From UHGV virus genome UHGV-1998140: a stretch of DNA of 50,335 bases; one strand, given 5' to 3'. Position 1 is the stretch's first letter. Each line of letters begins with the position of its first letter. The position numbers were made by a program, and so were the translations under genes. Below, piece after piece: positions 1 to 50,335 of the stretch. Origin of the DNA: a virus. Below the pieces are notes generated by a model. That model was not told where the DNA came from. It saw nothing but the letters and a program-made list of their open reading frames with translations, and did not search any database.

Positions 1-3000
1 CCCGTTTTCCAGCGCCGTCGTCCGGTTCCCGATGCTGGACAACGTATCGCCCTGCTGAGTGACTTTCGTGGTCAGGGAGTCAACCGCAGAGGCCGCCGCG
101 TCTGCTGTGCCCTGCGCATTGTAAGCATCGGTGACATCTGTAATAACCAGGTCGTCGATATACAGGTTATAGCCTGGCGTATTGCTGCCGTTCGCCCCGC
201 GCGTGGAGATCCAGACCACAGCGCGCGTCGCGCCTTTCGCTGTGGCTTTTGCATAGCCGGAAAATTTAACCCATTTGTCACGACCGGCCAGCGCTGATTC
301 GCTGACATTCGCTGCCCCCAGCCATGAGTTCGCGCCCGCATCATTTTGTACGTTGAGACCGACGACAGTGACCCAGCCGCTGGACGGGTTTTCTCCGGCA
401 GGCATCATCGCCCAGAATTCAACCCTGAATACTGCCGTATCGCGAATGGCAAGGCGTGAGCCGATTAAATCATCGCTGTTGCCTGTCGTGTTCTGCGCGC
501 GCGAAACGCGCATACATTTGCCGCCCGAGTAACTGACCCCGGTGACCACTCGCGCTGACCCACCCAGGTTGTGGTTTGCGTCATAGGTTTCAAACGTTCC
601 GTCCAGCCACGGGTTTGAGCCTTTACGGGCATTAATATTCAGCGAGCTGTTCAGGCTGGTAATGCTGTCAGCCTGGCTGCTGATATCCTTTTCCGTCTGC
701 GTTACCCGATTAGATAACGCGTTTAAGGCAGTGGCGTCGGCTTTCTTCGTCACGTTAGCATTGGTGTCCGACAGGTCATTCCGCAGTTTTGTGATCGCCG
801 CCCCCTGGGAAGTTATGCTCCCCTCGGCACTGGTCACGCGTGTGGTCAGGTCACTGATTGCGGACGCGTTCGCTGAACCCGCAGTTTCATCAGTCACGTC
901 ATAAACGGCAATGCTGTCGACGACCACAACGGTTGCGGACGGATAGACATAAAAAGCAATCCTTGCGTCTGTGGTGGTGGCCGGCAACGCGGGTATATCT
1001 ACCGTCAGCGTTTCAAAACCATCTTTTCTGGTTACAACAGCCTGCGTCTGGGTGTAAGTGCCTGCGGTTTTCGAATTAAATATGCGGCATAAAATCCCGC
1101 CTGAGCCTGAAATTAGCCTGGCGCGGACCTTAAAACGGAACCGGCGGGATGAACTGACCGGGAACCATTTTGCGTTATTCGACATTAACCCCGGATTACT
1201 TGCGTCGCCAGTATGCGTGATGGTCACCCCGGCAGAACCATCCCCGCTTGAGGCACCCCACACAATGCGCCCGGCATTCTGCAGATTCCACGCATTTAAC
1301 TGGTTTCTGAAATCGTAGTTTTCAACCAGATTCTCACCGGTATCGCGGGCACTATCGAGCGAAGCTTCAAGCTGAGTGATGCTGTTGCTCTGGCTGGTCA
1401 GTTTCCCTTCGGCTTCGGTAACCCGGTTACTTAATGAGGTGACGGCTGACGCGTCGGCCTTCTTCGCGATGTTCTGGTTCGCGGTCGTCAGCCCGTTCTG
1501 CAGGCTGGTGATGCTGCTGCTCTGGCTGCTCAGGGTTTTGCCCTGTTCTGTCACGGTGTTCTGCAGCGACTGCAGCGCACTCGCATCCGCCTTTTTGTTA
1601 ACTGTGGCATTCGTCGTGGCCAGATCGTTCGTGAGTTTCGTGATGCTGCTGCTCTGACTCTCCAGCTTCCCTTCCGCGCTCGTTACCCGGTTGGTCAGAT
1701 TACTGATGGCAGTGGCGCTGGCAGCAATACTGGTCTCATCAGTCACGTCAATAAGATAGAAATCATCAAAATACTGCTCACCCGTCGCCAGCAGTACCAT
1801 AATGGAGACGTCAAGGACTGCCGTTTTCGTGGCTTTCCATGTGCCAGAAATTTCCTGCCAGACAGAGCCTGTCGGCAGCGTCGCGGGATTGAACTGCACC
1901 TCTTTCAGTGGTCCGCCGGATTCACCGATGCGCAGCTTGTTATTTCCGGCAGCGCCTGACGGCATTGTCGTGCCACCTGAAACACGCGTGAACACACCTA
2001 TTTTGTAGGTGCGATCCTTTATGAACGAAATCTTCTGAAGCAGCGAGACCACGTTACTGCCCGGCACCACCTTGAGGATTCGGGTGCCGTTGTACGGTGA
2101 CAATGCCGTTATGACTGACGTCGCTGACTGCCAGCCAGTAAACGCAGCCTGGCCGCGCTCGAATGACCCGTTGGAAATCAGGTTGCCGGGTATCGCCCGG
2201 GAGGCATCCGCATCAGCAACAGCTTCATTGAGGCTGTTGCTCAGCTGCGTCAGGCTGCTGCCCTGGCTTGTCAGCGTTTTGCCCTGCTCCGCCACGGTGT
2301 TTTGCAGCGTCTGCAGCGCACTCGCATCCGCCTTTTTGCTGACATTGGCATTCGTCGTCGACAGGTCGCTGGTCAGCTTCGTTATCGCGCTGTTCGCCGC
2401 CGTAATGTCTTTGCCCTGCTGCGTCACCGTGTTCTGCAGGGTCTGAACGGCACTCGCGTCCGCCTTCTGGCTGACGGTGCTGTTTGTCGTCTTCAGCCCG
2501 TTTTCCAGCGCCGTCGTCCGGTTCCCGATGCTGGACAACGTATCGCCCTGCTGAGTGACTTTCGTGGTCAGGGTATCCACTGCTGACGCGGTGGCATCGG
2601 CGATTTTCTGTGCGCGGTTCGCTGCGGTGACGTTGCGCAGATGCCAGTCTGCTGCATACCAGACCGTACCAAAGGGTGAACTCTGGTTAACCTGCAGGAA
2701 GGGGCGCAGGAAATTCGTGTCAGACGGCACCGTAAAGCGCCATGTTGCGCGCTTCCAGGCCGCCGTGGTTTTCGTGTTACCGCCAGAAAGTCTCGCTTTA
2801 ACCCCTTCCGTCGCTGAGGTGCCGCTGGCGATATAGAGATTAAAATCGGCCTGACCGGCGCCGCAGGCTACCAGGGCCGACATCTCGAAGACATCACCCG
2901 GAGTGACAGCAATGTTGTTTATTTTTGGGACATGATCGCGGCCTGCCAGACGAACCACGTACGCAAACGGGCAATCCCCGGGCACGCCAGCAGCGCCGGA

Positions 3001-6000
3001 TGATACGACGTCATACCCCATGCGGTCGTAAGAAGGATCAAATGCCGGGTTAGGTATATAGTCATCCCCGGCTGCTTTTGCGGCGCTAATTGAGCTGTTG
3101 AGGGAAGTGATATTACTGTTCGCTGCAGTCAGGCCACTTTCCGTCTTCTCCACTCGCCCGGTCAGTGACGTCAGCGCGCTCTGATCCGCCTTTTTACTCA
3201 CATTCGAGTTCGTCGTGGTCAGGTCATTCTGCAGCTTTGTGATTGCCTGGCTGTGGCTGGCCAGTTTCCCTTCCGCTGAGTCAACGCGACTGGTCAGGTC
3301 AGTCACGGCAGAGGCATTTGCCTTCTTCGACACCCCGGTCGACGAAAAAACGTCGACTTTACGGATATACAGACGCGCACTGTTTGACGGTACCCAGCCC
3401 CCGGCGGCAAACCGCAGATAGACATAATTCCCGGTAAAGTTTTCCGGAATGGTCAGCTCCACGGTTTTCGTCTGCCAGCTGGTCGTCACGCCACTCAGCC
3501 ACGGGGATTCTGAGGATAGCCAGGCGACAGGATTGCCCAAATCAGTTATCACACCAACGGTATCAGACGATACGCTGTTCATCGTTTCCGATGTTTTGTA
3601 CTCAAATGAGACGGTAAGCGTCAGCCCGGCCTCAGCAGGGATACGCGTGACGTTGGCAACCCGAACAGAGCCGGTTGTCGTTCTCAGCGCTTTTTCACCT
3701 GCATCATACGTGAATGCCGAGCCGGTACCGGAGTTCTCCCAGAACGACAGATCCACATCCATGCCGCCGTTACTAATCAGGCTCCCTTCAGCCAGGGTGT
3801 TTTTCAGCATCGTCAGCTGGCCAGACTGTGTGGTCAGGTTGCCTTCCGTCGCGGATACCCGGTTGGTTAACGCCGTGACCGCGCTCGCATCGGCCTTTTT
3901 ACTGACGTTTGAATTGGTTGTCGTCAGGTCGTTCTGCAGTTTAGCGATCGCGCTGCCCTGGCTGGTCAGCGTTTTATCCTGCTGGCTGACGCTGGACTGC
4001 AGGCCCGTGATGGCGTTGCTGTTTGCGGCCACGCCCGACTCTGCTTTACCGACGCGGTTAGACAGCGAGGTCAGCGAATTCCCCTGGCTGGTTAACGTAG
4101 TGCCCTGCTGTTCAACCTTTTGCGTGAGGGACTGCAGCGCGGTTGCATCGGCTTTTTTACCCAGACTGGTTTCCAGCCCGCTGATTTTGCTGGCCTGTGC
4201 GCTTTGTGCGGTCGACAGGGAACTCAGCTCCTCCGCCACCGAGGATTTATTCTCGTTGAACTGCGTCTGCAGCGATTCCCGGGCTGTCACCTCTGCTTTA
4301 TCAGCAGTGATACGGGCATTCATCTCCTGAAACAACAGGCCAGAGCGCAGGTCTGCCAGATTATTGCTTTCACTCGTCCCCCGCATCTGCGTGGCCAGCG
4401 TGGCTCGCTTATTCGCTTCTGCCGTATCGGCATTCGCACGGGCTGTCGATTCTTCGCGCAATGCTGCAGTGCTGGCTCCCGGCGTCGGTCGACCCACGGC
4501 AATCCAGTCAATGATGATGAAATTATCATCAGACTGATCCACCGTTAAATCGAGGCGAAACTGGACAACCGGCTTGCTGTCATCGCTTCCCCAGGGAATG
4601 TCCTGAATACTGAGAACAGCCCTGCCACTGCTGTCATAATCCGGCTCTGCGACGGTCAGCATGCGACTGTCGTTGAACGACTGACCTTCATAGCGCCAGC
4701 GGATTTGACCACTCCACGCGGGCGTCCCCGTTTTCTTAAGACGCAGTTTCAGAAAGCGGTACGCTGAGCCACTGATACTGATTCCAGGAGATGTAATGTA
4801 AGCATCTGTCGCATGGTTTGCCGGTCTCAGCCAGCCGTTTTCAACAACCGAAGGCGTGCCGCCGTTAGATGTCCAGCCTTCCCGGTCGTTATCAAAGTAC
4901 CAGATAGCCTGGCTGTCAAACTGCTCCCCGGTTCCCGCCGAAATCTGAGCCATCTGTGTGGCCAGAGAATCATTCACATTCTGGATGATTTGCTGTGTCG
5001 ACTCGATAGCTGCAACACGCTCGTTTTTTTCATTCAGCAGCTGGTCTGCCGCCTGCGCCGCTTTCGCGTTGACGTCCGCAATGCGGTCGGCAGTCTCCTG
5101 TTTTACCGCTTTGTCCCAGCCTGTATTCGCCTGGGCGATGGACTGTTTCAGACTGTTTTCAACCGTCTGCAGCTGGGATTTTAACGCAGCATCCCCTTCG
5201 GCCAGGGTTTTGTTAACGTCAGCGATCTGCTGGTCAACGGAGGCATTAATATCGCTCACGGCATCGGTGATGCTCTTGTTGACTGCCGTGATATTGTCAC
5301 TGAGCGTCTGATTTACGCTGTTGATATTCTCCGTTATCGACTTGTTGACCGCCTCTATCTGCCCGTCAACCTGCTGGCGGATCTCAGACGCGGAATCATC
5401 AATACTCTGGTTAATATCGGTGACCTGCTGCGCGACTTCTTCACGAATAGCATCGGCGGTTTTTGTCAGCTCCTTGTGGGTCTCCTCAATATCCCGCTGG
5501 GCTTCCTGCCAGGCTTCCGTATCCTTAATCGCATCGGTCAGCTTGTCGTAATACTCACCGATATCGTCGCTGGCCATCCCCTGCACCCAGGCGGTCCACG
5601 GGCTTTCATTGCCGATACGATCAACGATCCGCGCGCGGTACCAGAATATCGCCGCAATCTGCAGGCCCATCTGCTGATACGTTTTACCCGGATACGCCAC
5701 ATCAGACAGCGCCATCGCCCCGTTGCCGTTGGGATTAGGACTGTACTGCAGCTCGGTTTTCTGCGTATCGCCGCTCCCCTCCGGGAACTCCCAGTTCAGC
5801 TGCACGCCATGCAGCAGGGAAGTGGTGGTCAGCGCCAGCGGTGCCGACGGCAAACCGATTTTTCCGGTCAGCGTTTTCTCTTCTGAGTATGCCCAGCCGC
5901 TGGAGACCTCTGCAGCGTTGATCGCCCGGACACGGGCCAGATAACGACCGGCGTAAATGCCGCTGACCTCGAACGAGGTGGTCGAGCTGCGCGGCACGTT

Positions 6001-8004
6001 AATCCAGTTACCGTCATTACGTCGCCACTGCGCTTCATACGAAATCGCATCTTTCACCGCATTCCAGTGCACCTGCATCGTTTCAACGCTGATGCCCTGA
6101 TTCACCACAGAATACGAGCTGATGACGATATTTTCCGGCGGTGACTGGTTCCCCGGAGGAATAACGCTTATCGGGCGCTGGTCGATGATCGCGCCGGTAT
6201 CGATACGCGGAAATTTATCCGGGTCGTGGGCCACGCCGGTGATTGTATACGTGGCATTGTTGTTGTCCTTTACCCCAATCACGCGGTACTGCTGTGTATA
6301 CAGATCGTCGGACTCAATAACCCATACGCACTCTGTTTCCGGCGTCTCACTGTAGGCCGTAGTGACTGTTATCTGCCGTCGACCGTTGACTGACTGGATC
6401 GTCCGGGCCTGAGATATGCCTGACGGTAGGTTCAGCTGCAGCCGGTCACCGGCTTTTGCATCAGTATCCCGGTCAAGGGTAATCACCCGGCCATTAACCG
6501 CACTGATACGCCCGCCGTTCACGCGTCCGGCCAGCAGTTCATCAGCCAGGCCAATGATGTAGCCCGGCTGCGGAATTTTGCCATCGAGACCGACATCGAT
6601 TTCAACCATGCGGTCTTTGTTGTTGGTCAGAATGCCCCACAGCCCTTTCCTGTGGGCTTCGCTCTGCCGGGTACACCCAATGGCCGTCACTTCGAGCTGG
6701 TTAAAGCTGTAGCGGGAAACCAGCTCCGGGACGAACGCCGGTTCCATCGCATCAGCATACGCATTCGCCGGGTCGGACCAGGAGACCAGCGCGTTGGTGT
6801 AGCGGGCCTTGCTTGTGCTGCTCGAATAACGCGGTTTGCCAATAATGTTCGCCCGCGTGTAGTTGAAATCAACATCGCGCGGCATATCCGCCTGCACAAC
6901 AATCTGCTCACCGCTCCAGCAGGTCATTCCCCGGAAAATAGCCGCAAAGTCACGCAGCACGGTGTAGGCATCATTGCGTTCCTGCACGTAAACGTTACAG
7001 AGATAGCGAGGCTCCATGCCATCGCCGCCCCTGCCATCGGGGACCATCTGATCGCAATACTGCGCAATCTGGTACAGCGTCCATTTAGAGATATTCGCGC
7101 TGGTCAGACGGTTGCCGAGGCCAAACCGGTCTGAAACAACGATATCGTAATAAATCCATGCCGGGTTATCCGTCCAGGCCCATTTAAACCCGCCGGTCCA
7201 GGTGCCGGTATACTCGCGGCTCTCCGGGTTGTAGTTATCAGGAACGCGGATCACGCGCCCGCGTGGCTCACAGGAAATTTGCGGGATGGAACCATTAAAC
7301 TGGCTGGAGTCGAACTCGATATAGAGCAGCGCGGTATGCGGATAGCGCAGCTTCGCGTCGATTACTTCTGTGTAGCTCTGTAACGTCATCACATCGCCGA
7401 TTTTGACGCTGTTGGCGTCCGGCGATACTTTCCGCAGGCGGAGCGTCCATGTGCTCCCCGCTTGCGGCAGGTCGATGCGGTGGCTGCGCTCATAGCCGGA
7501 AGTGGTTTTCCCGGTAACCGCCGTTTCCAGCACGGTCTGCCATGCACCGCCATCTGTCTGCAAATCGATGGCGTATTTAACCGTGTTGCCCACCACGTCA
7601 CCATCATCTTCCTGCTTCATCAGGGACGGCCACTTCAGACGGACGCGGACGGCAGATAGCTGAGTATTTGTAAACGTATGGCTCCAGGCGGTTTCGCTGG
7701 ATATTTCTGTTCCGACGCTGATTTCATTTTCAGTGCCGGGAATGCCTTGAATATATTTTTGTGCCTGTGTTCCGGGACGAAATTCCCAGGCCACGCCGGA
7801 AAAGTTCTCTGACCCGTCGGCATTTAATAGCGGGGTACCATCGAGATAAATATCCTTGCCCGTTAATTCACCTGCAAATTCTCCCTCGCCCAGCGCGATG
7901 AGAATTTTGGCTTTTGCTACGGACTGTAAATCATCCGGCTGCTCCGTCGGCGTGCGCTGGCTTGAGCTGCCACCTTTGCGCCCTTTGATTATGTTATTTG
8001 CCAT
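1..8004 (-). CDS. Host specificity / central tail fibre protein J-like, giant form (partial; 3' end beyond window start; >2667 codons in window)
   Basis: ATG at 8004; minus-strand frame 0 has no closed ORF anywhere in 1-8004 while the other frames do; by-eye translation starts MANNIIKGRKGG, includes an FN3-like segment, then repeated KKADxSAxxxLTxRV coiled-coil units; sits downstream of I/K/L/M. Confidence 0.8.
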   Translation of the reverse strand, partial: MANNIIKGRKGGSSSQRTPTEQPDDLQSVAKAKILIALGEGEFAGELTGKDIYLDGTPLLNADGSENFSGVAWEFRPGTQAQKYIQGIPGTENEISVGTEISSETAWSHTFTNTQLSAVRVRLKWPSLMKQEDDGDVVGNTVKYAIDLQTDGGAWQTVLETAVTGKTTSGYERSHRIDLPQAGSTWTLRLRKVSPDANSVKIGDVMTLQSYTEVIDAKLRYPHTALLYIEFDSSQFNGSIPQISCEPRGRVIRVPDNYNPESREYTGTWTGGFKWAWTDNPAWIYYDIVVSDRFGLGNRLTSANISKWTLYQIAQYCDQMVPDGRGGDGMEPRYLCNVYVQERNDAYTVLRDFAAIFRGMTCWSGEQIVVQADMPRDVDFNYTRANIIGKPRYSSSTSKARYTNALVSWSDPANAYADAMEPAFVPELVSRYSFNQLEVTAIGCTRQSEAHRKGLWGILTNNKDRMVEIDVGLDGKIPQPGYIIGLADELLAGRVNGGRISAVNGRVITLDRDTDAKAGDRLQLNLPSGISQARTIQSVNGRRQITVTTAYSETPETECVWVIESDDLYTQQYRVIGVKDNNNATYTITGVAHDPDKFPRIDTGAIIDQRPISVIPPGNQSPPENIVISSYSVVNQGISVETMQVHWNAVKDAISYEAQWRRNDGNWINVPRSSTTSFEVSGIYAGRYLARVRAINAAEVSSGWAYSEEKTLTGKIGLPSAPLALTTTSLLHGVQLNWEFPEGSGDTQKTELQYSPNPNGNGAMALSDVAYPGKTYQQMGLQIAAIFWYRARIVDRIGNESPWTAWVQGMASDDIGEYYDKLTDAIKDTEAWQEAQRDIEETHKELTKTADAIREEVAQQVTDINQSIDDSASEIRQQVDGQIEAVNKSITENINSVNQTLSDNITAVNKSITDAVSDINASVDQQIADVNKTLAEGDAALKSQLQTVENSLKQSIAQANTGWDKAVKQETADRIADVNAKAAQAADQLLNEKNERVAAIESTQQIIQNVNDSLATQMAQISAGTGEQFDSQAIWYFDNDREGWTSNGGTPSVVENGWLRPANHATDAYITSPGISISGSAYRFLKLRLKKTGTPAWSGQIRWRYEGQSFNDSRMLTVAEPDYDSSGRAVLSIQDIPWGSDDSKPVVQFRLDLTVDQSDDNFIIIDWIAVGRPTPGASTAALREESTARANADTAEANKRATLATQMRGTSESNNLADLRSGLLFQEMNARITADKAEVTARESLQTQFNENKSSVAEELSSLSTAQSAQASKISGLETSLGKKADATALQSLTQKVEQQGTTLTSQGNSLTSLSNRVGKAESGVAANSNAITGLQSSVSQQDKTLTSQGSAIAKLQNDLTTTNSNVSKKADASAVTALTNRVSATEGNLTTQSGQLTMLKNTLAEGSLISNGGMDVDLSFWENSGTGSAFTYDAGEKALRTTTGSVRVANVTRIPAEAGLTLTVSFEYKTSETMNSVSSDTVGVITDLGNPVAWLSSESPWLSGVTTSWQTKTVELTIPENFTGNYVYLRFAAGGWVPSNSARLYIRKVDVFSSTGVSKKANASAVTDLTSRVDSAEGKLASHSQAITKLQNDLTTTNSNVSKKADQSALTSLTGRVEKTESGLTAANSNITSLNSSISAAKAAGDDYIPNPAFDPSYDRMGYDVVSSGAAGVPGDCPFAYVVRLAGRDHVPKINNIAVTPGDVFEMSALVACGAGQADFNLYIASGTSATEGVKARLSGGNTKTTAAWKRATWRFTVPSDTNFLRPFLQVNQSSPFGTVWYAADWHLRNVTAANRAQKIADATASAVDTLTTKVTQQGDTLSSIGNRTTALENGLKTTNSTVSQKADASAVQTLQNTVTQQGKDITAANSAITKLTSDLSTTNANVSKKADASALQTLQNTVAEQGKTLTSQGSSLTQLSNSLNEAVADADASRAIPGNLISNGSFERGQAAFTGWQSATSVITALSPYNGTRILKVVPGSNVVSLLQKISFIKDRTYKIGVFTRVSGGTTMPSGAAGNNKLRIGESGGPLKEVQFNPATLPTGSVWQEISGTWKATKTAVLDVSIMVLLATGEQYFDDFYLIDVTDETSIAASATAISNLTNRVTSAEGKLESQSSSITKLTNDLATTNATVNKKADASALQSLQNTVTEQGKTLSSQSSSITSLQNGLTTANQNIAKKADASAVTSLSNRVTEAEGKLTSQSNSITQLEASLDSARDTGENLVENYDFRNQLNAWNLQNAGRIVWGASSGDGSAGVTITHTGDASNPGLMSNNAKWFPVSSSRRFRFKVRARLISGSGGILCRIFNSKTAGTYTQTQAVVTRKDGFETLTVDIPALPATTTDARIAFYVYPSATVVVVDSIAVYDVTDETAGSANASAISDLTTRVTSAEGSITSQGAAITKLRNDLSDTNANVTKKADATALNALSNRVTQTEKDISSQADSITSLNSSLNINARKGSNPWLDGTFETYDANHNLGGSARVVTGVSYSGGKCMRVSRAQNTTGNSDDLIGSRLAIRDTAVFRVEFWAMMPAGENPSSGWVTVVGLNVQNDAGANSWLGAANVSESALAGRDKWVKFSGYAKATAKGATRAVVWISTRGANGSNTPGYNLYIDDLVITDVTDAYNAQGTADAAASAVDSLTTKVTQQGDTLSSIGNRTTALENG

Positions 8005-8015
8005 ATCGCGTCCAT

Positions 8016-8038
8016 AAAAAAAGCCACCGCAAGGTGGC
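8016..8038 (-). terminator. Rho-independent terminator-like hairpin between tail gene I and J
   Basis: GCCACC-gcaa-GGTGGC stem followed on the minus strand by a 7-U tract, 12 nt upstream of the J start. Confidence 0.45.
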
Positions 8039-8067
8039 CTGTACTGGAGGAATTACTGACTGATTAT

Positions 8068-8667
8068 TTATTGCTGGTCTTCGACGTATATTCCTGCGGA
8101 AATAATCGCGCCGCCAATTCGCCGCTTACCATAAAGCAAACCAACGGGATAACCCTGTGAGGCGGTATTTGTTACACCGCCAAAGGCATAGCTGGCTTTA
8201 TTCTCGGGAGATTCTCTGCGGGCTAGACCTCCGGGCTGAGGGGAAAGCATCTGGACGACGCCGCCTAGCATCATGGCTGCGCCGCTGGTCATAAGGCTTG
8301 CAGCCAGTGGAGAAGCCGTCCCGCCCGAAACATACGTCATTACCGCGCCCACAACGACCAGCACTGCGCCAAGAATCGTTTGAAGAATTCCGGCCTTTTT
8401 ACTACCAATGACGACAGGAACGATGCGGACTACTTCTCCTGTAGCAGGAAATCCCAAATCATCCTTACCAATATTCTTCTTGCCCCGGAAAACAGCAAAG
8501 GTCAGTCCCTGTTCCTTGCTGTTAAGCATGAATTTTTCGAACCCAGGAATGGTCGCCGCTAATGCGGCCCCCGCTTCATGAATTGTGCTAATTAAACGAT
8601 AGTGGAACCTGCCAAAGGTTTTTCCCAAAACGCCAGAAAGCTCTATTCGTGTCATGGTTTCTTGCAT
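8068..8667 (-). CDS. Tail assembly protein I-like
   Basis: 199 aa, Gly/Ala-rich hydrophobic C-terminal half resembling lambda gpI; positioned between K and J. Confidence 0.75.
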   Translation of the reverse strand: MQETMTRIELSGVLGKTFGRFHYRLISTIHEAGAALAATIPGFEKFMLNSKEQGLTFAVFRGKKNIGKDDLGFPATGEVVRIVPVVIGSKKAGILQTILGAVLVVVGAVMTYVSGGTASPLAASLMTSGAAMMLGGVVQMLSPQPGGLARRESPENKASYAFGGVTNTASQGYPVGLLYGKRRIGGAIISAGIYVEDQQ

Positions 8668-8712
8668 ATATATTCCATTTAAAAACCCGGTTAAGCCTAG
8701 TTTTAGTGTTAT

Positions 8713-9096
8713 TTACTGTCCGCATAGCTTACGTATAGCCATGTACCTAATAGTATCGGCCTCATCACGAACGTATACTTTACTGGATAAATAATACTTT
8801 GGTGACATAAATGGCAATAATGTAGGCTCAGCAACCAGTGTTATAGCAAAGGGGGTCGGTCCGTTATAGGCACCAAAACTATTTCTCCCGTTAACTTTCC
8901 CGATTATGCAATATGCGCCATTTCCAATATCTCTATCATTTATTTCTCTTGTTACCAAATCAGTAAATTCGGCACTATCAGGATCTTTCATTATCCTTTT
9001 AATTTCTTTCTTCGCGATATCAGTAATCTGATCATTACCTGGCTTACAGCCTGCCAGGCAAATAGCGCATAAAAATACAGTTAAAAAATTCCTCAC
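8713..9096 (-). CDS. Lipoprotein (moron inserted between tail genes I and K)
   Basis: GTG start at 9096 with AAGGAG 6 nt upstream; N-terminus MRNFLTVFLCAICLAGC is a lipoprotein signal peptide with lipobox; ORF-track ATG at 9117 is probably too far upstream. Confidence 0.6.
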   Translation of the reverse strand: MRNFLTVFLCAICLAGCKPGNDQITDIAKKEIKRIMKDPDSAEFTDLVTREINDRDIGNGAYCIIGKVNGRNSFGAYNGPTPFAITLVAEPTLLPFMSPKYYLSSKVYVRDEADTIRYMAIRKLCGQ

Positions 9097-9162
9097 TTGC
9101 TTCTCCTTTTCAGTCAAAAACTTAAAGTCCCTTGTAGGATAAACCTGAATATGAAGAGAAGG

Positions 9163-9873
9163 CTAACACAGAGAGTGATGGCGAACGATTTTCATCGTTC
9201 GGTCTAACCAGTACCCGCCATACGGCACTCGCTGGCTGAGGTGGCCATAGAGATGGTGCAGCAGCATGTTCCCTTCCAGCAGAATCCCGGCATGGTTCCA
9301 CTTATCTGCCTGCACCTGCATGATGACCATATCGCCCGGCTGCGGCGGGCCATCAAATTCACGGAACCCGCATTCGTACCAGCAATCATGGTAGAAGTTA
9401 TCCGGATAATCGTTTTCCCACCAGTGATAGTCGACACGGTAGTCATGCAGCTCGATGCCGTGGGTCTGCCGAAAATAACTCATCACCAGCCCCCAACAGT
9501 CGTAATGGCCAAGCACGAACGGTCGCTCGATGAGCGGCAGCTCACCCCTTGGATGGATGGTGCGGAGATCGCCTTCCGGCCAACTGATGATATGCCAGGG
9601 GAGCAGCGTGGCATCACACTGCGCTTTATCCAGTTCGCTGGGCTGAGTGGTCGCATCCGGATGGCTGTGAACAATACCGATGACCACACCCCAATCTTCT
9701 ACCTCTGCGTAATCTTCTGGAGCCAGGACGAAATTATCATTCGACTCGCTGGCCAGGTTCCTGCAGGGGAAATAGCGCTCAACACGCCCCTTCTGAGCAA
9801 GCAGCCCGCAGGCCTCTCGCGGGTACTCAGACGCAGCATGCGTCTGAATGGCTTTAATCGTTTTCTGACGCAT
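9163..9873 (-). CDS. Tail assembly protein K-like (MPN/JAMM plus NlpC/P60-like)
   Basis: 236 aa; HSHP JAMM-type motif and Cys/His-rich C-terminal half as in lambda gpK. Confidence 0.8.
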   Translation of the reverse strand: MRQKTIKAIQTHAASEYPREACGLLAQKGRVERYFPCRNLASESNDNFVLAPEDYAEVEDWGVVIGIVHSHPDATTQPSELDKAQCDATLLPWHIISWPEGDLRTIHPRGELPLIERPFVLGHYDCWGLVMSYFRQTHGIELHDYRVDYHWWENDYPDNFYHDCWYECGFREFDGPPQPGDMVIMQVQADKWNHAGILLEGNMLLHHLYGHLSQRVPYGGYWLDRTMKIVRHHSLC

Positions 9874-9874
9874 A

Positions 9875-10630
9875 TCAGCTCCTTATCAACGACGTGCCAG
9901 GGAACCCCCCGAACGGCAGCTCGTTGTTTTCACCAAAGCGCAATTTGCACGCCGAGAGCGTCCCATTGCAGACGTCCTTCGAAGGGTCATCGACCGGTTT
10001 GTTGTTCTTATCGAAATATTTTGTCCCGGCATAATCACAACCATCGCCGCTGCGGTACTGGTTGCGAATACACCAGGTGCAAATCGAGTGGTATTGCCGG
10101 GTAGGAATCATTAGCCCCTGCAGGTCCAGCGGGCTTGATAGGGTGAACTCCACCGCTTCATCGGTTTCAAGATTTTTGGCATCGATAAAATACAGCTGAC
10201 GCTTTTCCTGCGTAGGGTCTGCGGACGCGTTTCCCTCCGTGAAATTTCGCGCATCGAGATACTGCTTTTGAGTCTCATGTATCGTGATCCGCGCCTGCGC
10301 CATGTCGTCGTAATACAGGCATAGCGCTGTAATTGATCCGTCGATATTGCCCACCCGCAGCGTTGGTTGCGCATCGCTCCCCGAGGTGCTGGATTCAATC
10401 CCTTCCAGCTCGCACGGCCAGGCTTTATATTCGATACCCTGCCACCAGATACTTTTCGCGGGTAATGCTGCTTCATCCCCACCGGCAGCGATGATTTCCT
10501 CTGCTGAATGTGGAACGTTATAACCGTGGAAATACAAGACCTCGCCCATATTAAAAGCGCGGCCGTCTATTTCGAACAACCGGATTTCATCACCCGGCTC
10601 CAGTTTCTGGTAATTTGCATTCAGACTCAT
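9875..10630 (-). CDS. Minor tail protein L-like
   Basis: 251 aa, Cys-rich C-terminus, synteny between M and K. Confidence 0.8.
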   Translation of the reverse strand: MSLNANYQKLEPGDEIRLFEIDGRAFNMGEVLYFHGYNVPHSAEEIIAAGGDEAALPAKSIWWQGIEYKAWPCELEGIESSTSGSDAQPTLRVGNIDGSITALCLYYDDMAQARITIHETQKQYLDARNFTEGNASADPTQEKRQLYFIDAKNLETDEAVEFTLSSPLDLQGLMIPTRQYHSICTWCIRNQYRSGDGCDYAGTKYFDKNNKPVDDPSKDVCNGTLSACKLRFGENNELPFGGFPGTSLIRS

Positions 10631-10965
10631 GGTTTAAATCCCTGAATAAAAGTGGCTGAAAGTGAATAATTCCCGCCGCCCATCGGCACGGGCTTATATT
10701 GTTCACAACGGAATAGCCCCGCATCTTCAAGCGGCGGAGTCCACTGAAACGACTTTGTACCTGCATGCCGGTCCAGGAACTGTTTTATTGGTCGGATATA
10801 CTCCTCAGTACCGACAAAACTCAACTCCCATTCCTGGGACCGGGTATTTAATCCGTCCCCTGAAACCTGCGTATACCCGTCACCAAATTCCGCCTTTCTG
10901 GTGCGAAACTTCACGGTTTGCGCAGGGTTTACCCGGGGACTCCAAGTGAATATCTCAATGGCCAT
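10627..10965 (-). CDS. Minor tail protein M-like
   Basis: 112 aa, immediately downstream of the tape measure gene, start overlaps its stop. Confidence 0.75.
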   Translation of the reverse strand: MAIEIFTWSPRVNPAQTVKFRTRKAEFGDGYTQVSGDGLNTRSQEWELSFVGTEEYIRPIKQFLDRHAGTKSFQWTPPLEDAGLFRCEQYKPVPMGGGNYSLSATFIQGFKP

Positions 10966-13900
10966 TAGCGTTGTCCTCTTACGGCGCTCCAGATAGCGCC
11001 ACCCGGGCGCATATCCTTCGCCTGCAGCTCACGATATTTTTTCTCGACGAACGACCCAATCTGCTGGCCAAACTCTTCAAACCCTGACGTGCTGTCAGTC
11101 GAGGTTTTGTCGCCAGAAATGGTGATCCAGACTTTTGGCCCTTCAACAGACGCTGAGGGCTGGCCGGATGCTGTCGCCCGGATGCCTGAAAACTCATCCG
11201 CGGCACGCGGCGCAGGTATCATCGGAGCCGCCCCCATTCCGGTGATCCCCTCTGCGCTTGTGCTGAAACCTGTTCCGACAAGACTTTGAATCGTGGTCAG
11301 AAGTGACTGTGTCGCCATATCAATCAGCCCCTTAATGACCGACAGGGCCGGGCCGGAGGACTGTTCACCAATGGCACGGACGCCCAGCGAACCATCAGTC
11401 CCTCGGGTCAGTGGCATAATGGCCTCTGGACCAGCCTCACCAAATACCCCCGCGCCTTTGGCAAAGGCGAAGAGCTGCGGGGTGTCGTGGATCTGGTTGC
11501 TGTAGGCACTTAATGAAGGGGAATCGTAGACGCCACCTTTTGCGTTGAATTCCACCGTGGCTGCAGCGGCTTCATACGAACCGGACGGCGTATTTCCACC
11601 TCCTGCCGCACCTGCACTTCCTCCGATCGCACCGCCAAAAGCAGAACCGACCATGCCAAAAATACTCTGCAGTGCACTGGAAAGCGCGATACGCGTGGCA
11701 ATTTGCGCCAAATCTGAAAGGATTGAAATAGTAAAGCTTTTGAAGCTTCCTTTACCGGTTATGGCAAAGGAAGCGAGGGAGCTTGCCATGCTGTCAAAGG
11801 CACTCGTGGTAAAGCTGGCTATCTGGCTGTTTGCATCCCGCGCATTATCTGTCCAGTTCTTCGCCCCACGCCTGAATCCCGCGCTGTAATCCTGTTCTGC
11901 TCTCAGACGATCCTGCACGCTTTGCTCGGTAATCTGCAGTTCCTGCTGCTTTATCCGCTCCAGATCGGCCAGACGGGCCTGATATTCAGCCGATGTGGTA
12001 TCGATAAAATCTTTCTCCAGCGCAATGCGCCGCTGATTAAAGCGGTTAATAATGGCGTTACGGGCTTCTGCGTCGCTAGCTTCCTGTTCGGAAAGGTTGT
12101 ACTTCTCCAGATTCAGAGCAGCTTCGCGCTGCATAGCCTGAGCCTCTTCAGCCCACTTACGGCTTTCAGCCTGATATTTCAGCGAGGTTTTTCGCAAGAC
12201 GGCTTCTTTTTCAAGCTGAATATTCGACTGCAGTTGCGCCCGGATCTGGTCCTGCATATTCACCAGGCTTTGCTGGCTTTTGGTCAGGTTTTCACCCTTC
12301 AGCCCGGAGAGTTTTTCATTAAAGGCGACCAGCTGTCGTTCGGATTCTGTCAACGTATCAGTGGTCTGCGCCTGTTCTTTCAGTACTGCGTTTCGTTGCA
12401 GTGCCTGCTCCAGCATTCGCTGCCCTTCAGTCTCGCCGCTACCAGACTTTTTGGGTTTATCTTTCTTCGTGGCCTTGTCGTATTCATCATTAATCCCTTT
12501 CAGGATCCGCTGATACTCCTGCGAGCCGGATGCGTAAATGCTGTTATTGAGTTTTTTTATCGCTGCAGCACGCTTTTCTGCTGCGGTACTCCCGGCATCC
12601 ATGTAGCTCTTCAGCCCGGCAGCGTTTTTTATACGGTCACTTTGTGCCTCGGCGTATCCTGCTTTGCTTGTAGCGATAAAGCGGCGTGTCTTTTCGTCAA
12701 ACTCTTTCTGGTCTTTAGTGAGGAGATCGGTCAAAGCAATGGTTTCACCAAGACTTCCGAGTATCCCCCACTCACGCCCAAGATTTTTTAACTTATCAAG
12801 ATAAGTTTCCGCGTGTGCCGCCAGCTCTTTCAGTTTAAAGCTTTCCGCATCAAGAGCTTGTTCCATGATGAGCTGCGTTGCTTTCGCTGTTTCCCCTTTA
12901 TTCGTCAGGCTGATAACCTGTGCGACAATGGATTCATTCAGCGAAATGCCCTGGGCTGTCAGCTGGGCCATCGCATTAAGCGGGTCTCCCTTCAGGGCAG
13001 ATATTTTGCTGACCAGATCCTCAGCGTTCCCACCGGCTTCAGCGTAGGCTGTCGCAATAAATGCAACTTCATGCAGCAATGCACCACTGAAACCACCGTT
13101 TGCCGCAGCGACCACAGCAGAAAGGGAATGTTCTGTACCACCAAGCTGAGCATTGAGGCTTCTCAGTTCAGTGAGAGATAACTGAGCTGACGTTCTCGTT
13201 CCGAGTAGCGCCGCATTCAGTTTTTTTGTTTGCTCCTCGGATTTTTTAAACTCGCTGTAAATCATTGAGCCACCGGCAGCAAGCACCGACAGGCCAATAC
13301 CAACAGGTCCACCCAGCAGACTCATCGCCGAACTAAGCGCCCGGCTGCTGGTCGCTGCAATACGCTGGGTCACAGTAAGCTGGGTATTTGCCGCAGCAGC
13401 AGCTTCTGTTGCTGCTGTTAGTGCCGCCTTTCCACCTGTTTCGGCGGCATCAGCGGTCACAACAACCGCTTTGGCGGCTTTTAATTTTTCAAGCCCGCTG
13501 GCCTCAAGACGGTTCGCTTCAATGATCGCCCGCTCATTCTTCAGGTGTTCATCCTGATAGCTGACATTCAGCCCGTACAGCTTATTAACTTCGGTTTGTT
13601 TCGCGTAATACTCGTCCAGCGCAATCGCCTGCTCACGCTGGGCCTGCGCTGCCGCTATCGTCTTTTCAGCGATAGCAGCTTTATTCAGCGCAGACTGCCT
13701 TTCGGCCTGTGCCGCCGCAATTTGTGCCTTTGCCGCCGACTCCAGTTCGGCAGCTGCCTGACGGGCTGCATCCTGCTGTGTCTTCCAGCCTCCTGCCGAA
13801 CTGTCAAGTCGCCCCTTTAAGGTATGAACGGCGGGGATAAGTGCATTAATTATGCTGCTGCTGGCGACATTACTCCCGGCTGCAACTTCATGAAGCACGA

Positions 13901-14147
13901 AGTTCAGTTGGCCAGCACCTCGGGTGGCACCGGCAAACTGATCATCATTAGCACCCTGCACGCCGATTTTTTTTGCGGCCTCGACGGTTTTGGCTATCGC
14001 TGTTGTCAGCTCGTTAGCCTGTGCTGTCGCCTGCTGATTAAATTTTTTACTGGCCTGCCCTGCGTTCTGATATGCCTCGGTAATTTGCGACCGGAATGCA
14101 GCTGAATTCAGATGCAGGGCAACCGATAAGCTGGCTACATCACTCAT
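10965..14147 (-). CDS. Tail tape measure protein
   Basis: 1060 aa, Ala/Gln-rich coiled-coil composition with Gly-rich central region; follows G/G-T chaperone pair. Confidence 0.9.
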   Translation of the reverse strand: MSDVASLSVALHLNSAAFRSQITEAYQNAGQASKKFNQQATAQANELTTAIAKTVEAAKKIGVQGANDDQFAGATRGAGQLNFVLHEVAAGSNVASSSIINALIPAVHTLKGRLDSSAGGWKTQQDAARQAAAELESAAKAQIAAAQAERQSALNKAAIAEKTIAAAQAQREQAIALDEYYAKQTEVNKLYGLNVSYQDEHLKNERAIIEANRLEASGLEKLKAAKAVVVTADAAETGGKAALTAATEAAAAANTQLTVTQRIAATSSRALSSAMSLLGGPVGIGLSVLAAGGSMIYSEFKKSEEQTKKLNAALLGTRTSAQLSLTELRSLNAQLGGTEHSLSAVVAAANGGFSGALLHEVAFIATAYAEAGGNAEDLVSKISALKGDPLNAMAQLTAQGISLNESIVAQVISLTNKGETAKATQLIMEQALDAESFKLKELAAHAETYLDKLKNLGREWGILGSLGETIALTDLLTKDQKEFDEKTRRFIATSKAGYAEAQSDRIKNAAGLKSYMDAGSTAAEKRAAAIKKLNNSIYASGSQEYQRILKGINDEYDKATKKDKPKKSGSGETEGQRMLEQALQRNAVLKEQAQTTDTLTESERQLVAFNEKLSGLKGENLTKSQQSLVNMQDQIRAQLQSNIQLEKEAVLRKTSLKYQAESRKWAEEAQAMQREAALNLEKYNLSEQEASDAEARNAIINRFNQRRIALEKDFIDTTSAEYQARLADLERIKQQELQITEQSVQDRLRAEQDYSAGFRRGAKNWTDNARDANSQIASFTTSAFDSMASSLASFAITGKGSFKSFTISILSDLAQIATRIALSSALQSIFGMVGSAFGGAIGGSAGAAGGGNTPSGSYEAAAATVEFNAKGGVYDSPSLSAYSNQIHDTPQLFAFAKGAGVFGEAGPEAIMPLTRGTDGSLGVRAIGEQSSGPALSVIKGLIDMATQSLLTTIQSLVGTGFSTSAEGITGMGAAPMIPAPRAADEFSGIRATASGQPSASVEGPKVWITISGDKTSTDSTSGFEEFGQQIGSFVEKKYRELQAKDMRPGGAIWSAVRGQR

Positions 14148-14374
14148 TGTCCTAGAATCCTCATAACATCAGCACACTGCTGGTCAGCAAGAGAAGGGGA
14201 ATGGCTGGCAGTGGTTTCTTGAGCGGACAGATGAACAGCTTCACCACCGCTCAGGGAGAACCAGGCCTGCCAGTAAAGAAGAATATCTGCAGGAAGACTG
14301 GCAATTTTTCGTGGGTCATACTCCCCCATGCGGGCGGCAAGCGAAAAAACCGCCATAAGCCAGGGGGAGTTCAT
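14144..14374 (-). CDS. Tail assembly chaperone T segment (expressed as G-T fusion by -1 frameshift)
   Basis: 76-aa ORF in -1 frame relative to G; its ATG overlaps the G stop (TAATG); slippery heptamer immediately upstream. Confidence 0.7.
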   Translation of the reverse strand: MNSPWLMAVFSLAARMGEYDPRKIASLPADILLYWQAWFSLSGGEAVHLSAQETTASHSPSLADQQCADVMRILGQ

Positions 14375-14718
14375 TAGTTTTTTTGTGCTTCCTCCAGCGT
14401 ACCGTAGCTAAAACGCTGGACCTTGCTCATCGCCTCGGTTATCGATGCATAGGAGCGTGATTTCATCAGTTCCAGCGGAGAAGGCAGGTTCTGCAGGGGA
14501 AGGCCATTTTCGTCGACCAGAGCGCTCAGTACCAGCCCTGCAGCTTCCAGCATCAGCCCTCGCGTATTATCGGGACCGGTCAGCTGTGATGCTTTATCTT
14601 CAAACTCTGACATTTCAAAGGCGGTAAGACGTCTGATATGGAATTCGCTGCCAAACAATTGGACAGGAACTGCATCACTGTCAGGGGCCAGAAGGCGGGA
14701 TTTAACGTCATCTTTCAT
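14374..14718 (-). CDS. Tail assembly chaperone G-like
   Basis: 114 aa, acidic, between major tail protein and tape measure gene, ends in frameshift site. Confidence 0.75.
   Translation of the reverse strand: MKDDVKSRLLAPDSDAVPVQLFGSEFHIRRLTAFEMSEFEDKASQLTGPDNTRGLMLEAAGLVLSALVDENGLPLQNLPSPLELMKSRSYASITEAMSKVQRFSYGTLEEAQKN
14377..14383 (-). promoter_or_regulatory. Programmed -1 ribosomal frameshift slippery site A_AAA_AAC
   Basis: Last codons of G read GCA CAA AAA AAC TAA; heptamer fits X_XXY_YYZ in the G frame; -1 slip reads through into the T ORF. Confidence 0.6.
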
Positions 14719-14730
14719 TGGTTACTCTCC

Positions 14731-14760
14731 ATAAAATAGCCACCCGGACCGGAGGTGGCT
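14731..14760 (-). terminator. Terminator-like hairpin downstream of major tail protein gene
   Basis: AGCCACC-9 nt loop-GGTGGCT stem followed by U-rich AUUUUAU on the minus strand. Confidence 0.4.
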
Positions 14761-14781
14761 GTCACTTCAATAATGATGTGG

Positions 14782-15240
14782 TTATGCCCCGCTGCTGTTG
14801 GCAGTGCCCCAGGTGATTTTGTTCTGCTTTCCCTGCACGGTGATCTGAATGACCTCACTCGCCGGAGCGGTGATTTCGTTCATCTGCCAGCCGGACAGCG
14901 CCAGCAACATCGTCGCCGTCCGCTTGTTCGGTAGTTCAACATACAGCTGGATAGTTTCTCGGGCTTCCGCTGCGTTAAGCAGAGCGGCAAAATCCGTATT
15001 GCTCGGATCATCAATAAAACCCAGCGACTTTTCAGGCCCGTCAGGCAGATCACTGATGGATTGTTTCTGCTTATCAAGCAGCGTAGTGCAGTCGACAAAA
15101 CCTCCCGTCTGCCCCATTGCGCCCAGCGCTTTACAGTTAACCAGCGGCTTCAGAGCCGATGCTGCAGCGCCGGGTTCCCCGTATTTTACGATGGTGCCAG
15201 CAGGCAACATCGCATATTCAGGCGAACTCTTATCAGCCAT
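14782..15240 (-). CDS. Major tail (tube) protein
   Basis: 152 aa, directly upstream of G/G-T, flanked by hairpins. Confidence 0.7.
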   Translation of the reverse strand: MADKSSPEYAMLPAGTIVKYGEPGAAASALKPLVNCKALGAMGQTGGFVDCTTLLDKQKQSISDLPDGPEKSLGFIDDPSNTDFAALLNAAEARETIQLYVELPNKRTATMLLALSGWQMNEITAPASEVIQITVQGKQNKITWGTANSSGA

Positions 15241-15275
15241 AATTTTCTCTCTTTTTTATGAATGGGTAGCTAACG

Positions 15276-15680
15276 CTACCTGTTTTGAATGCCGTTGCGG
15301 ATTTCGACCGCTAGGACGCGCAGAACCTTCTGGACATTGTGATCCAGCGCCGGTCGGATAAACGGTTGAGCCACTTGTTTAACGGTGCCAACCTCCTGCG
15401 CCAGTGCTTTCATATGATGCTTTTTACTCGGTCCAACCCGGAGGGTGACAACGGTACTTCGGTACTTCGCTGTTCCCTTCCTTGAGCTGATTTTTATACT
15501 GTCCCGCATATGAGGGCCGGGGCTTTCTTTGTCAAAGCCGGCATGCTGCTTCATATCCTCCTGGACAACCTTTAACGCCTCACGACCGGCATCCCGTAAC
15601 ACCTTCGTCGCGACCTTTTCCCCCAAAGCGGTTAACTGCCGTTCCAGCTCATCCAGCCCTTTCACCTCCATTCGGATCAT
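15276..15680 (-). CDS. Tail component, HK97 gp10-like
   Basis: 134 aa, N-terminus MIRMEVKGLDELERQL typical of HK97 gp10-family proteins; synteny. Confidence 0.65.
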   Translation of the reverse strand: MIRMEVKGLDELERQLTALGEKVATKVLRDAGREALKVVQEDMKQHAGFDKESPGPHMRDSIKISSRKGTAKYRSTVVTLRVGPSKKHHMKALAQEVGTVKQVAQPFIRPALDHNVQKVLRVLAVEIRNGIQNR

Positions 15681-16066
15681 GAAGAGTCCTCCACGTAGTG
15701 AATGATGAAATCACGAATCAGGCGGTACTGGATGCTGCGGTTCGTCAGCGTCGTTTTATCCTGTTGGATACCACCACGCTCCACATACTGAACCGGGATA
15801 CCCTCAAGCTGGCCGTGAACGATTGACTTCCATTCCGACCAGATTTTTTTATCAAGTAGCAGCAGTGAGGTGTAATCATCAACGCGGTACAGGTTCACCT
15901 GGATACGGGCAGATACGATCCCCGTCCGTAATGTTCCCGAGACCATTTCCGGGTCAGAGATACGCTGAAAGGTCACTCCTTCCTGGACCGTGTCCGGCAG
16001 TAAAAGCGGGTACGCATCCATGCCGGTGATGCGCTCCAGCGCGGTTTTAATCGCCAGTTCTATCAT
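15677..16066 (-). CDS. Head-tail joining / tail completion protein (hypothetical)
   Basis: ATG at 16066 (MIELAIKTALERITGM) chosen inside the 203-aa track ORF so that overlap with the upstream gene is 20 nt. Confidence 0.5.
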   Translation of the reverse strand: MIELAIKTALERITGMDAYPLLLPDTVQEGVTFQRISDPEMVSGTLRTGIVSARIQVNLYRVDDYTSLLLLDKKIWSEWKSIVHGQLEGIPVQYVERGGIQQDKTTLTNRSIQYRLIRDFIIHYVEDSS

Positions 16067-16385
16067 GGCGCCCGTCAGCCTCCCCCGTAATGATGATCCG
16101 GTCAGTTTTACGGTCGATATTCCGGACTGTATAAACCAAGTCTTTTGTCGTGATTTTCCAGTCGATATCGACCACCACGCCCGGATAGACGGTAAACAGG
16201 CAGGTTTCCACCACTTGCTGTTGGTCCATCGTGCGGACTTTTCTTCCCGATACCAGCTCCCGCTTTGCCCAGGCCTTTCCCGATTCAACTAACTTTTCCG
16301 GCAGCGGTTCACCCAACGGCCCACGACCGGATTGCATATAGCCAATCACAATGCGGCAGGTCATTTCTTCCGGTTTAAGACTCAT
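16047..16385 (-). CDS. Head-tail adaptor / head closure protein
   Basis: 112 aa, synteny between connector-like gene and tail genes. Confidence 0.55.
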   Translation of the reverse strand: MSLKPEEMTCRIVIGYMQSGRGPLGEPLPEKLVESGKAWAKRELVSGRKVRTMDQQQVVETCLFTVYPGVVVDIDWKITTKDLVYTVRNIDRKTDRIIITGEADGRHDRTGD

Positions 16386-16702
16386 AGCGTGTCCTTTAAA
16401 GGGAAAAGAAGACTACTTACCGACAACGTTTCCAGCCACTGGCCCCTGAATCCATTCAGATACGCATCGCCGACCAGATACTGCACGGCCAGCCTGATAT
16501 CCTCATCTGCCACGAATCCACGGACGGTATCAGGGAGCGCTTGCAGCTCCTCATCACTGGTGACCAGCTTGCAGTTGTAATCACGCTCGATGCTTCGCTG
16601 TGCGGCGTTAACCATTCTCGTGAGCATGGCGTCGTGCTCAGTGAAATCCAGCTCCAGGCGAAGCTGGGTTTTCACATCATCCAATGTCAGTATCAAAATC
16701 AC
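16382..16702 (-). CDS. Head-tail connector protein (gp6-like)
   Basis: Proposed GTG start at 16702 with GGGAG upstream; N-terminus then reads ILILTLDDVKTQLRL; track ATG at 16795 would overlap the upstream gene by 119 nt. Confidence 0.55.
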   Translation of the reverse strand: MILILTLDDVKTQLRLELDFTEHDAMLTRMVNAAQRSIERDYNCKLVTSDEELQALPDTVRGFVADEDIRLAVQYLVGDAYLNGFRGQWLETLSVSSLLFPLKDTL

Positions 16703-16961
16703 TTTCTCCCTTGCGGGGGGCCATCGCTTTCTTTGCGTCTTCCGGCCATACCGCAATATGACGTTCGACCAGCTCTTCAGCATGGACTGCATCAAAGCAG
16801 GCCGTATCGCCGCGCGAATATCGATGATGAGGGCCTAAGAAAACGACGGCCTTACGCCCCGAAGTGTTCGCTCCGACCACAATTTGGTCAGCAGTGTTTT
16901 CTGAACCTTCGACATCAGAACCGTCTTCGGTCGCCGCTGGTTTAGTCGCTTTACCTGCCAT
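16677..16961 (-). CDS. Hypothetical small head-module protein
   Basis: 94 aa, strong RBS AGGAG 8 nt upstream of ATG, immediately after the capsid-gene terminator. Confidence 0.55.
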   Translation of the reverse strand: MAGKATKPAATEDGSDVEGSENTADQIVVGANTSGRKAVVFLGPHHRYSRGDTACFDAVHAEELVERHIAVWPEDAKKAMAPRKGESDFDTDIG

Positions 16962-16977
16962 GTTATTTCTCCTGGAA

Positions 16978-17048
16978 TAGAAAAAGCCCGCTGTTGCGGG
17001 CCAGAGGTGGTTGAATGTTTTCTTCTGTGCGACCGTGGTCGCACAGAA
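16978..17048 (-). terminator. Tandem hairpins / rho-independent terminator downstream of major capsid gene
   Basis: 11-bp perfect stem TTCTGTGCGAC/GTCGCACAGAA (17023-17048) followed by GCCCGC-tgtt-GCGGGC (16986-17001) and a U-tract on the minus strand. Confidence 0.55.
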
Positions 17049-17059
17049 TACCGGGTCGG

Positions 17060-18352
17060 TTAAAACAGCACTTTAGTCCCGAGTACAAGCCCTTCAGGAT
17101 GGCGGAAGCCAATGTCGTGTTCAGTAATAACTCGGATCAGAGACTGGTTGCGGGAGAACGCTGACACCAGATTGCCATCGGCGTCGATATAAGAGGCCTC
17201 TTTCGAGAAATCGACCTTCATATTGCCGTCTTCACCAATAACCACGTCATTGAAGTCGGCAAAGTAGATCTCGGACTCCTTACCGCCGGTACCCAGATTG
17301 GCAGGAATAGCGCTGGTACGCTGAATCGGGTAGCCCTTCAGCATGCTCTGTGGCCCCTGGGACATTTCCGGATAGACTTTGTTACCGTTGCCATCACGCA
17401 GGCCGTACAGCTTCATGTAAGTACGGTTAGACATGCCCCAGCCGCAGCTGATCATGTTGCTGTTACCGTCCATTGCCATCAGGATGATCTTATCGAGATA
17501 CTCATCAATCGTGTTCAGATTGATTTCAGCAGCTTCCCACGGCAGCAGGCGGTTCCATTCGGTTGCCCGCGCCTTCATACCCGTCGGCGTATCGCCGGTA
17601 CCGTCATCACGCATGAACGCCTTATCTTCGCGAACAGAAATGGCGGTCAGAATATCTTGCAGGACCAGTTGCTCAACGTTAAACCCGGCACGCCCAATCA
17701 GCTGGTTAGAGATTGGCACCATCGCAATCATGGTTTTTGCCGTCAGTTTCACATCATCAAAGCGCGCTTCCGACACTTTGGCATCTTTGTTTTCGCCGGT
17801 ATAACTTGCCGTTGCACCACCGGCCAGGCGCGGCAGCGCCATATTGCCATTAGGCAACGGAATGGAGCGGGCACCCAGCTTACGGATGATGGTACGGTCA
17901 CGCAGTAGCTCAATCACTTCGCTGTGCAGGTTCTGCGGGATGAGAACTCCGCCAGATGATGCGGCAGTGGAGATGGCCATCGATACAGATGGGTCATTCA
18001 GTTCTTCTGCGGCAAACGTTGCCGCGTCCTGCAGATTGCCCGCCCCCGCTGCAACGGCCATGACAAGACGAGTCATCCCGGCACCGGTATATTGCTTCGG
18101 CTCCTGCTTCACAACAATGCCCGGAGCCTGCTGTGTAGCTTTAACCGGTTTCGCAACCACCGCTGCGGCACGTTCAGCAGCTTCCAGTCGTTCCATTTTG
18201 GCGCTGATATCGCTGAACTGCTGCTGCAGACCAGCAAACTCTGTCAGCTGCTCCGCTGTCAGCGTACCGCCATTCGCTTCAATCGTGGCCAGTGCCTGGA
18301 CTTGTTCGTTAATACCCGCACGCTGACGACGCAATTCTTCAATCTGTGGCAT
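17060..18352 (-). CDS. Major capsid protein, HK97 family
   Basis: 430 aa with N-terminal coiled-coil delta-like region; position after prohead protease. Confidence 0.9.
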   Translation of the reverse strand: MPQIEELRRQRAGINEQVQALATIEANGGTLTAEQLTEFAGLQQQFSDISAKMERLEAAERAAAVVAKPVKATQQAPGIVVKQEPKQYTGAGMTRLVMAVAAGAGNLQDAATFAAEELNDPSVSMAISTAASSGGVLIPQNLHSEVIELLRDRTIIRKLGARSIPLPNGNMALPRLAGGATASYTGENKDAKVSEARFDDVKLTAKTMIAMVPISNQLIGRAGFNVEQLVLQDILTAISVREDKAFMRDDGTGDTPTGMKARATEWNRLLPWEAAEINLNTIDEYLDKIILMAMDGNSNMISCGWGMSNRTYMKLYGLRDGNGNKVYPEMSQGPQSMLKGYPIQRTSAIPANLGTGGKESEIYFADFNDVVIGEDGNMKVDFSKEASYIDADGNLVSAFSRNQSLIRVITEHDIGFRHPEGLVLGTKVLF

Positions 18353-18374
18353 TTTATTTCTCTCTTTTTAGGTA

Positions 18375-18398
18375 TAAAAAAAGCAGCCCGGAGGCTGC
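18375..18398 (-). terminator. Terminator-like hairpin between protease and capsid genes
   Basis: GCAGCC-cgga-GGCTGC stem followed by 8-U tract on minus strand. Confidence 0.45.
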
Positions 18399-18426
18399 TT
18401 TCTGGTGGTGACGCGCTTGCGTCGGG

Positions 18427-19347
18427 TTACATTCTGGTTTGCAGGTCCATCGCTGCCGCCTGCAGCTTGATGGAACCGGCTTTTTGAGGCGTTTTGTACT
18501 TCGCCGCAATAGCATTGATCGCCGACTGAGGGTCTGAAACTTCATCGGCCAGACCGGCAGAAATAGCACTGGCACCGAAAAAAGTCCCTGCCTGTGTGCC
18601 AATAACGGCCTGTAAATCTAAATCTCGATATTCAGCAACCGAAGTCGTGAATGTCTGGTACATATCGTCAAGTATCTTGTCGTACATTGCGAGAGAGGCT
18701 TCACTCAGTGGCTCATGAGAAGTACCGTTATTTTTGTTATCTCCACGATACATGGAGGTAAATTTTACACCGATATTCTCTTCCATTTTCGATGTATCCA
18801 GGTGTTCCATTATCACCCCGATAGACCCCACGCCGCTGGTCTGGCTAATAACGATTTTATTGCAGGCAGAGGCAATAAAATAAGCCGCTGAAAACGCGTT
18901 GAAGTTAACAATCGCGGTAATGGATTTCGTCTCTCGCGACTGATAGATGTAATCTGCCAGTTCTTTACACCCGGAGGCGTAACCCCCACCGGAATTTATA
19001 TCCAGCACGATTTCGCTGATGGATGAATCGTTTAACGCCGCGTGCAACTGACTGCGAATACGCTCATAGCTGGTTAGCTCCGTACAGGCTTGCGTTATTT
19101 GTCCCCGACGCGGCACCAGTAATCCATGTACAGGAATAACAGCCACGCCACCGGCTGGCTGGACCTGCTCAGGAGTCGGGGTGCCATCCGGATTGAGTGC
19201 CATCGTGAAAACCGGGTCCGTCACTGTTCCCTGAATGCGCGGGAGCAACACGGCCTTTACGGCATCCATCGTTTGCTGCGTGACGTAATGCGGGACGCCA
19301 AACACTTGGGCGGTAAGATGCGGCAGATTTAGGTTTGTGATATTCAT
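18427..19347 (-). CDS. Prohead maturation protease (S49/ClpP-like)
   Basis: 306 aa between portal and capsid genes; serine-protease-like core. Confidence 0.8.
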   Translation of the reverse strand: MNITNLNLPHLTAQVFGVPHYVTQQTMDAVKAVLLPRIQGTVTDPVFTMALNPDGTPTPEQVQPAGGVAVIPVHGLLVPRRGQITQACTELTSYERIRSQLHAALNDSSISEIVLDINSGGGYASGCKELADYIYQSRETKSITAIVNFNAFSAAYFIASACNKIVISQTSGVGSIGVIMEHLDTSKMEENIGVKFTSMYRGDNKNNGTSHEPLSEASLAMYDKILDDMYQTFTTSVAEYRDLDLQAVIGTQAGTFFGASAISAGLADEVSDPQSAINAIAAKYKTPQKAGSIKLQAAAMDLQTRM

Positions 19348-19360
19348 GAGTTTTGCCTAT

Positions 19361-19384
19361 AAAAAAACCCGCTTTCGCGGGTTT
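19361..19384 (-). terminator. Rho-independent terminator after moron gene
   Basis: AAACCCGC-gaaa-GCGGGTTT stem followed by 7 U on minus strand, 24 nt after the stop at 19408. Confidence 0.6.
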
Positions 19385-19407
19385 AATAGATATCGGAGGT
19401 GAGGCGC

Positions 19408-19755
19408 TTATTCTATAGAGGTAGATTGTCGTCCTGTGAGAGTGAACTCTACATTCACATCGTCGAAGCCCCTCGAATCTTTCCTGGGATAGTCCATTTC
19501 TTTGCAAAACATTTTGAAGCCAAGCTGAGCAAAGTTTTTTTCCTGTTCTGCTGGAAAATATTCGGAGAAAGATACAGCAAGGCACTCGTGATTTTTGAAC
19601 TTCGTCCGCTCGACGGGCCATCCTACACTCTTGCAACGCCGGGTGAGATCTTCTTCATCGGCACCCAGCAGAAATACTCTAAATGCCACCTGGCTGTATG
19701 TTCTAATACTGCCAGTCGGCTTCATTGGCTGATTAGGATCATAATTTGAGAACAT
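19408..19755 (-). CDS. Hypothetical protein (moron between portal and protease)
   Basis: 115 aa, AT-richer than neighbours, own downstream terminator, no recognisable motif. Confidence 0.5.
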   Translation of the reverse strand: MFSNYDPNQPMKPTGSIRTYSQVAFRVFLLGADEEDLTRRCKSVGWPVERTKFKNHECLAVSFSEYFPAEQEKNFAQLGFKMFCKEMDYPRKDSRGFDDVNVEFTLTGRQSTSIE

Positions 19756-19847
19756 TTTTGCACCTGAAATGGCCTATGAATTATGCAGGTATATTATCAC
19801 TAAAATTGATGAAAGGGTGCCTGTAGCCAGCAAGACAACCACCTTAA

Positions 19848-21110
19848 TTAACGAGCCAGAATCGCTTCAATCTTAGCCAGTTGTTTTGCCGTCGGAATTT
19901 TATCGCCTGGCAGGATTTGATTGCTGTCGACCATGTTCAGTGGTGTCAGATATCTGTCCCCGCCCTCAATCGGCGGCAGGTTTTCCATGCGGCGAATATC
20001 GTTGGTCGATAACCAGCCCCACTGACGACCCAGCGCATATGACTCATAGCGCGATTTCTGGTCGCCACGCAGTAAGCCGGAAACGTTGAATTCGATATAC
20101 AAGTCGCGGCGTTCGCTGGCCAGCAATAAATCACGCTGCAGTGCCCCTTCATGGCGTTTCAGCCAGGCGAGGAGCGTATACATCACGAACTGCAGACCCT
20201 GATGCTCGATGTTGTTATTGGTCGCTTTCGCAAGCATTTGCACCATGTGTGGCGGGATTTTGTAGAGCCGACACACTTCCTCCACGCCCCACTGGCGCGA
20301 TTGCAGCAGCTGTGCTTTCTCGTTGTCCTGCGACATCTGCTTGTAGCTCATTCCTTCTTGCAGCAGCGCCACAGAAAAGGCATTACGCATACCAGAATAT
20401 CGGTCAGTCCATTTAGCCAGTAGCTGGTCTATCTTCTCCTGGCTCTTGATTGCCGGGGCGGCCTGTGGACGCTCGATAACGCCGCTCATCGTTGTTCCGC
20501 GCCGGAATGTGGCAGATGCATGCTCCTCCACTGCCAGATTCAGCCCGAGTACATCTGCGTTCGTCTGAATCGGTGAACTGCCGATATAGCCATCCAGAGA
20601 AAAGACTTTCACATGGTGCACCATGCGCATCGGTAACGTTTCACCGATGTCCGGGATTTCATAATAGGGCATCCCGTCCGGGCCTTTCAGAACAATGACC
20701 TTTTTCGGGTTAATTGGGATGAGTTCTTTTGGGTAGCCTCTACCGTCACGGTCGATGATCGAGTAGCAATTGCCCTCCAGCCCCAGCAACCCCTGCTGCT
20801 GCTCAAAGTACTCAAATGAAGTGTCTTTTTTGTTTGGCTGAGAATGAATCAGGTCATAAATCGGGTGGTCTGTCGCACGTTGCCGCCCACCATTTTTATC
20901 TCGTCGATAGAGTTCGACAGGCAGCTGCGCGACGGACTCCGCCAGGAGGGTTACGCACGCACGAACAGCAGAAAGTGCAAGCGCCGTTTCCGGCGTAATC
21001 ATGACACCGGCTTTACTGTGACTTGAACGGACACCACCCAGCATTGCTTCCCAGAATCCGCCACCTGATACCGACCGCTTTTTACCTTCAAACATCTGGG
21101 GAATAAACAT
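19848..21110 (-). CDS. Portal protein, HK97 family
   Basis: 420 aa directly downstream of terminase large subunit. Confidence 0.9.
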   Translation of the reverse strand: MFIPQMFEGKKRSVSGGGFWEAMLGGVRSSHSKAGVMITPETALALSAVRACVTLLAESVAQLPVELYRRDKNGGRQRATDHPIYDLIHSQPNKKDTSFEYFEQQQGLLGLEGNCYSIIDRDGRGYPKELIPINPKKVIVLKGPDGMPYYEIPDIGETLPMRMVHHVKVFSLDGYIGSSPIQTNADVLGLNLAVEEHASATFRRGTTMSGVIERPQAAPAIKSQEKIDQLLAKWTDRYSGMRNAFSVALLQEGMSYKQMSQDNEKAQLLQSRQWGVEEVCRLYKIPPHMVQMLAKATNNNIEHQGLQFVMYTLLAWLKRHEGALQRDLLLASERRDLYIEFNVSGLLRGDQKSRYESYALGRQWGWLSTNDIRRMENLPPIEGGDRYLTPLNMVDSNQILPGDKIPTAKQLAKIEAILAR

Positions 21111-21289
21111 TATTTCTCCCCGCTATTTTTTGCGCTGGCGGATACCGAGCGCGCGATTAAAAAAGACCAAAGCAGACAGAGTATTCCGCCTGTGATAAAC
21201 CCCGCTGCAGGTAATAAAAGCCAGGCTCCGGTAGAAACCAATAAAGCCCCGGCAAGGCCAATAATGAAACTCAGAATTGTGATTAGCAC
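21110..21289 (-). CDS. Small membrane protein (59 aa, 2 predicted TM helices)
   Basis: GTG start at 21289 with GAGGAAG upstream, overlaps terL stop; its TAA overlaps the portal ATG (TAATG); not in ORF track because <60 aa. Confidence 0.45.
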   Translation of the reverse strand: MLITILSFIIGLAGALLVSTGAWLLLPAAGFITGGILCLLWSFLIARSVSASAKNSGEK

Positions 21290-23004
21290 GCTACGTCTTC
21301 CTCATCATAGATAGATTTGATGACTGCGCTGTTCAACATGGCGCGCCCTATCCCCATCATTAAACCAACCGCACCATCAATCTTGTTTTGTTTCCCCTCC
21401 TTTGTCGGACGGACAATATCGTCGCTGCCCGGCAAATACCGACCTACAACGTTCTGGATGCACCAGTTCATGATGGGATTTCCGTCATGATGGAATCGCC
21501 CCGACGCCAGTGCAGCTTCAATCTCTCTCATGGGGTCGCTCATATGGGTGAAGTTCTGTCTGATTTCGACGGGTTCCAGTCCCTCTTCCTCAAGCAGATG
21601 GCGCAAGGAAGTGGCACCATAAGGATCGATAGGACACTGGGCGATTTTCACGTTCTGACGTAACTGCAGGATGGATTCGAAAATCAGCCGATAATCTACT
21701 TCTGCGCCCTCAGTTGGAATTAAAACGCCCTGTCCCACAAAGGACTGATAACGTTCAGAGGTATGCTTAAGCTTCGGGTCGACAGAATAGATGGTGTCTT
21801 CAGGCACCCAGAACATAGGGCCTACGCAGTAGAAATGGGTAATACCTTCTATATCGCGACGAAAAACAGGAATAACGGCGTTAAGATCGACCTTTGACGC
21901 TAGATCTATTCCCAGCCAGCATTCCTCATCGGCAAAATCAGACAATTTCAGACTCTTGTCAGCAGCAGCCATCCATTTCTGTAAATCGTAAAAGACTGTT
22001 TTTGCGCTAACCCAACGATTAAAATGCTTGGTCAGGATCTTGTTGGTCTGACTGGGGTTCGATATCGCCAGTAACTGTTTTGCGCGAAGAAAGTGCTCTT
22101 TTACCGATATCCCATAATTGGGATTGGCTTTAATGAGCGCTTCCGGCTGAGTCCAGTCATCATCATCATCCAGACCATAGATGATGCCGAAAATGCCCTC
22201 ATTCTCTTCCCCATTGCGGGTTTTGCGCAGGATCTCCACCACCTGTTCCCGCTTCTCATAGCACGGCGATGTAATGTCATAACCGGCTGTCGTGATGATG
22301 AGCGTAATGGGTTGCTCGCGAGCCCCCATCCCTGTCGTCATCGTGGTATACAGGGCATCGGTAATATGTTCGTGGTATTCGTCGATAATGGCGCATGACG
22401 GCGAATCACCGTCACCGGGATCGCCAATCACGGGTGCAAATATGGAGCCATCCGGGCGAGTCATTTTTTTTGCCCAGGGCTTTATAGAAAATTTCTGCCG
22501 CAATGCGGGCAGCTTTTTCACCATCAACAACGCCGGAGCAAACACTTTCCAGGCCTGCTTTTCGGTCGTGGCGCCGCAGTACACTTCCGCACCATGTTCA
22601 CCGTCAGCGCAGAACATATAATTGCCAACGGCAGCGGCAATTGCTGATTTGCCGTTCTTTCTAGGAACTTCGATATAGATCTCAGTGAACCGCCGCAGGC
22701 CACTTTTTTTATTTACCCAGCCAAACGGAACACCCAGGGCAAACTTTTGCCAGGGTTCAAATTCTATCCTGAGTTTTCGGCGGGCCCATTCCCCTGCGGT
22801 ATGTGGCATTTTTTGTGCAAAACGAAGAAATCGCTCTGCCTTATTTTTATCGAACCGGTAAGGCCAGTTCGGATCCTTCGCGCGTTCCAGGTCATCAAGA
22901 TGTCGCTTGCAGGCAAGAATAGTTAACTGACATGCCAGAATCTTCCCGCCAACGATATCCCGTGCATACTGGTTCGCCGCATTGACGTTCGGATATGTGG
23001 CCAT
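21283..23004 (-). CDS. Terminase large subunit
   Basis: 573 aa, Walker A-like PRKNGKS, start overlaps small-subunit stop. Confidence 0.9.
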   Translation of the reverse strand: MATYPNVNAANQYARDIVGGKILACQLTILACKRHLDDLERAKDPNWPYRFDKNKAERFLRFAQKMPHTAGEWARRKLRIEFEPWQKFALGVPFGWVNKKSGLRRFTEIYIEVPRKNGKSAIAAAVGNYMFCADGEHGAEVYCGATTEKQAWKVFAPALLMVKKLPALRQKFSIKPWAKKMTRPDGSIFAPVIGDPGDGDSPSCAIIDEYHEHITDALYTTMTTGMGAREQPITLIITTAGYDITSPCYEKREQVVEILRKTRNGEENEGIFGIIYGLDDDDDWTQPEALIKANPNYGISVKEHFLRAKQLLAISNPSQTNKILTKHFNRWVSAKTVFYDLQKWMAAADKSLKLSDFADEECWLGIDLASKVDLNAVIPVFRRDIEGITHFYCVGPMFWVPEDTIYSVDPKLKHTSERYQSFVGQGVLIPTEGAEVDYRLIFESILQLRQNVKIAQCPIDPYGATSLRHLLEEEGLEPVEIRQNFTHMSDPMREIEAALASGRFHHDGNPIMNWCIQNVVGRYLPGSDDIVRPTKEGKQNKIDGAVGLMMGIGRAMLNSAVIKSIYDEEDVAC

Positions 23005-23438
23005 CAGTCAAACTCATCAAATTCATTCCCGTCATCGTCCTGATCATTTTTGCCGCTGGTCATTCGGATACGGCTGAGCGGATCTAACCCCAGTAGCGAG
23101 CCCAGACGGGCTATCTGGGAAACAGAGTCATTTCTGACGTTTACGGCAGGATGTTTTTTTAACCCTCCCATTTCGCTTTCAGTTGTCAGCCCGTTAGCCA
23201 GTAATTTTTCGGCTTCGAGCATCAGATGGAAGGCGTTGCAGTAAGCCAGAAGTAAAGGGGCATCTTCAAGCTCAAAAACGCCTCTTTCGATCAGGATTTT
23301 ACTTTGAGTCTTCCATATTCTTATAGCCGCCTCCCCCATCAACTCAGCCGGGGGCGCGATTCGGGTCAGTTTACTTTTTTGCCCGGTGGGTAAAACGGGT
23401 TTTCTTCCCCCTCCAGACGATCTAATACCAGCAGCCAT
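23004..23438 (-). CDS. Terminase small subunit (P27-like)
   Basis: 144 aa with acidic C-terminal tail, strong RBS, immediately upstream of terL. Confidence 0.7.
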   Translation of the reverse strand: MAAGIRSSGGGRKPVLPTGQKSKLTRIAPPAELMGEAAIRIWKTQSKILIERGVFELEDAPLLLAYCNAFHLMLEAEKLLANGLTTESEMGGLKKHPAVNVRNDSVSQIARLGSLLGLDPLSRIRMTSGKNDQDDDGNEFDEFD

Positions 23439-23575
23439 AACTCCTCTTTTGATAGGTGAAACCTGCCGGAAAAAAGATCCTTATTTCTGGCGTGTAAAAA
23501 TGTCCTTCAAGCGGCAGTCCCAAAGCGCGAAAGGGGTCAGGGATTTGATCCCCCCTACCCCTGGCGGCAGCTGCC

Positions 23576-23776
23576 TCAGTCGAGGTGGAAGTCGTCATTC
23601 AGGTTGCGCCGACGACCGCTGCTCGCGTTGTGTGGGCAGGCACTCGAGTTATGCCCGGACTGACCGCAATAACTGCAGCGCAAATTGGCGCGACGTGAGG
23701 AACCACCCCACGTTTTCGGGCAGTTCGCGTATGTATGAAGCTGTGAACCGCAATAAGTACAGCGGGTATAACCCAT
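23576..23776 (-). CDS. Small protein with two CCHC zinc-knuckle motifs
   Basis: Two CX2CX4HX4C motifs (CTYCGSQLHTYANC and CSYCGQSGHNSSAC); start placed at third ATG, 4 nt after GGAGGG. Confidence 0.5.
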   Translation of the reverse strand: MGYTRCTYCGSQLHTYANCPKTWGGSSRRANLRCSYCGQSGHNSSACPHNASSGRRRNLNDDFHLD

Positions 23777-23806
23777 CATGCCCTCCATTCATTAAGAATG
23801 CCGTTA

Positions 23807-24247
23807 TCAGGTTTCAGTTGGTGCCGGTGCAACGCCACCATCAGCCTGCAGCACACTTTCCGGCAAACGCTCAATCAGCGGGGCATTCTCAAATACTTTG
23901 AGACCGTACTGGCCAACCCAAGTGCTTTCCTGCCCAACGCTGCCAGAGATGAAGTCCATCACTTCTGCCAACAGCTCTTTAACCAGAGCCTCCGTACGCG
24001 TCCGCCAGTGGCCTTCAATGGCGACCAGGAGAGGATCTGAACCGTTGGCAATACTTTGCTTGCCTACCGAGTAGGTTTTCTTTTTCGCCTTATCGGTCAC
24101 ACACTGCAGCTGTGTCATCAGGGCCAGAACAGCAATCGGAGTTGTATCGCGGACTTCGATAGTCATCGTGGCCAGCTTGTTACCCGATTCAGCATCAGTG
24201 GATGATGCGTAGTACATTGAAATGGTTAAATCATCACGACTGAACAT
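23807..24247 (-). CDS. Hypothetical protein
   Basis: 146-aa ORF in the HNH-terminase cluster, no recognisable motif. Confidence 0.45.
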   Translation of the reverse strand: MFSRDDLTISMYYASSTDAESGNKLATMTIEVRDTTPIAVLALMTQLQCVTDKAKKKTYSVGKQSIANGSDPLLVAIEGHWRTRTEALVKELLAEVMDFISGSVGQESTWVGQYGLKVFENAPLIERLPESVLQADGGVAPAPTET

Positions 24248-24249
24248 GA

Positions 24250-24546
24250 TTAATGGCTCCGGTTACGGTTGCGATTTTTATTGCGGTTACGCTGATGGCG
24301 CGGTGCGGTTTCGGCTGGCAGGTGCTCGCCTTCGAACGCTTGCGCTGGCTCTTGCGGTTGCGGTTGCGGTTGAGCGGGAACCAGTCCCTCGGGAATTTCA
24401 CCACCTACCTCAAACTTGAGATGCGGTTCTTTCCCCAAGAAATGGCTGAAGTTCAGGCCCGATAGTCCTGCATTGAGCATCGAGATCCCCTCGACATCAA
24501 CGGTAACGAGTTGGCCATCAACGTATTCAATTTTTAAATTCTTCAT
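24250..24546 (-). CDS. Hypothetical protein with PQ repeat and basic C-terminal tail
   Basis: ATG at 24546 overlaps HNH stop (ATGA); contains (GCGGTT)3 hexamer repeat encoding PQPQPQ and a C-terminal RNRNKNRNRNR tail. Confidence 0.5.
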   Translation of the reverse strand: MKNLKIEYVDGQLVTVDVEGISMLNAGLSGLNFSHFLGKEPHLKFEVGGEIPEGLVPAQPQPQPQEPAQAFEGEHLPAETAPRHQRNRNKNRNRNRSH

Positions 24547-24905
24547 CGTGTTCTCTCTGTTGCGGTTTTCGTTCTGTGGCACGGCCAGCACAACGATTCC
24601 AGATTGTAATTGTCATCAGTACCGCCGTGGGCTTTAGGAATGATGTGGTCGACGCTGGTAGCTTTTGTGGCGATACCGTGGCGTCGGCAGTTCTGGCAAA
24701 GGTATTTGTCGCGCACGAGTATCTGGGCACGAATGATTTCCCAGGAACGACCGTATCCGCGTTGCTGTCGGGTTTTTCCGGTCTGATAGTTACGCCAGCC
24801 ATCGCCAGTGTGTTGCTGCCGATGGATCTCGCAGTATCTAGTGGCGTCATTCGTCACTGCCGCGCATCCTCTGTGCCGGCAAGGTCGTTTAGCTCGTGGT
24901 GGCAT
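24543..24905 (-). CDS. HNH endonuclease (terminase-associated, HK97 gp74-like position)
   Basis: Cys/His HNH core (DHIIPKAHGG ... CWPCH); start placed at ATG 24905 (MPPRAKRPC) with GAGGA upstream. Confidence 0.8.
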   Translation of the reverse strand: MPPRAKRPCRHRGCAAVTNDATRYCEIHRQQHTGDGWRNYQTGKTRQQRGYGRSWEIIRAQILVRDKYLCQNCRRHGIATKATSVDHIIPKAHGGTDDNYNLESLCWPCHRTKTATERTR

Positions 24906-25053
24906 ACACATCCTCAAGCATGAATTTGGAGAGAGTAAAAGCGGCACTGTCGATGGGGAACTCTGAAACTGGCAACGATGCGAATGACAAATCGTCATAC
25001 GAAATCACCACCAGCTTCCCTCCTACGTATTCAATTTTTAAGCTCTTCATCAT
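24889..25053 (-). CDS. Small ORF, N-terminal paralog of 24250-24546 product
   Basis: 54 aa MMKSLKIEYVGGKLVV... shares its first ~22 residues with MKNLKIEYVDGQLVTV...; weak RBS. Confidence 0.35.
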   Translation of the reverse strand: MMKSLKIEYVGGKLVVISYDDLSFASLPVSEFPIDSAAFTLSKFMLEDVYATTS

Positions 25054-25224
25054 GTGGCATCACGAATACAAAAAGCCCCGCAGATGCGAGGCTACTGGTT
25101 ATACATCAGGGTGTTATTGATAGAGAGCAGCGTGTAAGGTTATCGCTCAGCCGCCTGTGGTGGGACACAGGTAGATATTGTAATTGCAGAGGGATAGCTG
25201 ATTAGCTCTGCTTAAGGAATAGAA

Positions 25225-25425
25225 ATGATTAAAAAGAATATGCACCTTCAAATGGAATCAAATGCCCAAACAATCGACGAATTGAACAAAGAAATTGGGC
25301 AACTGAAATGTGTCGTTGGTTTCTTAATGACTCAATTACCACCGCAATCTAGGCAGGCTGTCATCAATAATCTTGAGGAGTTTGGACTTGATGAGTCAGT
25401 TAAGGAATTTACTCAGTTCCTTTGA
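25225..25425 (+). CDS. Hypothetical small protein
   Basis: 66 aa, AAGGAA RBS 6 nt upstream of ATG, low-GC region. Confidence 0.45.
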   Translation: MIKKNMHLQMESNAQTIDELNKEIGQLKCVVGFLMTQLPPQSRQAVINNLEEFGLDESVKEFTQFL

Positions 25426-25809
25426 ACAAGGCTTGACCTAATAAATTAATGTACCAGCCTTGAGAATTTTTGGGTTGTGTCCCAGGCGAAGTAGTGGACT
25501 CGCTTCCTTCGCCTGAAACATTTTTTGGGTTTGAAGTTTTGACGTTCAACGTTTTCAAGTTATTCCTCCTTATTACGATCCCCGCTAAGTGATACAGACA
25601 GATTTATCCCTTGGTAGGGATAGATGTTCTCACCGATTCGTAAATCCGCTCACAGGTCATTCCTGCTTTGTAGCGTTCGTCTGCAATTGCAGCATACGCC
25701 ACGGGGATTAACTACTTATGTCTAACAATCGACAGTCTCATTGTTACAGCCATTAAAAAAACCACCCATGTGGAGTGCCCCCCGAAATGTGGCCTATCTG
25801 ATCGCTATG

Positions 25810-25941
25810 AAAAAGGCCGCAAAAGAGATGCGGCCTTTTGTCATGCACAGTTATCGATTAAATAAACTCTCAGGAGCCATCCGGGAGAGCATCACTTAAA
25901 CGGGTAACTGACCTCCGACAGACTGGTGTTGGGACGGAGGT
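25810..25941 (-). repeat. Structured element copy A (terminator hairpin + conserved box + second hairpin)
   Basis: GGCCGCA/TGCGGCC hairpin with flanking A/T tracts, box CTCTCAGGAGCCATCCGGGAGAG, hairpin ACCTCCG/CGGAGGT with GGTGTTG in loop. Confidence 0.45.
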
Positions 25942-26283
25942 GCAATGAGAGTAGTGTGTTTCATTTTTTTTCATACCAGCAAACACAAAATAATGGCAGT
26001 TCTTCCTGTTAATCGATAACTGCTATTCAATTAGTCTGGCCAGACGGATGATTATCCTGCCAGGAGTTATCACACTCACACAATGAAAATCTTTAAAAAA
26101 AATCCTTAGCCGGTTCACTCGCCTTCGAACAGGTGCAATGACCTTGCTCTGACGAAATTAGCTTTAATCGTTCGTTGCCATCTTCCGTACAAACAAAATA
26201 GTCACAAAAAAATAAAGGTTAAAAAGTGAGCTATTTACTGTCCTGTGGTGTATGGTTAGCAATCACTCACGAGGATAAAAACC

Positions 26284-26454
26284 ATGGCGATGCTCAAAGA
26301 CAAGATACGTACACTCAGACCTGTAAAAAGCACCTGTCCTCACTGCTCTCGCCAGTCAACACATAGCCTGTCGAGAATAAAAAACGATATAACATTGATC
26401 TGCCCATACTGCGGAAATATTTTCCTCCCCTCAGAAAGTAAACCTGTTAAGTAA
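26284..26454 (+). CDS. Small zinc-ribbon protein (56 aa)
   Basis: ATG with GAGGA 8 nt upstream; two CxxC pairs (CPHC ... CPYC); not in ORF track because <60 aa. Confidence 0.5.
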   Translation: MAMLKDKIRTLRPVKSTCPHCSRQSTHSLSRIKNDITLICPYCGNIFLPSESKPVK

Positions 26455-26697
26455 CTGATCGAATACTTTACTGAAGCTGAAGTCCACTCTCAGGCTTCAG
26501 TAAACGAAACGACTTAGCAATCAGCGTCAGGACGCGCTACAGCCTGTATCCAGCAGACCGCAAAAATAACGGCTCACTCCTTTCAGGCGATTCATTCGCT
26601 CAAAATCACCAGGAGTTAACATGCTTCTTCTCCTGCTTCTGATAATCAAAAAACCGCAAATGCGAGGTTTATTTGGTAAATATTGGTTTACCTGAAC

Positions 26698-26967
26698 CTA
26701 GGAATAATAGGCTGCGAAATGCTCCTCAACCTGCGCCCTTGTGTCTGCGCTCTCGTTTAATGTCAATGAGTCATAACCCTTAATGTGAAAAACAGGTTCA
26801 TATGCATAAACAGTAATCAATGCGTAAATTGCATTGTCAGTACCAGAAAAAATCTCATATTTCACACGCGACAGGCGCTTATGTTCATTAACTAACATGT
26901 ATGTTTCGATAAGCTTATGAGTAACCACGTTTTTTCCTTCATGACAAAAAAATCCCCTTTTAACCAT
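26698..26967 (-). CDS. Hypothetical protein
   Basis: 89-aa ORF in low-GC island; no convincing RBS. Confidence 0.35.
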   Translation of the reverse strand: MVKRGFFCHEGKNVVTHKLIETYMLVNEHKRLSRVKYEIFSGTDNAIYALITVYAYEPVFHIKGYDSLTLNESADTRAQVEEHFAAYYS

Positions 26968-27110
26968 ACGCGTTAGGAGCTAAGAATTGAAATTATTAGC
27001 ATTATCGAAGCCACTCGGCAGAATGGTCTCTGTGATGCATTTGCATTTGCATTTATCTTTGCCATGCGTACAAGCAAAATGGTGGCCTTACGGATGCCTG
27101 TTACGCACAA

Positions 27111-27241
27111 TAAAAAAGGCCGCAAAAAAATGCGACCTTTGGTTAGTACCAGTTAGAAAACTAAAATCTCTCAGGAGCCACCCGGGAGAGGCTTTTCTGT
27201 TTTTTAACTGACCACTGCCGTTTCGGTGTTGACTGGCAGTG
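27111..27241 (-). repeat. Structured element copy B (paralog of copy A)
   Basis: Same architecture as copy A; second hairpin stem changed to CACTGCC/GGCAGTG with GGTGTTG kept in loop; first hairpin has C-A mismatch on plus strand that is G-U on minus strand. Confidence 0.45.
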
Positions 27242-27412
27242 ATAACGTGATGATAGCTTCATTTAAGTTATCGATATCATTTAAATATCTAAAGAACTAT
27301 TTAAACCAATAATTCTCAACTCGCCGGAACATTCAACCATAGAAACAGGTTTCTATGCTGGTCTTTTGATGGTAAGCATCAATTCACCACAACCAGCTTA
27401 GTTGCTAATAAA

Positions 27413-27625
27413 TTATTCGGGGGTACCTTCAACGTTGAACCATAGATCTAAATGTTTAATGTAGCGCTGGATGGACACACAAATAACCACTCCATCTTTA
27501 AGGTTAACAGACTTAATAACACATCCTTTCGGTGCAAAATACTCCCCATCATAATGGGGGCGAATGGAATGCTCGTCTCCGTAACGATAACCGTGCGGAA
27601 GTTGAGGGAGTGAATTTCTTGTCAT
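27413..27625 (-). CDS. Hypothetical protein
   Basis: 70-aa ORF downstream of lysis cassette, weak RBS. Confidence 0.4.
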   Translation of the reverse strand: MTRNSLPQLPHGYRYGDEHSIRPHYDGEYFAPKGCVIKSVNLKDGVVICVSIQRYIKHLDLWFNVEGTPE

Positions 27626-27792
27626 GGGCAGCTTCTTAGATAAAAGGAATTTGAAAATCCATAGTGCATTAGCAACCTTGACTTAGATACCAACTTTTCA
27701 TTGTTTACTGCTCTAATATCTCGTTTTCAGATTTTTTGTTCATACGATGATTTAAATATCAATACCTTAAGCGTGCGACATTTATATCTGAT

Positions 27793-28023
27793 TTATCTTG
27801 CTCCCTTCTCTGTAAGCTGCGGGCAGTTGGCCTGCACGGATTTGTTGTACGCCAAGATGTCGCGCTTCGTCTGCTTATCCAGCACGTCAATATCGCGGTC
27901 AGTGAGATAGATAATTTTCGCCCACAGGCACCCTGTATCAACGACCACCGGGGCGGGTGAATTGCTCGCGCAGCTCACGATCAACATCGTCATCAGGCAT
28001 ATGGCTAACAGTCTGCTGTACAT
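27793..28023 (-). CDS. o-spanin (Rz1-like outer-membrane lipoprotein)
   Basis: Start at internal ATG (MYSRLLAICLMTMLIVSCAS) giving a lipoprotein signal with lipobox Cys; overlaps the i-spanin gene out of frame. Confidence 0.6.
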   Translation of the reverse strand: MYSRLLAICLMTMLIVSCASNSPAPVVVDTGCLWAKIIYLTDRDIDVLDKQTKRDILAYNKSVQANCPQLTEKGAR

Positions 28024-28216
28024 CACTGGCCTCCCTGGTGGCTTCCTCTTTCCGTTCTGCCGCAGCGACTCTGGCGGCGGCATCCTCTTCTGTACGTTTC
28101 TTCTCAGATTCCGCTACGGCTTTTTCACGACCGCTCATTCTGCCCAAACCAAATACACCCATGAGCAGAAGAACTGCCGCAGTGAGAAATGCCAGAATGG
28201 CTTTAATTTGCGTCAT
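27938..28216 (-). CDS. i-spanin (Rz-like)
   Basis: 92 aa, N-terminal TM helix then charged coiled-coil; directly downstream of endolysin. Confidence 0.6.
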   Translation of the reverse strand: MTQIKAILAFLTAAVLLLMGVFGLGRMSGREKAVAESEKKRTEEDAAARVAAAERKEEATREASDVQQTVSHMPDDDVDRELREQFTRPGGR

Positions 28217-28755
28217 AGCTTCACTCGCTCTTTCACCCAGCCATAAACGAACGACTCATTAGCCGAGCGCTGTTCAGCCAGTTCAAGATACCTTTGGCCC
28301 TGGCTGCAATTGAGAGCGCGCAGCAGCACTTCTTCACCTTCCTTACCCCGGGTATTCAGATAGGATTTCAAAGCATTGATGCTACGGGGTCCAATCTGCC
28401 CGTCAGCAATAAGATCTGGATAAAGTTTCTGTTGATTGTTGAAAACGTTCAGCCAGCGCTGGAACCATTTCACCTGAACAGATGGCCCCATATTTACGCC
28501 TGTATCGCACAACTCTGCCGCAATTGATGGAGAAACTGTCGCAACCAGGTCAAAGCGCGGCCCATACCAGTAATCGGCTGAAAGGATATCCAGAGCCTGC
28601 TGACGAGTCAGATCACGCATATCGCCTGAATAACCATGGGCACGGGCAACGGCCTGAGTAATCCCCCAGTTAGTTGGACCACCCTTGTCGTTTGGATTGT
28701 TAACATAGCCACCCTCTTTACCGAGGATGCTGTTGAAAATATCTTCTTTAGTCAT
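28213..28755 (-). CDS. Endolysin (GH108-like muramidase with peptidoglycan-binding region)
   Basis: 180 aa, N-terminus ILGKEGGYVNNPNDKGGPTNWGIT typical of GH108 lysozymes; flanked by holin and spanin genes. Confidence 0.75.
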   Translation of the reverse strand: MTKEDIFNSILGKEGGYVNNPNDKGGPTNWGITQAVARAHGYSGDMRDLTRQQALDILSADYWYGPRFDLVATVSPSIAAELCDTGVNMGPSVQVKWFQRWLNVFNNQQKLYPDLIADGQIGPRSINALKSYLNTRGKEGEEVLLRALNCSQGQRYLELAEQRSANESFVYGWVKERVKL

Positions 28756-38622: not shown

Positions 38623-39176
38623 GCGGATTTCTCCATACACATTGATTTATTCGCCACGACGCCCGGAGCTGCACACTCGCGGGCGTCACTCTTTTCTGCC
38701 ACACAAAACACCCGGTAAAGAAGCGTGATGTGTTCCTGAAATTTGGCGATTACCTGATAACTGTTTTCCTCAATCTGAGCACGCTCGGCATCATCAATAA
38801 CGCCGTCAGCTGTCGCTTTGCGTACAAAATTAGAATGCTTGCCGATCCACTCGATCGACTCCATTAAGCGCTGGTTAATATCGCCGTTATCGACATCTTC
38901 AATATCCGCCAACGGAACGAATACCCCACCTGATTGGCGCGCGATAGCGTCTGCGATATGATTTGCGCCACCAGCACGCTGGAGCACCATCACCCATCCA
39001 AGCGGGAAAATTTGATCGCCATCAACACGCAGGCGGTTAAACAAAGCATTTTCGGTTACACCGAGCCATTCAGCGGCTTCGCCATAACCCCCAGGCAATT
39101 CAGTGATCGTTTTCTTGATCGCGGCCACCAGCCAAGCAGGCTGACGCTCTACTTTCCAGATTGGCTCATTACCCAC
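38619..39176 (-). CDS. CII-like / early regulatory protein (uncertain)
   Basis: 185 aa immediately downstream of cro; HTH-like segment [18 protein letters not shown]. Confidence 0.4.
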
Positions 39177-39432
39177 GGTGACCTCTCTTTTTCTGTGGTG
39201 TAACTTCTTGTTTACTTTCCGTATGCTTCAAATACCGATGCGGATATAAAATCTGGAGTTCATCTATCTGGCCTGAAAAAAAATTGACCAGTTTCTCCGC
39301 AATGTCAGTTGACGCAACCTGTTGCCCTCGCTCGATTCGGCTCAAGTTTCCAGGATCAATATCTACTGCTGCAGCAACATGGGACAAAGTCATACCTTGC
39401 GACTTACGCAAGTATCTTAACGGTGATTGCAT
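39169..39432 (-). CDS. cro: Cro-like HTH repressor
   Basis: Start at ATG 39432 with AGGAGG 5 nt upstream; HTH LSHVAAAVDIDPGNLSRIERGQ; divergent from cI. Confidence 0.7.
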   Translation of the reverse strand: MQSPLRYLRKSQGMTLSHVAAAVDIDPGNLSRIERGQQVASTDIAEKLVNFFSGQIDELQILYPHRYLKHTESKQEVTPQKKRGHRG

Positions 39433-39447
39433 AAAACCTCCTTTAAA

Positions 39448-39510
39448 TTGCGCATTACGCATATTAAAGGGTACTTACGCCTTGCGCAAGTTGCTTTGCA
39501 TATAACGCAA
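39448..39510. promoter_or_regulatory. OR-like operator region with divergent PR / PRM promoters
   Basis: Three ~15-17 bp sites with TTGCG...CGCAA half-sites; PR -35 TTGCGC/-10 TAATAT (minus); PRM -35 TTGCAT/-10 TGTAAT ending 7 nt before cI ATG. Confidence 0.5.
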
Positions 39511-39530
39511 AAATGACTTGTAATTAACTT

Positions 39531-40226
39531 ATGAACATCGGAAAGCGAATCAGAGAACTACGCCTTGCAAAGGGCTTAAAAATAAACGACCTGGCTGATG
39601 CTTTGGGCATTGATGGCGCCAATATTTCTCGCATGGAAACAGGTAAACAGAAATCATTTACCGAACAATCCCTTAATCTTTATGCAAAGGCATTAGGCGT
39701 AGAAGTTGCTGAGCTCTTTACACCTCCCCAAAATGAAATTACTGTATATAATAACAGTATAAAACATCCAGTTCATGGAGAGGGTAGCTCGGTGTTTAGA
39801 GTGGAAATGCTTGATGTCAGTGCGAGCGCTGGTGGTGGATTTATTCAGGGCAGTGATGTTATTGATGTCATAAGGTCTATTGAATACAACAACGACCAAG
39901 CCATGACTTTATTCGGTGGCAGAACACCAGACTCAGTGAAGGTCATTAACGTTCGGGGCGACAGCATGGCTGACACTATTCAGCCTGGAGATTTGATTTT
40001 CGTCGATGTTTCAGTCAATAGCTTTGATGGCGATGGCATCTACGTCTTTGGTTTCGATGGCAAAATATATGTTAAGCGCCTGCAAATGATACCAGATAAA
40101 ATGCTCGTGATTTCTGATAATCCAAAATACAGAGAATGGGAAATCGATCGGGCTAATGAATACCGCTTTTGCGTTTATGGCAAAGTAATGATCAGCCAGT
40201 CACAAGCCTTCAAGCGCCACGGCTAA
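39531..40226 (+). CDS. cI: CI-type repressor (HTH plus S24 LexA-like peptidase domain)
   Basis: 231 aa; N-terminal HTH LKINDLADALGIDGANISRMETGK; C-terminal S24-like domain (RGDSMADTIQPGDLIFVD ... KIYVKRL). Confidence 0.9.
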   Translation: MNIGKRIRELRLAKGLKINDLADALGIDGANISRMETGKQKSFTEQSLNLYAKALGVEVAELFTPPQNEITVYNNSIKHPVHGEGSSVFRVEMLDVSASAGGGFIQGSDVIDVIRSIEYNNDQAMTLFGGRTPDSVKVINVRGDSMADTIQPGDLIFVDVSVNSFDGDGIYVFGFDGKIYVKRLQMIPDKMLVISDNPKYREWEIDRANEYRFCVYGKVMISQSQAFKRHG

Positions 40227-40244
40227 CCAGTTCCATTCATTTTT

Positions 40245-40267
40245 GCCGCCTTTATGGCGGCTTTTTT
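40245..40267 (+). terminator. Rho-independent terminator downstream of cI
   Basis: GCCGCC-tttat-GGCGGC stem followed by TTTTTT. Confidence 0.6.
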
Positions 40268-40280
40268 ACGCCCTCAAAAC

Positions 40281-40315
40281 TGCGAATTACGCAATTTTTA
40301 GTTGCGTAATTCGCA
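40281..40315. promoter_or_regulatory. OL-like operator palindrome
   Basis: Perfect 14-bp inverted repeat TGCGAATTACGCAA / TTGCGTAATTCGCA separated by 7 nt; same half-site family as the OR sites; TATTAT hexamer 7 nt downstream. Confidence 0.4.
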
Positions 40316-40434
40316 ACTTCATATTATCGTTGGTTGCATCGATAGCGAACAGGCAGGACGCCCACGAAGTAGCCGCCCGGGGCATATGAAGGCCGGGATG
40401 ATTCGCTAAGCAACCAGACAGCAGAGGCTTCAGG

Positions 40435-40647
40435 ATGAATTCAGCACAACGCCGTAAGGCATACCGCAAGCTACCAAAAGCTGGAGGAATTGTAGTTCTA
40501 CACGGTGTCCCTCGTTTAGTCCTAGGGTTATGCACATTTAACAGCTTTACGGGCGAAGAACGTAGCAAACCATCAGTAAACCGTATCAGAGTACAAATGT
40601 CAGGCGGCTCAACTGCGGCCCCCCTGGTGCGTAATTTGAAGTTTTGA
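40435..40647 (+). CDS. Candidate N-like antiterminator (very uncertain)
   Basis: 70-aa ORF with arginine-rich N-terminus MNSAQRRKAYRK in the position where lambda carries N; no RBS. Confidence 0.2.
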   Translation: MNSAQRRKAYRKLPKAGGIVVLHGVPRLVLGLCTFNSFTGEERSKPSVNRIRVQMSGGSTAAPLVRNLKF

Positions 40648-41378
40648 TTAAAAACAGGTGTCTTCGGGAGGGGTTGCGGAGCTGGATTGACCACCAGCAA
40701 CAGAAACTCACCCGACATACAGCAGCCGTTTAACCCACGGCGTCGGGGGTCCAGTAAACCTGGATTAATACTGTAGGGGTTGTGCCGGTTGGTCGCCGGC
40801 GCCCCGCCCGAAGACACCTGAGTTAACACAACATGAAAGCGCATTCCATCTTCATCCGTCGTGGGGACTGGTTTGTAACTGAAGGAGTGCGCTTCCAGTT
40901 GTGAACGGCAACATTCACACCGTTGTATGGCACATGCAACGTCAGCGGCCTGAGAGTTCCCTTTATCCATCAACTCTCAGAACACCGGAATGTGCAAGCC
41001 AGGTGTTTCAGGCACGACGTGCGCCCCACCAGCGCGGCGAAAAGGTGTGACGCCCGGGAAGAGTCCGGGACACAACAGGTAAGAGCATTCCCGCCACACG
41101 AGGCTGAAACCCAAGCGCCATGTGGATGCGCCGAAAAGCTACGACGGGGCGTTGGTAGAAGATCGGAGTGCTCTTTCCGTTGTGGTAATTGCGGCTATGC
41201 GCACGTGACGAGCCAAACCCGTTCAATGAATGCGTTTCCGGGAAGTGTACGTCGCCGGTTACTGGCTAAACCCGGCAGGTGGAGGCACCACCGCCACAAC
41301 CTAGTTAACTGTGCTGTGTGTGGTCTTGGCGGTTATCCAGTTTTCCACTATCCAAAGGAGGAAGAGGATAACGTTGTG

Positions 41379-41540
41379 ATGGATAACCGCCCTTTTTACA
41401 CAATACAAAAGAGCATCACCGGGCGACGGGCTCATTACCCAATCCACCCGGGCGGCATCCAAACCGCAGGTACTCTTCTGTGTTGTGTACGGAGAAATTC
41501 CCGGCGGTGGCAGCCGCCTTTCGAGAGGGTAAAACCATGA
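41379..41540 (+). CDS. Small basic ORF coupled to downstream gene (uncertain)
   Basis: AGGAGG/GAGG upstream of in-frame GTG 41376 and ATG 41379; TGA overlaps next ATG (ATGA); Arg-rich, may be non-coding. Confidence 0.25.
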   Translation: MDNRPFYTIQKSITGRRAHYPIHPGGIQTAGTLLCCVRRNSRRWQPPFERVKP

Positions 41541-41908
41541 GTAATGATCGCATGACAGTAGTGCCCGATTTCCTGGGTGAACTGGACGCCGGCGTGTTCA
41601 TGAACAAGATTGCGGCGGCTCTTAATACCACCGCGCTCGGCGTTCTGAACAACGGCAACAAAGGCAAGGTTGTCCTCACCTTTGATTTTGAGCGTATGGG
41701 CAACTCTGTTGAAGAGAAGCGCGTCAAGATTAAGCACAAGCTGAACTACAGCACCCCAACTCCCCGCGGCAAAGCGTCGGAAGAGGACACCACCGAAACA
41801 CCAATGTGGGTTAACAAAGGCGGCAAGCTCACTATCCTGCAGGAGGATCAGGGGCAACTCTTCGGTATCACCGGCACGGTGGACGGAAAGCTTAAAGCGG
41901 CTCAGTGA
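41537..41908 (+). CDS. Hypothetical early-left operon protein (YfdP-like position)
   Basis: Start at ATG 41537 (MSNDRMTVVPDF) inside the 142-aa track ORF; first clear gene after the non-coding region. Confidence 0.5.
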   Translation: MSNDRMTVVPDFLGELDAGVFMNKIAAALNTTALGVLNNGNKGKVVLTFDFERMGNSVEEKRVKIKHKLNYSTPTPRGKASEEDTTETPMWVNKGGKLTILQEDQGQLFGITGTVDGKLKAAQ

Positions 41909-41964
41909 TCCGCCCGCACAAATTCACTGATACCACTTCGCTAATCAGTTAATAAGGAATTTTT

Positions 41965-42792
41965 ATGTCTCAGTTAGACAGCGGTACTTTTCAGCAAGTT
42001 AAAGACCTAGTGCTTTCCGGTTATCACCTGAACGATATCCACGGCTTAGCCTGCCCGACCGCCCTACTACCACAAGACACCAACGTTGAAAGTCTGGAGC
42101 GTTTTGCTCTTGAGCGCTTCCGTTTCCGCGGTGCCATGGACACAACTAGCATTGACGATTTCGTTCGCTATTCCGTTGGTTATGCCCAGGAAGACGAAAA
42201 AGCCCGTTGCTTCATCGATGCCGATAGCATGCTGGCGCGCTCCATCTTCAATATCGGTACTCTGGATAACCCAGGCCACGCTGATAATGTCGCTTCGATC
42301 AAACTGAAGAAAACCGCACCGTTCCGCGCGCTGCTGTCGATCAACGGCGATCACCTCATTCAGAAGCAAATCGCCGAATGGCTGGAAGACTGGAGCGATT
42401 ACCTTATTGCGTTCGATGCCGACGGCAACACGATGAAAATCGCCCAGGCAGCACAGGCAGTTCGCCGCGTCACCATTCAGCAAACTAACGCCTCCGATCA
42501 TGAAGATGGTGATTTCAGTGGCAAAAAATCGCTAATGCAGAGTATCGAAGCCAGTAGTAAAGATGTGATGCCGGTAGCGTTCGAGTTCAAATGTGTGCCG
42601 TATGAAGGGCTCGGCGAACGTGCATTTAGCCTGCGCAACAGCCTGCTGAAAAGTAATGATCCGGTATTCGTCTTGCGTATTGTCCAGCTGGAAGCCCAGG
42701 AAGAAGCGATCGCCAATGAGTTCCGCGACCTGCTGACTAGTAAGTTCGACGGTAAGCCTGTGGAAACCTTTATCGGTAACTTCAAAGCCTGA
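41965..42792 (+). CDS. YfdQ-like prophage protein (DUF2303-like)
   Basis: 275 aa; size and synteny with a downstream HD-domain gene resemble the yfdPQR block of E. coli CPS-53; assignment from memory. Confidence 0.5.
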   Translation: MSQLDSGTFQQVKDLVLSGYHLNDIHGLACPTALLPQDTNVESLERFALERFRFRGAMDTTSIDDFVRYSVGYAQEDEKARCFIDADSMLARSIFNIGTLDNPGHADNVASIKLKKTAPFRALLSINGDHLIQKQIAEWLEDWSDYLIAFDADGNTMKIAQAAQAVRRVTIQQTNASDHEDGDFSGKKSLMQSIEASSKDVMPVAFEFKCVPYEGLGERAFSLRNSLLKSNDPVFVLRIVQLEAQEEAIANEFRDLLTSKFDGKPVETFIGNFKA

Positions 42793-42924
42793 TTGCTCTC
42801 CATTAAATCCCCGGCACCGCGGGGATTTATTAAAGCGTAATCCTGAAATTTATCGCCTTTTGGCGAGGGATTCTTACACCCAAAAACCAGCGCTGTGCAG
42901 AGCGCGATTAAATGGAGAAATACG

Positions 42925-43452
42925 ATGAGCTTTATTCAAACCTTTACTGGCAAACATTTTAACTATCTCGACATCCAGCTGGATGCCATTGAGATCGAAG
43001 ATATCGCTAACGCGCTCTCGAATATTTGCCGCTTTTCCGGCCATCTTCCAGAGTTCTACAGCGTAGGCCAGCACAGCGTATTAACCAGCCATCTGGTACC
43101 GCAGGAGTTCGCGCTTGAAGCACTGCTGCACGACGCCGCCGAAGCTTATTTGCAGGATATCCCAGCGCCGCTTAAACGCCTGCTCCCAGACTACCGAGCC
43201 ATCGAGGATCGGGTTGATGCTGCTATCCGTCAAAAATTTGGTCTGCCTTCTGAGCAGCACCCGACCGTCAAATATGCCGACCTGGTGATGCTGGCAAGCG
43301 AACGCCGTGATTTTGAAATCGACGACGGCACTCACTGGCCTATGCTCGACGGAATTATTCCCACCGACCAATTCGTTATCAATCCCGTTCGCCCGGGTCA
43401 GTGCTATGGGATGTTCATGAACCGCTTCAACCAGCTGATGGAGCGGCGCTAA
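42925..43452 (+). CDS. HD-domain phosphohydrolase (YfdR-like 5'-deoxynucleotidase)
   Basis: Start at ATG 42925 with GGAG RBS; HD-type motif region (LLHDAAEAYLQD). Confidence 0.65.
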   Translation: MSFIQTFTGKHFNYLDIQLDAIEIEDIANALSNICRFSGHLPEFYSVGQHSVLTSHLVPQEFALEALLHDAAEAYLQDIPAPLKRLLPDYRAIEDRVDAAIRQKFGLPSEQHPTVKYADLVMLASERRDFEIDDGTHWPMLDGIIPTDQFVINPVRPGQCYGMFMNRFNQLMERR

Positions 43453-43649
43453 TGGCACACGTAAAAGTAAAAGACCTCGTTGCGGCTGCACATGCCGCAT
43501 CACAAGATTTGCCACCAGCATCAGCGAAGTTAATGCGCGATACCGCTACTCGTCTGGACGTTACCTACGCCGCACTAACTGAAGCAATGGATCAAAACAC
43601 AGCGCTGGCGGCTATGTTAGCTGCAGCGCAGAAAAAGGAGAAAAATTAA
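43452..43649 (+). CDS. Hypothetical small protein
   Basis: 65 aa from ATG 43452 overlapping the upstream stop (TAATG). Confidence 0.4.
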   Translation: MAHVKVKDLVAAAHAASQDLPPASAKLMRDTATRLDVTYAALTEAMDQNTALAAMLAAAQKKEKN

Positions 43650-43650
43650 C

Positions 43651-44223
43651 GTGAACCATTTAATGATCGACCTCGAAACGATGGGCAATAAGCCTGCTGC
43701 ACCAATCGTTGCGATCGGCGCTGTATTCTTCGCCCCGAAAAGCAGTGAGTTGGGCGCAGAGTTCTATATGGCCGTTAACCTCGCCAGTGCTATGGATCAG
43801 GGTGCGACACCTGACGGTGATACTATCCTGTGGTGGCTCAAACAATCATCAGAGGCCCGAGCAGCTATTTGTACTGACGATACCAGAAGCATTACATTTG
43901 CTCTCTCCGAGTTGAGTTCATTTATCAGCCGTCACTCTGACAACCCACGATATCTGAAAGTCTGGGGTAATGGTTCTAACTTTGACAATGTGATTTTACG
44001 CTCAGCCTACGACCGCGCCGGCCAAACCTGCCCGTGGCAATTCTGGAACGACTGCGACGTGCGCACCATGGTGTTGCTCGGCAAACAACTTGGTTTCGAC
44101 CCTAAGCGCAAGATGCCATTTGATGGTGTAGCCCACAATGCACTGGCCGATGCTCGCCACCAGGCAAAATACGTGTCCGCAATCTGGCAAAAGCTAATTC
44201 CAGCCACCAGCACCGAAGAATAA
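43651..44223 (+). CDS. 3'-5' exonuclease (DnaQ-like DEDD fold)
   Basis: 190 aa; N-terminal MIDLETMG acidic motif and C-terminal H-x4-D (AHNALADA) typical of DEDDh exonucleases. Confidence 0.6.
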   Translation: MNHLMIDLETMGNKPAAPIVAIGAVFFAPKSSELGAEFYMAVNLASAMDQGATPDGDTILWWLKQSSEARAAICTDDTRSITFALSELSSFISRHSDNPRYLKVWGNGSNFDNVILRSAYDRAGQTCPWQFWNDCDVRTMVLLGKQLGFDPKRKMPFDGVAHNALADARHQAKYVSAIWQKLIPATSTEE

Positions 44224-44265
44224 ACCTCACGCCCGGGTGCAGCCGGGCTGTATGGAGATCCTGCC

Positions 44266-44475
44266 ATGGCAAAACTTATGAAAGCGAGTCAATGGGGAAA
44301 ACGCGAATTTACCAAAGACTCTATTCCGGATAATCGAACCATTAAACGTTGGGTCGAAAATGGCCTACTCACAGGTAAAATCGTCGACGGCTCTGTTTTC
44401 GTCTACGAATCTGAAAAATGGGGGGTCGACTCGATGGTTAATCATGCGGTTCGCCAGCTTATCAGTGAGGGTTAA
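44266..44475 (+). CDS. xis: Excisionase-like DNA-binding protein
   Basis: 69 aa immediately upstream of int; TIKRWVENGLL ... VDGSVFVY resembles Xis. Confidence 0.65.
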   Translation: MAKLMKASQWGKREFTKDSIPDNRTIKRWVENGLLTGKIVDGSVFVYESEKWGVDSMVNHAVRQLISEG

Positions 44476-44477
44476 CC

Positions 44478-45659
44478 ATGGCAGCAAGGCCAAGAAAAAG
44501 GGAATACCGCCATCTACCTGATTATCTAATATTTGATAAAGATCGCGGCGTTTATAAATTCACCTTAATTACAGGGAAGAAAAAGAACATTGGGAAAGAT
44601 CGGGCTATAGCCATCGCTATTGCGCGCGAATACAACCTCAGAATGCGGCAGGCAAATGCTCCGTCAGTTGAATTGCTTATCCGTGATTCTGGCGGCGTGT
44701 CGGGTGAAGCTAAACCTTTTGCCGAGCATGTTGATCACATCATGGCGCGTGCGATTGAAAATGAACGTCCGTCGCAAAATACGCTTGATGACTGGAACAA
44801 CGACGCACTAAGGGTGAAGGAATTCTTTAGCAACATACCAGCTTGCGATATTGAGCTGGAGCATGTGAACGCCTACATAAAGCATTACCACTCAGATTCA
44901 TCAGCGAACGTACAAAACCGGAAGGTCAGCTTCCTTAAAAAATTGTTCTCGTATGCGGTCGATGAATCATTGATGTTTGATAATCCTGCTACACGCAAAA
45001 AAATGCGAAGAACCGAAGAGAAGAAACGCCAGCGTCTTTCACTCGATAACTTTAAAGCCATTCGTCGGGCCGCCGAACCCTGGTTACGCACCGCGATGGA
45101 TTTAGCATTACAGACGACGCACGCTCGCCTTGAAGTGTCTAGGATTCGGTATTCAATTCGTGAACCTAAGAACGGTATTTGTGGTTGTGTATGGCTCGAA
45201 CAGCCAGAAGATGGCATATATGGAACGCTTTACATCCATCGTCAAAAGGTACAAAAGAAGGAAGCATCGCACGTTGCGATTCCAATTGGGGATGAGCTAA
45301 AGCGCATAATTGATGAAAGTAGGGATAACGTAGCTAGTCCGTTTGTTGTTCATCGGATTCCGGAGCGACAGGTTAAACGCAGTAAAGAAGTTTCACACCC
45401 AACTCAAGTTGCGCCTGACTATCTTAGTCGCTCGTTCTCCTCGTTACGCGATGAGCTAGGGCTTTGTGATCATCTTGCGATGGACGAACGCCCTACATTT
45501 CACGAGATCAGAGCCCTTGCAGCACATTTGTTTAATAGCCAAGGAATCGATCCTCAAGGCAGAATGGCTCACAGTGATGCAAAATCAACAAAGATTTATA
45601 CTCAAAACCACATTGATTGGATCGTCGTTCCACACGGGGAAATTAAATACAATGCATAA
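44478..45659 (+). CDS. int: Tyrosine integrase
   Basis: 393 aa, Arg-rich N-terminal arm-binding region, C-terminal catalytic region; 1.6 kb from the tRNA-derived att core. Confidence 0.9.
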   Translation: MAARPRKREYRHLPDYLIFDKDRGVYKFTLITGKKKNIGKDRAIAIAIAREYNLRMRQANAPSVELLIRDSGGVSGEAKPFAEHVDHIMARAIENERPSQNTLDDWNNDALRVKEFFSNIPACDIELEHVNAYIKHYHSDSSANVQNRKVSFLKKLFSYAVDESLMFDNPATRKKMRRTEEKKRQRLSLDNFKAIRRAAEPWLRTAMDLALQTTHARLEVSRIRYSIREPKNGICGCVWLEQPEDGIYGTLYIHRQKVQKKEASHVAIPIGDELKRIIDESRDNVASPFVVHRIPERQVKRSKEVSHPTQVAPDYLSRSFSSLRDELGLCDHLAMDERPTFHEIRALAAHLFNSQGIDPQGRMAHSDAKSTKIYTQNHIDWIVVPHGEIKYNA

Positions 45660-45693
45660 TGAAATTGGCCTCAAATGAGGCCAATTAGTGGGA

Positions 45694-46077
45694 TTAGGAA
45701 GCTTCTGACTTGGTCATATCAGCGCAACGCTGGATTAATTTCTCTGCAGTCTTAATTGCGGTGCTTGATTGGGTTGATGTAACAGTGTCGTTAAGTCTGT
45801 AATCACAAACTATTCTCTGATCCTTAAGCGATTGTAGAGCATACCCCAAACCAATTAAGTCTCTTTTATCAAAAGGTTCGTTGCCCTTCCAAGCATCGTT
45901 AACGAGATAGTCAATGAGGCCCTGGTGACTTTCCTTCGGCCCCATGGTCAAACACGGAAGTACGTGGTGATAGGCGCCATAATACGCACGAGCGACAGCA
46001 TTTCTGTAACCAATTTCGTCGTTACGTTTTTCACAATCTTTTGCGAAAGCGATAATCTCAGAACTATTAACTGGCAC
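45694..46077 (-). CDS. Hypothetical protein B of cargo operon (127 aa)
   Basis: GTG at 46077 with GGAGG 9 nt upstream, overlapping stop of gene A by 11 nt; contains RAYYGAYHH segment; no confident family. Confidence 0.5.
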   Translation of the reverse strand: MPVNSSEIIAFAKDCEKRNDEIGYRNAVARAYYGAYHHVLPCLTMGPKESHQGLIDYLVNDAWKGNEPFDKRDLIGLGYALQSLKDQRIVCDYRLNDTVTSTQSSTAIKTAEKLIQRCADMTKSEAS

Positions 46078-46882
46078 GCGCAGGTTCCTCCGAATGTCCT
46101 TCAAACCAGACGCTGAAAGGTTTTCCAATCAAACTTTCATTTTCTGCAAGAGAAAATGCTATATCTAGGTTCATATCAGAGAGAACATCAGAATCTTCAG
46201 TATTAACTGTCATGACATACGATGACGTCCGCTCTTCAGGGACAGAGCAGAAAGACATAGCAACAGGACCAACCTTATGGTAGCTCATGATATCCACAAT
46301 GCGATTTGCAATATCCTGGAATTCTTCATCAGTAATTCCAGTTGTACTTTTGAAAGTCGTGGATTGGGCCAGTGCTGTGGCTGCGAGGTGCTTAACCAAT
46401 TCAGCCTCCTTTTCATCTACCATACTTATCAACCTCTCAGCATAGTAGAGCGCTTTGTCAATACGCCCCAAGAACAAGTTGGCTTCCCATGCATGGGACA
46501 ACATTGTAGGCGAGTTATAACGTTCAACTAATCGATTTACCGCTTGTTCAACTTCACGAAAACTGCCGTAATCGTTAAGGTAAACTACATAATTTTGAGC
46601 AATGAGTAGGTTGTTATGCTTCAATGCTTCTTCAAAGAATGCAACAGCCGAATCCTTACGCCCAAAAGCACCATTAGCCAACGCTTTGAGATAGTCCTCA
46701 GATGCACTGTCGCGCAACTTTTCTATATCTCTTAGATATCGAAAATATTGCATTTCGGATATCGTACCCCGAGCCGCAAGTATATCGATTAATTCGCTGC
46801 TGATTTCGTTCGCTTTTAGCGCCAATTTTGGCATTAATTTTTCCTTAAGAAGCGTTAGCTCAGTTGCTTTTTCATGTAGCAA
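46067..46882 (-). CDS. Hypothetical protein A of cargo operon (helical, TPR-like)
   Basis: 271 aa, alpha-helical repeat-like composition; first gene of a two-gene operon between int and att core; AT-rich promoter region upstream. Confidence 0.5.
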   Translation of the reverse strand: MLHEKATELTLLKEKLMPKLALKANEISSELIDILAARGTISEMQYFRYLRDIEKLRDSASEDYLKALANGAFGRKDSAVAFFEEALKHNNLLIAQNYVVYLNDYGSFREVEQAVNRLVERYNSPTMLSHAWEANLFLGRIDKALYYAERLISMVDEKEAELVKHLAATALAQSTTFKSTTGITDEEFQDIANRIVDIMSYHKVGPVAMSFCSVPEERTSSYVMTVNTEDSDVLSDMNLDIAFSLAENESLIGKPFSVWFEGHSEEPARAS

Positions 46883-47272
46883 TCTTAGTAAGTCTGTGAA
46901 GAGTACACGAGGATGCTCTCGATTTCCAACGACCTGTATAACCCTAAAGGAATGTCAACTCTTGACAATTGAATAAATGCCACTTTCATCAACAAACGAA
47001 GATATCCACAGACACGCCTAATGCACAACTCTGTGGATAACTATTACTTACCCACAGAAATGTACTTTTCGCTCGGTTTGCAAAAAGTGCTATAGATGGG
47101 ACCTATTAATAACAGCAAGCAAAAACAAACTGTAAAAATTGTGGGGTAAAACTGACGTTAAGTATTTGATGTATATAGTGTGGATTTTGCATAAAGCGCA
47201 CTGTTTGTATATACAGTCGAATACACTCCAGAAGCAGTATTTACAAGGGCTCCAGCACCTTTACAGCAGTGA

Positions 47273-47318
47273 CATGGGGTGTCGGGGGTCGGAGGTTCAA
47301 ATCCTCTCGTGCCGACCA
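47273..47318 (+). other. Attachment-site core: 3' 46 nt of tRNA-Pro(GGG) (partial tRNA copy at prophage-host junction)
   Basis: CATGGGGTGTCGGGGGTCGGAGGTTCAAATCCTCTCGTGCCGACCA has the T-arm GGTTCAAATCC and acceptor 3' strand plus CCA; no matching 5' acceptor strand upstream. Confidence 0.7.
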
Positions 47319-47332
47319 AATAATCCCAGTAA

Positions 47333-47360
47333 AACCAGCCTTTTAAGGCTGGTTTTTTTA
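47333..47360 (+). terminator. Rho-independent terminator downstream of the tRNA-derived sequence
   Basis: AACCAGCC-ttttaa-GGCTGGTT stem followed by T7. Confidence 0.65.

Positions 47361-50335: not shown

What the first reader, a model, noticed from the sequence alone, without database searches (positions are those of the whole stretch)
25100..27792. Low-GC moron island between lysis cassette and packaging module
About 2.6 kb of AT-rich DNA with genes on both strands interrupts the otherwise minus-strand late operon: a 56-aa zinc-ribbon protein (26284-26454), 66-, 89- and 70-aa hypotheticals, a perfect 12-bp palindrome CTGCAATTGCAG at ~25680, and the two structured elements. Mixed orientation, atypical composition and small proteins are typical of acquired accessory cargo such as anti-defence or exclusion genes.
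Basis: partly seen in the sequence, partly recalled or inferred. Interest (0 to 1): 0.6.

Follow-up and report, generated by a model that had tools for sequence, protein, structure and literature searches.

The report
Prophage cargo slot with twin RNA elements
The AT-rich stretch between the lysis and DNA-packaging genes of this Klebsiella-type prophage is an ordinary swap-in/swap-out cargo slot of small genes. It also holds two copies of a conserved, unannotated structured RNA element that recurs at this same junction in more than a hundred related phages.

Summary
Window 25100-27792 has the lowest GC of any stretch of that size in the window (0.409 against 0.51). It sits between the spanins and the HNH/terminase genes of a Q-dependent minus-strand late operon. 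It carries four small genes: a 66-aa gene (+), a YnfU-family zinc ribbon (+), a gene called as 89 aa but really 76 aa (-), and a 70-aa gene (-). Only 30% of the region is coding. The 12-bp palindrome is at chance level.

Related phages carry different subsets of these cassettes, so the region is a mosaic moron slot, which is textbook for lambdoid phages. No search supported an anti-defence or exclusion role.

The two "structured elements" are the interesting part. They are homologous ~170-nt copies (25797-25965 and 27100-27267, both on the minus strand). Each has an A-rich leader, a hairpin with a CCAACACC loop, a long hairpin with a near-invariant tip, and an intrinsic terminator. The scans returned at least 120 viral contigs, and every copy lies in the late-operon orientation between lysis and packaging genes. 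The structure is backed by covariation (98% of cells paired, against 36-48% in slid controls). Rfam has no match.

My reading is a phage-encoded small RNA and terminator module. It also insulates the packaging genes and acts as a recombination repeat. Overall the finding is of modest interest.

The parts
25100..27792 (.). Low-GC mosaic cargo (moron) slot between the spanin genes and the HNH/terminase packaging module
   Evidence: GC is 0.409, the lowest of 953 same-size windows. Related loci show a mosaic presence/absence of its segments.
25074..25093 (-). Intrinsic-terminator-like hairpin (AGCCTCGCATCTGCGGGGCT followed by TTTTGT) just upstream of the packaging module
   Evidence: Terminator scan.
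25225..25425 (+). p66: a 66-aa predicted helical protein of unknown function (phrog_6806), antisense to the late operon
   Evidence: Homologues occur in Klebsiella, Enterobacter, Salmonella and E. coli. Salmonella homologues lie antisense inside tail modules. It is replaced by different DNA in L124 and L036.
25478..25520 (+). Hairpin downstream of p66 (TGTCCCAGGCGAAG...CTTCGCCTGAAACA followed by TTTTTT), a probable p66 terminator
   Evidence: Inverted repeat I8. Fold z-score is -3 to -5.
25681..25692 (.). Perfect 12-bp palindrome CTGCAATTGCAG; chance level
   Evidence: 17 such palindromes in the window against 11.8 in shuffles.
25797..25965 (-). Structured RNA element copy A (EL-A): A-rich leader with ACUACUCUCAU, hairpin 1 (loop CCAACACC), long hairpin 2 (tip CUCUCCCGGAUGGCUCCUGAGAG), and an intrinsic terminator GGCCGCA-N7-UGCGGCC followed by UUUUU
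   Evidence: Covariance model R1 scores it 171.6 bits. Fold z-score is -6.2.
25990..25998 (-). Extended -10-like box TGCCATTAT, a candidate promoter for EL-A. It is conserved at a fixed distance in element subtypes A, C and D.
   Evidence: TGn[C/T]AT[T/C/A]AT lies 100-106 nt upstream of the core in 34 of 77 distinct copies. Its function is inferred, not shown.
26175..26202 (+). Sigma-70-like promoter match (TTGCCA-16-AATAGT) upstream of ynfU
   Evidence: Promoter scan. This is a consensus match only.
26284..26454 (+). YnfU-family 56-aa zinc-ribbon protein, antisense to the late operon
   Evidence: Pfam PF23499 at 52.2 bits (cut-off 27). NCBIfam NF038384 at 67.8 bits (cut-off 36).
26471..26500 (+). 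Hairpin CTGAAGC-N16-GCTTCAG directly after the ynfU stop codon
   Evidence: Read from the sequence. Fold z-score is -3.7 on the plus strand.
26645..26672 (-). Terminator-like hairpin (AACCUCGCA UU UGCGGUU followed by UUUUU) downstream of the p76 gene
   Evidence: Read from the sequence. The scan did not call it because the stem is bulged.
26698..26928 (-). p76: a small 4-strand-plus-helix protein of unknown function (phrog_38275). The ORF runs to 26967, but homologues start at the GTG at 26928.
   Evidence: AlphaFold2 pLDDT is 81. Fold matches are non-diagnostic. A homologue lies in the same slot of a lambda-type prophage.
27100..27267 (-). Structured RNA element copy B (EL-B), with the same architecture as EL-A. 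Hairpin 1 uses a different but still complementary stem.
   Evidence: Covariance model R1 scores it 172.2 bits. Fold z-score is -4.2. Subtype B always lies about 160 nt downstream of p70.
27413..27625 (-). p70: a 70-aa protein of unknown function (phrog_7679), restricted to Klebsiella and tightly linked to EL-B
   Evidence: It is present next to the spanins in about 76 related loci. The AlphaFold2 model is poor (pLDDT 63).

Best explanation
The region is the variable cargo (moron) slot of a Q-dependent late operon, in a Klebsiella (oxytoca-group) temperate phage with lambdoid regulation and lysis genes and an HNH/terminase packaging module. It was built by recombination from independent cassettes: [p70 + RNA element B], [p76 + terminator], [antisense ynfU + RNA element A] and [antisense p66 + terminator].

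The two RNA elements belong to one conserved family. Each is transcribed on the late-operon strand as an RNA of roughly 150-180 nt. The RNA has an A-rich single-stranded leader, two hairpins and an intrinsic terminator.

Inferred mechanism:
- In the lysogen, or early in infection, transcripts end at these terminators and at two further minus-strand terminators in the island. These transcripts start at a candidate extended -10 promoter for copy A, and probably at the p70 unit for copy B.
- Termination releases a stable small RNA and keeps Q-independent transcription out of the packaging and head genes.
- In lytic growth, Q-modified RNA polymerase reads through.
- The small RNA most likely acts in trans, by base-pairing or by binding a protein through its near-invariant hairpin tip and conserved loop. 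The precedent is lambda PreS/LPR1, which is made at the tL2a terminator inside an antiterminated operon.
- As direct repeats, the elements also drive loss and gain of the cassettes that lie between them.

Shown: the composition, the genes, the mosaicism, the RNA-type structure and its strand, the fixed position and orientation, and the recombinant hybrid copies. Inferred: the promoter, production of a discrete RNA, any trans-acting role, and the insulation role.
For: Context: the late operon is on the minus strand, with Q, holins, endolysin, spanins, HNH, TerS and TerL.

Island: it has the lowest GC in the window and is 30% coding.

Mosaicism: segment-wise presence among related loci ranges from 2 to about 127 loci. 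Module maps are. p66 and p76 homologues occur in other slots or other phages. ynfU occupies a comparable antisense position in Qin.

RNA elements:
- The window holds two copies at 172 bits each, both on the minus strand.
- Every copy lies between lysis and packaging genes in the late-operon orientation.
- 98.1% of cells form standard pairs, against 36-48% when partners are slid. Eight pairs change on both sides, against 1-3. The covariation score is 0.198, against at most 0.059, and 0 of 500 shuffles reach it.
- Each subtype folds on its own into the same three-hairpin shape despite different stem sequences.
- About 115 G-U cells sit in the stems against very few A-C cells, so the folded strand is the late-operon strand.
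- All subtypes have an intrinsic terminator with a U5-8 tail.
- A conserved extended -10-like box lies upstream of subtypes A, C and D.
- The leader is predicted to be unpaired.

Recombination: hybrid copies, with the crossover in the invariant tip or between the hairpins, show recombination between tandem copies.

Precedent: lambda PreS/LPR1 at tL2a (bioRxiv 10.1101/2024.10.31.621285).
Against: - There are no expression data, so a discrete RNA is not demonstrated.
- The two-hexamer scan found no sigma-70 promoter upstream of either copy. Subtype B, which includes window copy B, has only a degenerate version of the extended -10-like box.
- No enriched complementary target was found in the phage itself, and host targets could not be searched.
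- The near-invariance of the hairpin tip is partly an ascertainment effect, because that motif was the search pattern. Collections gathered independently of it show only rare single substitutions.
- The family is phylogenetically shallow. It is found in Klebsiella and Salmonella phages, in 1 of 185,579 species-representative genomes and in 1 of 5,426 E. coli genomes. Part of the covariation signal is therefore inherited between a few subtypes rather than arising independently.
- Hybrid copies that misfold persist in several phages, so selection on hairpin 2 is not absolute.
Confidence: 0.6

Rival explanations
1. The elements act only in cis. They are elaborate late-operon terminators, insulators or RNA-processing sites. 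For example, hairpin 2 could be an RNase III substrate that leaves a protective 3' hairpin on the lysis mRNA. No trans-acting RNA product is involved.
For: - All copies end in a canonical intrinsic terminator.
- The island has four minus-strand terminator-like hairpins in 2.7 kb. Three were called by the scan and one was read from the sequence.
- Hairpin 2 is a duplex of about 25-28 bp in some subtypes.
- Subtype D lies only 60 nt upstream of the terminase small subunit gene, and subtype B looks like a 3'UTR of p70.
- No targets were found in the phage.
Against: - A terminator or processing site does not need a second hairpin with a conserved CCAACACC loop.
- It does not need a 23-nt tip in which even the stem bases never covary (helix 4).
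- It does not need a conserved unpaired leader motif.
- Subtypes A, C and D carry a conserved promoter-like box of their own.
Confidence: 0.3
2. One reading: the small proteins are anti-defence or superinfection-exclusion factors, and they are the functional point of the island.
For: - The genes are small, atypical in composition, mixed in orientation and variably present.
Against: - There are no convincing PADLOC hits (one marginal zinc-ribbon match at E 0.003), and no Pfam, PHROG or NCBIfam functional annotation other than the uncharacterised YnfU family.
- Foldseek finds no PDB match with E below 0.1.
- The p70 model is unreliable.
- Proteins occupy only 30% of the island.
Confidence: 0.15
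3. The element is a secondary late transcription unit, analogous to lambda pR'-6S RNA-tR', or a put-like cis antiterminator. A constitutive promoter is followed by a structured leader and a terminator. RNA polymerase becomes terminator-resistant there, through Q or through the RNA itself, and goes on to express the packaging and head genes.
For: - The element always lies upstream of the packaging genes on the same strand.
- A conserved extended -10-like box lies about 180 nt upstream of a terminator. That length is comparable with the 194-nt lambda 6S RNA.
- A -10-like TACTCT box sits downstream of the candidate promoter.
- The candidate box GCCATTATTTT resembles GCCATATTTT at the phage's own pR'-like promoter just after Q.
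Against: - The phage already has Q and a pR'-like promoter with its own terminator directly after Q, so a second loading site is not needed.
- The TACTCT box lies about 32 nt or more from the inferred start, further than known sigma-dependent pause sites (established knowledge of lambda, 21 and 82 pR').
- The element occurs with different late-gene sets and sometimes twice, about 1 kb apart.
- The resemblance to pR' is about 10 nt and could be chance.
Confidence: 0.07
4. The element works at the DNA level. It could be a conserved linker or recombination site at a module boundary, a protein-binding site, or a miniature mobile element.
For: - It lies exactly at a mosaic junction between different lysis and packaging modules.
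- Hybrid copies show crossovers inside the invariant core.
- The core is an imperfect palindrome.
Against: - G-U pairs are strongly strand-asymmetric, and compensatory changes preserve the hairpins. A double-stranded DNA site would not select for this.
- All copies lie in one slot and one orientation. There is no dispersal to other contexts, no target-site duplications, and no associated recombinase.
- The terminator motif is explained by RNA.
- Recombination between repeats needs only homology.
Confidence: 0.06

Closest known systems
Morons in the lysis-to-terminase and Q-to-lysis slots of lambdoid phages (the moron concept of Hendrix and colleagues). Examples are lambda bor and the Qin genes cspI, ynfN, gnsB, ydfO and ynfU.
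   Same: Small genes of atypical, low GC, often antisense to the late operon. They have their own terminators and are present in some relatives but absent in others. One of them belongs to the same family as E. coli K-12 YnfU.
   Different: Protein-coding density is unusually low (30%). The slot also holds two copies of a structured RNA element, which K-12 Qin lacks.
Lambda PreS (LPR1), LPR2 and 6S RNA: phage small RNAs made at terminators inside antiterminated operons (bioRxiv 10.1101/2024.10.31.621285).
   Same: The RNA lies on the operon strand and ends at an intrinsic terminator that antiterminated polymerase would read through. It has a GC-rich stem plus a U tail, as Hfq-type small RNAs do.
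   Different: The location differs: the late operon, between lysis and packaging genes. The RNA is longer (about 150-180 nt, against 63-88 nt for LPR1 and LPR2) and has three hairpins. No sequence relationship was shown. No expression or Hfq data exist for this element.
Prophage small RNAs in Rfam, such as IsrK (RF01394), DicF, STnc families and the c4 antisense RNA.
   Same: Small structured RNAs encoded by temperate enterobacterial phages.
   Different: No Rfam family reaches its gathering score anywhere in the window. Hits restricted to the element are at most 20.7 bits and come from the terminator hairpin alone.
HK022 put RNA, a cis-acting antiterminator made of two stem-loops.
   Same: Two adjacent conserved stem-loops on the operon strand, followed by a terminator.
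   Different: put sites lie next to promoters in the early operons of a phage that lacks N. This phage has Q. The hairpins here are larger. No sequence comparison was possible.

Membership tests
Moron / accessory cargo slot of a lambdoid late operon | Present in some closely related phages and absent or replaced in others | tested here: met
   Segment presence ranges from 2 to about 127 loci. L124 and L036 share the packaging module but lack p70, EL-B, p76 and p66.
Moron / accessory cargo slot of a lambdoid late operon | Nucleotide composition differs from the surrounding phage genes | tested here: met
   GC is 0.409 against 0.514 +/- 0.038, the lowest of 953 windows.
Moron / accessory cargo slot of a lambdoid late operon | Each unit has its own promoter and terminator | tested here: inconclusive
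   Terminator-like hairpins follow p66, ynfU, p76 and both RNA elements. Promoters are only consensus matches (ynfU) or a conserved extended -10-like box (EL-A).
Moron / accessory cargo slot of a lambdoid late operon | Expressed from the repressed prophage | not testable with these tools
   This needs lysogen transcriptomics.
YnfU family zinc-binding protein (Pfam PF23499, NCBIfam NF038384) | Profile score above the curated cut-off | tested here: met
   PF23499 scores 52.2 bits against a cut-off of 27. NF038384 scores 67.8 bits against 36.
YnfU family zinc-binding protein (Pfam PF23499, NCBIfam NF038384) | Two CxxC pairs forming a zinc ribbon in a protein of about 56 aa | tested here: met
   The translation reads ...STCPHCSRQ...LICPYCGN..., 56 aa.
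Any described RNA family (Rfam 15, including IsrK, DicF, STnc and c4) | Covariance-model score at or above the gathering threshold | tested here: not met
   There are no hits at gathering threshold in the whole window. None has E of 1 or less in 24500-28500. The best hit restricted to the element is 20.7 bits against thresholds of 41-120.
Hfq-type trans-acting small RNA | Intrinsic terminator with a U tail at the 3' end | tested here: met
   The stem GGCCGCA/UGCGGCC is followed by U5-U8 in all subtypes.
Hfq-type trans-acting small RNA | Own transcription start, or defined processing, that gives a discrete RNA | tested here: inconclusive
   There is no two-hexamer sigma-70 match. A conserved TGn[C/T]AT[T/C/A]AT box is present in subtypes A, C and D but degenerate in B.
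Hfq-type trans-acting small RNA | Conserved single-stranded seed complementary to target mRNAs | tested here: inconclusive
   Conserved unpaired motifs exist: the leader ACUACUCUCAU and the loop CCAACACC. Complementary sites in the phage are not enriched. The host genome was not available.
Hfq-type trans-acting small RNA | Binding to Hfq or ProQ and regulation of targets | not testable with these tools
   This needs RIL-seq, CLIP or genetics.
Small RNA at an internal terminator of an antiterminated phage operon (lambda PreS/LPR1 type) | Lies on the sense strand inside an operon transcribed by antiterminated polymerase | tested here: met
   Phage_antiter_Q lies upstream. Every copy is in the late-operon orientation between lysis and packaging genes.
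Small RNA at an internal terminator of an antiterminated phage operon (lambda PreS/LPR1 type) | Sequence homology to LPR1 | not tested
   No LPR1 sequence was available for comparison. LPR1 lies between ea10 and ral, which is a different location.
HK022 put-type antiterminator RNA | Acts in a phage that lacks a protein antiterminator for that operon, at a promoter-proximal position | tested here: not met
   Q is present together with a pR'-like promoter and terminator. The element lies about 4 kb or more downstream of that promoter.
Known anti-phage defence or anti-defence protein families | Significant profile or fold match to a described family | tested here: not met
Miniature mobile element (MITE) or integron attC-like cassette site | Copies dispersed in unrelated contexts, terminal inverted repeats or target duplications, or an associated recombinase | tested here: not met
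   All copies lie in one slot and one orientation. The only end complementarity is the A-tract/U-tract of the terminator. No integrase is adjacent.

The most novel reading that the evidence does not exclude
The twin elements define a previously undescribed family of phage-encoded regulatory RNAs. The family marks the lysis/packaging junction of Klebsiella and Salmonella temperate phages. Its near-invariant hairpin tip (UGGCUCCUGAGAG) and CCAACACC loop would recognise a specific host or phage partner, either an mRNA or an RNA-binding protein. Through that partner the RNA would reprogramme the host or a competing phage, while its terminator gates expression of the packaging genes.
Probability: 0.35. 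Interest if true: 0.6.

Novelty: new member of a known kind. Interest (0 to 1): 0.4.

Why it matters
As a cargo island, the region is ordinary. Variable small genes between lysis and packaging modules are a textbook feature of lambdoid phages.

What deserves follow-up is the RNA element.
- It is missing from Rfam and is unannotated in GenBank. In some records a spurious "hypothetical protein" ORF is drawn over it.
- It has clear covariation support and a strictly conserved position and strand, in prophages of clinically important Klebsiella pneumoniae lineages.

If it makes a regulatory small RNA, it would extend the short list of phage-encoded small RNAs (lambda PreS, DicF, IsrK, AgvB/AsxR) to the late operon of Klebsiella phages. 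It would also be a simple handle for studying prophage-host cross-talk.

It is a concrete example of how short conserved repeats drive cassette gain and loss at phage module junctions.

Tried and rejected
- Rfam: searches of the region, of each element alone at E up to 10, and of the whole window gave nothing beyond terminator-driven noise.
- tRNA/tmRNA scan: none found.
- Literature search for the core sequence: only unrelated mammalian primers. Searches for prophage small RNAs in Klebsiella or at this location gave no description of the element.
- A small ORF on the plus strand across the leader (ATG at 25946 behind GGAGG): rejected. The start codon and Shine-Dalgarno sequence are not conserved in subtypes B and D (reading).
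- A kissing interaction between the hairpin-1 loop and the hairpin-2 tip: rejected. Only 4 bp are possible, and they do not covary between subtypes.
- Target search within the phage for sites complementary to the loop, the tip and the leader: chance level.
- Choosing the strand by comparing MFE or G-U counts of independently folded strands: uninformative. The alignment-based G-U against A-C count was used instead.
- p70 structure: pLDDT 63, too poor for fold search.
- A second viral-contig scan with a gapped pattern returned mostly chance loci. It did give a sample that was independent of the core motif.
- The 12-bp palindrome was checked and dismissed as chance.
Full report
**Context.** The window is a temperate enterobacterial phage with its late operon on the minus strand. 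The gene order along that strand is:
- Phage_antiter_Q (31845-32693)
- a DNA methylase
- HicA/HicB (on the plus strand)
- two holins, then a GH108 endolysin (28213-28755)
- Rz-like spanins (27793-28216)
- the region under study
- an HNH endonuclease (24543-24998)
- the terminase small subunit (23004-23438) and large subunit (21283-23004)
- head and tail genes

Exact protein matches and the nearest DNA relatives point to Klebsiella, probably the oxytoca group.

**Check of the observation.** The stretch 25100-27792 has a GC of 0.409. That is the lowest of all 953 same-size windows, whose mean is 0.514 with sd 0.038. The four ORFs exist at the stated coordinates, and each matches a protein family:
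- 25225-25425 (+) matches phrog_6806.
- 26284-26454 (+) matches Pfam YnfU (52 bits, cut-off 27) and NCBIfam zinc_YnfU_fam (67.8 bits, cut-off 36).
- 26698-26967 (-) matches phrog_38275.
- 27413-27625 (-) matches phrog_7679.

Homologues of the "89-aa" protein all begin at its residue 14. That residue is a GTG at 26928, preceded by AAGGA, so the product is probably 76 aa.

The palindrome CTGCAATTGCAG is real (25681-25692). Perfect 12-bp palindromes are common here, though: the window has 17, against 11.8 in shuffles. Only 30% of the island is protein-coding.

**The island is a mosaic of cassettes.** Using the window's proteins and DNA as probes on about 120 related loci gave the following:
- p70 and the DNA around it are present next to the spanins in about 76 loci.
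- ynfU is present in 7-8 loci.
- p66 is present in about 6 loci.
- p76 is present in 2-5 loci.

Other comparisons point the same way:
- The prophage of K. oxytoca NBRC 105695 (L124) and contig L036 share the packaging module at 91-97% identity. Their slot holds only ynfU plus one RNA element, and different DNA sits where p66 is.
- A p76 homologue occupies the same slot of a Klebsiella prophage with a lambda-type Nu1/GpA terminase.
- A p66 homologue in Salmonella lies antisense inside tail modules.
- ynfU of E. coli K-12 lies antisense between Q and the holin of Qin.

This is what the moron concept describes.

**What the proteins do.** Nothing specific can be said.
- PADLOC, Pfam, PHROGs and NCBIfam give no function beyond the uncharacterised YnfU family.
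- Database homologues are "hypothetical". Some p76 homologues are labelled "DNA gyrase subunit B", which is evidently wrong.
- The p70 model is poor (pLDDT 63).
- p76 is predicted with pLDDT 81 as four strands plus a C-terminal helix.
- Foldseek finds nothing below E 0.1.

An inhibitor-type role is possible but not evidenced.

**The two structured elements are copies of one family.**
- Repeat finding and pairwise alignment show two collinear copies about 1,300 bp apart.
- Both fold far better than shuffled sequence, with z-scores of -6.2 and -4.2.
- A sliding fold scan picks them out as the main structured spots of the island.
- Homologues turn up in Salmonella phage SEN34 and in five Klebsiella prophage records, some of which have two copies.
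- A covariance model finds exactly two copies in the window, at 25797-25965 and 27100-27267. Both are on the minus strand, at 172 bits each. The model finds 120 copies in 100 sources.

Every copy lies in the orientation of the late operon, downstream of lysis genes and upstream of packaging genes, whichever terminase type follows.

The family is narrow. It occurs in one of 185,579 species-representative genomes (K. oxytoca) and in one of 5,426 E. coli genomes.

**Architecture and evidence for an RNA.** Read on the minus strand, each copy has four parts:
- an A-rich leader containing ACUACUCUCAU (GCUAUCAUCAC in subtype B)
- hairpin 1, with the loop CCAACACC
- a long hairpin 2, with the tip CUCUCCCGG(A/G)UGGCUCCUGAGAG
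- an intrinsic terminator, GGCCGCA-loop-UGCGGCC, followed by U5-8

There are four subtypes, A to D. Their stem sequences differ, especially in the middle of hairpin 2, yet each subtype folds on its own into the same shape.

On the model-based alignment of 55 distinct sequences:
- 98.1% of cells form standard pairs, against 36-48% when the 3' partners are slid by 1-3 columns.
- Eight pairs carry changes on both sides, against 1-3 in the slid controls.
- The covariation score is 0.198, against at most 0.059 in the slid controls, and no shuffle out of 500 reaches it.

The stems hold about 115 G-U cells and very few A-C cells. The folded strand is therefore the late-operon strand, which argues for RNA rather than a double-stranded DNA site.

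Information content is highest in the hairpin-2 tip and the terminator. The invariance of the tip is partly forced by the search pattern. Copies retrieved independently of it show only rare single substitutions.

Rfam has no match. GenBank records leave the element unannotated or draw a small ORF over it.

**How the element is probably made and what it probably does.**

Promoter evidence:
- The two-hexamer promoter scan finds nothing upstream of either copy.
- Subtypes A, C and D share a box, TGn[C/T]AT[T/C/A]AT, at a fixed 100-106 nt upstream of the core. In the window it lies at 25990-25998 on the minus strand.
- The box fits the extended -10 consensus. It would give an RNA of about 178 nt whose first ~44 nt are predicted to be unpaired.
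- Copy A faces the 5' end of the antisense ynfU gene and has no co-directional gene just upstream, which fits its having its own promoter.
- Subtype B (window copy B) has only a degenerate box. It always lies about 160 nt after p70, so it looks like the 3'UTR of p70.

Terminators and Q:
- The island has four minus-strand terminator-like hairpins: the two in the elements, one after p76, and one at 25074-25093.
- Unmodified polymerase should therefore not reach the packaging genes.
- The phage encodes Q, and Q-modified polymerase is expected to read through. This is established knowledge of lambdoid late transcription.

The closest precedent is lambda PreS/LPR1. It is an Hfq-bound small RNA whose 3' end is the tL2a terminator inside the N-antiterminated pL operon.

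I therefore favour a small-RNA-plus-terminator module. Whether the RNA acts in trans remains inference. No enriched complementary sites occur in the phage itself, and host targets could not be searched.

**Recombination.** Many relatives carry subtypes B and C in tandem about 980 bp apart. Others carry a single hybrid copy, with a B-type 5' part and a C-type 3' part. When the crossover falls inside the invariant tip, the arms of hairpin 2 no longer match and the predicted fold is lost. When it falls between the hairpins, the fold is kept. The elements therefore behave as direct repeats that delete, and presumably also bring in, the cassettes between them. In the window, the intervening segment is p76 plus ynfU.

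**Alternatives.**
- A purely cis-acting terminator or processing role is the main rival. It does not explain the conserved loop, the sequence-invariant tip stem, or the promoter-like box.
- A secondary Q-loading unit or a put-like antiterminator is conceivable. It is unnecessary in a phage that has Q and a pR'-like promoter with its own terminator directly after Q.
- A DNA-level site or a mobile element is disfavoured by the strand-asymmetric G-U pairs and by the single genomic context.
- An anti-defence role for the proteins remains untested speculation.

**Verdict.** As a cargo island the region is ordinary. Its distinctive content is a pair of copies of an undescribed, covariation-supported phage RNA element. 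I file it as a new member of a known kind (phage-encoded small RNA and terminator modules) and rate it of moderate interest.

Noticed in passing
window 29553-30205 (+) and 30233-31309 (-): The Q-to-holin slot also carries cargo. It holds a HicA/HicB toxin-antitoxin pair on the opposite strand and an N6/N4 DNA methylase.
   Followed up: partly
window 31736-31830 (-): Directly after the Q gene there is a pR'-like promoter (TTGCAA-17-CATATT). A strong intrinsic terminator follows only about 55-60 nt downstream (31755-31736). This would give a very short terminated leader RNA. No Rfam family, IsrK included, matches it.
   Followed up: partly
window 24889-25053 (-) and 24250-24591 (-): The small ORFs on either side of the HNH gene share an N-terminal motif, MK(S/N)LKIEYV(G/D)G(K/Q)LV: 55% identity over 22 aa, E 6e-7. 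This suggests a duplicated small protein around the HNH endonuclease.
   Followed up: partly
L030 10051-10157 and 11146-11288: In one related contig, an insertion of about 1 kb splits a copy of the RNA element into a 5' part and a 3' part. The inserted DNA was not examined.
   Followed up: no
L001 5202-5330 (MK448234.1 22328-22456) and similar records: GenBank Klebsiella prophage records annotate a short 'hypothetical protein' ORF across the RNA element. This is probably a spurious gene call.
   Followed up: partly
proteins P0011, P0013, P0014: Some NCBI records name the 72-76-aa homologues of p76 'DNA gyrase subunit B'. This is almost certainly an annotation error.
   Followed up: no
L221-L223 4001-4198: Homologues of p66 in Salmonella prophages lie antisense between the tape-measure and distal tail genes, overlapping a 70-aa ORF on the other strand. 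The family is therefore a mobile antisense moron and is not tied to one slot.
   Followed up: partly
window 26351-26362 (+) and 27226-27237 (+): A 12-nt sequence inside ynfU (GCCAGTCAACAC) is identical to the 5' arm plus loop of hairpin 1 of element copy B, so the late-strand antisense of ynfU is complementary to it (I9). About 0.3 such matches are expected by chance in this region, so it may mean nothing.
   Followed up: no
window 47678-50323 (-): A long ORF (881 aa) with about 65% GC lies at the right end of the window. It is far above the phage's 51% and is presumably the host gene flanking the prophage.
   Followed up: no

What the first reader, a model, noticed from the sequence alone, without database searches (positions are those of the whole stretch)
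25810..27241. Two paralogous structured elements with compensatory stem changes (candidate sRNA/regulatory RNA)
Copies at 25810-25941 and 27111-27241 share the same architecture: a GC hairpin with U-tract, a conserved 23-nt box CTCTCAGGAGCCAYCCGGGAGAG, and a second hairpin whose stem differs between copies (ACCTCCG/CGGAGGT vs CACTGCC/GGCAGTG) while the loop motif GGTGTTG is kept. Small ORFs through the copies are not frame-conserved, and a C-A mismatch in copy B is a G-U pair only on the minus strand. Structure-preserving covariation points to a functional RNA transcribed on the minus strand.
Basis: seen in the sequence. Interest (0 to 1): 0.7.

Follow-up and report, generated by a model that had tools for sequence, protein, structure and literature searches.

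The report
New structured RNA in Klebsiella prophages
The two repeats are copies of an undescribed, roughly 140-base folded RNA found in Klebsiella prophages, always between the lysis and DNA-packaging genes; it is probably a small regulatory RNA, but its target and expression are unknown.

Summary
Both copies (covariance-model limits 25802-25943 and 27105-27245, minus strand) share one architecture. It consists of hairpin P1 with an invariant CCAACACC loop, and a long hairpin P2 closed by CAGUUA/UAACUG whose tip is the 23-nt box. The box is a CUCUC/GAGAG stem with an invariant UGGCUCCU loop. An intrinsic terminator follows.

More than 200 further copies were found, in at least five sequence types plus chimeras. 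They occur in Klebsiella prophages, plasmids and gut metagenomes, in Salmonella phage SEN34, and in 1 of 5426 E. coli genomes.

The stems differ between types but stay paired: 93.5% of cells are paired against 39-50% in slid controls, and 22 of 39 pairs changed on both sides. Non-Watson-Crick pairing is 164 G-U against 11 A-C, which places the RNA on the minus (late-gene) strand.

Every copy lies between the lysis cassette and the packaging genes, in late-gene orientation, at the edges of small cargo cassettes. Chimeric copies mark cassette loss by recombination at the box.

There is no Rfam match, no conserved ORF, no clear sigma-70 promoter and no target. My best reading is a prophage small RNA or shared 3'-UTR module that acts through its loops. 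It is a new member of a known kind, of moderate interest.

The parts
25802..25943 (-). Copy A (sequence type 1): the whole P1-P2-terminator element
   Evidence: Covariance model R1 scores it 135.9 bits, E = 1e-29. The minus-strand fold has z = -7.0.
25911..25941 (-). Copy A hairpin P1: stem ACCUCCG/CGGAGGU with a loop that contains CCAACACC
   Evidence: covariation of helix 1.
25848..25910 (-). Copy A long hairpin P2, closed by CAGUUA/UAACUG; its lower stem is compensated relative to copy B
   Evidence: helices 2 and 3.
25867..25889 (-). Copy A box, the tip of P2: CUCUC/GAGAG stem with loop CCGGAUGGCUCCU
   Evidence: The box is 98% identical between types, against 63% for the lower stem of P2.
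25810..25839 (-). Copy A intrinsic terminator: AAAAGGCCGCA-loop-UGCGGCCUUUUU
   Evidence: helix 4 is 99.6% paired.
27105..27245 (-). Copy B (sequence type 2): the whole P1-P2-terminator element
   Evidence: R1 scores it 154 bits, E = 1e-33. The fold has z = -4.1.
27211..27243 (-). Copy B hairpin P1: stem AUCACUGCC/GGCAGUGGU with loop AGUCAACACCGAAAC
27150..27210 (-). Copy B long hairpin P2
27168..27190 (-). Copy B box, the tip of P2: loop CCGGGUGGCUCCU
27112..27140 (-). Copy B intrinsic terminator. It contains a U-G pair that would be a C-A mismatch on the + strand, and is followed by six U
   Evidence: The terminator scan finds it on the minus strand at 27140..27115.
27413..27625 (-). 70-aa ORF (phrog_7679, found only in Klebsiella) that always lies about 165 nt upstream of type 2 and type 4 copies; possibly the mRNA whose 3' UTR is copy B
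26698..26967 (-). Cargo ORF (phrog_38275) between the two copies
26284..26454 (+). ynfU-family zinc-ribbon gene (PF23499). It points away from copy A and accompanies most, but not all, type 1 copies
25944..26075 (-). Roughly 130-nt stretch upstream of copy A that stays conserved in type 1 copies whatever lies further upstream. It includes CAGUUAUCGAUUAA (26022-26009), complementary to the 3' arm of P2
   Evidence: I5.

Best explanation
The two repeats are paralogous copies of a prophage-borne non-coding RNA family. The conserved core is about 140 nt and is read from the window's minus strand, the same direction as the late genes. The RNA folds into a 5' hairpin (P1), a long bulged hairpin (P2) and an intrinsic terminator that forms its 3' end. 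The sequences presented in the loops are invariant (CCAACACC in P1 and UGGCUCCU at the tip of P2), whereas the stems have drifted with compensation. I therefore infer that the loops are the working surfaces. The RNA most likely acts as a small regulatory RNA. It would be made either from a weak or unrecognised promoter of its own, or cut from the 3' end of the small cargo (moron) mRNAs that it terminates. The anti-Shine-Dalgarno-like loop GGCUCCU, complementary to AGGAGCC, would pair with a ribosome-binding site, and the C/A-rich loop would make a second contact or bind a chaperone. As a by-product, the nearly invariant box and terminator act as homology patches at which cargo cassettes between lysis and packaging genes are lost or exchanged. 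What is shown: structure conservation, strand, family, location, and recombination at the box. What is inferred: transcription, RNA release, loop-mediated pairing, and the target. The stated confidence of 0.45 applies to the regulatory small-RNA mechanism. I put the narrower claim, that selection acts on an RNA structure on the minus strand, at about 0.85.
For: The two window copies score 154 and 136 bits with covariance model R1, and nothing else in the window matches. The model finds 122 hits in 100 sources. In these, 93.5% of pair cells are paired against 39-50% in slid controls, 22 of 39 pairs changed on both sides, and 0 of 500 shuffles reach the observed values. There are 164 G-U against 11 A-C cells. 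Type 3b differs from type 3 in the base of P2 by three changes that all produce G-U pairs. Every type folds on its own into P1-P2-terminator, and so does the diverged Salmonella SEN34 copy, which keeps CCAAUACC and GGUGGCUCCUGAGAG. Identity between types is 0.98 in the box and 0.97 in the terminator stem, but 0.63 in the lower stem of P2 and 0.54 in the linker. The terminator works best on the minus strand, with a U-G pair and a 5-6 U tail. In all loci examined the element lies on the late-gene strand between the lysis genes and the packaging genes, whatever the terminase type. Most type 1 copies, including copy A, sit next to a ynfU gene that points the other way, so copy A cannot simply be the 3' UTR of the adjacent gene. 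No ORF is conserved. Prophage small RNAs next to lysis cassettes are an established kind in E. coli (bioRxiv 10.64898/2026.05.13.724894; PMC4104026).
Against: No sigma-70 promoter is found upstream of either copy, by scan or by eye. No complementary target site was found at any translation start in the window. A search of viral contigs for the complement of the P2 loop in front of an ATG gave only same-sense or chance hits. The host genome could not be searched. The CUCUC/GAGAG stem never varies, so it carries no covariation signal, and its invariance could instead reflect a protein site or gene conversion. Chimeric copies with a disrupted middle part of P2 persist in several phages. The alignment used for the pair counts was fitted to the model, and the sequences fall into only about five lineages, so the counts overstate the number of independent events.
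Confidence: 0.45

Rival explanations
1. The element is a cis-acting RNA module of the late or moron transcripts. The long P2 helix (about 22-25 bp with bulges) would be a processing site, for example for RNase III. P1 and the terminator hairpin would protect the upstream mRNA from 3' exonucleases. The module would then separate and stabilise the lysis and cargo mRNAs, and would stop transcription in the lysogen that has not been modified by the antiterminator Q. It would have no trans target.
For: The element lies about 150-165 nt downstream of an ORF on the same strand in most contexts, and always inside the late operon. No promoter of its own is found. The helix is long and nearly perfect in type 3. 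The terminator is constitutive: I saw no alternative antiterminator pairing with its 5' arm. RNase III sites between genes of phage T7 are a precedent (own knowledge).
Against: Two loops are invariant in sequence across types while the stems drift. That is not expected for a purely structural processing or stability signal. Most type 1 copies, including copy A, follow a gene that points the other way. Chimeras that lack the middle of P2 persist.
Confidence: 0.3
2. The element is a DNA-level module boundary. The conserved blocks would persist because they are terminators plus homology patches for recombination between mosaic lambdoid phages, and the hairpins would have no RNA function beyond termination.
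For: Copies flank cargo cassettes. In L008 the order is type 2, DUF2560, 63-aa membrane ORF, type 3b. Single-copy phages such as L002 carry a chimera made of the 5' half of type 2 and the 3' half of type 3b, with the cassette missing. Fragments of elements lie upstream of intact copies. The same junction module is joined to different lysis and packaging modules.
Against: Recombination explains conserved blocks but not compensatory change in P1 and in the lower stem of P2. Nor does it explain the 164 to 11 excess of G-U over A-C, which is specific to one strand.
Confidence: 0.12
3. The element is a put-like processive antiterminator RNA. The two adjacent stem-loops in the nascent transcript would bind RNA polymerase and let it read through the terminator that follows and through later ones, as putL and putR do in phage HK022.
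For: Two hairpins separated by 0-1 nt lie directly upstream of a terminator, in the late-transcript orientation.
Against: The window encodes a Q antiterminator (PF06323; 31845-32693), which already accounts for read-through. The element is not placed just downstream of a promoter. Sequence similarity to put could not be tested, and the comparison rests on memory.
Confidence: 0.05
4. The repeats encode small proteins, namely the ORFs at 25870-25986 and 27161-27262 on the minus strand. GenBank records of Klebsiella phages annotate a 42-aa CDS at this position.
For: ORFs exist in both copies, and a CDS is annotated in MK416022.
Against: The conserved loop motif is read in different frames in the two copies. 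ORF lengths differ (38 and 33 aa listed in the window, and 42 aa annotated in MK416022). The ATG is absent in L011 and L057, and type 3 has only a 7-codon frame. The pattern of change is base-pair compensation, not synonymous drift.
Confidence: 0.02

Closest known systems
Prophage-encoded small RNAs of E. coli lambdoid prophages: PasA-D, AgvB, AsxR, STnc100, Esr41, DicF and svsR/co293
   Same: They are short non-coding RNAs carried as cargo by lambdoid prophages, often next to the holin/lysozyme operon. They occur in several copies and variants per genome and spread by recombination (bioRxiv 10.64898/2026.05.13.724894; PMC4104026; PMC12803456).
   Different: There is no sequence or structure match. 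The Rfam models for AgvB, AsxR, STnc100 and Esr41 give nothing here even at E <= 10. The present family lies downstream of the lysis genes, centres on Klebsiella, and occurs in 1 of 5426 complete E. coli genomes. Its expression, chaperone and targets are unknown.
Small RNAs derived from the 3' UTR of an mRNA (the CpxQ, SroC and NarS type; own knowledge and review PMC9438474)
   Same: The element lies about 150 nt downstream of an ORF on the same strand, shares that ORF's intrinsic terminator, and has no obvious promoter of its own.
   Different: The same 3' module follows unrelated genes (phrog_7679, DUF2560, a 63-aa membrane ORF). Most type 1 copies, including copy A, follow a gene that points the other way. 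Processing has not been shown.
RNase III processing hairpins between genes of phage T7 and the lambda sib site (own knowledge)
   Same: They are long, bulged intergenic hairpins inside a long phage transcript.
   Different: Here the loop sequences are invariant, a second hairpin is present, and a terminator belongs to the unit. Cleavage was not tested.
Conserved boundary or linker sequences and morons at module junctions of lambdoid phages (own knowledge)
   Same: The element lies at cassette edges. Crossovers fall inside the conserved box, and cassettes are gained and lost between copies.
   Different: Such linkers are defined at the DNA level. These elements show strand-specific base-pair covariation.
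HK022 putL/putR antiterminator RNAs (own knowledge)
   Same: Two adjacent stem-loops in a phage transcript lie upstream of terminators.
   Different: The position is different (late region, not just downstream of an early promoter). The phage has a Q protein, and no similarity was tested.

Membership tests
Any Rfam 15 family | The covariance-model score reaches the family's gathering threshold | tested here: not met
   The whole window gives 0 hits at gathering thresholds. For 25400-27700 at E <= 10 there are only chance-level hits, the best being 23.7 bits against a gathering score of 85. The hits that overlap the copies are mostly terminator-type partial matches.
AgvB / AsxR / STnc100 / Esr41 (Rfam models) and Pas small RNAs of E. 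coli prophages (no model available here) | Sequence and structure similarity to the family model, and presence in E. coli or Shigella prophages | tested here: not met
   The Rfam models RF02702, RF02703, RF02076 and RF02676 are part of the scan and gave no hit. The Pas RNAs have no Rfam model and their sequences were not compared; they were set aside on host range alone, because they are reported as largely restricted to Escherichia and Shigella, whereas the element occurs in only 1 of 5426 complete E. coli genomes.
Chaperone-dependent base-pairing small RNA (Hfq or ProQ class) | An intrinsic terminator with a U-tail forms the 3' end | tested here: met
   The terminators are GGCCGCA..UGCGGCC + UUUUU (copy A) and GGUCGCA..UGCGGCC + UUUUUU (copy B). 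The helix is 99.6% paired in the family.
Chaperone-dependent base-pairing small RNA (Hfq or ProQ class) | A conserved single-stranded seed region | tested here: met
   CCAACACC in the P1 loop and UGGCUCCU in the P2 loop are invariant or nearly so, while the stems vary. They stay in loops in the minimum-free-energy fold of every intact type.
Chaperone-dependent base-pairing small RNA (Hfq or ProQ class) | Its own promoter, or a defined processing site that gives a discrete RNA | tested here: inconclusive
   No sigma-70 consensus lies upstream on the minus strand. About 25 nt of leader is conserved between types. There are no transcript data.
Chaperone-dependent base-pairing small RNA (Hfq or ProQ class) | A complementary target site, and binding to a chaperone | tested here: inconclusive
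   No target was found at any translation start in the window or among viral contigs. The host genome was not available, and chaperone binding cannot be tested here.
RNase III processing site | A helix of about two turns (20 bp or more), and cleavage by RNase III | tested here: inconclusive
   P2 is predicted to hold about 22-25 bp with bulges. Cleavage cannot be tested here.
Integron attC-like cassette site | Core sites R' (GTTRRRY) and R'' (RYYYAAC), and an integron integrase nearby | tested here: not met
   The bases of P2 read GTTACCC, GTTAAAA or GTTAGCC and GATAAC or TCTAAC, which do not fit the cores. The G-U over A-C asymmetry points to RNA, not single-stranded DNA of either strand. The ORFs around the junction that I annotated include no integrase; the rest of the window was not scanned for one.
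Type I toxin-antitoxin antisense RNA | A small hydrophobic toxin ORF overlapped by, or convergent with, the RNA | tested here: not met
   The window has no such ORF at either copy. Only type 3 and 3b copies elsewhere are convergent with a 53-aa lipoprotein ORF that shares the terminator.
tRNA or tmRNA | A cloverleaf detected by ARAGORN | tested here: not met
   ARAGORN finds 0 genes in the window.
HK022 put antiterminator RNA | Two stem-loops directly downstream of an early promoter that confer terminator read-through in cis | not testable with these tools
   The two-hairpin layout is present, but the position differs and a Q protein is encoded. No put model was available.

The most novel reading that the evidence does not exclude
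The element could be a dual-purpose 'cassette end'. The same structured RNA would be attached as a common 3' module to unrelated cargo genes at the lysis-packaging junction. This would place several morons under one post-transcriptional control through its two invariant loops, for example an anti-Shine-Dalgarno loop that silences a host or rival-phage gene. At the same time, its invariant box and terminator would supply the homology that shuffles those cassettes between Klebsiella prophages.
Probability: 0.15. Interest if true: 0.7.

Novelty: new member of a known kind. Interest (0 to 1): 0.5.

Why it matters
Klebsiella pneumoniae is a major hospital pathogen, and its prophages carry poorly understood cargo. 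This element is a well-supported RNA family with hundreds of copies, several co-varying types and a fixed genomic address. It is absent from Rfam, and GenBank phage records annotate it as a hypothetical protein. If it is a regulatory RNA, it adds a prophage-to-host or phage-to-phage control layer in Klebsiella comparable to the Pas and AgvB RNAs of pathogenic E. coli. If it is a cis module, it shows how late and moron transcripts are punctuated. In either case it marks a recombination hotspot where lysogenic-conversion cassettes are exchanged. It also gives annotators a covariance model that avoids false CDS calls.

Tried and rejected
- **Rfam:** scans at gathering thresholds and at E <= 10 gave nothing.
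- **tRNA/tmRNA:** the ARAGORN scan found none.
- **Promoters:** the sigma-70 scan, plus inspection by eye of all types upstream of P1, found no consistent -35/-10 pair.
- **Small-protein reading:** rejected, because frames differ and the start codon is not conserved.
- **Targets in the window:** exact-word and RNAduplex scans with both loops gave only the antisense of the elements themselves plus chance-level hits. Two notable hits (TerL and ynfU) are in the same sense as the RNA, so they are not targets.
- **Targets in viral contigs:** I searched for the complement of the P2 loop followed by ATG. Of 120 hits, 63 are one homologous site, but it lies on the other strand: a major-tail-gene stop plus the next gene's Shine-Dalgarno sequence, reading UCUGGCUCCUGAGAGG. 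This is again same-sense.
- **Attenuator or riboswitch reading:** no pairing competes with the 5' arm of the terminator. The upstream CAGUUAUCGAUUAA that can replace the 5' arm of P2 exists in type 1 only and looks like a relic of an element fragment.
- **Integron attC reading:** the core motifs are absent.
- **Partner protein:** the AlphaFold model of the always-adjacent 70-aa ORF was too poor to search with (pLDDT 59.8).
- **Literature:** a search for the sequence returned only unrelated primer matches. The Klebsiella RIL-seq paper and its supplements do not mention the element.
- **E. coli ynfU neighbourhood:** too diverged to compare.

Full report
**Setting.** The window holds a lambdoid-type prophage whose late genes run on the minus strand. 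In transcription order they are:

- Q antiterminator (31845-32693)
- an N6/N4 DNA methylase (30233-31309)
- two holins (29023-29412 and 28755-29033)
- endolysin (28213-28755)
- Rz and Rz1 spanins (27938-28216 and 27793-28083)
- an HNH endonuclease (24543-24998)
- P27-type small terminase (23004-23438)
- large terminase (21283-23004)

The finding lies in the 2.8-kb junction between the spanins and the HNH gene. The closest phage records are temperate Klebsiella phages.

The 23-nt box occurs exactly twice, with none expected by chance. The two copies align over about 135 nt. Read on the minus strand, each copy has four parts in order:

- Hairpin P1. The stems differ (ACCUCCG/CGGAGGU against AUCACUGCC/GGCAGUGGU), but the loop keeps CAACACC.
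- A long hairpin P2, directly adjacent to P1 and closed by CAGUUA/UAACUG.
- The tip of P2, which is the box itself: a CUCUC/GAGAG stem with loop CCGGRUGGCUCCU.
- A short linker and a GC-rich terminator with 5-6 U.

The lower stem of that helix is completely different in the two copies yet paired in both. The folds are much more stable than shuffled sequence, with z = -7.0 and -4.1.

**It is a family.**

- A metagenome scan gave 100 stretches, of which about 84 belong to the family. Most are from human gut samples.
- Klebsiella plasmid records carry the element.
- Five temperate Klebsiella phages and Salmonella phage SEN34 carry it.
- Among 185,579 species-representative genomes, only Klebsiella oxytoca has it; the other eight hits are at the chance rate.
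- Only 1 of 5426 complete E. coli genomes has it.

The copies fall into types 1, 2, 3, 3b and 4, a diverged SEN34 type, and chimeras. Copy A is type 1 and copy B is type 2.

**Structure is conserved while sequence is not.**

- Each type, folded alone, gives P1-P2-terminator.
- I built covariance model R1 from 24 representatives with a hand-set structure. It finds only the two copies in the window, at 154 and 136 bits, and 122 hits in 100 sources.
- On the resulting alignment, 93.5% of pair cells are standard pairs, against 39-50% when partners are slid by 1-3 columns.
- Of 39 pairs, 22 show changes on both sides, and no shuffle out of 500 reaches any observed measure.
- Among types 1-4, identity is 0.98 in the box and 0.97 in the terminator stem. 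It is 0.63 in the lower stem of P2, 0.54 in the linker and 0.76 in the P1 stem.

Two caveats apply. The alignment is fitted to the model, and there are only about five lineages, so cells are not independent events. The independent single-sequence folds and the slid-partner control argue that the signal is nevertheless real.

**The strand is the minus strand.** In 48 distinct sequences the pair cells comprise 1549 Watson-Crick, 164 G-U, 11 A-C and 109 other. G-U pairs become A-C mismatches on the opposite strand, so the helices close only on the window's minus strand. Type 3b differs from type 3 at the base of P2 by three substitutions, and all three yield G-U pairs. The terminators also have better stems and longer U-runs on the minus strand. 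This rules out a purely double-stranded-DNA explanation for the hairpins.

**The address is fixed.** I ran a tblastn panel over all loci.

- The RNA strand is always the late-gene strand.
- The element always lies between the lysis genes upstream and the packaging genes downstream, whichever terminase family follows.
- The same holds in SEN34 and in the single E. coli genome.
- Types 2 and 4 always lie about 165 nt after a 70-aa ORF confined to Klebsiella (phrog_7679).
- Most type 1 copies, including copy A, sit next to a ynfU zinc-ribbon gene that points the other way (PF23499). A few, such as L011, follow a 63-aa membrane ORF on the same strand instead.
- Types 3 and 3b follow a DUF2560 gene or a 63-aa membrane ORF. 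They are convergent with a 53-aa lipoprotein ORF that shares the terminator.

**Recombination occurs at the box.** Phages with two copies 978 bp apart carry type 2, DUF2560, the membrane ORF and type 3b, in that order. Single-copy relatives carry a chimera of the type 2 5' half and the type 3b 3' half, and they lack the cassette. This is what a crossover inside the invariant box would produce. The window's own pair brackets the phrog_38275 ORF and ynfU. In other genomes this whole junction module is attached to different lysis and packaging modules. Fragments of elements also lie upstream of intact copies.

**What it is not.**

- It matches no Rfam family, including the models for the E. coli prophage small RNAs AgvB, AsxR, STnc100 and Esr41.
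- It is not a tRNA.
- It does not encode a conserved peptide, although GenBank phage records annotate a 42-aa CDS over it.
- It is not an attenuator, because nothing competes with the terminator stem.
- It does not fit integron attC cores.

The literature I could search describes prophage small RNAs beside lysis cassettes in E. coli: the Pas RNAs, AgvB and AsxR, and svsR. None is described in Klebsiella at this position.

**Mechanism.** The following are shown: a strand-specific, selected RNA fold; two invariant loop sequences; an intrinsic terminator as the 3' end; and a fixed late-operon position at cassette ends.

The rest is inferred. I think the RNA is released as a small RNA of about 140-170 nt, either from an unrecognised promoter or by processing of the cargo mRNA it terminates. 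It would then act through its loops. UGGCUCCU is complementary to a Shine-Dalgarno-containing AGGAGCCA, and CCAACACC could be a second seed or a chaperone site.

Several points weigh against this. No sigma-70 promoter is evident. No complementary site lies at a translation start in the window. The only recurrent hits elsewhere are in the same sense as the RNA. The host genome could not be searched.

The main rival is a cis module of the late and moron transcripts that combines processing, stability and termination. It explains the position and the missing promoter, but not the invariant loops, nor the type 1 copies that follow a gene on the opposite strand. A pure recombination-linker model explains the conserved blocks and the chimeras, but not the covariation or the G-U bias.

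**Verdict.** The finding is real. It is a new RNA family of a known general kind (prophage-borne structured or regulatory RNA), and it doubles as a recombination hotspot for cargo cassettes. Its function and expression remain to be shown.

Noticed in passing
window 29553-29735 (+) and 29792-30205 (+): A HicA toxin / HicB antitoxin pair lies on the strand opposite the late genes, between an N6/N4 DNA methylase downstream of Q (30233-31309) and the holin. It looks like a moron inside the late operon.
   Followed up: partly
window 25578-25700: This stretch is about 85% identical to the 3' end of the Rz-like gp55 gene of Klebsiella phage ST846-OXA48phi9.1. It appears to be a spanin-gene remnant beside the HNH/terminase module, marking a mosaic joint just downstream of copy A.
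   Followed up: partly
window 25848-25861 and 26009-26022: A 14-nt perfect inverted repeat is present. An upstream CAGUUAUCGAUUAA can pair with the 3' arm of copy A's P2 in place of the normal 5' arm. Other type 1 copies keep the pairing partly through G-U changes. It could be an alternative fold or a relic of an element fragment.
   Followed up: partly
window 26351-26362 (+) and 22443-22455 (-): Two same-sense identities with the invariant loops were found. The ynfU mRNA contains GCCAGUCAACAC, identical to the P1 loop of copy B and present in the ynfU genes of 9 loci. The large-terminase mRNA contains CCCGGAUGGCUCC, identical to the P2 loop of copy A. Neither is complementary, so neither is a target. 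Chance is likely, but mimicry is not excluded.
   Followed up: partly
L238 5325-5345 and 62 other viral contigs: In an unrelated prophage group, the junction between a major-tail-like gene and the next gene reads UCUGGCUCCUGAGAGG (the stop codon UGA plus a Shine-Dalgarno sequence). This is identical to the invariant 3' half of the box and in the same sense.
   Followed up: partly
L001 4202-4330 (MK416022.1 26698-26826): GenBank records of Klebsiella phages annotate a 42-aa hypothetical protein across the element. This is probably a false CDS call.
   Followed up: yes
window 27335-27365 (-): A further hairpin (CAUAGAAA/UUUCUAUG) lies in the 165-nt spacer between the phrog_7679 ORF and copy B. 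Its stem is changed with compensation in relatives, where it reads CAGAG/CUCUG.
   Followed up: no
window 26284-26454 (+): A ynfU-family zinc-ribbon gene (PF23499, 5.5e-14) points away from copy A and accompanies most type 1 copies. Its function is unknown.
   Followed up: partly
L088 7080-7188 (-): A weak covariance-model hit (31 bits) lies just downstream of a type 2 copy. It is a different long hairpin (CCCCACAAAGGGAUAA.../...UUAUCCCUUUGUGGGG) followed by its own terminator.
   Followed up: no

What the first reader, a model, noticed from the sequence alone, without database searches (positions are those of the whole stretch)
39433..40327. Immunity region: OR-like operator triad, near-leaderless cI, OL-like palindrome
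Three sites with TTGCG...CGCAA half-sites overlap divergent promoters. The inferred PRM -10 (TGTAAT) ends 7 nt before the cI ATG, implying a near-leaderless cI mRNA as in lambda. A perfect 14-bp palindrome of the same family lies just beyond the cI terminator.
Basis: partly seen in the sequence, partly recalled or inferred. Interest (0 to 1): 0.4.

Follow-up and report, generated by a model that had tools for sequence, protein, structure and literature searches.

The report
Lambda-type prophage immunity switch region
This is an ordinary lambda-style lysis/lysogeny switch of an ST64B/phiNP-like enterobacterial prophage, whose repressor mRNA starts at its own ATG, as already mapped experimentally in the Salmonella relative ST64B.

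Summary
TTGCG-N5-CGCAA sites cluster around a divergent cro/cI pair: three lie in the 98-bp intergenic region, each with one mismatch. The "14-bp palindrome" after the cI terminator is two operator sites, 22 bp apart, that are exact reverse complements. A fourth, perfect site inside cro codons 8-12 was missed; codon usage in 51 relatives shows selection on the DNA itself. The layout holds in about 57 non-redundant relatives, including phiNP and ST64B. They keep TGTAAT (TTAAAT in one clade) 6-7 nt before the cI ATG and no Shine-Dalgarno sequence. Published dRNA-seq of the ST64B lysogen SL1344 puts the cI start exactly on the A of the ATG. It also puts the PR start where the conserved TTGCGC-17-TAAYAT promoter predicts. 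It is a new member of a known kind and of low interest. In passing: the predicted PL transcript begins with a 65-70-nt structured RNA element with strong covariation and no Rfam match. The element follows early-left promoters of many heteroimmune prophages, including E. coli K-12 e14. A second structured domain of about 165 nt lies downstream. These deserve separate study.

The parts
39169..39432 (-). cro-like gene (87 aa, HTH_3), first gene of the rightward-equivalent (PR) operon. SD AGGAGG at 39442->39437. Overlaps the CII-like gene (38619-39176) by 8 nt.
   Evidence: Pfam HTH_3 E 6e-10. Recognition helix GNLSRIERG resembles that of CI. SD verified.
39397..39411 (.). Fourth operator ('site A'), a perfect TTGCG-N5-CGCAA inside cro codons 8-12 (L-R-K-S-Q). 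Its centre is 51 bp (about 4.9 helical turns) from site 1 and about +51 relative to the PR start.
   Evidence: Perfect in 39 of 57 relatives and 1 mismatch in 15. Codon test on 51 unique sequences: L8 TTG 49/49, R9 CGN 51/51, S11 TCG 48/48, Q12 CAA 37/37. Control codons L5, L16, R6, S17 and Q24 vary freely.
39448..39462 (.). Operator site 1 (OR1-like), TTGCGCATTACGCAT. Covers the PR start (about 39455) and overlaps the PR -10 by two bases.
   Evidence: always CGCAT, because the AT is part of the PR -10. PR TSS position inferred from ST64B dRNA-seq.
39461..39489 (-). PR promoter for cro: -35 TTGCGC (39489->39484), 17-nt spacer, -10 TAATAT (39466->39461), start about 39455.
   Evidence: Conserved as TTGCGC-17-TAAYAT in relatives. 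ST64B TSS P1159 lies 6 nt after TAACAT. Coordinates verified.
39475..39489 (.). Operator site 2 (OR2-like), TTACGCCTTGCGCAA. Its right half sits in the invariant palindrome CTTGCGCAAG (39481-39490), which also holds the PR -35. Its left half is poorly conserved.
   Evidence: mismatch distribution 1:28, 2:13, 3 or more:16 of 57.
39496..39510 (.). Operator site 3 (OR3-like), TTGCATATAACGCAA. Overlaps the PRM -35 and has one mismatch in 56 of 57 relatives (two in the other).
   Evidence: The distant clade has TTGCG-N5-TGCAA instead, i.e. the mismatch moves to the other half.
39496..39531 (+). PRM promoter for cI: -35 TTGCAT (39496-39501), 17-nt spacer, -10 TGTAAT (39519-39524), start = A of the ATG at 39531 (leaderless mRNA).
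   Evidence: Hexamer and spacing conserved (TGTAAT 38, plus 2 shifted by 1 nt; TTAAAT 17 of 57). SD-like 4-mer upstream of cI in only 5/57, versus 47/57 for cro. ST64B TSS P1160 has 5'UTR 0.
39531..40226 (+). cI repressor gene (231 aa): N-terminal HTH (helix 3 about residues 28-36, ANISRMET), putative Ala100-Gly101 cleavage site, Ser145 (GDSM) and Lys182 (VKRL) of the S24 autopeptidase.
   Evidence: Pfam Peptidase_S24 E 1e-20, HTH_3 E 3.5e-10. PHROG 4 'transcriptional repressor' E 7e-55. UmuD alignment over GDSM...VKKL. The ATG is the first start codon in the ORF.
40245..40268 (+). Intrinsic terminator of the cI transcript (GCCGCC-TTTAT-GGCGGC followed by TTTTTT).
   Evidence: A hairpin plus T-run at the same place in all relatives, with different stem sequences.
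40280..40294 (.). OL-a operator, CTGCGAATTACGCAA, upstream of the PL -35.
   Evidence: a site pair 22-24 bp apart in 64 of 66 unique downstream regions.
40302..40316 (.). OL-b operator, a perfect TTGCGTAATTCGCAA. Covers the PL -35 and spacer.
   Evidence: perfect in 44 of 64.
40302..40337 (+). Candidate PL promoter: -35 TTGCGT (40302-40307), 17-nt spacer, -10 TATCGT (40325-40330), start about 40337.
   Evidence: TTGCG(T/C)-17-TAT(C/T)(T/G)T conserved across relatives. No TSS data; a TSS would not be expected in a lysogen.
40340..40413 (+). Structured leader RNA element at the 5' end of the predicted PL transcript.
   Evidence: Covariation model hit 94.6 bits, E 1e-30, the only copy in the window. 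9 of 15 pairs show compensatory changes. 97.6% of cells are paired, versus 20-41% when partners are slid. No Rfam match.

Best explanation
The region is the immunity (lysis/lysogeny) switch of an ST64B/phiNP-like temperate phage and works like lambda's.

CI is an HTH protein with a LexA/UmuD-type S24 self-cleaving domain. It is inferred to bind as a dimer to 15-bp operators of consensus TTGCG-N5-CGCAA.

In OR:
- Site 1 sits on the PR start and -10.
- Site 2 sits on the PR -35. Occupancy of sites 1 and 2 shuts off cro and the early-right operon.
- Site 3 has one mismatch in 56 of 57 relatives and overlaps the -35 of the weak cI promoter PRM. It should give negative autoregulation at high CI.

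PRM (TTGCAT-17-TGTAAT) starts transcription on the A of the cI ATG. The maintenance mRNA is therefore leaderless and has no Shine-Dalgarno sequence, which keeps repressor levels low.

The cI transcript ends at an intrinsic terminator. Just beyond it, two more operators 22 bp apart cover the early-left promoter PL (TTGCGT-17-TATCGT).

A fourth operator inside cro lies 51 bp (about 5 helical turns) from site 1. It probably gives CI, or Cro, a second in-phase contact for a short loop or a roadblock at about +51.

Cro has a near-identical recognition helix and most likely uses the same sites. RecA-stimulated cleavage at Ala100-Gly101 would induce the prophage.

Shown: the sequence features, their conservation, the domain content, and the TSS positions in the homologue ST64B. 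Inferred: protein binding, affinity order, cooperativity or looping, autoregulation and SOS induction.
For: - Site clustering: 6 sites in about 0.9 kb, against 0.07 per kb expected.
- Domains: CI has S24 plus HTH, Cro has HTH, and a CII-like gene follows cro.
- The same six-site layout occurs in phiNP (77% DNA identity) and ST64B (70%). It also occurs in 80 IMG/VR loci with CI 67-100% identical.
- The cro-cI intergenic length is fixed at 98-99 nt.
- Promoter hexamers are conserved in position while flanks vary.
- SD-like 4-mer upstream of cI in 5/57 unique sequences, versus 47/57 for cro.
- dRNA-seq of the ST64B lysogen: cI TSS at the ORF's first base (5'UTR 0); PR TSS 6 nt after TAACAT (PMC3293720 Table S1 rows P1160 and P1159).
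- Codon-level selection on the intragenic site.
- CI and Cro HTH regions are 38% identical, with helices ANISRMETG and GNLSRIERG. Both helices are conserved across the family.
- Terminator.
Against: - No binding data exist for any member of this family. No paper on these operators was found.
- The generic promoter scan found no sigma-70 site in 39000-40700 at its thresholds. All three -35 hexamers match only TTG, and TGTAAT lacks the usual A at position 2.
- Site 2 has a poorly conserved left half. Its centre is 27 bp (2.6 turns) from site 1 and about -49 from the PRM start. Lambda-style OR1-OR2 cooperativity and OR2-mediated activation of PRM therefore cannot be assumed.
- The 6 nt before the window's ATG (TAACTT) differ from the (G/A)NCGC/GGCAC of most relatives. 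The exact start in this phage is inferred, not measured.
- ST64B also has a weak upstream TSS 292 nt before cI (row P1161), so leadered cI transcripts exist too.
Confidence: 0.85

Rival explanations
1. cI in this phage is not translated from a leaderless mRNA. It is made mainly from a longer transcript started upstream (a PRE-like promoter within or beyond cro), and the SD-less ATG is initiated through the A/U-rich upstream region (S1-dependent).
For: ST64B has a second plus-strand TSS 292 nt upstream of cI with sigma-70 -10 and -35 motifs (row P1161). The 25 nt before the window's ATG are A/T-rich. TGTAAT lacks the consensus A at position 2, and its -35 matches 3 of 6.
Against: In the lysogen the upstream TSS has 8/4 reads, against 59/218 for the TSS at the ATG. 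TGTAAT/TTAAAT is conserved exactly 6-7 nt before the ATG across 57 sequences. A CII-dependent promoter would be expected to act in establishment, not maintenance (established lambda biology; inference here).
Confidence: 0.08
2. The TTGCG-N5-CGCAA sites are bound by Cro or another regulator rather than CI, or CI and Cro use different site sets. For example, the invariant palindrome TTGCGCAA could be a dedicated Cro site, as with the single Cro operator of telomere phages.
For: The most invariant block in OR is the 10-12-bp palindrome, not a 15-mer. The left half of site 2 is degenerate. PY54 Cro binds a single operator (PMC4488713, abstract listed).
Against: The recognition helices of CI and Cro are nearly the same (N-x-S-R-x-E-x-G) and conserved across the family, which predicts shared half-site specificity. 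OL sites next to cI and over PL make sense only as targets of the lysogenic repressor. The palindrome also contains the PR -35, which explains part of its invariance.
Confidence: 0.07
3. The inverted repeat after cI (40281-40315) acts as an RNA hairpin or terminator, or as a recombination site, rather than as a pair of operators.
For: The terminator scan lists it as a 16-pair stem with a 3-nt loop. The arms are exact reverse complements.
Against: No T-run follows it (ACTTCATATT). A canonical terminator already lies 20 nt upstream. In relatives the two sites keep the half-sites and the 22-24 bp spacing, but their central 5 bp are not complementary to each other, so the long hairpin is not conserved.
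Confidence: 0.03

Closest known systems
Bacteriophage lambda immunity region (OR1-3/PR/PRM, cI, OL1-3/PL)
   Same: - Divergent cI and cro with operators over both promoters.
- The weakest site lies over PRM.
- cI mRNA starts at its AUG (lambda: Walz et al. 1976, as cited in PMC3293720).
- cI and PL are on the same strand, with OL beyond cI.
- CI is an HTH plus S24 self-cleaving protein.
- A CII-like gene lies after cro.
   Different: - Unrelated operator sequence: a 15-bp TTGCG-N5-CGCAA site versus lambda's 17-bp site.
- Two OL sites, not three.
- An extra operator inside cro.
- OR spacing of 27 and 21 bp, rather than 24 and 23 bp (lambda values from memory).
- cI is followed directly by a terminator, with no rexAB.
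- OL-OR distance is about 0.8 kb, versus about 2.4 kb (from memory).
- No N or nut was found; PL is followed by a structured RNA leader.
- The CII is of the CP76 family.
Salmonella phage ST64B (sb38/sb39) and Citrobacter phage phiNP immunity modules
   Same: - 70-77% DNA identity over the module.
- Identical site layout and promoter hexamers.
- ST64B TSSs mapped by dRNA-seq match the predicted PRM and PR.
- The same leader RNA element follows PL.
   Different: - Different genes after cro in ST64B: sb40/sb41 instead of CP76 CII plus Rha.
- ST64B's middle OR site lacks the left half-site entirely.
- Neither record annotates operators.
- phiNP's deposited cI start is 45 nt too far downstream.
Phage 933W switch
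   Same: A lambdoid switch with three OR sites but no OL3 (PMC3317979).
   Different: Different repressor and operator sequences. 933W repressor is reported not to bind cooperatively; nothing is known here.
Switches with an extra operator inside the first lytic gene (e.g. lactococcal phage TP901-1 OD; from memory, not checked here)
   Same: A repressor site downstream of the lytic promoter, inside or near the first lytic gene, thought to support repressor multimer looping.
   Different: Unrelated proteins. TP901-1 CI is not an S24 protein. The resemblance is recalled, not tested.
HK022 put RNA (for the PL leader element only)
   Same: About 70 nt and structured. It lies immediately downstream of PL, in a phage without a recognisable N (PMC9378689).
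   Different: No sequence similarity to HK022 putL. The covariation model does not hit the HK022 locus. Different topology: a closing helix enclosing two hairpins, versus two side-by-side stem-loops. There is no second copy downstream of PR.

Membership tests
Lambda-type CI/Cro immunity switch | Divergently transcribed repressor and cro genes separated by a short regulatory region | tested here: met
   cro is at 39169-39432 (minus strand) and cI at 39531-40226 (plus strand), 98 bp apart. The distance is fixed at 98-99 bp in relatives.
Lambda-type CI/Cro immunity switch | Repressor has an N-terminal HTH plus a C-terminal S24 (LexA/UmuD-like) autopeptidase with Ala-Gly, Ser and Lys | tested here: met
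   Pfam Peptidase_S24 E 1e-20 and HTH_3 E 3.5e-10. GDSM and VKRL align to UmuD. A100-G101 was read from the sequence. Cleavage itself was not tested.
Lambda-type CI/Cro immunity switch | Several related, partly symmetric operators overlapping PR and PRM | tested here: met
   Three sites plus one intragenic site. Overlap with promoters whose starts are mapped in ST64B. Protein binding is not testable with these tools.
Lambda-type CI/Cro immunity switch | Second operator cluster (OL) over an early-left promoter beyond cI | tested here: met
   Two sites 22 bp apart over a conserved TTGCGT-17-TATCGT. There is no TSS evidence for PL.
Lambda-type CI/Cro immunity switch | Maintenance cI mRNA starts at the AUG (leaderless) | tested here: met
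   Met for the homologue ST64B by published dRNA-seq (5'UTR 0). For this window it is inferred from the conserved -10 at 6 nt and the absence of an SD; it has not been measured.
Lambda-type CI/Cro immunity switch | Cooperative CI binding, OL-OR looping, positive and negative autoregulation of PRM | not testable with these tools
   Only spacings are available: 51, 27, 21 and 22 bp. The 27-bp spacing and the -49 position of site 2 argue against simply copying the lambda scheme.
Lambda-type CI/Cro immunity switch | N protein and nut sites for antitermination of early operons | tested here: not met
   No N-like family was found for ORFs downstream of PL. No boxA/boxB was seen. Instead there is a structured RNA leader. 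This feature defines lambda proper, not all lambdoid switches.
HK022 put antiterminator RNA (for the leader element 40340-40413) | Sequence or structure homology to putL/putR | tested here: not met
   No BLAST similarity. Model R1 finds nothing in the HK022 immunity locus.
HK022 put antiterminator RNA (for the leader element 40340-40413) | About 70-nt structured RNA immediately downstream of the early promoter | tested here: met
   The element starts about 3-8 nt after the predicted PL start. In 90 non-redundant contexts a sigma-70-like promoter directly precedes it.
HK022 put antiterminator RNA (for the leader element 40340-40413) | Protein-independent suppression of pausing and termination by binding RNA polymerase | not testable with these tools
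   Needs in vitro transcription.

The most novel reading that the evidence does not exclude
Two readings are not excluded.

(a) The switch is not a simple lambda copy. A selected intragenic operator in cro pairs in phase with site 1, sites 2 and 3 pair at 21 bp, and the OL sites pair at 22 bp. CI would then act through three in-phase pairs and an 0.8-kb OL-OR loop.

(b) More interesting: the PL transcript begins with an undescribed family of structured leader RNAs. These are a 65-70-nt three-helix element and a roughly 165-nt multi-helix domain. The element is shared by many heteroimmune enterobacterial prophages, including E. coli K-12 e14, and occurs in 1381 of 5426 complete E. coli genomes. 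It could act as a protein-independent (put-like) antitermination or anti-Rho device that lets RNA polymerase cross a roughly 1.1-kb stretch with at most one short ORF.
Probability: 0.3. Interest if true: 0.65.

Novelty: new member of a known kind. Interest (0 to 1): 0.3.

Why it matters
The finding itself mainly allows correct annotation of a widespread prophage immunity module. About 10% of complete E. coli genomes carry a module of this family at about 68% identity. The annotation gains are:
- the operator consensus;
- the PR, PRM and PL positions;
- the true cI start, which is mis-called in the phiNP record because there is no SD.

It adds one more example to the rule that temperate-phage repressors are often translated from leaderless mRNAs. 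The intragenic operator is a clean example of a DNA-binding site constraining synonymous codons.

The larger potential value lies next door. A conserved, covarying and unannotated RNA sits at the 5' end of early-left transcripts of many prophages, including one in E. coli K-12. There it could be tested directly.

Tried and rejected
- The generic sigma-70 scan of 39000-40700 found nothing at its thresholds. Promoters were instead defined by conservation and by the ST64B TSS data.
- Rfam found no family, either at gathering thresholds over the whole window or at E<=1 over 40200-41600. ARAGORN found no tRNA or tmRNA.
- PDB sequence search gave only UmuD and generic HTH proteins such as C.AhdI and a 434-derived domain. 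There is no close solved repressor-operator complex.
- E. coli e14 YmfK was considered as a relative. Only the S24 domain aligns (36% over 66 aa), and its operators are different.
- HK022 putL was compared with the leader element and shows no similarity.
- Literature searches found nothing on this module beyond the dRNA-seq table. They covered ST64B operators and immunity, 'leaderless ST64B', and the element's sequence strings.
- The hit at 40169 inside cI was rejected as chance: it occurs in 1 of 63 relatives. The hit at 32578 has a GC-rich spacer, lies inside an ORF far from any promoter, and was not pursued.
- No plausible promoter was found by eye around site A on either strand, so it was not read as a promoter element.
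- A PRE-like promoter in the window could not be identified with confidence.
Full report
**What is in the sequence**

Between 39169 and 40330 the window carries a divergent gene pair.
- On the minus strand is an 87-aa HTH protein at 39169-39432. Its start is ATG at 39432, preceded by AGGAGG.
- On the plus strand is a 231-aa protein at 39531-40226.

Pfam calls the 231-aa protein HTH_3 (E 3.5e-10) plus Peptidase_S24 (E 1.1e-20), and the 87-aa protein HTH_3 (E 6e-10). The next minus-strand gene (38619-39176) is a 'Phage regulatory protein CII (CP76)'. PHROGs agrees: 'transcriptional repressor' at 7e-55 and 'CII-like transcriptional activator' at 2e-60. Further along the minus strand are a Rha/antirepressor-type gene and a replication-initiator-like gene. 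This is the gene order of a lambdoid immunity and early region.

The S24 domain aligns to UmuD across GDSM and VKRL. By inspection the cleavage site would be Ala100-Gly101, the nucleophile Ser145 and the base Lys182.

**Checking the observation**

The pattern TTGCGNNNNNCGCAA with at most one mismatch occurs 8 times in the 50-kb window. Dinucleotide-preserving shuffles give 3.7 +/- 2.0, and 1 of 100 shuffles reaches 8. Six hits lie between 39397 and 40316, where about 0.07 per kb are expected; the Poisson P is about 2e-10.

Each has one mismatch.

The 'perfect 14-bp palindrome' is not a palindrome. It is two sites, 40280-40294 and 40302-40316. Their 14-bp cores are exact reverse complements, separated by 7 nt.

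A seventh hit inside cI (40169) is absent from 62 of 63 related cI genes and is chance.

TGTAAT lies at 39519-39524, 6 nt before the ATG. A clean intrinsic terminator (GCCGCC-TTTAT-GGCGGC followed by T6) lies at 40245-40268.

**Relatives**

The closest deposited phages are Citrobacter phage phiNP (77% DNA identity over the whole module) and Salmonella phage ST64B (70%). Both have the same gene order around the module and the same six sites.

A scan of IMG/VR with the CI protein returned 80 loci with CI 67-100% identical. These give 57 non-redundant upstream regions and about 65 non-redundant downstream regions.

A 'distant' BLAST finds modules of this family in many complete E. coli genomes. 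At least 80% of the module is covered, at about 68% identity, in 546 of 5426 genomes. The module is therefore common, not exotic.

**Conservation of the control region**

The cro ATG to cI ATG distance is 98-99 nt in essentially all relatives, so the regions align without gaps. The information profile and per-site counts show the following.
- **Site 1** is always TTGCG-N5-CGCAT. The final AT belongs to the minus-strand hexamer TAATAT/TAACAT.
- **The middle of OR** holds the most invariant block, TTGCGCAAGT. It contains the right half of site 2 and, on the minus strand, TTGCGC. The left half of site 2 is poorly conserved: 1 mismatch in 28 sequences, 2 in 13, and 3 or more in 16 of 57.
- **Site 3** has one mismatch in 56 of 57. 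In the closer relatives it is TTGCA-N5-CGCAA. In a distant clade it is TTGCG-N5-TGCAA, so a deliberately imperfect site is maintained.
- **The cI promoter hexamer.** TGTAAT (38 sequences, plus 2 shifted by one base) or TTAAAT (17) sits 6-7 nt before the cI ATG. TTGCAT, TTGCGT or TTGCAC lies 17 nt upstream of it.
- **Shine-Dalgarno.** Only 5 of 57 sequences have any SD-like 4-mer in the 15 nt before the cI ATG, against 47 of 57 for cro.

Downstream of cI every relative has a hairpin plus T-run with different stem sequences. Two sites then follow, 22-24 bp apart, in 64 of 66 regions. The distal one is perfect in 44 of those 64. It is followed at a 17-nt spacing by TATCTT, TATTGT or TATCGT. I read this as PL: -35 TTGCGT at 40302-40307 and -10 TATCGT at 40325-40330. 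The long hairpin potential of the two OL sites in the window is not conserved in relatives.

**Experimental anchor**

S. Typhimurium SL1344 is an ST64B lysogen. Ramachandran et al. 2012 (PMC3293720) mapped its primary transcriptome. Their Additional file 2, Table S1 lists three relevant rows.
- **Row P1160.** TSS 2072244 (+) is the first base of SL1344_1967 (2072244-2072939, 'Transcriptional regulator, Phage encoded'), with 5'UTR length 0. The upstream 51-mer is CTTGCGCAAGTTGATTTGCACAATGCGCAAAAAATTAATGTAATGAACGCA. This is exactly the ST64B OR/PRM sequence I extracted and ends on the A of the ATG.
- **Row P1159.** TSS 2072168 (-) has the upstream sequence ...CAACTTGCGCAAGTTTGCTGTATGAAATAACATGCGATA. 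This is TTGCGC-17-TAACAT with the start 6 nt after the hexamer.
- **Row P1161.** A weak plus-strand TSS lies 292 nt upstream of cI (8/4 reads, against 59/218 for P1160). It is a plausible PRE-type promoter.

The text of the paper states that 16 mRNAs start precisely at the A of the AUG, and cites lambda cI as the classical case.

By homology the window's PRM start is 39531 and its PR start is about 39455, in the centre of site 1. No PL start appears in that table, as expected for a repressed promoter.

**The fourth operator**

Site A lies in cro codons 8-12 (Leu-Arg-Lys-Ser-Gln). The codon counts in 51 non-redundant cro 5' ends are:

| Position | Codon use | Control codon in the same gene |
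|---|---|---|
| Leu8 | TTG in 49/49 | Leu5 and Leu16 each use six codons |
| Arg9 | CGN in 51/51 | Arg6 uses AGA, CGA, AGG |
| Ser11 | TCG in 48/48 | Ser17 uses six codons |
| Gln12 | CAA in 37/37 | Gln24 is CAG 12 to 1 |

The positions that fall in the N5 spacer (third base of Arg9, all of codon 10) vary freely. This shows selection on the DNA (or RNA) sequence TTGCG-N5-CGCA, not only on the protein.

The centre of site A is 51 bp (4.9 turns) from site 1. From memory, lambda repressor binds cooperatively to operators placed 5 or 6 turns apart. A short CI (or Cro) loop, or a roadblock at about +51, is therefore the likeliest role. This is inference.

**Who binds**

The HTH regions of CI and Cro are 38% identical. 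Their recognition helices are ANISRMETG and GNLSRIERG. Across the family both keep the pattern N/T-[IL]-S-R-x-E-x-G. Shared half-site specificity, as in lambda, 434 and P22, is the simplest reading.

No binding experiment exists for any member as far as I could find.

**Where the lambda analogy should not be pushed**

- Centre-to-centre spacings are 27 bp (sites 1-2, out of phase), 21 bp (2-3), 22 bp (OL-a to OL-b) and 51 bp (A-1).
- Site 2 is centred about 49 bp upstream of the PRM start. Lambda's OR2 is at about -42 (from memory). OR1-OR2 cooperativity and OR2-dependent activation are therefore open questions.
- OL has two sites, as in 933W, which lacks OL3 (PMC3317979).
- All three -35 hexamers match only TTG, and the generic promoter scan reports nothing.

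The predicted PL transcript (start about 40337) begins with a block that megablast finds, unannotated, in many phages: ST64B, phiNP, SfV, SfII, SfIV, mEp237, mEp460, SPN3UB, ZF40 and Yersinia YeP1-3. It also occurs in 1381 of 5426 complete E. coli genomes.

In E. coli K-12 the block sits right after the PL-like promoter of the e14 prophage, between ymfK and ymfJ. The e14 repressor and operators are unrelated to those here.

A pattern scan of IMG/VR gave more than 100 distinct copies. An alignment of 31 diverse copies folds into a closing helix that encloses a 3-bp hairpin and a 5-bp hairpin.
- 9 of 15 pairs show compensatory changes.
- 97.6% of cells are paired, against 20-41% when partners are slid.
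- 68 cells have double changes, against 17.8 +/- 3 in shuffles (0 of 500 shuffles reach the observed value).
- The unpaired stretches CAGGCAGGANGCCCACGNAGUAGC and GAUGA are almost invariant.

A covariation model finds one copy in the window (40340-40413, 94.6 bits). It finds none in the HK022 immunity locus.

In 90 non-redundant contexts the element is directly preceded by a sigma-70-like promoter carrying many different operator types. In 53 of the 90 a same-strand S24 repressor ORF ends within 260 nt upstream. The element is therefore a portable 5' leader of early-left operons of heteroimmune prophages. It occupies the place of nutL in lambda and putL in HK022 (PMC9378689). It has no sequence similarity to putL.

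Rfam has no matching family. Literature string searches found nothing.

Further downstream, 40655-40822 forms a second domain closed by GGUGUCUUCGGGAGGGG...CCCCGCCCGAAGACACC. Of 37 predicted pairs, 10 show compensatory changes in 14 relatives. The stretch 40414 to about 41536 is a mosaic of non-coding modules, each shared with different phages. It also holds one 70-aa ORF of uncertain status.

A put-like or anti-Rho role for the leader is a hypothesis only.

**Verdict**

The finding is a correctly recognised lambda-type immunity region of an ST64B/phiNP-like prophage. The operator family, promoters and terminator are real and conserved. The leaderless cI start is experimentally established in a close structural homologue.

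It is a new member of a known kind, and specialists would not be surprised by it. The refinements are:
- two OL sites, not a palindrome;
- a selected operator inside cro;
- an atypical middle OR site.

The neighbouring structured leader RNAs are the only part with real novelty potential, and they lie outside the finding as given.

Noticed in passing
window 40340-40413 (+); also L083 (E. coli K-12 e14) 3107-3181 (-), L001 4242-4315, L002 3946-4019: A 65-70-nt structured RNA element at the 5' end of the predicted PL transcript. It has strong covariation: 9 of 15 pairs are compensatory, and 97.6% of cells are paired versus 20-41% in slid controls. It has no Rfam family. It occurs in many heteroimmune prophages and in 1381 of 5426 complete E. 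coli genomes, always just downstream of an early-left promoter. Its function is unknown; a put-like or anti-Rho leader is my hypothesis.
   Followed up: yes
window 40655-40822 (+): A second structured domain of about 165 nt, closed by GGUGUCUUCGGGAGGGG...CCCCGCCCGAAGACACC. It comes in at least two interior variants in relatives. In many relatives it follows the first element directly. 10 of 37 predicted pairs show compensatory changes in 14 sequences. No Rfam match.
   Followed up: partly
window 40414-41536: About 1.1 kb between PL and the first conserved ORF (sb37 homologue, PHROG 204) holds at most one short ORF of uncertain status. It is a mosaic of modules, each 70-260 nt and 80-94% identical to unannotated stretches of different phages: Klebsiella prophages, phage D6, LASTA/SJM3, SopranoGao.
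   Followed up: partly
window 40435-40647 (+): A 70-aa ORF right after the leader element with an arginine-rich N-terminus (MNSAQRRKAYRK...). It has no Pfam or PHROG hit. There are weak tblastn matches (37-42% identity) to hypothetical proteins of two Pseudomonas phages. Whether it is a real early gene, or N-like, is open.
   Followed up: partly
L001 (phiNP, OR565852.1) 3432 vs 3477: The deposited phiNP cI CDS starts 45 nt downstream of the family-conserved ATG, probably because the true start lacks an SD. The leaderless start at locus position 3432 restores the full HTH.
   Followed up: yes
ST64B in S. Typhimurium SL1344, chromosome position 2071952 (+); equivalent would be near window 39240: Published dRNA-seq lists a weak plus-strand TSS 292 nt upstream of the ST64B cI, antisense to cro. 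It looks like a PRE-type establishment promoter. I could not identify a convincing counterpart in the window, whose post-cro genes differ from ST64B.
   Followed up: no
window 37725-38519 (-): A gene combining Rha (Phage_pRha) and KilAC/ANT antirepressor domains sits in the PR operon two genes after cro. Its relation to CI, for example as an alternative induction route, was not examined.
   Followed up: no
window 39169-39176: The cro stop and the GTG start listed for the CII-like ORF overlap by 8 nt, suggesting translational coupling. The CII start codon was not verified.
   Followed up: no
window 40169-40183 and 32578-32592: Two further one-mismatch matches to the operator pattern. The one in cI is absent from 62 of 63 related cI genes and is chance. 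The one at 32578 has a GC-rich spacer inside an ORF and was not examined further.
   Followed up: partly

What the first reader, a model, noticed from the sequence alone, without database searches (positions are those of the whole stretch)
40650..41375. ~0.75 kb GC-rich, apparently non-coding structured region where N/nutL would be expected
Between the OL-like palindrome and the first clear early-left gene there is no convincing protein gene; the two long track ORFs have Arg/Cys/His-rich junk-like translations and no RBS. The region has a 14-bp long-range inverted repeat (CAGGTGTCTTCGGG at ~40656 and CCCGAAGACACCTG at ~40806) enclosing nested hairpins, plus a 9-bp hairpin CTGAGAGTT/AACTCTCAG and an 11-bp one GGCGGTTATCC/GGATAACCGCC. 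It could be a large structured RNA or an N-independent antitermination element; the only N-like candidate (40435-40647) is weak.
Basis: partly seen in the sequence, partly recalled or inferred. Interest (0 to 1): 0.7.

Follow-up and report, generated by a model that had tools for sequence, protein, structure and literature searches.

The report
Structured non-coding leader of prophage operon
The stretch is a real non-coding part of a 1.2-kb tightly folded RNA leader that a lambda-like prophage makes ahead of its first early genes. The leader is built from conserved RNA modules: one travels with phage tRNA genes and one copies the anticodon arm of the initiator tRNA. These modules sit unannotated in about a quarter to a half of complete E. 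coli genomes, and their function is unknown.

Summary

The region is the middle of a 1.2-kb untranslated leader (40338-41536) of the rightward early operon, downstream of the cI-like repressor. It is a mosaic of conserved RNA modules:
- S3, closed by a roughly 20-bp helix.
- H1 and H2, paralogous 22-bp-stem hairpins with variable cargo.
- X, a 165-nt core with strong covariation. In other phages X is flanked in fixed register by tRNA genes.
- S5.

Three more elements lie outside the given coordinates:
- E1 (40338-40411), a 65-nt element at the predicted 5' end with strong covariation.
- H3 (41398-41489), whose apex copies the initiator-tRNA anticodon arm.

None of these matches Rfam or the HK022 put model. 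The "weak N-like" 70-aa ORF is a real gene under purifying selection, but it is optional cargo.

My best reading is a processed, multi-module leader RNA that must be read through a conserved terminator. The mechanism is inferred, not shown.

The parts
39531..40226 (+). cI-like (HTH + Peptidase_S24/LexA-type) repressor gene; context only
   Evidence: Pfam and PHROG hits.
40245..40268 (+). Intrinsic terminator of the repressor gene
   Evidence: GCCGCC..GGCGGC stem followed by a T-run.
40281..40330 (+). Operator palindrome (OL) and inferred rightward early promoter. The -35 TTGCGT is at 40302-40307 and the -10 TATCGT at 40325-40330, giving a start near 40337.
   Evidence: The 14-bp perfect palindrome has related copies between cro and cI at 39397, 39448 and 39496. 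The promoter is inferred by analogy with ST64B and L135; it was not found by the consensus scan.
40338..40411 (+). E1, a conserved 65-nt three-helix RNA element at the predicted 5' end of the transcript. P1 is 40344-40349 with 40402-40407. P2 is 40352-40354 with 40360-40362. P3 is 40376-40380 with 40393-40397.
   Evidence: 93 distinct homologs are 94.5% paired, with a covariation score of 0.497 against at most 0.112 for slid controls. The covariance model scores 93.7 bits and finds a single copy in the window. E1 is present in 1863 of 5426 E. coli genomes.
40435..40647 (+). Real 70-aa gene with an arginine-rich N-terminus (MNSAQRRKAYRK...). It is optional cargo inserted between E1 and S3.
   Evidence: ST64B joins E1 directly to S3.
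40653..40822 (+). S3, a structured domain closed by a roughly 20-bp helix with a conserved A.G mismatch
   Evidence: The fold z-score is -5.96. The same closing helix is used with two different interiors in 13 phage loci and the window. G.U wobbles occur on the + strand only. In ST64B the 5' end of the 74-nt STnc1310 RNA maps inside the 3' arm.
40826..40903 (+). H1, a long hairpin with a 22-bp conserved stem and variable apical cargo
40904..41069 (+). X core, a conserved multi-hairpin RNA with invariant loops and junctions (UAUGGCACAUG, CCGGAAUGUGCAAG, CACCA, GGCGAnnnGGUGUGAC, GGAAGAG)
   Evidence: Covariation is shown. At least 118 viral contigs carry it, and 35 of them have same-strand tRNA genes in fixed register. 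It is in 39 GenBank phage records, never annotated as RNA.
41070..41184 (+). H2, a paralog of H1 with compensatory stem changes (AAGCGC/GCGCUU becomes AAGAGC/GCUCUU) and a 73-nt cargo
   Evidence: In four relatives read in full (of 20 with tRNA-Arg in this register) its 3' arm abuts a tRNA-Arg(UCU) gene.
41179..41300 (+). S5 domain, closed by GUUGUGG (41179-41185) with CCACAAC (41294-41300). It occupies the place that tRNA-Arg holds in relatives.
   Evidence: It is also found next to tRNA genes on P1-like plasmids.
41328..41397 (+). Intrinsic terminator: a 12-bp G+C-rich stem (41328-41339 with 41380-41391), a structured 40-nt loop, and a T-run at 41393-41397
   Evidence: All 47 distinct loci examined have a G+C-rich hairpin (read directly in the printed flanks of about 40 of them) plus C(C)TTTTT(T) immediately 5' of H3, and the stems covary. 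The predicted fold energy is -28.8 kcal/mol.
41398..41489 (+). H3, a 19-bp-stem hairpin. One branch (41427-41440, CGGGCUCAUUACCC) copies the initiator-tRNA anticodon stem-loop.
   Evidence: Covariation gives 95.5% paired and 10 compensatory pairs, against at most 50% and at most 3 for slid controls. The 14-mer CGGGCTCATAACCC of E. coli tRNA-fMet is exact in 26 of 42 homologs. H3 is in 2522 of 5426 E. coli genomes.
41503..41539 (+). Small hairpin (GGCGG..CCGCC, 41503-41518), RBS GAGAGGG (41523-41529) and the start codon (41537) of the first early gene, a YfdP/sb37-like protein at 41537-41908

Best explanation
Positions 40650-41375 are the central part of a long (about 1.2 kb), untranslated, heavily folded leader RNA. 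It is transcribed rightward from the early promoter next to the cI-like repressor, and it precedes the first early gene at 41537.

The leader is an array of separable RNA modules.
- E1, a 65-nt element, sits at the 5' end.
- Several domains follow, each closed by a long (about 20 bp) conserved helix: S3, H1, H2 and H3.
- Between H1 and H2 lies the conserved X core.
- A conserved intrinsic terminator (41328-41397) stands immediately before H3 and the first gene.

Inferred mechanism:
1. RNA polymerase must read through the conserved terminator, and through 1.2 kb of untranslated RNA that would otherwise invite Rho. One or both of the upstream conserved modules (E1 and/or X) make the elongation complex or the transcript competent for this, in the way put RNA does in HK022. 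The dense folding itself limits Rho loading.
2. The long helices are double-strand-specific (RNase III-type) processing sites. They cut the leader into stable sub-RNAs: X here, a tRNA-Arg in relatives, and STnc1310 in ST64B.
3. H3 displays an initiator-tRNA anticodon arm just upstream of the first ribosome-binding site. It acts on translation initiation or serves as a tRNA-fMet decoy.

What is shown: the non-coding status, the conserved secondary structures, the modular architecture, the conserved terminator, and the tRNA linkage. Steps 1-3 are inference.
For: Non-coding status:
- No protein family matches, indels break reading frames, and there is no codon periodicity.
- The small ORF through H3 is read in different frames in the window and in ST64B, and it is absent from most loci.

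RNA structure on the + strand:
- Covariation is strong for E1, H3 and X.
- H1 and H2 show compensatory stem changes.
- U.G/G.U pairs, for example column 44-122 in 41 of 42 H3 sequences, would be mismatches on the other strand.

Transcription, termination and processing in a homolog:
- ST64B STnc1310 is a 74-nt RNA downstream of the CI repressor gene. It is induced about tenfold by peroxide or NO, together with the first gene.
- Its coordinates map to L002 3309-3382. The 5' end falls inside the 3' arm of the S3 helix, and the 3' end falls in the T-run of an intrinsic terminator (PMC7067206).

Conserved terminator:
- It is present directly 5' of H3 in all 47 distinct loci examined, and its stems covary.

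Position of E1:
- E1 lies within about 10 nt of the predicted transcription start in the window, ST64B and L135.
- It also heads a T5-like pre-early operon.

Alternative upstream modules:
- E1 and X precede the same terminator-H3 unit in different phages. Among E1 loci, 58 of 125 have H3. Among X loci, 32 of 118 have H3, and none of these 32 has E1 by covariance-model search.

Cargo logic of the long hairpins:
- In the four such relatives read in full, the H2 3' arm abuts tRNA-Arg(UCU); 20 X loci have the tRNA in that register. X also directly follows tRNA(CAT) on P1-like plasmids.

What the field knows:
- A related N-less phage (LLS) is said only to 'possibly' use a put-like mechanism (PMC12315714).
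Against: - No experiment here shows antitermination, RNase III cleavage or any activity of H3.
- E1 is not a put family member and has a different topology.
- There is no second E1 copy in the rightward-promoter operon, unlike HK022 putR.
- Leaders that lack E1 still carry the terminator-H3 unit. E1 is therefore not universally needed, unless X substitutes for it.
- X also occurs inside tRNA arrays on P1-like plasmids, where an antitermination role is not obvious.
- Covariation for S3 is weak: 1 compensatory pair in 6 close sequences.
- The window's terminator has an unusually long 40-nt loop, and the simple terminator scan did not call it.
- The promoter is inferred, not mapped.
Confidence: 0.55

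Rival explanations
1. The modules, especially X, H2/S5 and H3, are trans-acting stable RNAs derived from or allied to phage tRNA operons. They would be tRNA-part mimics made early to decoy or titrate host factors that act on tRNAs, such as anticodon nucleases of the VapC type that cut tRNA-fMet, CCA-end-modifying toxins, MetRS, or IF3/30S. Their place in the leader would be only a convenient early-expressed slot.
For: - X is flanked by same-strand tRNA genes in fixed register in 35 of 118 contigs.
- On a P1-like plasmid the order is tRNA(CAT)-X-H2-S5, directly upstream of a Tad2 anti-defence gene.
- H3 carries the exact 14-nt initiator-tRNA anticodon arm in 26 of 42 homologs.
- The H2 cargo in Kp4866-6, L056 and L140 has two 5-bp-stem hairpins with T-loop-like 7-nt loops (UUCGAUU, with UUCAAUU in some copies).
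- The X hairpin loop displays CACCA.
- From general knowledge: enteric VapC toxins cleave tRNA-fMet in the anticodon arm, and early-left operons are typical sites of anti-defence functions.
Against: - ARAGORN and the Rfam tRNA models find no tRNA or tRNA-like gene in the window.
- T-loops and U-turn loops are common building blocks of any large RNA.
- No defence system is linked here.
- This reading is compatible with the best explanation rather than exclusive of it.
Confidence: 0.25
2. This is an N/nut-type system. The 70-aa arginine-rich protein (40435-40647) would be an N-like antiterminator that binds E1 or the hairpins as nut sites.
For: - The ORF is real, is the first gene after the promoter, and begins with an arginine-rich motif resembling N-protein RNA-binding motifs.
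- In L135 it also directly follows E1.
Against: - Only 2 of 125 E1 loci encode it.
- ST64B and the minimal leaders lack it, yet they keep E1, S3, the terminator and H3.
- It has no Pfam or PHROG hit to N families.
- No boxB-like short hairpin lies between the promoter and the ORF.
Confidence: 0.08
3. The conserved inverted repeats are DNA-level features, such as recombination linkers for module exchange, remnants of small palindromic mobile repeats, or extra operator sites. Any RNA folding would be incidental.
For: - The region is a mosaic whose junctions fall at the repeated CACAAC/GTTGTG and S3 arms.
- The same arms enclose unrelated cargo.
- A 20-nt inverted copy of the operator flank lies at 40628-40647.
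Against: - Compensatory changes keep pairing while the sequence changes.
- Wobble pairs are strand-specific.
- The invariant nucleotides lie in loops and junctions rather than in the arms.
- A processed RNA from the homologous ST64B leader is observed.
Confidence: 0.07
4. E1 is a CsrA-binding 5' element. It would stabilise or regulate the early transcript according to host physiology, as CsrA does at the 5' end of flhDC mRNA, rather than act on RNA polymerase.
For: - The P2 hairpin loop reads CAGGA(A/C/U)G in 86 of 93 homologs, and a GGA is kept in 92 of 93 even when the loop changes.
- A second GGAUGA about 40 nt downstream is kept in 90 of 93.
- From general knowledge, both match the CsrB repeat and the CsrA SELEX consensus.
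Against: - The other invariant stretches (CCCACGAAGUAGCCGCC and the P3 loop GGCAUAUGAAG) are not explained by CsrA.
- No binding data exist.
Confidence: 0.12
5. Hidden protein-coding gene(s) lie within 40650-41375.
For: Two long ORFs exist, of 205 and 228 codons. PGAP sometimes calls a 'hypothetical protein' over the H3 region in E. coli.
Against: - No family hits.
- Indels break the frames and there is no codon periodicity.
- The PGAP call inspected is flagged as frameshifted.
- The reading frame differs between homologs.
Confidence: 0.03

Closest known systems
HK022 put RNAs (putL/putR), cis-acting processive antiterminator RNAs
   Same: E1 is also about 65-70 nt. It lies at the very 5' end of the early-left transcript of a lambdoid phage without a recognisable N protein, upstream of terminators. 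It has near-invariant unpaired nucleotides, which suggests binding to a conserved host machine.
   Different: - There is no sequence or structure match. The put covariance model gives a best E-value of 1.5 elsewhere in the window, and the E1 model finds nothing in six put loci.
- E1 is a closed three-helix junction, not two tandem stem-loops.
- It is a single copy, with no putR equivalent.
- Its function is untested.
Lambda N-leader/nutL region and T7 early-region RNase III sites
   Same: These are long imperfect helices of 20 bp or more in an early phage transcript, placed between functional units and just upstream of the first gene. In the ST64B homolog, the recorded 5' end of an RNA (not shown to be a cleavage product) falls inside one such helix.
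   Different: Here the helices have conserved sequence, are repeated (S3, H1, H2, H3), and enclose variable 'cargo'. No boxA/boxB-N system was found. Cleavage was not shown for this phage.
STnc1310 of Salmonella prophage ST64B (transcriptomic annotation, function unknown)
   Same: It is a direct homolog context. It lies in the same leader, between S3 and the terminator, and is induced together with the first early gene (PMC7067206).
   Different: The window lacks that particular terminator segment. STnc1310 covers only 74 nt of the leader and has not been analysed structurally.
Stable or large structured RNAs linked to phage tRNA clusters (T4 species 1/2 RNAs; GOLLD and ROOL in Lactobacillales prophages), from general knowledge
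   Same: X (with H2 and S5) is a conserved structured RNA of unknown function that sits next to phage tRNA genes on the same strand.
   Different: There is no Rfam match to GOLLD, ROOL or any other family. X is smaller (about 165-400 nt), belongs to Enterobacterales phages, and is also used as part of an early-operon leader.
tRNA anticodon-arm mimics in mRNA leaders (E. coli thrS operator), from general knowledge
   Same: H3 shows a tRNA anticodon stem-loop copy about 95 nt upstream of a start codon.
   Different: It copies the initiator tRNA (three G-C pairs plus the CAU anticodon) rather than tRNA-Thr. The downstream gene is not a synthetase. The ligand is unknown.

Membership tests
HK022 put antiterminator RNA | Conserved sequence and two-stem-loop structure (CGAACGGC..GUCGG, with stem II carrying GGCGGGUUCAGGAUGAACGGCAAU) | tested here: not met
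   A covariance model built from 7 put sequences (HK022 putL/putR, HK639, phiEt88, CobraSix, S9-5, PdC23) finds no hit better than E=1.5 in the window, and none at E1. The reciprocal E1 model finds nothing in the put loci.
HK022 put antiterminator RNA | Located directly downstream of the early promoter, ahead of terminators | tested here: met
   E1 starts about 7-10 nt after the inferred start site in the window, ST64B and L135. A conserved intrinsic terminator lies downstream. The promoter position is inferred.
HK022 put antiterminator RNA | A second copy in the rightward (PR) operon (putR) | tested here: not met
   The E1 model finds one copy only in the 50-kb window with filters off.
HK022 put antiterminator RNA | Suppresses termination in cis by binding the RNA polymerase beta' zinc-binding domain | not testable with these tools
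   This needs in vitro transcription or rpoC zinc-binding-domain mutants.
Lambda-type N/nut antitermination | N-family protein encoded first in the PL operon | tested here: inconclusive
   The 70-aa arginine-rich ORF is real but hits no N family in Pfam or PHROGs. It is absent from 123 of 125 E1 loci.
Lambda-type N/nut antitermination | boxA plus a short boxB hairpin between the promoter and N | tested here: not met
   No such hairpin lies in 40338-40434. The boxA-like GCUCUUU/GCUCUUAC strings occur only inside the base-paired 3' arms of H hairpins.
RNase III processing site | Imperfect double helix of about 20 bp or more in the transcript | tested here: met
   This holds for the S3 closing helix, H1, H2 and H3.
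RNase III processing site | Cleavage within the helix in vivo | not testable with these tools
   There is only indirect support: the 5' end of ST64B STnc1310 maps inside the S3 3' arm.
tRNA gene / tRNA-like RNA | Cloverleaf detectable by ARAGORN or the Rfam tRNA model | tested here: not met
   There are 0 tRNAs in the window and no tRNA hit at E<=10. Only part-mimics are present: the initiator anticodon arm matches 13 of 14 in the window and 14 of 14 in 26 of 42 homologs.
Any Rfam 15 family | Match at gathering score or at E<=10 | tested here: not met
   There are 0 gathering hits in the window. Only chance-level hits appear in 40200-41600.
Intrinsic terminator | G+C-rich hairpin followed directly by a U-run | tested here: met
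   The 41328-41391 stem is followed by a T-run at 41393-41397. The feature is conserved with covarying stems in 47 loci. Termination activity was not tested.
CsrA-binding RNA (CsrB-type sites) | Two or more GGA motifs, one in a hairpin loop, matching CAGGA(U/C/A)G | tested here: met
   E1 has this in 86 of 93 homologs, with GGAUGA in 90 of 93. Binding was not tested.

The most novel reading that the evidence does not exclude
The leader carries previously undescribed functional RNA classes.
- E1 and/or X would be a second, put-unrelated kind of RNA that makes E. coli RNA polymerase resistant to termination.
- H3 would be an initiator-tRNA anticodon-arm mimic. It would either engage the 30S P site or IF3 to control the first early gene, or act as a decoy for nucleases that target tRNA-fMet.

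Under this reading, a third to a half of E. coli genomes would carry unrecognised phage RNAs that manipulate core transcription and translation machinery.
Probability: 0.25. Interest if true: 0.85.

Novelty: new variant of a known kind. Interest (0 to 1): 0.68.

Why it matters
Lambdoid phages without an N protein are common, and how they get past their early terminators is unknown outside HK022. A 2025 study of a related phage could only guess at a put-like mechanism.

This work identifies concrete candidates: E1, X, a conserved terminator and H3. Each has covariation-supported structure and very wide distribution:
- E1 is in 34% of complete E. coli genomes.
- H3 is in 46%.
- Parts of the leader including X gave matches in 27%.

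None of them is in Rfam or annotated, so the open question becomes directly testable.

Two further observations point to RNA-level interplay between phages and the host translation or tRNA machinery: X is linked to phage tRNA genes, and the initiator-tRNA anticodon arm is copied exactly ahead of the first early gene. This could be regulatory or anti-defence.

Tried and rejected
- Rfam gathering and permissive scans returned nothing relevant.
- ARAGORN found no tRNA in the window.
- I hypothesised that E1 is a put homolog, on the basis of the shared CGAAC..GGC and GGAUGA strings. Covariance-model searches in both directions rejected this.
- I looked for a second E1 copy in the PR operon and found none.
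- I considered a translated leader peptide (uORF) running from AGGAGG in the terminator loop through H3 and coupled to the first gene. This is rejected as a general feature: the frame differs between the window and ST64B, and most loci lack it.
- Protein-family searches of all ORFs in the region returned nothing.
- Similarity of UGGCAC in X to a sigma-54 -24 element fails on spacing (inspection).
- Similarity of the H arms to integron attC R boxes amounts to only AAC/GTT, so it was not pursued.
- A K-turn or hammerhead reading of E1 does not fit the motif order (inspection).
- Literature searches for put-like elements, STnc1310 and initiator-tRNA mimics in phage found no description of these modules.
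- The King et al. 2011 paper on put-like RNAs could not be read.
Full report
**Setting**

The window carries a lambdoid immunity region. It contains a cro-like gene (39169-39462, -), a cII-like gene (38619-39176, -) and a cI-like HTH/Peptidase_S24 repressor (39531-40226, +). After the repressor's terminator (40245-40268) comes a perfect 14-bp operator palindrome (40281-40315). Related copies lie between cro and cI. The next recognisable gene on the + strand is a YfdP/sb37-like protein at 41537-41908, followed by a DUF2303/YfdQ-like gene. The finding (40650-41375) therefore lies inside a 1.2-kb gap downstream of the rightward early promoter.

**Checking the observation**

- GC content is 55-57%, against about 42% in the immunity genes.
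- 40640-40835 folds with z = -5.96, and 40825-41190 with z = -3.63, against dinucleotide shuffles.
- The two long ORFs have no Pfam or PHROG match.
- Against the closest relative (Klebsiella phage Kp4866-6, 88% identity) the interval 40826-41540 has 14 indels, mostly not multiples of three. Substitutions fall 23/15/16 by position mod 3, and the 205-codon ORF collapses to 111 codons.

The region is not protein-coding.

**The region is a mosaic**

BLAST against relatives splits the gap into modules.
- *E1 (40338-40411)* is shared with ST64B, SfV, SfII, SfIV, phiNP, ZF40, mEp237 and many others.
- *40411-40653* is an insertion relative to ST64B, which joins E1 directly to S3. It holds the 70-aa ORF.
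- *S3 (40653-40822)* is shared at the nucleotide level, among GenBank phage records, only with ST64B-type phages.
- *40826-41184* matched, in whole or in part, in many Klebsiella and E. coli prophages. Matches to some part of the leader occur in 1474 of 5426 complete E. coli genomes, and in the loci inspected the module lies between a repressor gene and the first early gene.
- *41166-41300* also occurs on about 93-kb P1-like plasmids, next to tRNA genes.
- *41386-41497* is the most widely shared piece.

**E1 (outside the given coordinates)**

A scan of viral contigs with an 18-mer gave more than 120 loci. In 93 distinct sequences, the outer helix P1 and the hairpin P3 change by compensation. 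P1 appears as GCGAA/UUCGC, ACGAA/UUCGU, CCACC/GGUGG, UCAUC/GAUGG and GCAAA/UUUGC. P3 appears as CCCGG/CCGGG, CCUGG/CCAGG, CCGGU/ACCGG, CCGAC/GUCGG, CCACC/GGUGG and others. The loops and junctions are nearly invariant. Overall 94.5% of cells are paired, and the covariation score is 0.497 against at most 0.112 for slid controls.

E1 lies about 7-10 nt downstream of the inferred transcription start in the window, ST64B and L135. It also heads a pre-early operon of a T5-like Providencia phage. It is in 1863 of 5426 E. coli genomes and is never annotated.

I tested whether E1 is a put RNA. A covariance model built from seven known or annotated put sequences finds nothing in the window (best E = 1.5, elsewhere). 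The E1 model finds nothing in the put loci, and only one copy in the window. E1 therefore works in the same place as putL but is not a member of that family.

Its P2 loop (CAGGA[A/C/U]G in 86 of 93) and its GGAUGA (90 of 93) resemble CsrA sites. I keep that as a rival reading.

**The 70-aa ORF**

Twelve protein clusters at 73-93% identity were found; the ten full-length unfused ones are 70-71 aa. Differences concentrate at third codon positions (10/14/32 and 10/7/39), and synonymous codon changes exceed non-synonymous ones. This shows a real gene. Its N-terminus (MNAAQRRKAYRKHPKAG) is arginine-rich.

Only 2 of 125 E1 loci encode it. In L135 it also sits between E1 and an S3-type domain. It is optional cargo, not the general partner of E1.

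**S3**

The closing helix (GGUGUCUUCGGGAGGGG paired with CCCCGCCCGAAGAYACC, with a conserved A.G mismatch) encloses two unrelated interiors in different phages. Among six close type-A sequences, covariation is weak: one compensatory pair plus several G.U to G-C changes. The wobble pairs fit the + strand only.

In ST64B, the published RNA STnc1310 (D23580 coordinates 2099207-2099280) maps to L002 3309-3382. This mapping uses an offset that I checked on both ends of the cI gene. Its 5' end is inside the 3' arm of the S3 helix, and its 3' end is in the T-run of an intrinsic terminator, CUGGCGG..CCGCCAGCUUUUU. It rises about tenfold with the first early gene under peroxide or NO shock (PMC7067206). 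This is the only transcript-level evidence available. It supports rightward transcription, termination inside the leader, and a 5' end inside a long helix that could arise by processing or from an internal start site.

**H hairpins**

A fuzzy search found three paralogous hairpins in the window and none elsewhere in its 50 kb: H1 (40826-40903), H2 (41070-41184) and H3 (41398-41489). Their stems, about 19-22 bp with a bulged A, are conserved in sequence yet change by compensation:
- H1 has AAGCGC/GCGCUU.
- H2 has AAGAGC/GCUCUU.
- ST64B has AAGAGUU/AACUCUU.

The apical cargo is unrelated and ranges from 34 to 127 nt. In Kp4866-6, L056 and L140 the H2 cargo contains two 5-bp hairpins with T-loop-like 7-nt loops (UUCGAUU; UUCAAUU in some copies).

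**X core (40904-41069)**

Nine homologs give 41 predicted pairs, 13 of them with compensatory changes. A scan with the invariant 14-mer CCGGAATGTGCAAG returned at least 118 viral contigs. In a 60-sequence alignment, all 12 consensus pairs show compensation. Loops and junctions are invariant: UAUGGCACAUG, CCGGAAUGUGCAAG, a CACCA loop, GGCGAnnnGGUGUGAC and a GGAAGAG loop.

Context:
- 35 of 118 contigs have same-strand tRNA genes in fixed register. In some, a tRNA with anticodon CAU starts 173-175 nt 5' of the motif. In others, tRNA-Arg(UCU) starts 160-225 nt 3' of the motif (160-167 nt in 18 of 20). In the four such loci read in full, the tRNA directly abuts the H2 3' arm ...CGUUGUG.
- 32 of 118 have the H3 core 326-1001 nt downstream, at 356 or 376 nt in 29 of them.
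- None of those 32 has E1 by covariance-model search.
- A P1-like plasmid has tRNA(CAT)-X-H2-S5 upstream of a Tad2 gene.

In the window, S5 (41179-41300) occupies the position that tRNA-Arg holds in relatives. X is in 39 GenBank phage records and is never annotated as RNA.

**Terminator and H3 (partly outside the given coordinates)**

In all 47 distinct loci examined, a G+C-rich hairpin followed by C(C)UUUUU(U) sits immediately 5' of H3. Its stems covary: GGCGGUACCAG/CUGGUACCGCC, GUCGGCG/CGCCGAC, CUGGCGG/CCGCCAG and GGCGGUUAUCCA/UGGAUAACCGCC.

The H3 structure is supported by covariation. It is 95.5% paired with 10 compensatory pairs, against 42.5-50% and at most 3 for slid controls.

One branch of H3 is GAC-GGG-CUCAUAA-CCC-AAUCC. 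The 14-mer CGGGCUCAUAACCC is identical to the anticodon arm of E. coli initiator tRNA. I verified that tRNA sequence against all 5426 genomes, where it occurs at a median of 4 copies. The 14-mer is exact in 26 of 42 H3 homologs. The window has CUCAUUA in the loop (41427-41440). Across the 42 H3 sequences, the three G-C pair positions of this arm hold G-C in 42, 41 and 41 sequences, and the CAU triplet is kept in all but one of the 41 apexes read.

H3 is in 2522 of 5426 E. coli genomes. PGAP annotates either nothing there or a hypothetical protein, flagged frameshifted in the one locus inspected. A small ORF through H3 is read in different frames in the window and in ST64B, and most loci lack it.

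**Interpretation**

What is shown:
- The interval is non-coding.
- It is a set of conserved + strand RNA structures.
- These are modules that recombine.
- The leader contains a conserved terminator.
- X is linked to tRNA genes.

What is inferred:
- E1 and/or X confer read-through. They are alternative upstream partners of the same terminator-H3 unit, and the window has both.
- The long helices are RNase III-type processing sites that release cargo.
- H3 acts on initiation or as a decoy.

Weak points:
- There is no functional data.
- E1 is absent from many terminator-H3 leaders.
- X also occurs in plasmid tRNA arrays.
- The promoter is inferred.

**Novelty**

I found no Rfam family, no annotation in any of three collections, and no description in the searchable literature. 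A 2025 paper on the related N-less phage LLS only guesses at a put-like mechanism (PMC12315714).

I file it as a new variant of known kinds: phage early-leader regulatory RNA, and tRNA-linked phage structured RNA. There is a real chance that E1, X or H3 are new functional classes.

Noticed in passing
window 40338-40411: E1 is a 65-nt three-helix RNA at the predicted 5' end of the early-left transcript, with very strong covariation. It is present in 34% of complete E. coli genomes and in Salmonella, Shigella, Klebsiella, Yersinia, Pectobacterium, Pantoea, Aeromonas and T5-like Providencia phages. It is not a put RNA and is not in Rfam.
   Followed up: yes
window 41427-41440 (within H3, 41398-41489): This is a copy of the E. 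coli initiator-tRNA anticodon stem-loop (three G-C pairs plus the CAU loop), about 95 nt upstream of the first early gene. It is exact in 26 of 42 homologs. H3 is in 46% of E. coli genomes.
   Followed up: partly
window 40435-40647: A 70-aa ORF with an arginine-rich N-terminus is a real gene under purifying selection. It is inserted between E1 and S3 in only a few phages. Its function is unknown.
   Followed up: partly
window 40628-40647 vs 40274-40293: A 20-nt inverted copy (90%) of the left flank of the operator lies at the 3' end of the 70-aa ORF insertion. It could be a trace of how the insertion arose, or an extra repressor site.
   Followed up: no
L004 (E. coli P1-like plasmid pE2863-2) 1779-2200 and 1250-1400: tRNA(CAT) is followed directly by X, H2 and S5, just upstream of a Tad2 (anti-Thoeris) gene. 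A second S5-like copy follows another tRNA.
   Followed up: partly
L138, L219, L239, L140 (IMG/VR contigs), 160-225 nt 3' of the X motif: In these relatives a tRNA-Arg(UCU) gene starts immediately after the H2 3' arm, in the place taken by S5 in the window. In the two of them (L138, L219) whose printed sequence reaches that far, a hairpin-plus-T-run terminator of the same type follows; the other two were cut short.
   Followed up: partly
L008 (Kp4866-6) about 3990-4070; L056; L140: The H2 cargo contains two hairpins with a 5-bp stem and the 7-nt loop UUCGAUU (UUCAAUU in some copies), like tRNA T-arms. ARAGORN calls no tRNA in L008; L056 was not scanned, and in L140 it calls only the separate tRNA-Arg downstream of the cargo.
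   Followed up: no
window 40827-40832, 40898-40903, 41071-41076, 41179-41184, 41295-41300, 41399-41404, 41483-41488: CACAAC and GUUGUG strings alternate along the leader. Each can pair with either neighbour, so the closures of H1, X, H2 and S5 are mutually exclusive in part. They could be alternative folds or recombination linkers.
   Followed up: no
window 41168-41176 and the homologous H2/H3 3' arms in relatives: Strings resembling boxA (UGCUCUUU; GCUCUUAC in L056 and L106) occur in the 3' arms of the H hairpins. They are base-paired, and their significance is untested.
   Followed up: no
window 40355-40361 and 40396-40401: E1 carries two CsrA-type motifs: CAGGACG in a hairpin loop, and GGAUGA. 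They are conserved in 86 and 90 of 93 homologs.
   Followed up: partly
L136 (E. coli JCM 20135, e14-like prophage) 1536-2630: Here E1 follows ymfK. A 170-aa gene on the opposite strand sits between E1 and H3, and PGAP calls a frameshifted hypothetical protein over H3.
   Followed up: no

What the first reader, a model, noticed from the sequence alone, without database searches (positions are those of the whole stretch)
45694..46882. Two-gene cargo operon of unknown function between integrase and att core
A 271-aa helical/TPR-like protein and a 127-aa protein with an RAYYGAYHH segment form an overlapping minus-strand operon between int and the tRNA-Pro att core, with their own AT-rich promoter region. 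This slot is a classic hotspot for anti-phage defence, abortive-infection or toxin modules. Neither protein matches a family I can name, so it is the best candidate here for an undescribed system.
Basis: partly seen in the sequence, partly recalled or inferred. Interest (0 to 1): 0.8.

Follow-up and report, generated by a model that had tools for sequence, protein, structure and literature searches.

The report
Prophage TPR protein plus HEPN pair
Between the integrase and the tRNA-Pro attachment site of this Klebsiella prophage sits a conserved two-gene cassette, an acidic TPR-repeat protein followed by a small HEPN-fold (RNase-type) protein, that moves between many prophages and is most likely an untested toxin-like or abortive-infection anti-phage module built from familiar parts.

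Summary
Two overlapping minus-strand genes lie between int (44478-45659) and a 46-nt tRNA-Pro 3' fragment (47273-47318). Homologues and RBS positions give gene A = 46067-46834 (255 aa, not 271) and gene B = 45694-46077 (127 aa).

"No nameable family" is wrong. B is a HEPN domain of the AF0298-type HEPN-T clade (PF05168). It lacks the His of Rx4-6H but keeps an invariant R88-x3-D92-Y93 and the alternative His51. A is a TPR domain (aa 1-165) plus a very acidic C-terminal α/β domain with no detectable relative.

The pair is strictly conserved: 79 of 79 evaluable viral contigs, with B down to about 28% identity. It is under purifying selection (dN/dS 0.11-0.14), and A diverges faster than B. It sits at many different prophage positions, at a chromosomal site in Gilliamella, and next to Bunzi in Aeromonas.

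It matches no PADLOC model, and I found no paper describing it. The best reading is a HEPN-effector, TPR-sensor/inhibitor module of the TA or abortive-infection type. It is a new variant of a known kind, and its function is untested. Interest is moderate (0.45).

The parts
46067..46834 (-). Gene A, 255 aa. N-terminal TPR domain (aa 1-165, nt 46340-46834). Linker helix plus an acidic C-terminal α/β domain (aa 166-255, nt 46070-46339; helix 169-185, β190-198, β203-210, α215-230, β240-246).
45694..46077 (-). Gene B, 127 aa. HEPN domain of the AF0298-type HEPN-T clade, with invariant R30, Y32, Y33, H51, L81, R88, D92 and Y93.
   Evidence: Pfam HEPN PF05168 in 23 of 32 homologues. Profile hit to PDB 9xbd, 'HEPN domain-containing protein', at E 7e-5. 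AF2 pLDDT 91.7. Foldseek top hit 2hsb (AF_0298 HEPN), TM 0.71. Invariant residues. phrog_5176 at 1e-28.
46086..46091 (-). GGAGGA ribosome-binding site for gene B, inside the 3' end of gene A. The 11-nt overlap (46067-46077) suggests translational coupling.
   Evidence: Sequence read directly. The same overlap is annotated in E. coli. Overlaps or abutting stop/start are seen in most of the 79 viral loci.
46842..46846 (-). AAGGA ribosome-binding site, 7 nt upstream of the ATG of gene A.
   Evidence: Sequence read directly. Conserved in the four-way alignment.
45663..45686 (.). Perfect 11-bp stem hairpin between the convergent stops of int and gene B. Likely a bidirectional terminator.
   Evidence: Inverted repeat I5. 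Not reported by the terminator scan, because no T-run qualifies.
46953..46958 (-). -35-like TTGACA upstream of gene A, conserved in three of four diverged copies. No convincing -10 element.
   Evidence: Alignment. The consensus promoter scan is negative on this strand.
46863..46886 (-). Conserved AAGATTGC...GCAAC short inverted repeat in the leader of gene A. Possible operator or RNA hairpin.
   Evidence: Invariant or nearly invariant columns. Function not tested.
47000..47070 (.). CTGTGGATAA-N6-TTATCCACAG palindrome plus a third half-site, in the attP arm or upstream region. It is kept as a palindrome with different sequence in Pseudocitrobacter faecalis.
   Evidence: Inverted repeat I3. Compensatory change seen.
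47273..47318 (+). 46-nt 3' fragment of tRNA-Pro. This is the att core and prophage end.
   Evidence: Sequence. No intact tRNA. Matches annotated tRNA-Pro in E. coli.
44478..45659 (+). Tyrosine integrase, convergent with the pair. Context, not part of the module.
   Evidence: Pfam hits. The same int-pair arrangement is seen in six other assemblies.

Best explanation
A self-contained two-gene accessory cassette ('moron') carried by temperate phages.

Gene B encodes a small HEPN-fold protein of the AF0298-type HEPN-T clade. It is most likely a dimeric RNase that uses the alternative active site proposed for this clade, R88 of the R-x3-D-Y motif plus His51 from the insert between helices 2 and 3.

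Gene A is translated just upstream and is probably translationally coupled. It encodes a TPR domain joined to a strongly acidic, family-specific C-terminal domain.

Proposed mechanism. In the lysogen, A holds B inactive, in an antitoxin-like manner, perhaps through the acidic C-terminal domain. The TPR domain binds a protein of a superinfecting phage. That binding releases or activates B, which cuts cellular RNA and aborts the infection.

Shown here: the gene models, both folds, the conserved polar residues, strict pair conservation, purifying selection, mobility, and the absence of the pair from PADLOC-DB v2.

Inferred: A-B binding, RNase activity, toxicity, the phage trigger, and the defence phenotype.
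For: B is a HEPN domain.
- PF05168 matches 23 of 32 homologues.
- The family profile hits the PDB HEPN protein 9xbd at E 7e-5.
- Foldseek top hits are all HEPN: 2hsb (TM 0.71), 1ufb, 2q00, sacsin, AbiV and HepT.
- R30, Y32, Y33, H51, R88, D92 and Y93 are invariant down to 22-30% identity and in 9xbd.
- This matches the AF0298/AbiV variant described by Anantharaman et al. [quoted passage not shown]
- AbiV itself is reported as an rRNA-degrading RNase (bioRxiv 10.1101/2024.05.05.592566).

A is a TPR domain plus a novel domain. It is acidic, with net charge -15 and a C-terminal domain at pI 4.1.

The pair behaves as one unit.
- The genes overlap by 11 nt.
- An A homologue lies directly upstream of B in 79 of 79 evaluable IMG/VR loci.
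- The same holds in all 9 genome loci and in Klebsiella and Vibrio phages.
- Across 61 distinct pairs, A and B identities correlate (r = 0.92), and B is the more conserved partner in 99% of comparisons.
- dN/dS is 0.11-0.14.

Mobility. The pair is found in the int-att slot, in siphovirus and myovirus tail or baseplate operons, next to Bro-N antirepressor genes, next to a DUF968/HNH-nuclease gene in L055 (a NinG-like region, from my own knowledge), at a P2-like locus, beside umuDC and an invertase, and at a chromosomal frr-MFS site in Gilliamella.

Defence neighbours.
- Bunzi BnzA/BnzB in Aeromonas (BnzB E 2.5e-67).
- DUF2971/PDC-S31 in the equivalent slot of an E. coli prophage.
- Islands with HEF_HK/receiver or MComp1/CTD1 genes.

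There is precedent for prophage-borne HEPN abortive-infection proteins triggered by phage structural proteins: HepS (PMC13043305) and Tha (PMC11087260).
Against: There are no experimental data.
- Neither protein, nor distant homologues of A, hits PADLOC-DB v2. Only the Vibrio phage B homologue gives a weak HEPN_IX hit.
- The canonical Rx4-6H His is absent. RNase activity of AF0298-type HEPN-T proteins is a prediction, not a demonstrated fact.
- B is near-neutral (pI 6.3), not basic as many RNA-binding toxins are.
- A has no DNA-binding domain, so typical type II TA autoregulation is not evident.
- One assembly of Enterobacter sp. SA187 has gene A split by a frameshift while B is intact (L012 versus L013). 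If this is real, B is not lethal without full-length A. It may be a sequencing error.
- A-B binding could not be modelled here.
- The C-terminal domain of A could not be searched separately.
Confidence: 0.5

Rival explanations
1. A plain addiction-type toxin-antitoxin module. B is a toxin and A is a labile protein antitoxin. The pair stabilises the prophage or island by killing cells that lose it, with no phage sensing.
For: The order is antitoxin-like gene first, then a small HEPN gene, with overlapping coding regions. A is acidic. In E. coli the pair persists intact next to a decayed recombinase remnant and occurs in 56 of 5426 complete genomes. In Gilliamella it stands alone in the chromosome.
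Against: A 255-aa TPR protein is unlike known HEPN antitoxins, which are MNT nucleotidyltransferases, RnlB, or the abiV2 RNA. A diverges faster than B in 99% of comparisons, which fits a diversifying sensor better than a simple neutraliser. The cassette recurs as a moron inside late operons, where stabilisation has little meaning. Addiction and defence roles do not exclude each other.
Confidence: 0.2
2. A phage-serving function other than superinfection defence. Examples are a non-catalytic HEPN protein acting as an RNA- or protein-binding adaptor, with the TPR partner regulating lysogeny, excision or late gene expression, or blocking a host defence system.
For: The canonical catalytic His is missing. 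Anantharaman et al. note that some HEPN domains act non-catalytically. Many copies lie inside tail or baseplate operons. The Yersinia phage YP3 homologue sits among structural genes without a full-length A gene. The window copy is adjacent to int and xis.
Against: The invariant polar set (R30, H51, R88, D92, Y93) is what an active site would look like. The cassette is absent from most relatives of each phage type and its position is not fixed, so it is not a core function. The Gilliamella chromosomal copies have no phage around them.
Confidence: 0.15
3. Chance ORFs or decayed genes with no function.
For: None beyond the lack of annotation ('hypothetical protein' in RefSeq).
Against: dN/dS is 0.11-0.14. 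Both AF2 models are confident, at pLDDT 91-92. There are hundreds of homologous pairs.
Confidence: 0.01

Closest known systems
AF0298-type HEPN-T proteins (Pfam PF05168; PDB 2hsb, 1ufb, 9xbd), usually paired with MNT nucleotidyltransferases
   Same: Same fold and size (TM 0.71 to 2hsb). Same sequence signature: RAYY helix, His in the helix 2-3 insert, and R-x3-D-Y replacing Rx4-6H.
   Different: The partner is not an MNT nucleotidyltransferase. It is a TPR protein with a novel acidic C-terminal domain. The pair is phage-borne in Gammaproteobacteria rather than archaeal or thermophile chromosomal.
HepT/MntA type VII toxin-antitoxin (HEPN/MNT)
   Same: A two-gene operon with a small HEPN protein as the presumed RNase toxin, and a Tyr next to the catalytic motif (PMC7641770).
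   Different: HepT belongs to the DUF86/HEPN-M clade and has a canonical Rx4H motif. It is neutralised by AMPylation from MntA. Gene A shows no nucleotidyltransferase domain or motif.
AbiV (Lactococcus abortive infection)
   Same: A HEPN protein noted in 2013 to share the alternative-His arrangement with AF0298-type proteins. It is reported as an RNase acting in phage defence and appears among the fold hits.
   Different: AbiV is about 200 aa. Its reported antitoxin is an RNA (abiV2), not a protein. It gives weak structural scores here (TM about 0.4). No PADLOC hit was returned for B; I did not check whether that library holds an AbiV model.
HepS (Gifsy-1) and Tha (S. aureus prophages)
   Same: Prophage-encoded HEPN abortive-infection effectors, activated by a structural protein of the incoming phage (PMC13043305; PMC11087260).
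   Different: Both are single proteins that sense and act on their own, and HepS has a canonical Rx4-6H motif. Here a separate TPR protein would do the sensing, and the HEPN motif is non-canonical.
HEPN families linked to TPR or Sel1 repeats in Anantharaman et al. 2013 (LA2681 fused to or in operon with TPR; AbiU2 with a Sel1 gene; C6orf70/DUF4209 fused to TPR)
   Same: The same logic of an α-solenoid repeat partner next to a HEPN domain.
   Different: Those are other HEPN clades with canonical motifs. The table row for PF05168 HEPN-T lists no TPR association. The C-terminal domain of gene A has no counterpart.

Membership tests
HEPN superfamily | Four-helix up-and-down bundle HEPN fold | tested here: met
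   AF2 model at pLDDT 91.7. Foldseek top hits are HEPN structures: 2hsb (TM 0.71), 1ufb, 2q00, 3o10, 9bj7 and 7bxo.
HEPN superfamily | Rx4-6H catalytic motif at the end of helix 3 | tested here: not met
   The motif is R88-I-V-C-D92-Y93. Tyr occupies the His position. R, D and Y are invariant in all homologues.
HEPN-T clade, AF0298 type (Pfam PF05168) | Sequence match to the PF05168 profile | tested here: inconclusive
   The window protein itself gives no hit at E <= 1. Among homologues, 23 of 32 match, with a best E of 2e-5. The family profile hits the PDB HEPN protein 9xbd at E 7e-5. JGI labels some homologues 'UPF0332 family'.
HEPN-T clade, AF0298 type (Pfam PF05168) | [quoted passage not shown] | tested here: met
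   R88 and H51 are invariant. H51 lies at the start of the short helix 51-60, between helix 21-42 and helix 71-93.
HEPN-T clade, AF0298 type (Pfam PF05168) | RNase activity and dimeric active site | not testable with these tools
   No multimer modelling or biochemistry was available.
HEPN/MNT (HepT-MntA) type VII toxin-antitoxin | Adjacent MNT nucleotidyltransferase that AMPylates the HEPN toxin | tested here: not met
   Gene A has only TPR hits in Pfam across 78 family members. Its fold is TPR plus an αββαβ domain. No nucleotidyltransferase match was found in PDB.
AbiV system | AbiV-family HEPN protein of about 200 aa with an abiV2 RNA antitoxin | tested here: not met
   B is 127 aa and gives no PADLOC hit. 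Structural similarity to AbiV is weak, at TM about 0.4. The partner is a conserved protein-coding gene. No Rfam match reaches its family's gathering score in the region; four weak hits look like chance.
Type II toxin-antitoxin module | Small bicistronic operon with coupled genes | tested here: met
   11-nt overlap, with the upstream gene first.
Type II toxin-antitoxin module | Toxicity of the toxin, neutralised by direct binding of the antitoxin | not testable with these tools
   One assembly has a frameshifted A with B intact (L012). This is ambiguous evidence.
Type II toxin-antitoxin module | Antitoxin DNA-binding domain for autoregulation | tested here: not met
   No HTH, RHH or AbrB domain is seen in A. 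A conserved short inverted repeat exists in the leader, but its binder is unknown.
Catalogued anti-phage defence systems (PADLOC-DB v2.0.0) | Match to any component model | tested here: not met
   No hit at E <= 1 for A or B. No hit for distant A homologues. Only a weak HEPN_IX hit (1e-4) for the Vibrio phage B homologue.
TPR repeat proteins | Tandem helix-turn-helix repeats that match TPR profiles | tested here: met

The most novel reading that the evidence does not exclude
The pair is a previously undescribed two-component abortive-infection system. A stand-alone TPR sensor with a new acidic inhibitory domain directly gates an AF0298-type HEPN RNase that cuts RNA with a non-canonical Arg/His(/Tyr) site. 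This would be the first functional and mechanistic assignment for this large, so far only predicted, HEPN-T subclade outside MNT pairs. It would also be an NTPase-free example of TPR-based phage-protein sensing.
Probability: 0.4. Interest if true: 0.6.

Novelty: new variant of a known kind. Interest (0 to 1): 0.45.

Why it matters
If it is a defence module, it adds a compact system of about 1.15 kb to the catalogue. The system is widespread in Enterobacterales, Aeromonas, Vibrio and Gilliamella prophages: 226 IMG/VR contigs carry it, as do about 1% of complete E. coli genomes.

It offers a simple setting to test two open points. The first is whether AF0298-type HEPN domains without the Rx4-6H histidine are real nucleases. 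The second is how a plain TPR protein, without a STAND NTPase, can couple phage recognition to effector release.

It also documents the int-att slot of CPS-53-like prophages at tRNA-Pro as a swap site for candidate defence cargo. In one E. coli prophage that slot holds DUF2971/PDC-S31, and here it holds this pair.

If it is only an addiction module, it is a routine finding.

Tried and rejected
Searches that found nothing or little:
- Megablast of the region against 50,697 phage records found nothing.
- tblastn of A against the same records found nothing. Only profile methods link the phage partners.
- phmmer of B alone against PDB gave only noise.
- NCBIfam had no hit.
- Profiles of A against PDB and Pfam found only TPR, and nothing for the C-terminal domain.
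- The afdb50 library was not available.
- The Rfam scan of the locus gave only chance-level hits.
- The promoter and terminator scan found no minus-strand promoter.

Literature:
- The DefensePredictor paper (PMC13092281) does not list the E. coli accessions WP_001145023 or WP_001136067 in the supplement text that is held. Several of those files were cut when stored.
- Its HEPN pair DS-28 is a different HEPN protein with a canonical RNSVAH motif, a different partner and the reverse gene order; I judged this by eye from the sequences, without an alignment.
- Text searches for the accessions, the PHROG ids and the PDB ids 9xbd/9xbc found nothing relevant.
- Brenes & Laub 2025 (Cell Host Microbe) is not in the library. 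I could not check whether the pair was tested there.

Ideas rejected or downgraded:
- An MNT-like nucleotidyltransferase in the C-terminal domain of A. The topology is αββαβ, I see no G[GS] or DxD nucleotidyltransferase motifs on reading the aligned sequences, and neither Pfam nor PDB shows an NTase match.
- The truncated A (P0080) and the split A (L012) as proof against an antitoxin role. The P. faecalis type strain has a full-length A (L017). L012 and L013 are near-identical Enterobacter genomes of almost the same size, possibly the same strain (L013 corresponds to the Enterobacter sp. SA187 protein), so a sequencing error cannot be excluded.
Full report
**Observation.** The two minus-strand ORFs are present as described. 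Reading the sequence and comparing homologues refines the models.

- Gene B starts at GTG 46077, with GGAGGA 8 nt upstream, and ends at 45694 (127 aa). Homologues are 127-128 aa. The E. coli RefSeq copy is annotated at the same length. Enterobacter wuhouensis has ATG at that codon.
- Gene A most likely starts at ATG 46834, with AAGGA upstream, giving 255 aa. All homologues are 255-257 aa. The 16 extra codons of the 271-aa TTG model carry an in-frame stop in E. coli.
- The genes overlap by 11 nt.
- They lie between a tyrosine integrase (44478-45659) and a 46-nt tRNA-Pro 3' fragment (47273-47318). That fragment is followed by the tRNA's own terminator hairpin. ARAGORN finds no complete tRNA, but the stretch matches annotated tRNA-Pro in every E. 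coli genome.
- Beyond it lies a host T6SS TssM/IcmF gene at 65-70% GC.
- The exact proteins are recorded as Klebsiella/Enterobacteriaceae 'hypothetical protein'.
- Both genes are under purifying selection, with dN/dS 0.138 and 0.112 against the 92%-identical E. coli copy.
- The upstream 400 bp are AT-rich. No consensus sigma-70 promoter is found on the coding strand. Only a conserved -35-like TTGACA is seen.
- A perfect 11-bp hairpin (45663-45686) separates the convergent int and B genes.

**Gene B is a HEPN domain.** The window protein alone hits nothing in Pfam, NCBIfam or PADLOC. However:

- 23 of 32 homologues match PF05168 HEPN.
- The family profile finds the PDB 'HEPN domain-containing protein' 9xbd/9xbc (E 7e-5).
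- The AF2 model (pLDDT 91.7) has HEPN structures as its best Foldseek matches: AF_0298 2hsb (TM 0.71), TT1696, a Sulfolobus PaREP-type protein, sacsin HEPN, AbiV and HepT.
- The canonical Rx4-6H motif is not there. The sequence is R88-IVC-D92-Y93.
- Anantharaman et al. 2013 describe exactly this variant for AF0298-like HEPN-T proteins and AbiV. The Arg is kept, the His is lost, and a second conserved His sits in the insert between helices 2 and 3, forming a possible alternative active site (PMC3710099).
- In this family H51 sits in that insert. It is invariant, together with R30, Y32, Y33, R88, D92 and Y93, across homologues down to 22-30% identity and in 9xbd.
- Such strict retention of polar residues argues for a working active or ligand site. 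RNase activity of this subclade remains a prediction.

**Gene A is a TPR domain plus an unknown domain.**

- The AF2 model (pLDDT 91.4) shows TPR-like helix pairs over residues 3-165, then a long helix, then a small β-β-α-β unit (190-246).
- A profile of 78 diverse family members matches consensus TPR proteins in PDB at E 7.7e-17 over positions 18-146.
- TPR_2 matches 27 of 78 members.
- Nothing matches the C-terminal domain in Pfam or PDB.
- The protein is very acidic, with pI 4.8 and net charge -15. The C-terminal domain has pI 4.1. B is near-neutral.
- The A family is small and uniform. About 130 clusters at 50% identity were found among 1.84 billion representatives, essentially all 245-275 aa and colinear. 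No fusions of the C-terminal domain to other domains were seen.

**The pair is one unit.**

- An A homologue lies immediately upstream of every B homologue in six assemblies carrying the identical proteins, in all nine species-representative genome loci, and in 79 of 79 evaluable IMG/VR loci. The 80th locus is cut at the contig end.
- In Klebsiella phage ST405-OXA48phi1.3 and a P2-like Vibrio phage, the upstream ORFs are A homologues only by profile comparison (hhalign 97% and 95%). Chronis gp57 is weak by hhalign but is picked up by the broader profile.
- Over 61 distinct pairs, A and B pairwise identities correlate (r = 0.92), and B is more conserved than A in 99.4% of comparisons, with means of 39% and 25%.
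- The one clear exception is Yersinia phage YP3, where a 100-aa gene precedes the B homologue.

**Mobility and neighbours.** The cassette occupies unrelated positions:

- the int-att slot of CPS-53-like prophages at tRNA-Pro (window);
- beside a decayed recombinase in 54 E. coli genomes at about 92% identity;
- after the tail tube and chaperone genes of siphoviruses;
- between the baseplate hub and the gpV/J genes of myoviruses;
- next to Bro-N antirepressor genes;
- between the late-control B and replication A genes of a P2-like phage;
- beside umuDC and an invertase;
- in Gilliamella, in the chromosome between frr and an MFS transporter, with no phage genes nearby.

In Aeromonas veronii it is adjacent to Bunzi (BnzB E 2.5e-67). 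In E. coli O25b:H4 the int-att slot of the neighbouring prophage holds a DUF2971 gene that matches the PADLOC candidate PDC-S31. Two other loci adjoin islands with HEF_HK/receiver or MComp1/CTD1 genes. This is the behaviour of a moron-type accessory cassette, and it is weak guilt-by-association for defence.

**Mechanism.** The best-supported reading (confidence about 0.5) is a HEPN-effector module of the toxin-antitoxin or abortive-infection type.

- A and B are made together.
- A keeps B inactive, possibly through its acidic C-terminal domain.
- The faster-evolving TPR part binds a protein of an incoming phage.
- B is then freed to cut RNA.

Prophage-borne HEPN Abi proteins triggered by tail proteins are known: HepS (PMC13043305) and Tha (PMC11087260). 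AbiV, which was noted in 2013 to share the alternative-His arrangement, is reported as an rRNA-degrading RNase.

Steps shown here are the folds, the conserved residues, coupling, co-inheritance, selection and mobility. Steps inferred are binding, catalysis, toxicity, the trigger and the phenotype.

The rivals are a plain addiction TA (0.2), a phage-serving regulatory or counter-defence role with a non-catalytic HEPN (0.15), and non-function (refuted).

One cautionary point concerns L012 and L013, two near-identical Enterobacter genomes that may be the same strain. L012 has A frameshifted while B is intact. This is either a sequencing error or a sign that B is tolerated without full-length A.

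**Comparison with known systems.**

- By membership, B belongs to the HEPN superfamily, in the AF0298-type HEPN-T clade. The fold and the alternative-His signature are met, the canonical motif is not, and the Pfam match holds only at family level.
- The system is not a HepT/MntA module, because there is no nucleotidyltransferase.
- It is not AbiV, given the size and the RNA antitoxin of that system.
- It is not any PADLOC v2 system.
- HEPN-TPR or HEPN-Sel1 associations were listed in 2013 for other HEPN clades (LA2681, AbiU2, DUF4209), but not for PF05168.
- I found no paper on this pair. One relevant study, Brenes & Laub 2025, is not held.

**Verdict.** The finding is real and coherent. It is still functionally uncharacterised as a system. 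I rate it a new variant of a known kind, with interest 0.45.

Noticed in passing
window 47000-47070: A palindrome CTGTGGATAA-N6-TTATCCACAG plus a third half-site lies upstream of gene A, in the attP arm. Pseudocitrobacter faecalis keeps a palindrome there with different bases (TTGTTAATAA...TTATTAACAA). This looks like a co-evolving protein-binding site or a hairpin.
   Followed up: partly
window 46863-46886: The leader of gene A holds a short inverted repeat, AAGATTGC...GCAAC. Its arms are invariant across four copies that otherwise differ widely, and its loop varies. It is a possible operator or RNA structure.
   Followed up: no
window 47170-47220: Two direct repeats, TGTATATAGTGTGGA and TGTATATACAGTCGA, lie 36 nt apart next to the att core. 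They are candidate arm-type integrase binding sites.
   Followed up: no
L001 (E. coli O25b:H4, NZ_CP015085.1 1081787-1095109): Two elements sit in tandem at tRNA-Pro. One is a CPS-53-like prophage whose int-att slot carries a DUF2971 gene matching the PADLOC candidate PDC-S31. It is followed by a frameshifted recombinase remnant that still carries the intact TPR-HEPN pair. The slot behaves as a cargo-exchange site.
   Followed up: partly
L022 2558-4530 (Aeromonas veronii CECT 4257): A Bunzi system (BnzA/BnzB) lies divergently next to a distant copy of the pair. A GH108 lysozyme gene follows on the other side.
   Followed up: partly
L012 5242-6004 versus L013 5243-6004 (near-identical Enterobacter genomes of almost the same size; L013 is Enterobacter sp. 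SA187): The gene A homologue is split by a frameshift in one assembly and intact in the other, and the HEPN gene is identical in both. This is either a sequencing error or evidence that the HEPN protein is tolerated without its partner.
   Followed up: partly
L006 and L011 10612-13344, compared with window 43651-44223: Next to xis, some otherwise identical prophages replace the Rv2179c-like 3'-5' exoribonuclease gene with a dATP/dGTP pyrophosphohydrolase, DndB-like and ParB-like trio. This is a second variable cargo site in the early-left operon.
   Followed up: no
window 47678-50323: The host gene next to the att site is a T6SS TssM/IcmF at 65-70% GC. Other assemblies with the identical prophage end have an AI-2E transporter, ecotin and mqo there instead. 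The same prophage end therefore abuts different host contexts at tRNA-Pro.
   Followed up: partly
L005 3198-3866 (Yersinia phage YP3); L058, L096, L101, L102: In Mu/P2-like myovirus prophages the pair is embedded in the baseplate operon, between the hub and the gpV/J genes. In YP3, only a 100-aa gene precedes the HEPN homologue.
   Followed up: partly
PDB 9xbd / 9xbc: Two deposited structures of a 125-131-aa HEPN protein differ in the aligned stretch only at the Tyr of the R-x3-D-Y motif (Y versus F); the chains also differ in length. Someone may be testing that residue. No paper was found.
   Followed up: partly

What the first reader, a model, noticed from the sequence alone, without database searches (positions are those of the whole stretch)
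46990..47075. DnaA-box-like inverted repeats upstream of the cargo operon
TGTGGATAA, an exact DnaA-box consensus, and ATATCCACA form an 8-bp inverted repeat (ATCCACAG/CTGTGGAT) 19 bp apart, with a third CCCACAGA copy nearby. They lie 120-190 bp upstream of gene A, suggesting a regulator or DnaA binding site for the cargo operon.
Basis: seen in the sequence. Interest (0 to 1): 0.4.

Follow-up and report, generated by a model that had tools for sequence, protein, structure and literature searches.

The report
DnaA-box cluster upstream of prophage cargo
A small, strongly conserved cluster of binding-site-like sequences for the host replication initiator DnaA sits in front of a two-gene prophage cargo operon (TPR protein plus HEPN protein), so the operon's expression is probably tied to DnaA, although no binding has been shown.

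Summary
The repeats are real and non-random. 47032-47040 is the only exact TTATCCACA in the window. One-mismatch copies lie at 47002-47010 and 47048-47056. Three boxes within 60 bp occurred in 1 of 1000 shuffles.

The window is the right end of a lambdoid prophage in tRNA-Pro(GGG): xis, int, then a leftward cargo operon (gene A, TPR plus a small alpha/beta domain; gene B, HEPN), the att arm, and a 46-bp tRNA fragment.

Comparison of 17 related loci shifts the emphasis. It is a three-box layout read toward gene A: inverted box, 7 bp, box, 3 bp, box (47056-47020). Its two main 9-mers are the most conserved 9-mers in the 330 bp upstream of gene A.

Three diverged lineages lack the window's perfect palindrome but carry tandem boxes 3 bp apart. 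That is the arrangement shown by ChIP-seq to be bound by E. coli DnaA. One of them uses a different attachment site (ssrA).

Related phages without the cargo lack the boxes, so these are not integrase arm sites. The orientation is opposite to DARS.

A weak promoter-like element starts 3 bp after the consensus box. Binding and regulation are inferred only. This is a plausible new DnaA target of moderate interest.

The parts
47048..47056 (+). Distal DnaA-like box, TTACCCACA (8/9). It is inverted relative to gene A's direction, where it reads TGTGGGTAA.
   Evidence: It is conserved as TGTGGRTAA in 12 or more lineages, with mean pairwise identity 0.89, the top 9-mer of the upstream region.
47032..47040 (-). 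Proximal consensus DnaA box, TTATCCACA, pointing toward gene A. With flanks it reads AGTTATCCACAG, the same as oriC R4.
   Evidence: It is the only exact match in the window. The flanks are shared with K-12 oriC R1 and R4. It is conserved at -204 to -208 from the gene A ATG in nearly all relatives.
47020..47028 (-). Weak third box, TTGTGCATT (5/9), 3 bp after the consensus box in the same orientation. Its first six bases, TTGTGC (47028-47023), are also a -35-like hexamer.
   Evidence: At the same position, L186, L013 and L182 have strong boxes (8-9/9).
47002..47010 (+). Lineage-specific fourth box, ATATCCACA (8/9). It overlaps the -10-like hexamer TATCTT (47004-46999, minus strand).
   Evidence: It is present only in the window, in the near-identical viral contigs L019 and L061, and as TGTGGATAA in Brenneria L007. 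Other lineages have an inverted box at -151 to -162 instead.
46999..47028 (-). Putative upstream promoter of the cargo operon: -35 TTGTGC, 18-bp spacer, -10 TATCTT. This is inferred, not mapped.
   Evidence: When the -35 is fixed 2-4 bp after the consensus box, PWM promoter scores in 14 relatives average 3.1 against a null of -1.1. Only 2 of 5000 resampled means reached this, but the sequences are related to each other.
46900..46929 (-). Second conserved promoter-like element, TTGGAA-N18-TACTCT (TAACCT in relatives), about 70-95 bp before the ATG.
46954..46966 (.). Conserved inverted repeat GTCAA-N3-TTGAC, which contains TTGACA. Role unknown.
46067..46834 (-). Cargo gene A, 255 aa. It has an N-terminal TPR array and a small C-terminal alpha/beta domain. 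No DNA-binding domain was detected.
   Evidence: Weak Pfam TPR and TPR-S hits. phrog_17809. AlphaFold pLDDT 91.6, with TPR structures as best PDB matches.
45694..46077 (-). Cargo gene B, 127 aa, a HEPN-domain protein with an invariant R30-x6-H37 motif.
   Evidence: UPF0332 name, and PF05168 on one homologue. pLDDT 91.9. Best PDB matches are HEPN proteins, including the HepT toxin.
44478..45659 (+). Tyrosine integrase with a lambda-type arm-binding N-terminal domain. The excisionase-like gene lies at 44266-44475.
   Evidence: It is 77% identical to the phage Flotzy integrase.
47142..47152 (+). Candidate integrase arm-type site, TGGGGTAAAAC. It marks the start of the true att arm and the boundary of the cargo insertion.
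   Evidence: The same motif occurs on both sides of the core in phages Flotzy, Eeyore and Phi06, and in the other arm of E. coli J2. In Flotzy, int ends 4 bp before it.
47273..47318 (+). att core: the 46-bp 3' end of tRNA-Pro(GGG) (proL), followed by a terminator at 47331-47359.
   Evidence: In E. coli J2 the same 46-mer ends the intact tRNA and is repeated after the cargo module.

Best explanation
The repeats form a cluster of binding sites for the host replication initiator DnaA. The cluster belongs to the regulatory region of a prophage cargo operon (gene A, a TPR protein; gene B, a HEPN protein) inserted between int and the att arm.

Read toward gene A, the conserved layout is: inverted box, 7 bp, consensus box, 3 bp, weak box. 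In the window's sublineage a further inverted box follows 9 bp later.

The most likely mechanism is this. DnaA occupies the consensus box and recruits further protomers to the neighbouring boxes. These boxes abut or overlap the -35 of an upstream promoter, and in this lineage also its -10. Operon transcription is then set by the amount and nucleotide state of DnaA, probably by repression at high DnaA-ATP, as at nrdAB and dnaA.

Shown: the sequences, their non-randomness, their conservation, and their linkage to the operon. Inferred: DnaA occupancy, the promoter position, and the sign of regulation.
For: - The box at 47032-47040 is exact and shares flanks (GTTATCCACAG) with oriC R1 and R4.
- Three boxes within 60 bp occurred in 1 of 1000 shuffles.
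- The two palindrome halves are the most conserved 9-mers in the 330 bp upstream of gene A across 14 lineages whose gene A is 46-92% identical (identities 0.89 and 0.85).
- The three-box layout scores 18-24 of 27 in 17 loci. The best of 1000 shuffles scored 19.
- Substitutions fall where DnaA boxes tolerate them: TTATACACA in L011, TTATGCACA in L182 and L186.
- Lineages without the window's perfect palindrome carry tandem double boxes with 3-bp gaps. L182: TTATGAACA-gac-TTATCCACA. L186: TTATTAACA-atg-TTATGCACA. L013: TTGTCAACA-atg-TTATCAACA. This is the arrangement that ChIP-seq and mutagenesis showed E. coli DnaA needs in vivo (PMC11317965).
- L182 has a different att core (ssrA) and only 37% gene A identity, yet keeps a consensus box at -204. 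The boxes therefore follow the operon, not the integration module.
- Phages Flotzy, Eeyore and Phi06 have a related int (Flotzy's is 77% identical) but no cargo. They have the att arm but no boxes.
- No other close copy of the site exists in the 47 kb of prophage, which argues against a phage repressor operator.
- Gene A and gene B show no DNA-binding fold.
- A promoter-like element starts 3 bp after the consensus box in most relatives.
Against: - There are no binding or expression data.
- In E. coli only 13 of 32 perfect single boxes are bound in vivo, and binding needs a tandem partner 2-3 bp away.
- In the window the tandem partner is weak (5/9; P of at least 5 by chance is about 0.13). In L012, L014 and L016 it is at background level, 2-3/9.
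- A divergent pair spaced by 7 bp is not a documented DnaA-binding arrangement, and it is not an enriched spacing among box pairs in viral contigs.
- The common distal variant TTACCCACA breaks the normally invariant T4 of the box.
- The fixed 7-bp spacer, and the symmetric double changes in L186, would also fit a dimeric protein or a hairpin.
- The promoter is predicted only weakly and is not mapped. If only the conserved TTGGAA-N18-TAACCT promoter is used, the boxes lie about 150 bp upstream of the transcription start.
- More distant A-B operons (Serratia, Mixta, Aeromonas, Gilliamella) lack boxes, so DnaA control is not intrinsic to the system.
Confidence: 0.5

Rival explanations
1. DnaA does bind the cluster, but the cluster is not a promoter operator. 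It works as a transcriptional roadblock or insulator between the cargo regulatory region and the att arm or host flank, or as a local DnaA-titrating site.
For: The boxes sit exactly at the junction between the inserted cargo module and the true att arm. Boxes in both orientations could block RNA polymerase from either side, and DnaA roadblocks are documented (cited in PMC11317965). A conserved TTGACA on the plus strand (46962-46967) points toward the boxes. The best-conserved promoter-like element of gene A lies about 130 bp downstream of the boxes.
Against: No transcript data exist. The plus-strand promoter has a poor, unconserved -10. Three or four boxes would titrate little DnaA compared with datA. 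A promoter-like element immediately downstream of the boxes fits an operator role at least as well.
Confidence: 0.15
2. The conserved element is a dyad-symmetric operator (TCTGTGGRTAA-N7-TTATCCACAGA) for a dimeric host or phage regulator other than DnaA. The resemblance to DnaA boxes is incidental.
For: The 7-bp spacing is invariant in 15 lineages. Conservation extends 2 bp beyond each 9-mer. Dyad symmetry is kept in 97% of cells. Three pairs changed on both sides, which only 5-7 of 500 shuffles reach, driven mainly by L186, where both halves changed together (TGTTAATAA / TTATTAACA). The centre-to-centre distance of 16 bp and the T-N11-A core resemble operators of dimeric regulators (own knowledge).
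Against: No candidate regulator gene is linked to the operon, and there is no second copy of the site in the prophage. The half-site equals the DnaA consensus including the R1/R4 flanks. L182 abandons the palindrome but keeps tandem DnaA-type boxes. L186 and L013 gain a good third box at exactly 3 bp, which a palindrome-binding dimer does not explain. Symmetric changes in DNA palindromes can also arise by template-switch mutation without selection (own knowledge).
Confidence: 0.2
3. The palindrome acts through nucleic-acid structure, as a DNA cruciform or an RNA hairpin that serves as a terminator, processing site or stabiliser, rather than as a protein site.
For: As RNA, 47020-47070 (minus strand) folds into a 12-bp-plus stem at -23.1 kcal/mol, z = -7.6. 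The A/G variation in the distal half keeps a G-U pair in the gene A sense. There is some compensatory change.
Against: There is no U-run on either side, so it is not an intrinsic terminator. Most variation is one-sided or breaks pairs (L011, L185). L182 has no hairpin. Any palindrome folds well. No Rfam family matches above threshold. The predicted promoter lies downstream of the palindrome, so the operon's own transcript would not contain it.
Confidence: 0.07
4. The repeats are recombination sites of the att arm, that is, arm-type sites for integrase or sites for excisionase.
For: They lie between int and the att core. The integrase has a lambda-type arm-binding domain.
Against: Phages with a related integrase (Flotzy's is 77% identical) have a complete attP whose arm begins right after int and contains no such boxes. 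A different motif (TGGGGWAAAAC) is the one repeated on both arms. The boxes also accompany the operon next to a different att core, ssrA.
Confidence: 0.03

Closest known systems
DnaA-regulated promoters with a 'double DnaA box' (nrdAB, polA, purH, dnaA; Stringer, Fitzgerald & Wade 2024, PMC11317965; review PMC8203912)
   Same: There is a consensus TTATCCACA with a G flank, and a second box in the same orientation 3 bp away. That second box is strong in L182, L186 and L013 and weak in the window. The boxes sit just upstream of, or overlapping, a -35-like hexamer, as at nrdAB.
   Different: The best-conserved partner here is an inverted box 7 bp behind the consensus box, an arrangement not described for those promoters. 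The target is a horizontally moving prophage operon rather than a replication or nucleotide-metabolism gene. Binding is untested.
DARS1/DARS2 DnaA-reactivating sequences (PMC6868365)
   Same: A three-box core with one box inverted relative to a tandem pair spaced by 3 bp.
   Different: In DARS1 the inverted boxes converge (TTATCCACT-N5-TGTGGATAA, CACA ends facing). Here they diverge (TGTGGRTAA-N7-TTATCCACA, TTAT ends facing) and the spacer is 7 bp, not 5. The inverted box therefore lies on the opposite side of the tandem pair.
oriC R1/R4 high-affinity boxes
   Same: Identical 11-12-mer including flanks (GTTATCCACAG). R1 and R4 are also divergently oriented.
   Different: Here the boxes are 7 bp apart rather than about 170 bp apart. 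There is no intervening array of low-affinity sites and no recognised unwinding element. The prophage replication genes lie elsewhere.
Prophage 'moron' with its own promoter next to int/attP (PMC3594210)
   Same: An independently transcribed cargo unit is inserted between int and the att arm. It is absent from otherwise related phages.
   Different: Its regulatory region carries a conserved host-initiator site cluster, which is not a described feature of morons.

Membership tests
High-affinity DnaA box (R-type) | 9-mer matching TTATCCACA (relaxed form TTWTNCACA) | tested here: met
   47032-47040 is an exact match. 47002-47010 and 47048-47056 each have one mismatch.
High-affinity DnaA box (R-type) | Flanking bases as in proven strong boxes | tested here: met
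   AGTTATCCACAG is identical to oriC R4, and GTTATCCACAG is shared with R1 in E. coli K-12.
High-affinity DnaA box (R-type) | Demonstrated DnaA binding (footprint, EMSA or ChIP) | not testable with these tools
   No binding data are available for this prophage. K-12, the strain used for ChIP-seq, was not examined for the module, which occurs in 54 of 5426 complete E. coli genomes.
Double DnaA box (in-vivo bound unit, PMC11317965) | Two boxes in the same orientation, 2 or 3 bp apart, with the weaker box typically 4-8/9 | tested here: inconclusive
   Window: TTATCCACA-gag-TTGTGCATT, 5/9, which is reached by chance about 13% of the time. The feature is clearly met in L182 (7/9 + 9/9), L186 (7/9 + 8/9) and L013 (7/9 + 8/9). 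It is at background level in L012, L014 and L016.
DARS (DnaA-reactivating sequence) | Boxes I and II convergent with a 5-bp spacer, and box III tandem to box II | tested here: not met
   DARS1 in K-12 is TTATCCACT-attcc-TGTGGATAA-cca-TGTGTATTA (PMC6868365). The window pair is divergent with a 7-bp spacer.
Integrase arm-type sites of attP | Motif repeated on both arms and present in functional attP of phages with the same integrase type | tested here: not met
   The boxes are absent within about 300 bp of the core in Flotzy, Eeyore and Phi06 and from the other arm in E. coli J2. A different motif, TGGGGWAAAAC, fulfils this feature.
Phage repressor operator | Several copies of the site at the immunity or early promoters of the same phage | tested here: not met
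   No other copy with at most one mismatch clusters anywhere in the 47 kb of prophage in the window.
Replication origin | DnaA-box array adjacent to an AT-rich unwinding element | not tested
   No search for unwinding-element repeats was made. Only 3-4 boxes are present, and local G+C is about 41%.
Known RNA family (Rfam 15) | Match at or above the gathering score | tested here: not met
   The best hits over 46700-47450 score 19.6-24.2 bits against thresholds of 50-88.

The most novel reading that the evidence does not exclude
The HEPN/TPR cargo pair is a prophage-borne toxin-like or defence module whose expression is gated by the host initiator DnaA through a previously undescribed three-box operator (inverted box, 7 bp, box, 3 bp, box). 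The module is held down while DnaA occupies the site. It is released when DnaA is depleted, titrated or inactivated, for example under replication stress or by an infecting phage or plasmid that carries DnaA-box clusters. This would make DnaA availability a danger signal.
Probability: 0.12. Interest if true: 0.7.

Novelty: new member of a known kind. Interest (0 to 1): 0.35.

Why it matters
The experimentally defined DnaA regulon of E. coli is very small, with 16 bound regions, all tied to replication, nucleotide supply, repair or RNA metabolism.

A mobile prophage operon with a conserved DnaA-box cluster would be a new kind of target. It would show horizontally acquired cargo wiring itself to the host cell-cycle initiator.

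The divergent 7-bp pair plus a 3-bp tandem box is also a natural test case for how DnaA protomers assemble outside the origin. The family offers ready-made natural variants with strong or weak boxes at each of the three positions.

If DnaA does not bind, the site is still a strongly conserved operator of unknown specificity in front of an uncharacterised HEPN/TPR pair.

Tried and rejected
- **Special spacing.** I tested whether a divergent box pair 7 bp apart is a recurrent architecture. An IMG/VR scan gave 45 loci. Most hits were unrelated box clusters, and at least one (L022) was a chance match inside a coding sequence. Idea dropped.
- **DARS-like element.** Rejected on orientation and spacing.
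- **Arm-type or excisionase sites.** Rejected.
- **Intrinsic terminator.** The only terminator-like hit (47088-47064, minus strand) is A/T-rich and not conserved.
- **Known RNA family.** None.
- **Known defence system.** No PADLOC or NCBIfam hit for gene A or gene B. PHROGs gave only families of unknown function.
- **First genome-contig scan with gene A.** It found nothing, because the word patterns were too specific. The second scan, with a gene B alignment, gave 19 loci.
- **Simulations.** Two Markov-chain simulations timed out. A mononucleotide shuffle replaced them.
- **Promoter by consensus scan.** No minus-strand promoter reached 9 of 12. A PWM scan gave inconsistent top hits, so promoter placement stays provisional.
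- **Structure job.** It was rerun without them.

Full report
**Context**

The window is almost entirely a lambdoid prophage. Its right end reads as follows:

- a 3'-5' exonuclease gene at 43651-44223
- an excisionase-like gene at 44266-44475
- a tyrosine integrase at 44478-45659, with a lambda-type arm-binding domain (Pfam PF09003)
- two leftward cargo genes: gene B at 45694-46077 and gene A at 46067-46834
- a 438-bp non-coding stretch
- a 46-bp copy of the 3' end of tRNA-Pro(GGG) at 47273-47318
- a terminator, and then GC-rich host DNA with a long leftward ORF (47678-50323), not analysed further

No intact tRNA lies in the window, so the other prophage end is outside it.

In E. coli J2 the same 46-mer ends the intact proL tRNA and is repeated after the same cargo module. 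That identifies it as the att core.

**The observation**

- TGTGGATAA at 47032-47040 is the only perfect TTATCCACA of the window.
- ATATCCACA (47002-47010) and TTACCCACA (47048-47056) are one-mismatch copies.
- The inverted repeats are reported by the repeat finder as I1 and I2.
- Three such boxes within 60 bp occurred in 1 of 1000 shuffles.
- Gene A's real start is the ATG at 46834, giving 255 aa as in all homologues. The boxes are therefore 168-224 bp upstream, not 120-190.

**Which repeats matter**

I collected relatives of the operon from E. coli, Citrobacter, Klebsiella, Enterobacter, Kosakonia, Brenneria, Lonsdalea, Pseudocitrobacter and several metagenomic contigs. Their gene A is 36-97% identical to the window's.

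Alignment of the upstream regions shows that the conserved unit is TTYTGTGGRTAA-N7-TTATCCACAGA.

The copy at 47002-47010 is confined to the window's sublineage, and occurs as a perfect box in Brenneria.

Over 14 lineages the two halves are the two most conserved 9-mers in the 330 bp before gene A, with mean pairwise identity 0.89 and 0.85. This is higher than the putative integrase arm site (0.82) and the promoter-like blocks (0.81 or less).

**Not part of the recombination site**

Phages Flotzy, Eeyore and Phi06_2987 have a related integrase (Flotzy's is 77% identical) but no cargo. In Flotzy and Eeyore, int ends 4 bp before the sequence homologous to window 47142 onward. They have no DnaA-like box near the core.

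A different motif, TGGGGWAAAAC, is repeated on both arms and is the likely arm-type site.

The boxes therefore belong to the inserted cargo module, roughly 45660-47140.

A homologous operon with only 37% gene A identity sits next to a different core, the tmRNA 3' end. It still has a perfect box at -204.

**Is it DnaA?**

Evidence for:

- The exact box shares its flanks with oriC R1 and R4 of E. coli K-12 (GTTATCCACAG).
- Natural variants fall on tolerated positions: TTATACACA (equal to oriC R2) and TTATGCACA.
- ChIP-seq work from the Wade laboratory (PMC11317965) shows that E. coli DnaA binds in vivo almost only to tandem 'double boxes' 2-3 bp apart. Only 13 of 32 perfect single boxes are occupied.

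Scoring for that feature showed that every lineage fits one three-box layout read toward gene A: inverted box, 7 (or 8) bp, box, 3 bp, box. Totals are 18-24 of 27 matches, against a maximum of 19 in 1000 shuffles.

Box strength is distributed differently among lineages:

| Lineage | Matches per box (of 9) | Tandem pair |
|---|---|---|
| Window | 8, 9, 5 | TTATCCACA-gag-TTGTGCATT |
| E. coli AR216 | 9, 9, 6 | TTATCCACA-gac-TTATCTCCT |
| L182 | 8, 7, 9 | TTATGAACA-gac-TTATCCACA |
| L186 | 7, 7, 8 | TTATTAACA-atg-TTATGCACA |
| L013 | 8, 7, 8 | TTGTCAACA-atg-TTATCAACA |

The last three are textbook double boxes. This redistribution is what one expects if the reader of the site is DnaA. It is hard to explain with a palindrome-specific dimer.

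Evidence against:

- In the window the tandem partner is weak.
- In three Klebsiella-type lineages it is at background level.
- A divergent pair spaced by 7 bp is not a documented binding unit, and is not an enriched spacing in viral contigs.

**Comparison with DARS**

DARS1 in K-12 is TTATCCACT-N5-TGTGGATAA-N3-box. That is a convergent arrangement with a 5-bp spacer (PMC6868365). The window element is divergent with a 7-bp spacer, so it is not DARS-like.

**Structure or dimer rivals**

The palindrome would fold strongly as RNA (-23.1 kcal/mol).

Dyad symmetry is kept in 97% of cells, and three pairs changed on both sides. These changes come from L186 and L013, and 5-7 of 500 shuffles reach the same level.

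This keeps a dimeric-regulator or hairpin reading alive. Several points weigh against it: there is no U-tract, no Rfam match, most variation is one-sided, and L182 has no palindrome at all.

No candidate regulator is linked. Gene A is a TPR array plus a small alpha/beta domain. Gene B is a HEPN protein with an invariant Rx6H motif and HEPN/HepT structural matches. Neither looks DNA-binding.

**Promoter**

The simple scan found no strong leftward promoter. Two candidates emerge from the PWM scan.

- The first is TTGTGC-18-TATCTT at 47028-46999. Its -35 starts 3 bp after the consensus box, and its -10 overlaps the 47002-47010 box. With the -35 constrained to that place, relatives score well above random positions: mean 3.1 against -1.1, reached by 2 of 5000 resamples. 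This result is not independent of phylogeny.
- The second is a better-conserved TTGGAA-N18-TAACCT, 70-95 bp before the ATG.

The layout then resembles nrdAB, where high-affinity boxes next to the promoter activate at low DnaA-ATP and repress at high DnaA-ATP (PMC8203912). This step is inference.

**Distribution**

The A-B gene pair is widespread, including Serratia, Mixta, Aeromonas, Gilliamella, Comamonadaceae and others. The boxes occur only in the enterobacterial, integrase-adjacent lineage. The module is present in 54 of 5426 complete E. coli genomes.

**Verdict**

The DnaA reading is the best-supported one, but it rests on sequence logic only.

The finding is a plausible new, horizontally mobile member of the DnaA regulon with an unusual box arrangement. 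It is of moderate interest and is directly testable by ChIP, footprinting and reporter assays.

Noticed in passing
window 47201-47216, with the promoter-like site at 47152-47179: There is a LexA-box-like palindrome, CTGT-N8-ACAG (cACTGTttgtatatACAGtc, 16 of 20 to the SOS-box consensus), inside the att arm. It lies just downstream of a plus-strand sigma-70-like promoter (CTGACG-16-TATAGT) that reads toward the tRNA fragment and terminator. It is conserved in phages Flotzy, Eeyore and Phi06 and in E. coli relatives. One half is ACAT in the Klebsiella and Citrobacter relatives. The pattern occurs 3 times in the window against 0.4 expected. It could give an SOS-controlled transcript across attP, or a LexA role in the recombination site.
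   Followed up: partly
window 39742-39757: A second, AT-rich LexA-type box, CTGTATATAATAACAG, lies inside the prophage, around 39.7 kb.
   Followed up: no
window 46954-46966 and 46840-46900: Two further conserved features lie in the gene A leader. One is the inverted repeat GTCAA-N3-TTGAC, which contains TTGACA. The other is a conserved pair TTGCT...AGCAA that could form a short hairpin about 30-50 nt before the gene A start. They may be a second operator or a leader structure.
   Followed up: no
window 45694-46834: The cargo is a conserved two-gene pair with overlapping reading frames: a 255-aa TPR protein with a small alpha/beta domain, and a 127-aa HEPN protein with an invariant Rx6H motif. 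It is absent from PADLOC and NCBIfam and is found from Enterobacterales to Aeromonas, Gilliamella and Comamonadaceae. It looks like an uncharacterised toxin-antitoxin-like or defence pair.
   Followed up: partly
window 45660-45693: int (rightward) and the cargo operon (leftward) converge with only 34 bp between their stop codons. Read-through of either could act as antisense to the other.
   Followed up: no
L011 3000-4000 (metagenome scaffold, Citrobacter-like): Here a gtrA-gtrB-gtr(type) O-antigen glucosylation operon sits on the other side of the att core from gene A. This is an attP-like or tandem-prophage arrangement. In this locus the proximal box is TTATACACA.
   Followed up: no
L001 1794-3199 (E. 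coli AR216.2b) and L003: In E. coli the cargo module is preceded by a 3' fragment of an integrase gene. Upstream of that are a DUF2971 gene and a second, intact integrase. This suggests the int-att junction is a repeatedly reused insertion spot for cargo.
   Followed up: no
window 47380-47400: Host-side DNA after the terminator (GGGGTGAAATTGGGGTG) resembles the phage's other-arm motif (GGGGAATCATTGGGGAAAAATGGGGG in Flotzy). It may be the scar of an earlier prophage at proL.
   Followed up: no
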